From Catajapyx aquilonaris (taxonomy: Eukaryota), in contig JYFJ02003931.1 in assembly GCA_000934665.2 (NCBI GenBank), positions 1 to 36,290 of the forward strand: 36,290 bases of DNA. Reading direction: 5' to 3'. Below are positions 1 to 36,290 of the stretch, in pieces (positions within the stretch are counted from its first letter, which is position 1; each line of letters starts with the position of its first letter). Under the pieces are notes generated by a model. That model searched no databases and was not told where the DNA came from. It saw only the letters and a program-made list of their open reading frames with translations. The translations under genes were made by a program, and so were the position numbers.

Positions 1-65
1 TATCCGTGTTAGAGTTCCATTCAATGCTGTTACCATTCTCGTTTTTTCATACGTACGTGAAGTAC

Positions 66-155
66 GGATGTGTTTAATCCCTCTTCAATCCCTGTTAGTG
101 TCAGTAATAGGGATGTGTTTAATCCCTCTTCAATCCCTGTTAGTGTCAGTAATAG
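66..155. repeat. Perfect 45-bp tandem duplication
   Basis: ggatgtgtttaatccctcttcaatccctgttagtgtcagtaatag at 66-110 and 111-155. Confidence 0.9.
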
Positions 156-1104
156 GCTCATACAGAGCCAAAAGTAATGTTATTCATGGCAATGTGAATG
201 CTAATAAAATATGTTATTGGAGAGGTAACCTTGTCGCATTATTCTGATGTTTCAGTGAAGCCCACTATATTTTGAACTATTGACAAAATAATAGGCATGG
301 CATTGAGATTATTACACCATCGCACTAATTGGTAGGCCTACTATCTACAAGTACAAGAAAGGTTCAGCAAAGAATATCATGGTACTTACCAACGATCAGC
401 ATTGGTGATAATAACGTATGTTTTTTTGATTCACTGAAGTATCTGACCCGATATGACCATATGCCATACATGGCAAGCTCCTGTGTTGTCCATTGCCGAG
501 TGTGCGTCAAACAGCTCCAAGCACGTCTTAGGGCATTGGTGCGGTGGGGAAAGGGGGGGGGGCGCATTCCCCCTTATTTGTTTCCCTGACCCCAGTGCGT
601 AATACACATGAGAGCTAGAATAGTATGTACTCGTGAATAAACACCTTCAAGGAAGCCAAGATCACATAAGTGTATATTCGACGCTTATTTCAGTATACAA
701 CAAGTAGTGCCATTCATATGTTCAGATTGTGTGTGCCTGGGACTCAGAAACATGCGTGTATCCACAGACCAGAATATAAAGTGTATAAACCCGAGGCTTC
801 TTTCCGGCAATTCATTTCCCATGAGCCCCACCACAATGTGGCAGAATAAAAATGGTGATGCAAGTCCCAAAACGTAATTATAAGTTCACCAAGCAGGAAC
901 ATAACCTTGGAACACTTGTAACAAATAAAAAAAAGAAATGAAGCACACTGTGCCCTGTGCATCTGTGTGGTCATTTGCATCCAGCATGATTTCCTGAAAG
1001 TTAAGAAACTTATCATTACATGATATTCATTGAATGGAAAAGGTTGAGTACAAAGAACATCTCTTTTTAAATTCGGTACAAATCAAACTTACTTGGCCGT
1101 CACC

Positions 1105-3383
1105 TCAATAATCCTCAATCCAAGATGGAATTCCCGCCTTCTCCACCGTGGATTCCTCGCCTTTCGCTGCACCGCCACTTATCCCAACCTGAAAGTCCTC
1201 CGGAGTCGCCCTCCGAAAGAGGATGGCCAGCTCGCAATGTGCAGTGTGTGGAAACATATCGACAGGCACAGCTTTCTCTGGCACAAACGGAACCCCTTTG
1301 AACGTCCCCGAAGTCTGTCGTCCCATATCCACAAAGTTTTTGAGCGCAGCACGAGGATCACAAGAGAGGAACACCAGGTGCTCAATACGATCTGTCTTGC
1401 GCAGAACCATCAGTACTTTCTGATCTGGAAGTAAATGTGTAAGCGCGATATGTCATGACTTAGTCCGAATGTAAACTCACGCAATCCTGGCCTGGGGGGA
1501 TCAACGACGGCCACGACCTTCGCACTGCCGCACCAAGATATGATACTTCCCAGCATCTGCTCGGCTTTTCCGACGAAGAACTGGCAGTTGCTTATTCCGT
1601 TGTCTTTTGCGTTATGCCTTGCGTCCTCAACTGCTTGCGGAACCATCTCCACCCCCATCACCTGTTACGTTCGAAATATAAGTAGAGATGTGGACCCAAT
1701 TGTACCTAATTATCCTGACCTGAGCACAGTTCTTGGCGAGGCTGATCCCAATGGTGCCTGTCCCACAGCATATGTCCAGCAAAGCCGTGTCCGGTCCCAC
1801 ATTCGCCAACTCCCCGACGGTCGAGTAAAGCACTTCAGCTGCAGCCGCATTCACTTGAAAGAACGCCTCGGGGGAGACCCTAAAGCGGAGATCTCCCAGC
1901 TGCTCCTGGATATGCGTCTGCCCCCACACATGCTCCGTCGGACGAGATGAGTCCGCCTCCCTAAGTGCAAGCGAGGCATAATAATTCAATGATGCTTCAG
2001 TACAAACGCGGACAACTCACTTCTTAGCAAATGCCTGAAAGTAGAGGGCGGTGACGCCACATGTCTTGCCATCTCCTTCAGTAAAGAAGGTCTTGACGTC
2101 TTCCTTCATGGCGGCCACCTCCTCTTTGGTCATGGCCTGCGGATGAACCACCACCACCAGCAACAGGTCGCCATTTCGACTGGTCCGCACAGTCAGCTGC
2201 CGCCAGTATCCCTCGTGCGTCTCGGGGTTGTACGGAGGTTTGTCCGAGGCTCTGACAAACTGTTCAAAAGCAGCCACGGCATTCTTCATGGGCTGCGGAA
2301 GATGGCAGAGGTGCCCAGGAGGTCCAACGCCCATCGATCCTTCCTTGTACGACGCCACACGGAAACCAACAGTGCACTCGTCTGTCTTTGGATTCAGGCC
2401 TGAAATGTCGTTCATTAGCATACACTGCACATTACGCATGCAGGCTGTACTTACCGACAGTAAATTCGCACTTGTTTCGGTAGCCTTCTTCGACCGGCGA
2501 CTGCCTGATTGGCTCCAACGGGCAGACCATACCATCGTACTTCTCTTTCTGGCTCTCGACCCAACCCCGCAGCTCCGAGTTGGACTCCTGAAGCTGCCTT
2601 GCCATCACACGCAGCACCTTCTTCATATTATCAACCTTTTGCTCCAACTGCAACCGCACGCATTAGCAGATAATGAAGTTGGAACTGGCTTATTGTAACG
2701 AACCTGCTCCTCCAGAGGCATGTTCCAAAGCGGAATAGTGGCAGCCTGAACCTGCTCCTCCAGACTCATGCTCAGCTTCAGCCGCTTGGCCTCTGTCGCT
2801 TCCTCGCTTCCCTCCGCATCTCTCCTGCGCTTCACCAGTGGATCCGCCACCGCCTTGGCCGGCTCGGCTGAAAGCGTACAGTTCTTCCACTTGTATCCAT
2901 GCAGAACGGACAGCGCCTTCTGTCTGTCCGCCTCGCTCTTGAAGCACACGAATATCCACGGGGAACGAAGCCGCGGCGGCTTCACCTTATGCGCGTTCAG
3001 GCACAGCTTGTTGTTCAACAGCTTTTTCAATTGCTAACAAGAAGCAAATACGTAACATGTGACAATGCAGGTGCGTGTTATACTTACGCCCAATCCGTAA
3101 AACTTCGGGAGCCCACGAATCTCAATCTTGAAGTTTTCAGACGAAAACTCATCCCGTTGCAGGTACGCATACGGATCATTTTTCTTTTCTTCAGCGGTAT
3201 CGTCCTGCTCGGTACCTGCGGACAATAAATGTTAAATCACAGACGGGGAGTTTACGCATCGTTTTACCTACTTGTAACGGTGGCACTGTTGGTCTCCTCT
3301 TGCGTACCATTCCCATCGAATGTAGCCTCAACTTCCGCAGTACATTCAGCCTCCTCCGCAACTACGGTCGCATTGTCCGCCAT
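1105..3383 (-). CDS. TRMT2A: tRNA (uracil-5-)-methyltransferase homolog A (m5U54 methyltransferase), 8 coding exons, 627 aa
   Basis: Exons 3383-3272, 3215-3088, 3033-2704, 2647-2455, 2399-2021, 1960-1720, 1661-1481, 1424-1105. All introns GT-AG, phases consistent, total 1884 nt. Motifs: FSSENFKIEIRGLP (RRM start), YRNKCEFTVG, GYWRQLTVR, FRVSPEAFFQVN, LLDICCGTGTIG (SAM binding), VVDPPRPGLH, FLSCDP (catalytic Cys), VDMFPHTAHCE. Confidence 0.95.
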
Positions 3384-3784
3384 GGTACGACTGAAATAAA
3401 GTGCATCGTTACAAACCTGTTAAAAGACTCAACGGTGCTAATTACTGCATACTTCAAGTCCTGGTCCTTCTCACAGTCCAGTTAGTGTCCAGCAAGTGTC
3501 CAGCAAGTGTCCATCAGCAGTCAGCCATATGCCAACCCTACAGAGCTCCAACATGGCAGCCTCCATGCCCCCCCCCCCCCCCCATTAATTNTTAATTATA
3601 AAAATTAAAACCAGTTTATGAACCAAACATGGCTTTAATTAGATGTAATTAATTGAGCAATTGCGTTGTTATTAAAATGATGCAGCGTTGCCGTGCTAGT
3701 GAAAGTCAATATGGATGCCTACTGGTGGTGACTTATCTGATTTTTTTGCTAATTTTTTAATTATTTAATTAACTAAAGCAGGTA
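3384..3784. promoter_or_regulatory. Probable bidirectional promoter and 5' UTRs shared by TRMT2A and PEX12
   Basis: Divergent ATGs at 3383 (-) and 3785 (+) leave 401 bp. Contains a YY1-like AACATGGC at 3550-3557 and a poly-C run next to an N at 3591. Confidence 0.6.
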
Positions 3785-5013
3785 ATGGCCGAGTCTGCAG
3801 CTAACCTGACTGGTACTACACGCCAGAAGCCATCGATATTCGAAGTTGTAGCACAGGAGAACTTGGACGCAACGATACAACCAGCCGTGTACCATGTTGC
3901 GAGGGTACCCGTTCGCATCGACATATCCGTAATGCCCATAATACAAATTTTAAAATTTCAGGTTCTGGCTACTTATTATCCGGCCAAGTTTTCCTGGCTG
4001 ACACGTTGGTTCGATGAGATTTTTTTGGCGCTTAACTTCGCCTTGCAGTCGCAGTCGCTCACGACTTATGGTACGTTTATTGCGACAAGCACGGACCGAG
4101 CTTAATACGTCAATTGCAGGTAGTTCGCTTGCGGAGAGCTTCTACGGCTTGGAGCGCATACCGGTGCAGGATGGAAAGCCGCGGTTCGGTCCACTACCGA
4201 AGCGGGCATACCGCCTATCGCTTGTGTTCTTAGTCCTGCTGCCGTACCTCAGACGGAAGGCGGAGAAGCTGTATGAAGAGTTGAAGTTCAACCAGGCTGA
4301 AGGCCGGTTGTCGGATAAGGTACAGTTCATCCAACGCTAGCCGTGCAGCATTAATGTGGAAGTCATTTTGCAGGATTATGAGGATAAGCTGCGACGTGCG
4401 TTCATGGCGACCTTTCCGTTTCTACATATGACCTTTGAATCGGCAGTACTGTACTACAACGTAGCGTACATGGCCCAGAAGTCGCGGTACCACAACCCGT
4501 TGCTGAAGTTGGCTGGAGTTGAACTCAAGTACGATTCGGAAGGAAAGCTGAAGGAGATGGAGAGGCGACAGGCCGAGCTGTTCAGCTGGCAGTCGTGGAA
4601 GTGAGTACGCAGCTTGGTGTAACCAGGATACGACTCATTCCTTTTCTCCATGCAGCACGCTTCGTCGCTTCGGCTGCTCGGCAACTCGAGGGGGTGTCCA
4701 GCTTCTGTTTTGGGGCCTGGAAGCCTCGTCGTACTTTCTCCAGTGCCTGGAATGGTGGTTTGCTAGCGAGCATACTGCGGATCTGACCGCCCTTCCTGCT
4801 CCTCCGCCTCCTCCGTACGCAACACGCATGCTGGATCGCAGTTGCCCCATCTGCTGCAGAGAAAGAAGAAACGAGGCTGCACTGAGTGTGTCTGGATATG
4901 TCTTCTGCTACGCTTGTATTTTCCGTCACTTGAAGGAGCACGGAACATGCCCTGTCACGGGATACTCGGCGACGGTAGATGAGCTCGTTAGGCTCTTTCC
5001 ACCGACCCAGTAA
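3785..5013 (+). CDS. PEX12: Peroxisome assembly protein 12 (RING peroxin), 5 coding exons, 337 aa
   Basis: Exons 3785-3904, 3962-4070, 4120-4319, 4374-4600, 4656-5013; GT-AG introns, total 1014 nt. Motifs: KPSIFEVVAQE, WFDEIF, SLAESFYGL, FLQCLEWW, LPAPPPP and the degenerate C-terminal RING CPIC...SGYVFCYACI...CPVT. Confidence 0.95.
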
Positions 5014-5240
5014 TGTCCGCCCTTCTCTCGTGTACTGTGATGACCAAATGTTTGTAAACTACCGTTTATTGTTGACCCGGCAATACTCTGTAAATAGCGT
5101 AGTCAGATTTTTGCGCAATGCTGATCTCAAGAAGAGAAGTCTGCATTCAGTTGGCATTACGTAAAATTTGATTTTTTAATGTGACGATATTATTTACCCT
5201 CAGGTAGTGGGTCATTCCAATATTGCATTTTGGATCTGGA

Positions 5241-5318
5241 TTTTTTTTCCCTGAATAATTTCGATCCGTTAGTTGAATTTGTGGATGCGGAACCTGCGGA
5301 TGTGGAGTGCCGACTGTA
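5241..5318 (+). mobile_element. Right terminus fragment of a pogo/Tigger (MER2-like) DNA transposon
   Basis: tttcgatccgttagttgaatttgtggatgcggaacctgcggatgtggagtgccgactg+TA resembles, from memory, the MER2/Tigger 3' end ...GCGGATGCGGAACCCGCGGATACGGAGGGCCGACTG followed by a TA target site. Left end not found. Confidence 0.6.
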
Positions 5319-6689
5319 CTTATCCGATGGTCATTTACAATAAGTGTAACAATTTGTAATACATGAAGTCCTATTCACACGTGATTGGTATACATTCCCC
5401 TGCACAAACAGCCATCACGATGTATACAGTATTTGGTGAAAAGTTTGTAAATAATGTACATTTAACGTAGGGGAATAACGGTACGGTTGGTTGCATCAGA
5501 ATAATATATATTTTTACGCATTTATGCCACACCTTGTAACAATGGATTTGTATAAACTTGGTTAAGTACGACCAGATTTTTTTAAAGGCGTAACGTAATG
5601 TGTGAAGTTCTCCACATGTTTATCATGCAATCTATCCATTACAGTCATTTTCCTTTGTTTCGCCGTTCCCACTTGATTATAATCAATTTCCCATCTAACT
5701 GACATTAATTGCGTATGATAAACAATAGAACTGGTTGCTGATGGCATCTTATATTGATACATTAAGATGACCTCTCAACACCTACGTCTTCCTCATCTTC
5801 CCGCAAAGACTGATGCCCGATCCCGCTGGGTCACATTCCGCTAACAATACTGTACATGCAATAAAAGCAATTTTATTCAGGTTCAATCCTGATTACCAAT
5901 GTGCAATTTTACTTTATGTGTATGTTGCATCACCTGGCGCAAATTCGATGCCGAATGCCCCAGGGGTCTAAAAGGTAGCCGATTGTGAAGCACACTTGTT
6001 GCGACTAATTTCACGCACTTCGGCTCAGGAATCAATTACCAAGTGCAAATTACCCTAAGTCGCTTATTAGAATCTTGCGAAATCTGCACAAGCACAATCA
6101 ATGGGTGATCTGTGTAAGTAATATTTTGACAATTATTTTCGAAAAACTGTTGAGAGGAGCTTAGTGTTTATTGGCCCGGCTGCTTCATTACTGAAGGTAA
6201 TTATTAAACTTGGAGGAAAAAGAGGTGTGAAGTAGACCGGACTTAATTACGGTTAACACTCATTTCCACAGGGCCTTAATGAATTGTCCCCCAGACGACT
6301 CCATAATGTGATGAAGGCGACTTGGCTCTCACAGTTGGGACGCCCCATGCACTTAATTATAATAATGTGGGAATTAACATAAATGCAATTTACAGTCTTG
6401 GAGCAGTGCAGTATGTACTGTGAGTACACAGTACTGCAGGCGGAAATAATTCTGCAAGTTTACTACGCTTACGTGCTCTTTACTTATCCAGTTCATGGAT
6501 CTCAACACATGCTACGGTAAGTTCGTGTGGAATTTAAACTTTCTTAAACAAAATTTCAAAAAAGAAGCGTTTAAACGCAAGGGACTAAATCCTGGTTTAA
6601 ATCTCCGCTGGTTGGAACAAGCCAAAATTTAATGTTGACCTTGTACAAACTGTTTGATTTTTTAAAAAATTTACTTAGTCTAGCTATTG

Positions 6690-7520
6690 CTACAGTTATT
6701 TATAGTTTATAGATATTTATAATTAACAGATCTAATTGCTAGTTTAAAAGCCTTTAAAACTAATTTAATTATTATTATTACAGTTATTGACAGTTATGGC
6801 TGTTGTAGTTATTGATATAGTTATGGCTGTTGTAGTTATTGATAGTTTGTAATTTGATAGTTATAGTTATTTATAATTAACTGATTTAATTGTTATTTTT
6901 AAGCCTTCTAAAACATTGTTTGAATTTTTACTTCTATAGTGGTTGATATAGTTATAGTTCTGGATATTAGTTATTGATAGTTTCAGTTATTTACTATCAA
7001 CTGATTTAATTTTGCTATTTTAAAACCTTTTAAACTACTTCTTTGAATTTTTAATTCTATAGATATAGATAGGCTACTTATACTTATTGTTATTTATAGT
7101 TTTATTTATTGATATAGTTATAGATAGTTTTATTTATTGATATAGTTATAGATAGTTTTGGTAATTGATATAAGTTATGTTTATTGATATATTTATTTAT
7201 ATTTTGATTTATTGATATATTTATTTATATTTTGATTTATTGATAGTTTTATTTATTGATATAAGTTATAGTTATTGATAGTTTTGGTGATTGATATAAG
7301 TTATGTTTATTGATATAGTTATTTATAGTTTTATTTATTGATATAGTTATTTATAGTTTTATTTATTGATATTACATGGCAGCTGTAGATAGTTTTGGTA
7401 ATTGATAGGTTATGTTTATTGATTATTTACGCAGTTATAGTTGTTTATTGATATGGTTATTAATAGTTATAGTTGTTTATTGATATGGTTATTAATAGTT
7501 AGGTATAGTTATTTATTATT
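6690..7520. repeat. AT-rich degenerate minisatellite (tttattgatatagttat units)
   Basis: Many tandem variants of ttattgatatagttat/atttat with periods of about 26-28 bp. Confidence 0.85.
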
Positions 7521-9194
7521 AACCGATTTAAACGCTGGTAATAGTGGTAAACCCTGCTTAATTCAGCGCCACTTTATTTTAATCGGCATTAAATGACTAC
7601 GTCATTACCGCCATCTGGTGGAACAATATCTTCACTATTGACGTCGTCTGACCCCAATAATTCGCAATAACAGTCGAAAAAAGCTTTCGAGGCAATAAAA
7701 ATGGCAAGCAATAAGCTGCTGTTGCTATAATATCGAAAAAGGAAGCCGTTAAACTGACAGAAGTTTGGCACATGACCTGGCTCTCCAACTCTAGAGAGAC
7801 TATTTCGCAAGTTGCCAATTTCTCTTTAGTTCCATGTGGAGATTAACGAACCGAGAGGGCGCTAAAAAATTGGTTTACCCTTTCCCCCCACCCTCCCCTC
7901 ACCCCCTCTCTTCAACTCAAGCCAAAAACCCCTCAAAAGAAAGTGCGTGCCAAGTTTTGTCGGGTGCATGTTTGGTATCGGCGGTTCTCCAACTTTGCAG
8001 ACTGCGTTACACATTTGCATACAATTTTTCGAAAAAAAATATTGATGTAATGTATGCTCTTTATCTTCGCTGCACGTTACACGCTCATAATGCGAATTAG
8101 AATCAGATTTGAATATTTTGGCGATTTATTTGATGAAAATTCGGCATACAAAAGAGCATGATTCGAGTAGACTTTTCCTCATCAGGCAGTGAGAAATGAG
8201 GCTGATGATAACTTGTTGAATACGATACGATACGACGCGACAATGACATGGAATGGTATCAGTCTCATTTCCCCCCGTTGCTAGGCAACCGTATATGGAA
8301 AAACCGTAAGTTGACTATTGGGTCACGCTGAATCCGAATCCGAAAGCCGTCTGTCGCTGTCTCTTGCGGTTTAGGCCCTGATACCTGTCCACAGACAGAC
8401 GGACAGACAGAGCCGTTATAGAAATCAGTAGACAGAGAAAAATACTACAAATGCGGGATGTGCAGATATGACGTTTTTTCTTATGAAGTCCGCCCACATG
8501 TTTGACGCCCTTAATCACGTTACATGTTGGTTTATCCACATTTCACGCCTCTACATTTTCGACTCATTTTGGTCCAATCTATCCGTACACAAATTTTCCG
8601 TCGCTTTAGACGCGTTTGAACCCATTTTTTCCAGGGTTTTTCTGCCGGCGAATATTCCGGGGCGAGATGTGCCGCATATCCGGATATCCCCTCCGGGTGT
8701 GTCCAAAGTTGGCAGACATGTCACCTCCCGCCCCCCAACACACCCCCGCCCCCCTATTTCCGACCAACCCACCCCCCAATGATGAAAATGGGAAGTGTGG
8801 AGCGCGCGCGCCGAAAACTCCTCTCTCCCTCGCCCCATCACCCCCGTTCCCCCTCACTCAAAACCTCCTCTTTCCCTCTCTCTCCCCCTCCCCCGCAAAA
8901 TTCGCCCGCCCCCTCTCCAACCCCCTCCCCGCCGCCCCCCATGTCTTTTCTGGCTCTATCCGTAGGCCATCCTCCTCAGTGAGTGCCAAGGCGCCATAGT
9001 GTGAGGGTTGCTCCTAATACCCATTGCATTTGGTCAACTGTGACATGTGATGTGACCTGGGGAGGTCACATGTGGGGTCGATGGTGAGTAATTATCATTT
9101 ATGGAGAGTTTGAATCCGGTTGATACAATTAACTAGCGGTTAATGATTAATTAGGTGTTTCATTAGAAGAAACGCGTGCCAAATTGCAATTAAC

Positions 9195-10032
9195 TAATTA
9201 TTAATAATAAATAAATTGTTGATAACATTAACAAGGAGACATAAAGATATGTTCAATTACATTTTACTTATTATTTAATTATTTAACTTATTAAAATTAA
9301 TGTGACTGCTGGCAGTGCCCATTCGCGGTAAGGCCCTCCAAATAATCATAATAATTAATTGTTAATTGTTAATAACAATAACAAGGAGACAAAGATATGT
9401 TCAATTACATTTACTTATTGTTTAATTATTTTATTTATTAAAATTAGTATGCCTGGCAGTGCACCATTCGCGGTAAGGCCCTCCAAATAATTATAATAAT
9501 TAATAATTAATTGTTAATAACAATAACAAGGAGACAACGATCTGTTCAAAAACATTTTACTTATTAAAATATTTGTGACACTCCTGGTTATAACTAATCA
9601 ACAATTTATTATTAATTTTTAATTATTATAATTATTTAGTAGCCTTAATTGCGAGTGGTGTACTGCTATACATACTAATTTTAATAAGCAAAATGTAATT
9701 GACGATATTATTAGATGCCATTTTTTGGCCAAAATGTCTTCCCCATGTGTTTAATTACATTATTTAAATTTTGATTTTAATGTTAATTATAGTTTGGCTG
9801 GCCTTATCGCGAGTGGTTCATGCCACACTAATTTTAATAAATGCAATTAAAGATATCTTTATTAGGGTGCGACCGGGTGCGACATTTTGCAAATTTTTTG
9901 GCCAAAATGTATATCCCACGTGTCTAATTACATTATTGAAATTTTGATTTTAATTTTAATTATTCGGCGGGCGTAATCGCGAGTCATTCCCTTCCATACT
10001 AATTTTAATACAAATGTAATAGTTGAACATGT
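9195..10032. repeat. Fold-back array: about 2.5 direct copies of a ~150-bp unit followed by 3 diverged inverted copies
   Basis: Core ggcagtg(c)accattcgcggtaaggccctccaaataat at about 9311 and 9455; reverse-complement variants gcctt(a)at(t)cgcgagtggt...catactaattttaat at about 9640, 9800 and 9970. Confidence 0.7.
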
Positions 10033-10464
10033 CATCATTAGGACCTAACAATTTTTTTGCGAAAATTTTGGGCAAAATTATTACCCCCCACGTGTTTATG
10101 ATTTTCGTGCGCGTGTGTCCCACATTTCGCGATTTAACCCATCAAAACAAAAGTCTGTTCCACTGCCAAAACCCGTTACTTGATGTAACGTTACGTTTTG
10201 TTTGCTATGCAATGTTGGGTTCATTTCGCACGACCTTTATTTTTTTGCATTTTTTTTGCAACACTCCACCGACCAGCTCGCCAATGTCAAGGGATATTCT
10301 TATGGGATTACACGCTGTGTCGTGGGCAACTATTGCGTGCAAACTTCCTATCTCTTCGTTGCAATTGGCCCCCATCGGTCATAAATCATGGTCAGCAAAA
10401 AAGCTAAGCTTCAAGGACAATAATTTTTGCCTGCGAAATATTTGCACATTGTGATGTGATATAG

Positions 10465-10662
10465 TGACGGTGTCTCTGTGGGATGCTGGAGCAAATAATT
10501 TTGATCAGACGGTGTCTCTGTGTGATGCTGCAGAAAATAATTTTGATTATAGACAGCGTCTCTGTGTGATGCTGGGGTGATCAGACGGTGTCTCTGTGTG
10601 ATGCTGCAGAAAATAATTATGATTAGACAGTGTCTCCATATGATGCTGCAGCAAATAATTCG
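10465..10662. repeat. Minisatellite, 30-45 bp unit gacggtgtctctgtgtgatgctgcagaaaataatt, about 5 copies
   Basis: Directly visible tandem copies. Confidence 0.85.
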
Positions 10663-11394
10663 GACAATCACTCCAGAAGTGTTGGCCAGCTTACAAATAG
10701 TATCCACGACTATGCACTCTAGGAAGTACTATTTTTTTGCTACAATCCCCATTCTTCCGCTCAAAATTTTTGGCAATCTTCCCAGCCCATATTACACATT
10801 ACAACCAGAGAGGAATTTCGCAGCTTCCTCTCTCCTGCATGACAGACCCCCTCGCTTTTCCTCAGCTATTCATCATGAAGTCGTCATGGTAACCAGACAC
10901 AGCATCACCTTGTACCTTTTTTTTGCATGATTAGAGAGACCTGATTTAACTAGGGATTCCTAGAAAATGTGCGCTCATTTTGAGAGGAGATTTCCATGGC
11001 AACCTGGGTTTGTCCAGCAGCCGGACACCAATTAAAACCGGTTGCAACATCATGGAGCGTCATATGTTGCACTGAGGGTGTGCTGTTTAAGTCCAGAGGA
11101 NGGATCGATTCTTGTCCCCCCCCCCCCCCTTCATTGCAAAAGGGGGAGTTTCTAGGCTAGGGGAGGAGGGTGGGTGACATATAAAAATCCTCTCACAAAT
11201 CGACTGCTTCTGGGTTCTTTTACCCTGAGTCATATGGCCGAGAAGAAGACAACGCTGGAAAATCGCGACGCCAAATTGTCCCAAGTGCCCTCCCTGTTAG
11301 TATATGTCGCCAAGATTCGTATGGACGCAGTTTATATAGGACTGCGATAAAAGGCTTGGCCTACATGCCACTCACAATTTTGTTGTAATAAATA

Positions 11395-11709
11395 TGGCGT
11401 TTGCAGATATGTTCACTTCAGCTGTATCTAAAGATGTCGAGTGTAAGCCGAAAGAAAGCGTAGATGCACGCTTCTTTTGTTGTAAACTTCTGAGGCGGGA
11501 AGTGGGAGCGCAAATATGGCGGCGGTTGCCGGTTAGCGCATGCACGTTGCCCGGCTTGTGAATACAATTTAATGACCAGCTGGCGTTTGCAGATATGTTC
11601 ACTTCAGGTGTATCTAAAGATGTCGAGTGTAAGCCGAAAGAAAAAGTCCAGGCGGAAATATCCTGTTGTAAACTTCTGAGGCGGGAAGTGGCAAATATGG
11701 CGGCGGTTG
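11395..11709. repeat. Diverged direct duplication of about 130 bp, period about 186 bp
   Basis: tggcgtttgcagatatgttcacttcag...aaatatggcggcggttg at about 11395-11528 and 11581-11709. Confidence 0.85.
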
Positions 11710-12840
11710 GTGAATGGCGCATGCGCATCGTCCGGGATGATCCTAACTGAGGCGTTGTGGTGACATTATTATCAGGCAAATCCTAATATGACGGCGTCCA
11801 GTGACACGCTGACCAGAAGCGAAAGTATAAAGGTGAAAATTGCTTAGCTTTTTCCAAATGCAGGCCAAGGATGTTAGCCTCGAGCTAGAAGACACAAGGA
11901 AGGGACTGTTACATTCTTGATGAACCGGTTCAAGGAAAAAGAAGTGGCCATTTTTTTTTTCATTCCACCTCTCTCTCATCCTGTATACCCCGTGCCCTAC
12001 CAGAACTCGCCTTATTCAACCCCGAGGCATGAAGGTGGGTCAATCAACTCACTTTCCCTTTCTCTACCAGATTATAGCTATCAAATCTACCTTATTTGGC
12101 ATCATGTTTTGGCAATATCACTGGGTTACTATTCCATTATAAAATAATTTGACATTTATACATACAGAACAAAATTTGCATGATTCATGAACCTCCATGG
12201 AAAATTGCATTTGACGAATACTACTGTCATTTTTTTGCATATTGTAACTAGCAATTCCCAAATGCTAAAAAATTATTTCACATATTACACAACAAGTACG
12301 GGGAAACATATCCAAGGACATTTGGTTGCGTAATATTAATTATTGTTTTTTCCCCGTGACTTTGAAAAGTATGATTCTCACCATATGTACACACTAAATG
12401 GCGGGGTGTAGTGTGTCGAACTTTAGCTACGCCACTACCATTCTGGAAGAGGAGAGGAGGGGAGAGAGCTAGGAGAGTATATGGCTAGGGCACACGGGGA
12501 GAGAGATATTGATTCAACTCTGTTCTTGGTGTGGTGAGCTTCTACTCCTCTCGCAGCTTCGAAATTTTCTTTTTCTGGTACACGGATGCAGGATAACCAA
12601 AAGGTAACAATAACAGAGGATTTTTTGGGGACATTTTGGATGGTTAGACACACCCTTGATAGATGGCGGGCTAGGTCGGTGTGACGTGTGGGATCTGTCA
12701 CGGTATGTCACGCTGGATTCCGGATATAAATTTTATTTTTAATGCAAATTTCTGTACGAGTAATTTACATGTTGACAGTGAAATAGGAAAAGGACACCTA
12801 ATGAGGATGGTAATTTTAATTTAATTTAATTAGACACCTA

Positions 12841-13050
12841 CAGAGTGTCTGGCAATATTGGAGTGTACCTCCCGCTGCTAAGCAACGATCCTGAGCATGA
12901 ACCCTGCAGTTATATGCCTTTAAGGCACCATCTGCGTGTTTAAAATATATTGACAATGCATTGTGTGTAGTTACACCTCCATAAGATTAGAGACATGTTC
13001 AACACAATGCTATAAAAATCGAATCACTGAACATTTCAATTGACACCCTG
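12841..13050. mobile_element. Putative Tc1/mariner-type MITE
   Basis: TA-CAGAGTGTC ... GACACCCTG-TA termini. Related CAGGGTG/CACCCTG-TA ends at 17422-17466 and about 25572-25580. TIRs are short. Confidence 0.45.
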
Positions 13051-13937
13051 TACTGAAACTCAATTTCTTTCGGTGAAATGTCAAAAAGTGACTACCGGCG
13101 AATTGAAGCGAATGGAAAACAGGCTTGTTTTGGTGTAACGAACCTCTTGATATAGCAATTCAAATTAACTGGTTTCTTTTGTCGCAGCGGGACAGCCAAT
13201 TAAATCTGCCTCTCTAGGGCCTCGGTTTTCCACTTTAAGGAGTTATTTTCAGATGAAGTTTAGCAGTGTTTGAAACGTGCTAAAATTTGCAATGCAAATT
13301 AATATGTACTGTAATACTGCCTGATTTCTAGGCTATCGAAATAGCTAATATTCAGTTCCCGATATGAAGAACATACAATAATATAGTTGGTGCCTGGTAC
13401 TGTAATTTTTTAATTACTATTTACAAGTGCACCTGTAGAAATTACGTTATGTTTATGAGGATGGAAGTTCGCTTTGGGAGTTCAACCACACCCATGGAGA
13501 ATTTATTATATATGGAAAAGCACGCTTTTTCACATGCGAAAAACACGCACTGTAAACAATGCAACCTAACTGCACTTTATTGACAATGGAAAAAAAAAAC
13601 AGAAGCCCAAACCTGTTTGCTTCCTATGCTTTCATTGTTGCCGATTCATGCACAAAAATATGTCGCATGGAACAGCATAATATGGTCGGGGAATTTGTAT
13701 TGCATTGTTGCAGTTTCTGTTACTTTGAAAAGTAAAGGTCTCACTTTGTTGGAGACAAGAAAAGGTTAAAACTATGGAGCGGAACCAATGCAATAAGAGG
13801 ATATTGCTCTTGAAAAATGTTCTGTTCCGCCAATATTTTTTGTCCCAGTCTTTGAGGGAACCCGCATTTGTGGTCACATTCCAACACACATACTGTAATT
13901 TTCTTATTGAAACAAAAAAAATAACCTCAAATATTAT

Positions 13938-14019
13938 TCCCATATGTTACTTTTCCTTACGAAATGCTTATTCGTAACTCATACTTATGCTTATTTCGTA
14001 GGAAAAGTAACATATGGGA
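13938..14019. repeat. Short inverted repeat with arms of about 27 bp
   Basis: tcccatatgttacttttccttacgaaat ... atttcgtaggaaaagtaacatatggga (one indel). Confidence 0.85.
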
Positions 14020-14435
14020 CATCTTCATCACGCATGTTCCCATATGGCTGACAGAAAATTAATTACAAAAAAAAAATCGAAATCGCTTATGCAAAATTAA
14101 TATATTACCCAGTAGTAACCTAAAAACCAGTCAAAAGACCAACCACTGCGCACTGGGGTCCCCATATAAAACATTCGAGCTTTTATGTCCCATCCAGCGG
14201 GGTCATTCCTCATCTCATCTCCACCTGATTTGCAATTCTACGTTCACATTTTGGAAGCACTCCTAGAAAAGAAGGACAAAAACATAAAAACAGATCATAA
14301 CTATATACTCAGCCTATATATGAACATCCTTGGCTAGATGCCATATAGAATCTCGTGGGTTCATTTAGGGCACGAAAACTTACCCTGTTGTGATCAATTT
14401 TAGCGAAATTTGCTTTAGAAATTCTCGCCGAGAAT

Positions 14436-14516
14436 TTATCCCACATTCACTCCTGCATGAGAAAAACTATCCCACGGTGGGATAGTTTTTCTCATGCATG
14501 AGTGAATGTGGGATAA
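14436..14516. repeat. Near-perfect palindrome, 40-bp arms, 1-nt spacer
   Basis: ttatcccacattcactcctgcatgagaaaaactatcccac-g-gtgggatagtttttctcatgcatgagtgaatgtgggataa; one mismatch. Confidence 0.92.
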
Positions 14517-14538
14517 TTTGCGAGAAAATTAGGGCCAA

Positions 14539-14998
14539 TCCGAGCAAGTCCGATCTAGTCCGATCTAGACCAAACAAATCCGAACAAGTACGAATCGCAT
14601 GTACTGGTTCGGACTAGATCGTACTTAATCGTACTGGTTCGGACTAGATCGTACTTAATCGTACTTGTTCGGACTAGATTGTGCTTCGGATTTGTTCGGT
14701 CTAGATCGCACCAAGAACTCTCTTGATCGCACTTGATCGCACTTGTTCGTACTTGTCCGGAGTACATCGTACTTGTTCGGACTTGATCGTACTTGTTCGT
14801 ACTTGTCCGGAATACATCGTAGGACACTTGTTCGGACTTGATCGTACAGTACTTCTTCGTACTAAATCGTACAGTACTTCTTCGTACTAAATCGTACAGT
14901 ACTTCTTCGTACTAAATCGTACAGTACTTCTTCGTACTTGATCGTACAGTATAAGTACGAACAAGTACGAACAAGTCCGATCATGTCCGAACAAGTCC
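14539..14998. repeat. 10-bp-based minisatellite (gtacttgttc/ggacttgatc) with inverted blocks at both ends
   Basis: Central tract 14601-14950 includes a 25-bp unit acagtacttcttcgtactaaatcgt x3-4. Flanks (cgaacaagtac/cgatctagtc) are the reverse complement. Confidence 0.88.
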
Positions 14999-16309
14999 AG
15001 ATGTGTTCCAAAGCTTATGTAATCATTGAGTCTTTAATTAAACAAGTCCAATCAACTCCAAAAGATGTTCCAATGCTTATATAATCATTTAATCTTTAAT
15101 TTTACATTCTTCTTCCTAATATTGCTCACGTTGTCAATCCCTTTTCCTTGGCATCTGTGAATCTCATGGTCGTTCGAGCGGTAAATAACGGTACGGTTCG
15201 TCGAAGGTCTGAACCCTTGCCATTTTAGCCAGAGGATTTAAAAAGTGAAAAGTCAGAACCCTTTCACTCCTTTGGAAGAACGTGACAAAAAGTCAGGACA
15301 AGAATGCAGATTGTCCTCTGTGATTGAGTATGGACAAAAAAAATAAAGAAGACACTGTCCTTGGTCTTTGTTGCGTATTACCAAAGAATGCGGAAAGTTT
15401 TCCATTACTTTCTAACAATAGACCATCATTGTTGTACTGGTCCATCCAAAAAAAATGATTAATTGCGACCCATATTTTATAAAGATTTAATCCCAATTTA
15501 AATGCATAGCTTTGAAAGGTATTTGCGCATTGGAATGTTGGGCAGGTCTCCTTTATTTCTCGTCCATTTTCCCAGCAGCATCCTTATTGATTCTCAACTC
15601 CTAAGATGCCTTCCTTTATTATTCGGATGTAAAATATGGCCTTCAAAATATTTTTAAAATGGTTCAGCAATATTTTTGAACCTAAACACACATGTGGAAA
15701 TGCTGGAACCAACGTCTGGTTTTATTTTAGGCTCGACATGCTCTGAATCTTGATCTGGCCTCGACTCTACTCAGCTGTCTGTAATAATTTTTTCAGCGAA
15801 TTTTTTTGGCCCAGATGTCAACCCCCCCCCCCCNCCCCCCTCCAAAAGGGTCACAAAATCAAAATGCATGGCAAGTTTTGAACCAAAAATTAGGAATTAC
15901 AGGAATGGCTGGAAACTATTTCCCGATAATATCCGTTACAGATATTTTCAAGGGGACAAAATTGTCGATAAAACGAGTCTGAAACAGACGACAAAATCCT
16001 AATGAAAAAAAATTTAGGACAAAAAATATTTTTAAAGCGCTTTTAATTTTTCCAGATAATTTAAAGCGCTTTTATTTTTATTTTTTCAGCAACCAAGAGC
16101 TCGGTTAGAACGACCATTGGACAGTGATGTGTGTGTTATGTCACTACAGACTGGACAAAGGATAGTGGAAGATTGATTATTTTTTTAAAAAAAAAGATAG
16201 TGTGCAAAAAATAGTGTACTTGAAGTCATGACGTCACGGATTTTGTTACGTTTTCCTGAGGAAAGTGACGATACGCAACTGAATCTGCATTCTCCAAGAG
16301 GTGAGTTAA

Positions 16310-16450
16310 ATTTTGAGCGATTTTATACATTTTGAGTGATTTCCCATTTGAGTGATTTTTTTTCGTTTTGAGTGATTTCCCATTTGAGTGAAATTTTTCC
16401 ATTTTGAGTGATTTTCCAATTTTGAGTGATTTTTATTCATGTTGAGTGAA
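16310..16450. repeat. Minisatellite ttttgagtgattt
   Basis: About 8 tandem variants immediately after a GAG|GTGAGT donor-like site at 16300/16301. Confidence 0.8.
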
Positions 16451-17024
16451 TTCGATTATTGCGTTCGACGTCCAACTATCCGTTTACACACTTTTTGATG
16501 CTTGAAATGAAGGGCAATCTATCACATACGTAAGTGCTTGTCAACTCAATTGGCTTCACTTACTGCAAGAAAAATCATTACGTCTAAGTGCACTTTTTAT
16601 CAATGTGACGTCACTTTTGTATTTACAATGATGCCATTTGTTTGTTAATGTCATTTAAAATTGTCGCTTTAACACTGTTTCCACATTTCCTGACTCTTTT
16701 CAATATACATTATGTACAAACTCGAATTAGCATACCAATTAGGCACAGTAATTGGTATTTGTTTTTGGTACGAGGTTTTACACTCAGGTTTTTAAACCGT
16801 GGTTCTGATCATCCCTCGAGCGGTACATGAAACCGCAATAATCGAGTTTCATTGTTAAGTTACTAATATCAGCTAATTGCATTATGAAACTGGTTGTTGT
16901 CCCCAGTGTCATGCTAATGAGTGAAAAAAGTTCGCCTAATTTTCGTGTGTTCACATAAGCGCTTCCAGAAGGCTAATTAATTTAAAAACTTGTTTTATGA
17001 AAATAATTATTATAAAAAAAGAAG

Positions 17025-17114
17025 TCCTTCGGACCGGATTTGAACCAGTGACCTATGGATCCCTGCTTTCCAACCAACTACAGTCCACCGCTCTACCAAC
17101 TGAGCTACCGAAGG
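17025..17114 (-). tRNA. tRNA-Tyr(GTA) with 17-nt intron
   Basis: CCTTCGGTAGCTCAGTTGGTAGAGCGGTGGACTGTAG-[TTGGTTGGAAAGCAGGG]-ATCCATAGGTCACTGGTTCAAATCCGGTCCGAAGGA; A and B boxes intact; oligo-T Pol III terminator follows. Confidence 0.95.
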
Positions 17115-17788
17115 TTTCGTAGTGAAAGGCTACTTGTTAGGGGGTCTTTTACTGACCAGTTTTTCCAACGGTAAAGTGTACTTCAATATGAAGTAAACAA
17201 ATAGTAAATAGTCCGGTTGCACAACTTTCATACTTGTGTAATGTGCATAGTATGATAGGAGAGTACAAGGTTACGTTTGTTTTACAGGACATCCTGTTGC
17301 CTGAGGAAACGTAGTTTTTTTTAACGTCCTGCGTGACCTGTCTGTAAGATATATTACGTGTAAGATAAGCTAACTGCAGCAATGTAACTTACTGGTAATG
17401 ACATGCAATTATTAAGAATTATACAGGGTGTACCGTGCCAGTAAGAACAAATTGGAACACCCTGTACAGAATATTCCACGCAATAATTATCATTAAGACA
17501 ATTGTTGCATGACACTGGATTGTTCAGGAAAATATTACTAATTACACTAATTATATGCAAAAATTCACATAAAACAAGCCAATTATTTTCTTATCAATTA
17601 ATAAATAATTGTAGATAATACAGCTATGTTAGATAATATTTATTTATAGCTCAAGGAAACTGTTACTTGCATATAATATATACAGTATGAAATTAATCCA
17701 AATAATATTAATTAAAATAATTGTAATTTTAATTATGGTCCATAGCTTTCAGAGCTTGGAGGTCATCTGTTTGGAGGCCACCTTCATC

Positions 17789-20700
17789 ATGGTGTATGAC
17801 ACACTGAGTCTGGACCTGGGTCCTGGGCCTGGCCTAGGAGGAGGCCTGGGGGGCAGCCGGCCCCTCAGGCCCCGGGGCGGAGGTGGGGCCGGCCTGGGGA
17901 TCAGCCTTGGGCTGATGAGCCTGGGCTGGAGACCCCGCCTCTGCCTCCTGGGATTCCTCCTCTCCTTATACCTGGTAGCCTTCATGCTCATCTCTCTGGT
18001 CAGCCTCGACGGGGACAAAGGTCGGATGGCCAGGTTGGCCAGGGGTTACGAGAGGATCGGAAGGGTGAGTTTGACCTAGGCAAAAAAATGATAATCAGGT
18101 TGCCATGATCGGTTGCCGGTTGCCATGGCAACAGCAACCGATTGCATGTAATCAGCAACCGATTGCCATGGAAACAGATTGTCATGGCAAGCGGTTGTCG
18201 GTTGCCGATTGCCATGGCAACAGCAACTGATTGCCATGTAATCAGCAACCGATTGCCATGGAAACAGATTGTCATGGCAAGCGGTTGCCGGTTGCCATGG
18301 CAACAGGAACCGATTGCTACGACCACTTGTTATCATGGCAACCGGCAACCGATTTCCATGGCAATCTGTTGCCTATGACGCATATGTTGCAGTATGGCCA
18401 TCTGTGTCAGGATGTAGTACTACGTCCATTAAATTTCCTGTTCATTTCAAATTTCCAGACAGAGCAGTTGGGAGCTCCGGCATTGGGCCTGGGGGGCAGG
18501 GGTCCTGGAATCAGAGCATCCATGTTGATAGGAGGGCCACCAAGGAGGTCACGTCTCAGGTGGTGCGTGGCGCAGAGGTTTAGGACCGAACCTGGTCCTT
18601 TGGTAGCCCTTACCAGCTTCCCAGGTAGTGGGAACACCTGGCTCAGATACTTGTTGCAACAAGCGACTGGTAAGTACACCGTAGTTACATTCAACGGGAT
18701 GTAAAAGGCCTGTTGGTCTAGGGGTATGATTCTCGCTTTGGGTGCGAGAGGTCCCGGGTTCGAATCCCGGACAGGCCCACTTTTTATCCTCATTTATTTT
18801 AGTTTATTAATTTTATTTGTTTTATACATGGTAAGTACAATAGTTAGAGCGTATTTCATACGAAGGCCTGTTGGTCTAGGGGTATGATTCTCGCTTTGGG
18901 TGCGAGAGGTCCCGGGTTCGAATCCCGGACAGGCCCACTTTTTTATTATCATTAATTTTATGATAAATAATGTACATTTTGACATACTACCCAAGCCAAT
19001 TATGTTGTCATATTTTGTTGACATTAGAGCTGTAGGTGGTATATTGCGGAAGGAAGGGTACTGTAACGACCCTCTTTCCGTGAGCAATATCCAGCAAACG
19101 TCCTAGCCAATGAAACGACATGAAATATTCAGGAGGGGAGGGGCAACCCCCTGTTCACCTCACCAAACAGAAAGAAAAAAAAGAGGGACAAGGTTGCTAG
19201 GGTCGTGCAATATTCGTCCTGTTGTGTACACATCAGTGTCCTAGAAATGCAATTCTACGAACTAGGTTCAAGTCAAATTGAACTTTGCAGTTAATTTAAC
19301 TTTATAAAAAAAAGAGCGAAGGTTAAATTACAATTCAAGGCTTGACTTGGAGGCATGTCATGAATATTTCGGGAGCCAATCAGGAGGCAATACCAGGTGC
19401 ACACAAAAAAAAGGGTTGGAATTACCTGGCAATCTGTGCACCTTTCGTAGGAAATTGCTCCGGGAATAAATATCCGGGGGCGGATATAGCAAATATGGTG
19501 GAATTTCTGGAGCCTGAAAAACATGTTAACCAACTGCCGGTTAACATGTTTTTCTTCCGAGCTATTCAATATTTATATGCCAGATGCATCATTTTTATGC
19601 ATTTTTCTTTCCATACAAACAAGGTTAAAGATCATTGAACATACGATGAAGTGTTTAGAAGTGTCCCCTTGTTATAGCTGGTGTGACACATACATCATGC
19701 AGGAAGCTTTATTTATGGATCGCGGGGGTTAACATGTTTAGACGCTGGGTCTAGTGTTGGGCACGTGGCCAGCAAGGGTGACATACGGAGGGCCTTGCTT
19801 AGGCCCAGGTTTTAGGCTGTCTCGCCATATGAAATAATGGCCATGTATTTTAAGTGCACAAGGCGTAACAAGTGTGTTTTGAAAGGTCAGTGTTACGTGG
19901 ACCTTCGGTAGCTCAGTTGGTAGAGCGGTGGACTGTAGTCGGTTATAAAGCAGGCATCCATAGGTCACTGGTTCAAATCCGGTCCGAAGGAATTTTTTAA
20001 TTTTTAAAAATATTAAGCGCGTAATGTAGTCGTAAAAACTGAAGCGAACTGATTACTAATTTTGTACATCTCCACAATATTTTAAATCTGAAAAATATTT
20101 ATTTAAGAGGAAGAAAAAAATTCATTCGGACCGGATTTGAACCAGTGACCTATTGATGTCTGCTTTCCAAGCAACTACAGTCCACCGCTTTACCAACTGA
20201 CAGTAACTCCATAATTTTTTAACATTTATTTGCACATCCTGTACCTCTTACTTTCGGAGTAACTTTCTTATACACTTTATGAGAGGCCAGGAAGAGATAT
20301 ACCGGAACTGTTTCCTTCGTCAGTAGTAGCTCCACACCATCCAAAGAAAGAAGTATCTTTTATTTTTATTTTTTACTTCCTTCGGTGTGAAGAAGTCTCG
20401 CATCAATTGAGGAAACCGGAAGACGCTTCGAAACATCCGGGAAATTCATTTCCGCTCAAAGTTCCTATCGAACCTCCTGTACAATTAGTGTAAGTGAATT
20501 TCTCTTCGCAACAATTGCGACTAGATTCTATAAAAAGAACTTGGTAGTCTACCTTTAACTTTTTTCTGAAACGTGCTGAAGACAACTTCCCAAGAAACAT
20601 TTCTTAAGACCTTTTTTTTTTTTGCAGACAAAGACACTGTTCAAATACAACGAAAATAGGGCATGGGAACGTGTCCAGGTTAAAAGCATATTGCTTTCTT

Positions 20701-23700
20701 TTTGAGGACACGTGTGTCTGCTTTTACTTATTTATGGAAGACTATACCACCCATAGTACAAGCTAACGTATACGATCGATGACCTATTGGAATTACGTGG
20801 TAAAAGTAGGTGGTCAGTCAATGGAGAAGGGTCATTCACTGTCAGGAAGGGAATTTCACTTTCGGAAAGACTTGTTGCGCCTTTTTGTGCGGTGAAAGTG
20901 CACATTATAGCCCCCCCTAATAGAGGTCTAATTATGGCCAACTTGAATTTTATACTGTAATGAGACTAATGACCATATTAGGACTGCTAATGTTCAATAT
21001 CTTCACCAGATTAAGAGAAATAATTATTAATTTGGATTAACACATGAGTGATTGTATGCACTGCAGTATGGCCACGGAATGATAGAAAATAGTACATAAC
21101 TCGCACTATGACCTAAAATTCGGAATTTTATGACTTTTTGTAAATATTGTGTCATCTGAGCTGCAATTGTGCCAAGTTTAATCCAAGATTACTGTAAAGT
21201 GTACACTGGTCAATTTGGCGTAGGAAATGTATGTGATGAGTCCGCACTATTTTTTGTGTCGTAGTCCTTTAAAAATCCCTCTAATGAAGTAATGAACGAC
21301 CCCAATTAATTTTCCTTCCCACGTCCCATTTGGCGAATCGGCCACTTTATTTTTAGTTCCCTCCCCGCCTTCCCCCATCCACCCTCGTCCCTCCAGCCCA
21401 CCCACCCTTTTGGCCACAAAATAGAGCAAATGATCCCAATTGGCGATGAAAGACGGTTGTTTCGTGACCGCATAGCTCGTTTCGGATGCCTAGCAGTAGA
21501 CCTCACATGACAAAGGCACGTGGAGGTTGGAAGGTAGGGGTTAAAACCTGTGAGACGTAATTGAATAGAGCTCTCCCCCCAAAAAAATCCTAAGCACGCT
21601 TCGGCCCGCCGATATTAATAGACTCGGCGGTTTTAAGAGAGATAATTCATGGAGACGAAAGAGAGAGGGCGTCCTGGCGATGAGCCTCATCTATGATCAC
21701 TAACTATAGAATGGCGTGACCTTTCAACCAGTTCTAAATAGGAAGTGACATTTACCCGAATAGGATTGGAATAAATAGTATCATACATTGAGACATTGCA
21801 TTAAATTGACTCTATTTTTCTTTTTGTGAATTTTTTATTTTTATTTTTTATGGAGTTTCTGGAATTTTATTGAATTTCTTATTAATTTATTATTTATATT
21901 TGAATTTATTATTCGTATTTGTATTTGAATTTATTATTTTTATTTTATTTGAATTTATTATTTTTATTTCATTTGAATTACCGTAATTATTTTTATTTTA
22001 CTTGAATTTTTATTTAAATTTATTTTACATTTATTTTTTACGTTTATTTATTTACATTTATTTTACATTTATTTTTTGCGTTTATTTATTTACATTTATT
22101 TTACATTTATTTTTTTTGCGTTTATTTATTTACATTTATTTTACATTTATTTTTTTACGTTTATTTATTTACATTTATTTATTTTATTTTGTTTACTTAG
22201 ATTTGTATTTTATGTATTAATTTATTTAAATTTATTTACATTGGTATTTTATGTATTAATTTATTTAAATTAATATAAATTAATATAAATTTATTTATAT
22301 AAATTTATATAAATTTATTTATTTAATTTATTTATTTAAATTTATTTATATAAATTTATTTATTTAATTTATTTATTTAAATTTATTTAGTTAAATTTAT
22401 TTATTTAAATTATTTAGTTAAATTTATTTATTTAAATTATTTATTTAAATTATGCGTTTAAATTATTCATTTATTTAAATTTATTTACTTTCATTTGTAT
22501 TTTATGTATTAATTTATTTAAATTTATTTACATTTTATGTATTAATTTATTTAAATTTATTTACATTTTATGTAATAATTTATTTACATTTTATGTATTA
22601 ATTTATTTAAATTTTATGCATTAATTTATTTAAATTTTATGCATTAATTTATTTAAATTAATTTAAATTATTTATTTATTTAAATTATTTAGTTATTTAA
22701 ATTATTTAGCTATTTAAATTAAATTAAATTTGTTTCAATTGATATTAATTATTTTACGTTGTGAATTTAAATATATTTAAATATTATTCATTTTAATTCA
22801 TTTTAGTTTATTTAAATTTCTTTATATTTTCAATTTATTTTATTTAAATTTCTTTATATTTTCAATTTATTTCAATTTATTTATATCAATGTCTATTTTA
22901 CTCCATTTTAATTAGCTAATGAATTAATTATTATTGCTGGCCTGTATAGTGGCCTAACATGCCTAGGACAAAATTCTGTAGTTGGTTGAAACGTTGAATA
23001 ATTAATTAAATTTTTAATATACAGTTATATAGCATTTTGGCATGCACATTTCTGTGACAGCACTGCATATGTCCAACTTGATTAAGACATTAAGTTTTAA
23101 TTAGATGGCAGCCCATCATATAATTAGGGAGAGCTCTAAAGATGCGTCCTTCAAGCCCCGTTGCGTGACACAACGAATAATAAGGAGCAAGGTCACTTGA
23201 TTATGCGGAGCACCCTGTACTATCGCGTCTTTATTATCCTTGTATTTAATAATATTTATAAAATATTAATTTTGACAACTTTTTTTTTCTTTCTTATAGG
23301 TTTGTACACGGGTAGTGTGTACAAGGACTACGCCCTTCTGAAGCATGGTTTCCCAGCCGAGAGTGTGACCAACGGGTCAGTCCTGGTCATCAAGACTCAC
23401 GAGTGGGGTCCCGTGGCCCGAAAGCCCTTCCAGAGGTCAATCCTTCTGGTGCGTGACCCAGGGGCGGCCATCATGGCCGAATTCAACAGGCAGAGCGGAG
23501 GACACGTGGGCCACGCGGGACTGGACAAGTACAAGCGTAACAATGGTAAATGTAAGTTGGTAACCAGGAGGTCACACGGGTCAAAGGTCAAATGTGAATT
23601 ATCGACTGGAAATGCATTCATTGAACCATGGAATCGGAAAACGGGCTATGTTACTGTTACATAGCCCGTTTTCCGATTCCATGGTTCAATTTATTGTCTT

Positions 23701-26700
23701 CTCATGTCTGCATGTCACATCGTGTCATTTGTGACCACCACCTTTTTTTACCCCCATCATCCTTGCGACTCGTTGCGATTACATCACACACAAGATCATG
23801 CATAGATTCGGCACTTTATCACCATCCCATTCAAGGCAAATCACCCTGATCCGCATATTGCTTTGAAGGCTGCCCCCCNATCTTATTACCCCGGCCTGTA
23901 ATCGCAGTCGCCTGCTTATTTCCGCTTTTTCCTCGACAATTGCAGCCTGACATGCAATAATATAATTGTTGAAGCCCGACGATCCCATTCATTTTCCCCA
24001 TCACCTTACCCATTTTTGGACAAATTCCTTTGAAAATCTGTCTCCTTTTCATATTCATATGAAAATATTTCACATATCAACAGTTATAATAATATTTGAA
24101 CTAATAATTATTTAATTTGAATTTTAATAGTTACAATTAATAGCTACATAATAGCTACATTAATAGTTACACTAATAGTTATAATTATTAAATACTAGGA
24201 TACTGTATATATTAGTTATTCAATACTAGGATACTGTATATATTAGTTATTCAATACTAGGATACTGTATATATTAGTTATTCAATACTAGGATACTGTA
24301 TATATTAGTTATTCAATACTAGGATACTGTATAGTTATTCGATAGTTATAGTTATTAATAGTTACCTATTAATTTATTTTGTTTACATAAGACAGTACCG
24401 TATATAATGATTGTTTAACACAAGTAGTTACATATTATATCTATGTAATAGTTACATTATATTAATAGTTATTTAATAGCTGTAGTTATTAATAGCTGCA
24501 GTTGTGTAATAGTTATAGCTATTTAACCGTAATTTGCATTAGTTATTTAGTGGCTACAGTTACTAATGGTTATATTATATTAATATGCATGACTGTTTAA
24601 TAGTTACATTATATTTATGGAATAGTTATACAATATTATGTTTGAATACTAGTTACGAAATATTATATTTGTATAATAGTTACAAAATATTATATTTGTA
24701 TAATAGTTACATAATATTATGTAACTATTATACAAACATAATATTATGTAACTATTATACAAACATAATATTATGTTTGTATAATAGTTACATAATATTA
24801 TGTTTGTATAATAGTTACCGGTACATATTACATTTGTGTAATAGTTACATAACATTCAATAGTGCAATATGGTTATTTAATAGTTACATTATATTATGTT
24901 TGTATAATAGTTACCGGTACATATTACATTTGTGTAATAGTTACATAACATTTAATAGTGCAATATGGTTATTTAATAGTTACATTATATTTTATCCGAT
25001 ATTAATAGTTATGTACTGGACAGTGGAGAGTGGACACAGTGCTTTCCCGTGCTGCGAGTGGAGCAACCTGGTGGCCTTCATTCTAGTTATATCGAGCTTG
25101 AAGCAATCATGAAGTGAAAGGGCTTAGACCCCTTCTTAGAGATAATAATACTAAGTCTGAGATTGGGGACGGGAGAAGTATAAGAGCCTTCGGTAGCTCA
25201 GTTGGTAGAGCGGTGGACTGTAGTTGGATTGAATAGCAGCAGGCATCCATAGGTCACTGGTTCAAATCCGGTCCGAAGGACTTCTTTTTTTTTAATTCCT
25301 CAAAAAATTATAGAGTTTATGGAAGTTCATAATTATGCAGGTTTGTGCGCGCTACAGTTGCAAACTATGAAGTACAGTGGGTAGAATAATTAATGGAGAT
25401 GGTCCTTGAGAAGCAATTAATTCTAGACGAGGACATTTTCATTATGAAAATGGTGGGTTGGGTTTATTGTGCACATTAGGGCCTTCAATGAGCGAAATTG
25501 CTCTGTACTATATTTATTGCATTTATTTCAATAATTGACAACCCCCCGCCATTTTGGATCCAATGGTTGACCACCCTGTATACTGGTGATGAAGCACCGC
25601 CATTTTGGATCCATTCAATCAGGATTGACTACCCTGTACTTTTCTTATGATCTGTTCCAGCAGTTTCCTTGCTCTATGACATAATAACTCAAGTCGCGTG
25701 ATTGACCTCCAAGACCTTGTTATGGCTAACAATTTCCCTTCCTTCCTTCCTTCCTTTTCTAGATTGGTTCGATTTCGTGCAGCAAAAGGCCGAAGCATGG
25801 CGTGCGATGACTTTGGACTGGCTTCTCAACTTTTCCGGACCACAATATGTGCTGTACTACGAGGATCTAGTGGCAGACGTTGCCACGGAGCTCAAAGGAG
25901 TCCTCCGGTTCTTACAGGTAACACTATATGCTTTTGAGATGTCTTCAACGAGGTCGAGGAGCCTTCGATTTTTATCTCTCTTTTTTTGGCAGCACTTCTC
26001 TTGTTATCTCAAGTTTCATCTTTGTTCGCGAGAAAGTTCTTTGACGCTGGAGAGGAATAAAGCGTGTGTTTCAGAAGAATGAGGTCGTCCCTTTGTATAC
26101 AGTTGTTCGGGATATGAAATACTTTGAATGAATCGATGTATCGATGCTACATCGCCTGCTACATTTCGTCTCCTGCGACCAAGATGACCTCGGAGGTCAA
26201 GTCCAAATGTGCTAAAACCTTCCCCGTTAAAAACTACCCCTAATGATCACCCTGAGGCATAAGTCGAGGCCTCCGTATTGATTTGCATCGGGAACAAGGG
26301 GACATATGTTGTGAAATATGTATAAGATTAAGAGTTTATTTTAAAATATGTGCAGTATATAATATTTATTATGGTTAATATGAGCGCTCACTTATTTGTT
26401 GATAGGTTCAGAAGCTCGCGAGAATCGGTCCGTGAGCGTGAACATAAGCGAGAGAGTTTCTCGCGAGCTTGCCAAAGCACCTTTTTAAACCGTTCAAGCA
26501 AAATTAATTTGATTTTTTTTAATGAGGTAAAGGTGTCTGACTGTGAGCGTGAGCGTGAAGCTAAGCGTGACAGTTTCTCGCGAACTTTCTAACGCACCTT
26601 TTAATCTTTCAAATAAAATTAATTGGTTTTATTAATTTTAATATACTTTTTCGAGAAAAAAGTCTTATGGAACGGCTCTGTCTGCCTGTCTGTCTGTGGA

Positions 26701-28353
26701 CAGGTATCAGACAGACAGAGCCGTGCTATAAGACTTTTTTCGATTTTCGGGTTCGGGTCCACTATATCCCCCCTTTCTCCCTGACCTCCCAGTCCCCCGC
26801 CCCCTCCCCCAGATCACCCCCCCCCCTCCTCCTCCTCTTACCCCATGATACATGATACCTGTCCACAGACGGACGGACGGACAGAGCCGTGCTATAAGAC
26901 TTTTTCCGATTGATGAAAAAGGTCTAACTCTAAAAGAAGGGTTTGCGAGGATATATTTTTTTAAAGGGAAATGGGCGGGGCGGTGGGGGGACAATAGCAG
27001 TAAACACGAAAAAAGTCTACTCTAATCACGCTGACGTGATTTCCCAATCTTGTTTGTCTGTCATACGAACGCGTTTGAGCGTAAGCGTGAACCTTCGCGT
27101 AAAAATAAGCTTGTGCGTGCTCCTAAGCGTGAGCGTTTCTCGCCAACTTGCCAACACACCCATTAATCTTTTTTAATTAAAATTAATTTAATTTAACTTC
27201 TGTCAGGTCAACGCGTCTAACCGTGAGCGTTTGTCGCCAACTCGTCCACACACCCATTAATCTTTTAATTAACATGTCTAAGCGGGAGCATGAGCGTGAA
27301 CNAGCCGTGCTATAAGACTTTTTTCGATTGATGAAAAAGGTCTAACTCTAAAAGAAGGGTTTGCGAGGATATATTTTTTTAAAGGGAAATGGGCGGGGCG
27401 GTGGGGGGACAATAGCAGTAAACACGAAAAAAGTCTACTCTAATCACGCTGACGTGATTTCCCAATCTTGTTTGTCATACGAACGCGTTTGAGCGTAAGC
27501 GTGAACCTTCGCGTAAAAATAAGCTTGTGCGTGCTCCTAAGCGTGAGCGTTTCTCGCCAACTTGCCAACACACCCATTAATCTTTTTTAATTAAAATTAA
27601 TTTAATTTAACTTCTGTCAGGTCAACGCGTCTAACCGTGAGCGTTTGTCGCCAACTCGTCCACACACCCATTAATCTTTTAATTAACATGTCTAAGCGGG
27701 AGCATGAGCGTGAACCTAAGCGTGAACGTATCTCGCAAGCTTTCCAACACATCTTTAAATATTTTTAATGAAATTAATGTAGGTTTTGTCAGGTGAACGT
27801 GTCTGAGAACGTCTTCAACTTCAATCTGTCATAGCGTGAGCACAAGCGTGAGCATGAGCGTAAGCGTGAGCACAAACGTGAGCTTGAGCGTAACCGTGAG
27901 CACAAGCGTGATCACAACCTAAGCGTGAGCACAAGCGTGAGCACAACCTAAGCGTGATCACAACCTAAGCGTGAGCACTAGCGTGATCACAACCTAAGCG
28001 TGAGCACTAGCGTGATCACAACCTAAGCGTGAGCACAAGCGTGAGCATAAGCGTGAACGTTTCTCGCCAACTAGCCTACACACATTTAAATTTTTTTAAA
28101 AAAAAATAAAATTGAATTTAAATTTTATCAGGTGAACGTGTCTGAGAGCGCCTTCAACTGTATGCTGCACAACAAGGAAGGCATCTACAAGCGCAAGAAG
28201 CGCAACATGACCTTTGAACCCTTCACACCACCATTGAAGCAAGTGCTGGACACTCACAAAGAAGCGGTTCACGTGGCCATCAAGAACTTCTGGAGCCGAA
28301 ATCAGACGGAAACCTTCGCAGGAACGACTCAGGATTCGCCATCGACCACTTAA
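17789..28353 (+). CDS. WSCD family member (CG9164-like) type II membrane protein with sulfotransferase domain, 5 coding exons, about 371 aa
   Basis: Exons 17789-18064, 18459-18669, 23300-23551, 25763-25917, 28132-28353; GT-AG, total 1116 nt. TM helix [23 protein letters not shown], 5'-PAPS loop [35 protein letters not shown], 3'-PAPS motif [25 protein letters not shown]. Start Met is uncertain because the exon acceptor is at 17752 and the frame is open from there; upstream exon(s) not firmly located. Confidence 0.9.
18099..18372. repeat. Intronic tandem array of palindromic TTGCCATGGCAA units (RFX X-box-like)
   Basis: Perfect GTTGCCATGGCAAC at 18119-18132 and 18291-18304, GTTATCATGGCAAC at 18329-18342, plus about 6 variants; higher-order period about 90 bp. 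Confidence 0.85.
18459..18669 (+). CDS. WSCD-family gene coding exon 2 (PAPS-binding loop)
   Basis: tttccag|ACA ... ACT G|gtaagt; encodes RWC...[22 protein letters not shown]. Confidence 0.9.
18707..18778 (+). tRNA. tRNA-Pro(TGG)
   Basis: GGCCTGT/ACAGGCC acceptor stem, CTCGC-TTTGGGT-GCGAG anticodon arm, GGTTCGAATCC T-loop, T6 terminator. Confidence 0.95.
18865..18936 (+). tRNA. tRNA-Pro(TGG), identical second copy
   Basis: 72 nt identical to 18707-18778, followed by an oligo-T terminator. Confidence 0.95.
19902..19991 (+). tRNA. tRNA-Tyr(GTA) with 17-nt intron
   Basis: Same mature sequence as the 17025-17114 copy; intron TCGGTTATAAAGCAGGC; T6 terminator. Confidence 0.95.
20122..20200 (-). 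pseudogene. 5'-truncated tRNA-Tyr(GTA) pseudogene
   Basis: Lacks the first 11 nt (5' acceptor strand). Substitutions in the D-arm (GTAAAGC), anticodon stem (ATCAAT) and acceptor stem (CGAATG). Retains the 17-nt intron TTGCTTGGAAAGCAGAC. Confidence 0.88.
21830..22885. repeat. Extremely AT-rich low-complexity / (ATTT)n-derived tract
   Basis: About 1 kb almost devoid of G/C; atttatttacattt and atttatttaa units. Confidence 0.9.
23300..23551 (+). CDS. WSCD-family gene coding exon 3
   Basis: ttatag|GT TTG ... AAA T|gtaagt; encodes LYTGSVYKD...KTHEWG...LLVRDP...[14 protein letters not shown]. Confidence 0.92.
23620..23690. repeat. Perfect hairpin, 32-bp arms, 7-nt loop
   Basis: attgaaccatggaatcggaaaacgggctatgt-tactgtt-acatagcccgttttccgattccatggttcaat. 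Confidence 0.92.
24191..24333. repeat. Perfect 31-bp tandem repeat, about 4.6 copies
   Basis: aatactaggatactgtatatattagttattc. Confidence 0.9.
24590..24990. repeat. AT-rich minisatellite (tgtataatagttacataatattatgtt, about 27 bp) with a larger duplication
   Basis: Directly visible tandem units; explains the repetitive ORF 24585..25112. Confidence 0.85.
25187..25280 (+). tRNA. tRNA-Tyr(GTA) with 21-nt intron
   Basis: Same mature sequence; intron TTGGATTGAATAGCAGCAGGC; oligo-T terminator. Confidence 0.95.
25763..25917 (+). CDS. WSCD-family gene coding exon 4
   Basis: ttttctag|AT TGG ... CAG|gtaaca; encodes WFDFV...W...W...YYEDLV...LRFLQ. Confidence 0.88.
26885..27716. repeat. Near-identical ~415-bp direct duplication split by a single N (probable assembly overlap)
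   Basis: 26885-27301 and 27303-27716 differ only by one substitution and two small indels; N at 27302. Confidence 0.85.
27833..28058. repeat. Minisatellite agcgtgagcaca (12/18 bp units)
   Basis: Tandem copies directly before the last WSCD exon. Confidence 0.85.
28132..28353 (+). CDS. WSCD-family gene last coding exon
   Basis: ttttatcag|GTG; encodes [24 protein letters not shown]...FEPFT, ending in TAA. Confidence 0.88.
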   Translation: MNVSESAFNCMLHNKEGIYKRKKRNMTFEPFTPPLKQVLDTHKEAVHVAIKNFWSRNQTETFAGTTQDSPSTT

Positions 28354-28545
28354 AACTGGGTTTTAAAAATATAAAATGGTGCGCAAGACCAATCGTTTAA
28401 AAGTGTGCCAGGACAATCATCGAAATGATGTGGACTAGCGCGTTCACACTGCAGCTTTTTAAAATAATTCAACAAAAAAAAAGCGAACAGCGCCTTCAAA
28501 CGGATGGTAGGAGAAGTATGGCTGTTTAACCAGGGAGCATATACT

Positions 28546-28874
28546 ACATAAGAGGCGCAAACTTCTGTCGGCGCCTTTGATGTCCGCGTCTCTCTGTTTG
28601 GGGCCGTTGCCAAGGCTGGCGGCCATTTTGAAGTGTGGGGAACGCCAACGAGGTATAAATAAAAAGGCAAAAATAGGGTCCGCCATCTTTGATGGTTTTG
28701 GCGGCCATGGCAACTACACGGCAAGAACATGCGCGAATCAAAGATGGCGGACCCTATTTTTGCCTGTACCCTATTTACACCTCGTTGGCGTTCCACACAC
28801 TTCAAAATGGCCGCCAGCCTTGGCAACGCCCCAAACAGAGAGACGCGGAAATCGAATGTTTGCGCCTCTTATGT
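28546..28874. mobile_element. Fold-back / MITE-like element with inverted arms of about 140 bp
   Basis: Left arm 28546-28693 and right arm 28737-28874 are reverse complements with a few mismatches and indels; 43-nt spacer; no clear target-site duplication. Confidence 0.7.
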
Positions 28875-28895
28875 GTTTAACAGCAAAAACACCGT

Positions 28896-28990
28896 ACAAT
28901 TGGCTTCCGTGACATTTGGTGGGCATTTAATCAGCAACTAAAAGGCAGCAGCCAAATGACCCGCAGCCAAATGGCACGGCAGCCAGTTGT
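28896..28990. repeat. Small inverted-repeat element
   Basis: acaattggcttccgtgacatttgg ... ccaaatggcacggcagccagttgt (24-bp arms, 3 mismatches) with internal gcagccaaatg subrepeats. Confidence 0.6.
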
Positions 28991-30625
28991 CGGGATACCG
29001 TATCTGCCAATTTTTAAAAGAAAGTGAAGGAAATTAGCATGTTTTTTTGTACCAAAAGAAGCGACTGTGTGAACGCGTCTTATAAAACGGTGGCGACCAG
29101 ATGATTTCGCGATATTGGTGCGATGTGAGACAAGAAGTGATGTACCTGAAGATTACGAGCATTTCTGTTGAGATCAGGGGTCGGATATCCAAGGGTGATC
29201 TTTACTACGAGACGAAGTGGCCGAATGCATCATGGCAAAGCCACTATAACATTCGTTGGCCACATCATGCTAGTGGACCGACCGTGCGTCGCGTAGTAAA
29301 GATCAGCCGTGTACATTGTTGCTGGTGGCTGACATTTTTTTGTGTGTGTTTCAACAATAAGGCTTCCCCCATCCATACATATTTATCACAGCCAAAAAGA
29401 ATGGTGGGTGGGTCTTAAACTGTGGCTACAACCCCGTTAAAACCCAGGTTCCAGTATTTTCTTCAAAGAAGGAGGAACCTTATACTTGACCAAAGCATAA
29501 AGACATGAACTCGCAGGCGACATATCTCAACCCAGACTTAGCTTTGTATACATTAGTGTTAAGTACAATTAATTTTTTTAAACAACCTAATTAAAATATT
29601 GGTTTTAAGGTGACCAATCAGATTCGGCTCCTGATCCTCTTTGCTCAAAGAGGATTTAAAAAAGAATAAATATATCCAAATTAAAACGTATGTCACCACT
29701 ATTCCAACTAATTTTTTCAACGGTAATGTGCCGTTATTTTTTGAGTTATTAAAAAGTTTAAATTATTTATTCATATTTACAATGACTGTTTCACCAAATT
29801 TTTTGGGCCAAATTGAGGCGTCTTCCTTTTTAAACAATTTTCTTCCCCACATTTTTCACACTATTCGCTAGATATATTTATTGCATATTTTGGGCTTCGT
29901 GATATATTTAAATAATAATTATTATATTTAAAAAAAAATTACATACACACACGTCCAACTTTCTGGAACTTTGTGGCTAATTGTGATCGCTTTTAACTCT
30001 GTGGGTTAATTCCTTGGGTGATTAATTGCTGAAAAATAAGTATAATATTATGTCTTATAATGTGCCAAAAAAAAAATTATGTAATGCTGACGCTTCCAAA
30101 CAAAATATAATAATACATACTGTACACTTTGGTAACTTATTTTGTAAATTGCAAAGTGAACATAATGTGCACAGCTTCATGTGTCATACCCCCCGTGTAA
30201 TCATGCTGGCTTCAATTGTTGTATACGTTTTTATCATTACTGTTATAACACATCGTTACATTCCAATTTTTTGTACATATTTTTTTGTCCTCAACATAAC
30301 ACGACCAACCGTTTTTAATTTTGGAGTCACGATAACTGTGATGCGACTCGACTAATATGTCGCGCAATTTTTTTTTACATTGGCTGCTACTTCTCCCCCA
30401 TTATTTTTTTTAGCATAATTATATGTAAAAAAAAAGGGTTTCTAGTCAACACATCCAACCCCCCCGATATGTTTGTAGCGCAATAAAATATTATAGACCA
30501 ACATGCGTTTTAAATTTTAATTAAATAGAAATAACCACTTTTCTTGGTCCAAAATTGGAACAGGTAATAAGAGAAATTGTTTTAAGTATATAACATAAAA
30601 TTTAGGGGGGGGAAAAAAAAAAGAG

Positions 30626-30697
30626 TTCCGGAACCGGGAATCGAACCCGGGCCTCCCGGGTGAGAGCCGGGTATCCTAACCACTAGACCATACCGGA
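30626..30697 (-). tRNA. tRNA-Glu(CTC)
   Basis: TCCGGTATGGTCTAGTGGTTAGGATACCCGGCTCTCACCCGGGAGGCCCGGGTTCGATTCCCGGTTCCGGAA; one U-U mismatch in the acceptor stem; T10 terminator. Confidence 0.93.
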
Positions 30698-31093
30698 CTT
30701 GCTTAGAAACATTTGTTCAAATGAAGCCTTTATATGTCGGAATGCAGCAAATTTTAAAATTAAATTGTTCTAAATATGGCAAAAATAAGATATGATAACA
30801 TACTGGGTTTTGGATAGGTCATGCTAGAAGAAGAAAAAAAGTTTTAGTAGTGGTGTTCACGAGATTTATTCCGAAAACTCGTTACACCTGACCAAGTACA
30901 TATTGAACGTCAATGGGAGAGAAACTAGTAACTGCGAACAATATGTACGCTAAATTCCTCTACAATGAACCATGTGAAAAAATACGTTACGAACTCATAT
31001 TGTCTTAATGCTTACAAAAATCATATGCCTTTTGTTTACAAAACGAATGAAAGAAAAACTGGAATGAGCCGCGATTGAGACGAGTAACGCAGT

Positions 31094-33404
31094 TTACACC
31101 ACGGCAAGCTTCTTGATTTCAGCAAGCAGTTTCTTATTGTACTCCTTTGGGTTCACTTCCGAGACTTCCATGACACTTGTCTTCTGACGCTGCTCATCCT
31201 GTGGCGAGAAAATGAAATTAAAACGTTAGCCCAACAGAAACACATTAATGTTTTCTCATGCGGCTGAGCAGTCAATGTGACTGATTTTATGTGTATAAAG
31301 TATGCTTCTATTCCAATCACACAAGTAAATTCTAATCGCAACGAACTCACATTGAAGCTTTCCTTCTTGACTCGCAATCGGAACATCATCGGTTTGAACA
31401 GAGGCTCGTTAAGTATGGCCTGAAACTTATCCGGATCGTTTGTCTGCATCTCTCCCAGCTCTTCACTCTTATTACCCAGAATAAGCTCCGCTGAATCCTG
31501 GAAGCAGCTCACCCACACGTTGTCCGTAAGATCAGCAATGTTCATCTTCAAACAATAAAAATTTATTATTAGCGTCACTACTACTTGACCAAACTGGGCA
31601 CAACATTATTTTACCTGAAGCATTAGCCTCCATTTGAAATTGTGGTATTCACAGTTGCATTTCTCGCAGCGGTACATGCCATTGTTCTGGTCAATAACCT
31701 GCAGATATCAAAAGCAATTGTGTCAATATTTCGCTTCAAATATGTTTATTAAAAATGATAACGGGTTAAAAACCTTTTTGTTGCAGTTCGTTCCAGGGCA
31801 GGCTTGATACAAGGCGTTTTCCTTCTTGATTAGCGTAATGCAGGCTTTGGAAGAAAAGTAGTCGGGCCTCTCAGTATTGCCCATGTCCTGACTCTTCACC
31901 TCGCAGAAGTACCTGATGTTGTTATTCGAGTCTGGAAGTCATGTCGGATGAAGATATTACCAAACACATTGCCACAATTGAGATGCAGATATAAATTTAG
32001 CAAAACTGACCTCCAGCACCGCCTGCAAACTTAACAGAGGAGATGCTCTCTGATTCCATATGGACTCCTTCGTTGTCAAACCAGCCTCTGAGGACATGGC
32101 TCTCCCTGATGTCTGGGTTGATCTGCAGGATGGAATTGAACACGGTTGACAGCGAAGCGCCGCCGAAGTCTGACAGCTTTGCTCCCTTCACAGCAACAAC
32201 TGGACGCGAGCTGCCATCAAACTTCTCAGCATCATCGCCCCAGAGGGTCAGGGTCACTTCCGTGTTGGACGAGTCCACCAGGTGAAGGTCACGTTTCTTT
32301 AGCTCACGCTGTGTGGTGCGGGACGTCAGGTTCTGGACGTCCCCGGCACTCTTGCACACACCAATCACATCTGGCAAGTGGACAAGCCGACATATTAAAC
32401 AACTCATCAGTAACATGTGGCTGAAGATAAGAGCCAAACAACTGACCCAAAATGGTGTCCTTAGACATATCCTTGAGTTGTTGGATGGCGACAAAGTTGA
32501 AGGTGATGGTCGGAATTTGGGTGTCATCCTCATCGCATGGAATCACCTGAGTTTCATTGTTAAAAGTCAGCTCATACTCGTGCTTCACGCTTGTAAATTG
32601 CTTGTTCGCCGTCTTCATGCTGCACTTGGAGATGAAGTACACTTTGTTCATCTGCAATGAGGCAGCATTTTAAAATCTGGACACCTCACAAGAACATTTC
32701 TGTGCACTTAGAAAAGCACGGCACACTCGCCTCAATCTGATCGTAGAAGTCGTCAACCTGCTTGTTGAATGCGGTTGCCCTGATATCCCCACTCTGATCC
32801 ACAAGCTCCATCGAGAAGAGCTGTCCCTCGCCCCTCTGGTTGTGGTATTTGCGGATGCTGCTCTTGTTCATCACTCGTGCCTTTATTGTCCACCTTCCAA
32901 AGGACACGATATTATAGCAACCCCTGAACTCAAATTATTCCCTTCGAACCAATCGGCGAATCAATTGGGTATGGTAAAGGATTTTTTATGTTCGTTTATG
33001 GTCGGGTGAAAATGGCAAAGACAGGCTTCTATCAGAGGCGCAGTGCCTAATGTATGCAACTACGTACATACAACTTTCCTCTAACAAGCATTTTTAAATA
33101 AAAATTAGTTTAAGTCTGTGCATTGCATAATCTGCCTCCTGTTAACAAGATCCGGAATTTGAATCAATTAAACTGCATTTAGTAACATTATCCATTGACA
33201 CACACAAGCCATTGCTGGTCAATTGTGCCGTCATGTTGTACTGGTGTTTCTTCGTTAACCCGAATTACTTTCCATACCTGTTCTGATAAGGCGACAGGCT
33301 GGAGATTGGATGAGTCTGCGAGGCTGCATCATTGTTGGCATAGTTCGAGGAACTCGATCCTCCTCCGTACGGTCTGGTGTTTGAAGGACCCGACTTGAAC
33401 AATC
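31094..33404 (-). CDS. RPA1: Replication protein A 70 kDa DNA-binding subunit, 5'-partial (linker plus DBD-A, B, C; about 465 aa visible)
   Basis: Exons 33404-33278, 32893-32731, 32651-32447, 32370-32011, 31931-31774, 31698-31615, 31545-31351, 31198-31094; phases consistent. Motifs: [69 protein letters not shown] zinc finger, [10 protein letters not shown]. The N-terminal OB-F exons lie beyond the window; a strong donor CAG|GTAAGT is at 36285/36284. Confidence 0.95.
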
Positions 33405-34976
33405 CTGAAATAAAAGCAACCAACCTAGGAAAATGCCGTTCTTTGCAATTAGGGTTAATCAACAGCAATAGTTTTCATACGCCGCCGTTTAAAACTGCCA
33501 AGATTCTAATTATTGAAAAATCAGAAAACGAGACGTGGTACTTTGCAAAAAAAATATATGTAATATGTAGCAGTGTTTCAATATCTTTTGCACACTGCAG
33601 CCACTAATGTCACTTGCCAATTAAAATTATTAATTCGCAGCACACTTTGTGAACCACTCAAGTATTACAACTGTACAATTTGGAGAATTGTTGGCACATA
33701 ATTAGCAGATTCATTACTAGCCGACTTATTAGGAATGCAAAGTAGTTAGTTCGGTCTTTCATCATATGAATTTTTCCGCAGTGTACATGCTCACTTTATT
33801 AAATTTCGTACTCGTCTAGCGTTAGTACATTGATGTCATCACTTCAGCACAAGCTCCCAGGAATAATTTAGCGAGGAAAAGAGAAGCTGCATGACTATCG
33901 TAACATGTATCTACAGGAGCGGGAAGCACACATATTTTCAGCTGCACTGCACAAGAATAAGTACTCGTCACACTCATTACACACAGAATTGCTGGTCCCA
34001 ATGTGAAAACAGGGGGGGGTAATTAAAAAGCAGACAATTTTTTTTTTGTTGGAATGTTAATGTCACTTTTCTTTTTTATTCCACAAAACAAGCGACTTAC
34101 ACTTACACACTCCAAATACCCTTCCAAACTCACATCTACTAGGAACAAACCTCGACTCTTTCGCCCTACACAACCTAAAAAAAGGTCACGTCACCAATTC
34201 CGACCAAATACTGCTCAGTAAGAAAAAGAAAAAACACAACCTTTTCCAGTTGGTCCACACAACTCAAAATATCACAACTCCTCCAACTGCAACGAACTCA
34301 GTCTTTTTCCAGTTATGATTAGTAAAACCCACGAAGAAGTCAGTCTCTTCACCGTTAACTCAGTCTTCTTCCTTTTCAAAAAAAAAAAAAATCGGGGAAG
34401 TCTTGCCGTTTTACAAATTATGACCAGATTACAAACATCTCTCGTAAAGAAAAACCATATAAAAGCGTTAACTATCGACTAACAAACAAACAAAAAATTT
34501 CGGTTTACTTCACCATTGAGCATTACTGAATAACTATGAAAAATTTTTAAATATTAAAAAAACAATGAAATGACACCCATCCCAAAAAACATTACATTGA
34601 AAAAAGATCCCAAGATCACACAACACTTCCATACTTAGAGTATAAAATGCATTCTGGTACAAACTTCACTCCTTTAAAAAGTCCTAAAAATCACTAAAAT
34701 TATCACGATCTCAAGTCCGTTATATATATAAAAAAAAGGGTCAGTCACAGAATTTGCGGCTTAAGAAATGAGCATAACACGTAAATGGAAGCGATTAACA
34801 ATCACAACTTGGCGGCTTCCATCAAAAAGGTGGAGAAATGAGAAGATCCGTCTGGAAGACGTCGGTTTGGCAAAAAACATTCATGAGCTGAAGACAAAAA
34901 TGCAATATCATTCCTTACAAAAGACTCCAAGTACAGAAGCGTGGTTTTTTAAATCTTCCATGGTCGAAGCAGTAGC

Positions 34977-36010
34977 CTATGCCTTGACTTCCTCCACCTT
35001 TTCCAATCCCTCCAACTTCTCGGCCTTCTCGGCCTTCTTCTCAGGCTCCTTCTCGGACAGCTTCCCATTTTCAACTCCGTTCTTCTCCGCCTCTTTTATT
35101 TCCGGCTTCTCCACAGTCTTCTGCTTATCAGTTTTCTCCTCTCCGTTTTCAGCCTTGTTCTCTTCAGCCTTTTCGTCAGTCTGATCGGCCATCTTTTCCT
35201 TTTGCGGCTCAGCAGATTCAGCCTCATTCTTGGCGCCATTTTCCACCTTGATTTCGTCGCCATTTTCCGCCTTCTTTTCTGCCTCTTCGCCATTTTCCGC
35301 CTTAGCATCCTTTTCTGGCTTGGTATCCTTTCCGGATTCAGCCTTAGCCTCATCTTCCTTCTTAGGTTCAGCCTTGTCTTCATTTTTGACTGTACTTGCA
35401 GCCTCAGTTGCTACTTCTTCAGCCTTAGCTTCTTCTGCCTTGTCGCTTTCTGACTTCTTCCCATTTTCAACAGCAATTTCCACCTTGCTTTCTATCTTGT
35501 CGTCAGCCGTGTTTTCCTTGGCTGCTACCTCATCTGCAACTGCCTCGGTTTCTTTCTTAGGCTCATCCACCGCAGTTTCCATCTTCGATTCAACCGAGCC
35601 ATTTTCCACCTTTTCGACACCTTCATCGCATTCCATCTCTTCTCCATTGGCAACCTTCTCCGTACCATTGGTGACTGGTTCCACCTCCATTGGCTGTCCC
35701 TTCCTTGGAGCTACCACCAATGTGGGATGCTGCGACTTCATAATGGCCACCTTCATCTGCAGCATTTCAGTCTCCAAGCGCAGCTTCTTGGTCTCTGCCT
35801 CCAACTTTTCTTTCTCTGCCTGCAGGACTTCAAAGTAGAGATCCTCGTCCGGGTTGCGCTCAGGGTCGGAAGCCCTGCGGCGCTTTCGGGTTACTGGGCC
35901 AGTCGAGGCTGCAGAGGTCGATGGCTGGATGGCCCAGGACTGGGAGGAAGGAGCGTTGCTCTCCACCCAGGCGGCCAGCAGATCGCACAGCTCCTCAGCC
36001 ATGACGTCCC
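34977..36010 (-). CDS. Uncharacterised terminal coding exon inside the RPA1 intron: basic NLS, coiled coil, long E/K/A-rich disordered tail
   Basis: 364-codon ORF 36071-34977; pyrimidine tract plus AAG acceptor at 36011 (phase 1) and in-frame ATG at 36002. RKRRR, coiled coil EVLQAEKEKLEAETKKLRLETEMLQMKV; TAG stop followed by a U-rich 3'UTR-like tract with AATAAA at 34080-34075 and 33800-33795. Confidence 0.75.
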
Positions 36011-36290
36011 CTTTGGAGAGGGTGACCGAGGCAGTAAGGAGGGAGGTCAAATGACTGCATCCAATTTGCATCTGATTATGATAAATTTTTTGTGAATCGA
36101 CCCCATAAAATGCTACCTCCCTCCAACATCATAGTGCTTACAACACAGGGAATGGGAAGTGAGTGCTAGCTGCTTCAAACGCTATTGAATAACGGAACTG
36201 TACACCTTAAGCAGCTGCAGCCACACAAGTGCTTCCCTTCCCCCACGCTGCCAGTTGCGCAAACACTCAATCTAATCAACTTACCTGCTG

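Follow-up and report, generated by a model that had tools for sequence, protein, structure and literature searches.

The RPA70N domain of RPA70 (RPA1) is the docking site by which RPA-coated single-stranded DNA (ssDNA) recruits checkpoint and repair factors, and the DNA-binding domains DBD-A, DBD-B and DBD-C of RPA are needed for tight ssDNA binding and for joining RPA32 and RPA14. To our knowledge, RPA70N-only constructs have until now existed only as artificial laboratory products. Acidic amphipathic peptides are ligands of RPA70N, among them those of p53, DNA2, PrimPol, ATRIP, HelB, BLM and others (eLife 2023, PMC10479964). Isoforms produced by alternative last exons and intronic polyadenylation are widespread, examples being those of an atlas of intronic polyadenylation (IpA; PMC5928244) and the TOP2A case (PMC9265003). 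Alternative last exons are common; among the matches listed in our literature search no alternative-terminal-exon form of RPA1/RPA70 was described.

We analyzed a stretch of 36,290 nt of Catajapyx aquilonaris (contig JYFJ02003931.1, assembly GCA_000934665.2), called the window below. Its minus strand carries, at 36010-34977, an open reading frame (ORF) that probably serves RPA1 as an alternative terminal exon, the likeliest of the readings considered here. Like intronic-polyadenylation isoforms, the resulting short form would end in an intron-borne terminal exon that supplies a stop and a poly(A) signal of its own, and would be truncated before the downstream domains; unlike them, the RPA1 exon adds 344 structured-plus-disordered codons and not a few intron-derived ones. 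The resemblance to canonical RPA70/RPA1 is that both would come from the same gene, with the canonical mRNA spliced across the ORF exon and the N-terminal exons presumably in common. The short form would differ from it in being without DBD-A/B/C, ssDNA binding and the trimer interface, and in bearing a 344-residue orphan tail.

The canonical RPA1 gene lies on the minus strand within the last 6 kb of the window and is backed both by Pfam matches and by a spliced cDNA contig. Its open frames matched REPA_OB_2 (1.7e-30) and the OB-fold family tRNA_anti-codon (9.8e-07), so that the DBD-A and DBD-B OB folds are present, and DBD-C with its zinc motif matched Rep_fac-A_C (3.1e-19). The gene model for these three domains (30892..33404) comprises eight exons and 464 codons and reaches a stop at 31096-31094; a scripted join of the exons gave 464 residues from the linker to the stop. 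The exon at 33278..33404 holds part of the linker and the start of DBD-A, and it is preceded by the canonical acceptor CAG|GATTG (AG at 33406-33405, cut at 33405/33404), which is in phase 1. RNA support came from one run (X1) of one study, of a kind not recorded, consulted as contigs over 28000-36290. A contig of 1628 nt, referred to here as the RPA1 contig, spans seven RPA1 introns with GT/GC..AG borders, and since the X1 contigs skip the RPA1 introns we take them to derive from spliced RNA. These seven introns measure 69-384 nt, and AAG acceptors are in use within the gene at 32894 and 31546, both as an earlier note on this DNA, made from the sequence, had proposed in giving the other RPA1 introns as shorter than 400 nt. 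One of the seven, at 32652-32730 (minus strand), has a GC..AG border with the donor GAG|GCGAGT.

Among named RPA70 proteins, the best matches to the RPA1 protein are 53-55% identical to it over 440-460 residues; they come from arachnids, damselflies, a mantis shrimp and an acorn worm, and no close relative was found in the protein collection searched. In alignments with full-length relatives, residues 2-9 of the window's RPA1 fall at residues about 130-157, and PF04057 is in the precomputed Pfam lists of these relatives; the upstream part missing from the window would therefore be RPA70N and about half of the linker. Judging from this alignment, the exons upstream of the window end should encode these parts. 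The last nine codons of the upstream exon, read by hand from the RPA1 contig, are rich in S, P, N and G, linker-like and in frame.

The ORF exon lies between the window end and the canonical acceptor. Its frame runs for 344 codons from 36011 to a TAG at 34979-34977 (coding part 34977..36010), the first codon being completed by a G of the upstream exon, and from stop to stop it measures 383 codons, an open length that was reached in none of 2000 shuffles. The first 110 codons are not low-complexity, and the open length of that part was reached in only 4 of 2000 shuffles. Codon-position bias is strong, with G at 51% of first positions and A at 50% of second positions. The exon is preceded by the acceptor AAG|GGGAC (AG at 36012-36011, cut at 36011/36010) with its pyrimidine-rich tract (36011..36044), 18 of the 25 letters before it being pyrimidines. 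The 3' untranslated part extends over 34976-34055, its low end being approximate, and includes an AATAAA at 34080-34075 that is likely the poly(A) signal of the exon; a second AATAAA at 33800-33795 also precedes the RPA1 acceptor. The frame of about 344 codons, its TAG, both AATAAA motifs and the two phase 1 acceptors had all been predicted by the earlier note and are in place.

The frame is expressed. A second X1 contig (1303 nt; here the ORF contig) covers 36013-34738 at 99.6% identity, with five single-letter differences in 1276 letters, of which two are synonymous and three change residues (allelic); the reading frame is unbroken. A further 26 letters at its 5' end match nothing in the window. 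Since the contig leaves the genome at AAG|G, with 36013 as its last aligned position, and continues into 26 off-window letters, the exon is spliced at the predicted acceptor. The ORF at 36010-34977 is thus a real, expressed exon whose acceptor is used in RNA. The ORF contig and one other extend over the 3' untranslated part to 34135, 55 nt short of the AATAAA at 34080. X1 contig cover is absent in the bins 33540-34093 and 36033-36290, to which we give no evidential weight, and the contig depths, 18 (RPA1 contig) and 9.07 (ORF contig), are figures that cannot rank the isoforms. A promoter and terminator scan of 35900-36290 returned nothing, its models being bacterial and irrelevant to a eukaryote.

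The connection of this exon to RPA1 rests on the geometry of the two contigs at their 5' ends. The RPA1 contig keeps 27 loose letters beyond 33406 and the ORF contig keeps 26; once the two and three letters, respectively, that still align are counted in, each contig holds 29 upstream-exon letters. For Logan contigs k is 31, and "all 31-mers are distinct" (PMC12424806). Where one exon forks to two others that both begin with G and part at the second letter, each branch would hold 30 shared letters (29 of the exon and the G), and when a shared exon was made to fork to the two real exons, with their GA and GG starts, overhangs of 29 and 29 were obtained in 200 of 200 simulation runs. The seven other RPA1 junctions were all crossed unbroken by the contig (7/7). 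Alignment of the ORF contig takes in AAG (36013-36011) and breaks off at 36014, an A, which fits an upstream exon ending in C-AAG, like the ...ATCAAG of RPA1, and does not fit CAGCAG. The RPA1 upstream exon leaves a single codon letter, G, which gives the RPA1 frame with GA and the ORF frame with GG, and the reading frame is open across the predicted junction into the ORF exon. The equal overhangs of 29 letters, the AAG end, the common phase 1 and the unbroken state of the other junctions together make a shared RPA1 donor the best reading, and this geometry, as distinct from letters read directly, suggests that one RPA1 donor probably feeds both acceptors. Spliced-leader trans-splicing was considered as a source of the loose letters and rejected, as the RPA1 upstream letters are in-frame, linker-like codons and an overhang of 29 letters is not what a leader common to many genes would produce.

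A possible alternative source of a break with a 29-letter overhang is an independent exon set against its own unspliced intron (G|GT). It is conceivable, if unlikely, that the ORF exon is the last exon of an independent nested gene lying on the same strand within the RPA1 intron. The promoter of such a gene, and a short first exon without coding sequence, would lie upstream, outside the window, and its product would be a 341-residue protein from the ATG at 36001. This ATG (36001-35999) is in frame, comes three codons after the acceptor and has G at both -3 and +4; like same-strand nested genes, the exon is self-contained inside a host intron, its ORF being followed by a 3' UTR of about 0.9 kb with an AATAAA. 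The want of a precedent for an RPA70N-only form also speaks for a separate gene, as none of the 16 RPA70N-bearing proteins (lengths 334-1066) obtained in a word-limited search was without DNA-binding domains. However, the locus differs from nested genes in that its 5' border is a used acceptor and in that the graph evidence points to a host exon as the donor. The nested gene would need a first exon that happened to end, like the RPA1 exon, in a letter other than A followed by AAG, together with a break of the ORF contig at exactly 29 letters; it would further need the RPA1 contig to break at 29 letters for an unrelated reason, even though the other seven of seven junctions are unbroken. The same 29/29 agreement would be a matter of chance if the transcript were unspliced and started at about 36013, the 26 letters being an adapter or template-switch oligo and the pyrimidine tract a promoter. 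The unrecorded library type of X1 and the unread state of the 26 letters leave some room for this reading; we nevertheless regard it as very unlikely because the break falls exactly at the AG behind the tract of 18/25 pyrimidines, such a transcript would have a 5' UTR of only about 12 nt, and six loose ends elsewhere in the X1 contigs share no common letters.

The earlier note had taken the RPA1 donor to lie at 36285, at the end of an exon ...CAGCAG|GTAAGT serving both 36010 and 33404, and had put the intron at about 2.9 kb. The donor-like motif CAGGTAAGT is indeed present on the minus strand at 36287-36279, with its CAG|GTAAGT cut at 36285/36284, and it is the sole perfect MAGGTRAGT in the window and stands on the sense strand. 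This count of one is set against 0.87 expected, with at least one copy in 62 of 100 shuffles, and the motif is no more than a chance occurrence. Only five letters of the supposed exon fall within the window, and they mismatch the upstream-exon end seen in RNA, which reads ...ATCAAG in the RPA1 contig (minus strand, read by hand) where 36285 has CAGCAG; the ORF contig, for its part, aligns three letters (AAG) into the acceptor, whereas CAG would give two. The upstream-exon letters had no match in the window with up to three mismatches allowed, and none in metagenome contigs. Since they are absent from the window, the true donor lies beyond the window end and the intron is longer than 2.9 kb. 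The 36285 version is therefore contradicted for the forms seen in X1, where we hold it to be extremely unlikely, while a rare extra exon at this place is possible. Of the proposed alternative last exon, the part that stood is the terminal exon spliced at the predicted acceptor in phase 1; the donor had to be given up. It is hardly credible that the frame is non-functional or repeat-derived, that is, a purine-rich low-complexity stretch or a transposon fragment transcribed within the intron, as the note had allowed in speaking of a multi-copy transposon fragment. The tail is low-complexity with internal repeats and is without relatives, and the opposite strand is also open for 166-217 codons, as such a reading would have it. 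Its 5' border is spliced, however, and the frame is represented by one contig at 99.6% identity without variant copies. The first 110 codons, with their complexity and an open length that only 4/2000 shuffles reach, also speak against it; no transposon domain was found in Pfam and no second copy within 33405-36290. Target-site duplications flanking the exon, a sign of a retrocopy, were searched for and none was seen, the only repeats being those internal to the tail.

We return to the preferred reading, in which the ORF is a terminal exon of RPA1. The tail would open with an acidic amphipathic helix, continue through an S/T/P stretch bearing an SQ site and the basic RKRRR patch to a helix of 40 residues, and end in about 245 residues of acidic, disordered sequence. 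The first helix is predicted at residues 3-19 (35955..36005, minus strand, as are all tail features), with a mean pLDDT of 66 for residues 1-10 and of 78 for residues 11-20. Residues 2-17 are acidic (5 D/E), hydrophobic-patterned and predicted to be helical; in these respects they are like the peptides that bind RPA70N, a likeness of general character only. The S/T/P stretch with its SQ site, followed by RKRRR-A-S, sits between the two main helices, and RKRRR itself (residues 42-46, 35874..35888) is a candidate nuclear localisation signal, which we presume from the motif. Residues 54-94 (35730..35852) are predicted to form one long helix (block pLDDT 77-95), in which 8 of 13 core positions are hydrophobic in the best heptad register, and this candidate coiled coil probably pairs as such.

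Beyond it, residues 100-344 (34980..35714) make up an acidic, E/K/A-rich region predicted to be disordered, with a net charge of about -31; residues 101-344 hold 76 D/E versus 45 K/R. This part contains degenerate internal repeats of the K-A/V-E-N-G type, with six ENG motifs and the repeat families D1 and D2, and the ENG-type motifs stem from degenerate DNA repeats. The single-sequence fold of the tail gave a mean pLDDT of 53.7, with the disordered region mostly under 50 and two short, low-confidence helices at residues 154-185.

Searches for relatives of the tail were made in several collections. The earlier note had likened the coiled coil to the C-terminal segments of Myb/SANT-like proteins; this likeness found no support, as the tail matched no Pfam family at E up to 1, a Myb/SANT-like domain included, and a phmmer search of 1.84 billion representative proteins gave two matches, both tandem-repeat junk and neither a real relative. 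A homologue search with residues 1-110 gave 76 candidates, none of which scored, the ESM Atlas, searched twice, held no usable match, and the 203 pattern matches of the tail protein in metagenomes included none that was confirmed. With a tail that has no relatives, conservation cannot support a tail function.

Under the preferred reading, the ORF exon would sit in the long intron (>2.9 kb) between an exon ending in RPA70N/linker sequence and the first DNA-binding exon at 33404. The same upstream donor would be joined either to 33404, giving canonical RPA1, or to 36010, giving the short form, whose message would end, through the stop at 34979-34977 and the poly(A) signal at 34080, before any DNA-binding exon. 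Because the two acceptors share phase 1, the short form would carry the 344-residue orphan tail in frame behind the RPA70N head and about half of the linker, and its expected length is about 490 residues. If translated, the short form, being without DBD-A, B and C, would have no tight ssDNA binding and no partnership with RPA32/RPA14; it may be a nuclear, possibly dimeric, DNA-free RPA70N module. By binding acidic-helix clients at a distance from RPA-coated ssDNA, such a module would buffer or redirect the recruitment of checkpoint and repair factors, and competition for or redirection of the partners of RPA70N is in our view the most likely function of the short form.

A more elaborate version, which we think improbable, would make the short form a self-regulated decoy, the tail helix docking in the basic cleft of its own RPA70N or, in trans, in that of full-length RPA. 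The tail helix could then be released when the neighbouring SQ and RRRAS sites are phosphorylated, and the coiled coil would make the module bivalent. If the decoy reading were true, the capture of an orphan, lineage-specific exon would have turned a core replication gene into the source of a switchable regulator of checkpoint recruitment. For the simpler form of the model, a natural head-only RPA70N isoform would, if true, be a built-in competitor or adaptor for checkpoint and repair factors. The exon also illustrates how alternative splicing and intronic polyadenylation can attach an orphan coding exon without relatives to an essential, highly conserved gene. A lineage-specific tail and support from a single RNA data set limit the value of the example.

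Several other features of the window were noted. An RNA contig of 327 nt with a higher depth (53.5) lies at 30052-30376, about 0.5 kb past the end of the RPA1 contig (30892, with an AATAAA at 30870), and may be another transcript or an extended RPA1 3' UTR. Many X1 RNA contigs pile up at 28277-29107, with a summed depth of up to 77.7, several variant letters and long loose ends on both sides; four contig records there fit two places of the stretch examined, the open frames of 133-172 codons match no Pfam family, and the region looks like an expressed multi-copy or repeat-derived element. At 29225-29287 an RNA contig swaps 61 genomic letters for 25 others with no splice-site ends (TG..TG), probably an insertion/deletion difference between the individuals sequenced. 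Extremely AT-rich arrays of the (ATTT)n and TTTATTTAAA type, about 1 kb long and with a GC content of 0.10, occupy 21813-22886 and 24185-24991 and are followed by minisatellites with units of 27-96 nt, including a 31-nt unit present in 4.8 copies with a 99% match. The end of a 103-codon frame at 19327-19635 (plus strand) gave a weak match to the Vestigial/Tondu motif (7.2e-04, below the Pfam cut-off). In open frames at 4002-5010 (plus strand), Pfam matches to the N-terminal region of Pex2/Pex12 (6.1e-09) and to a RING finger (2.8e-05) were seen, and by these domain matches this is a peroxin gene of the Pex2/Pex10/Pex12 kind.
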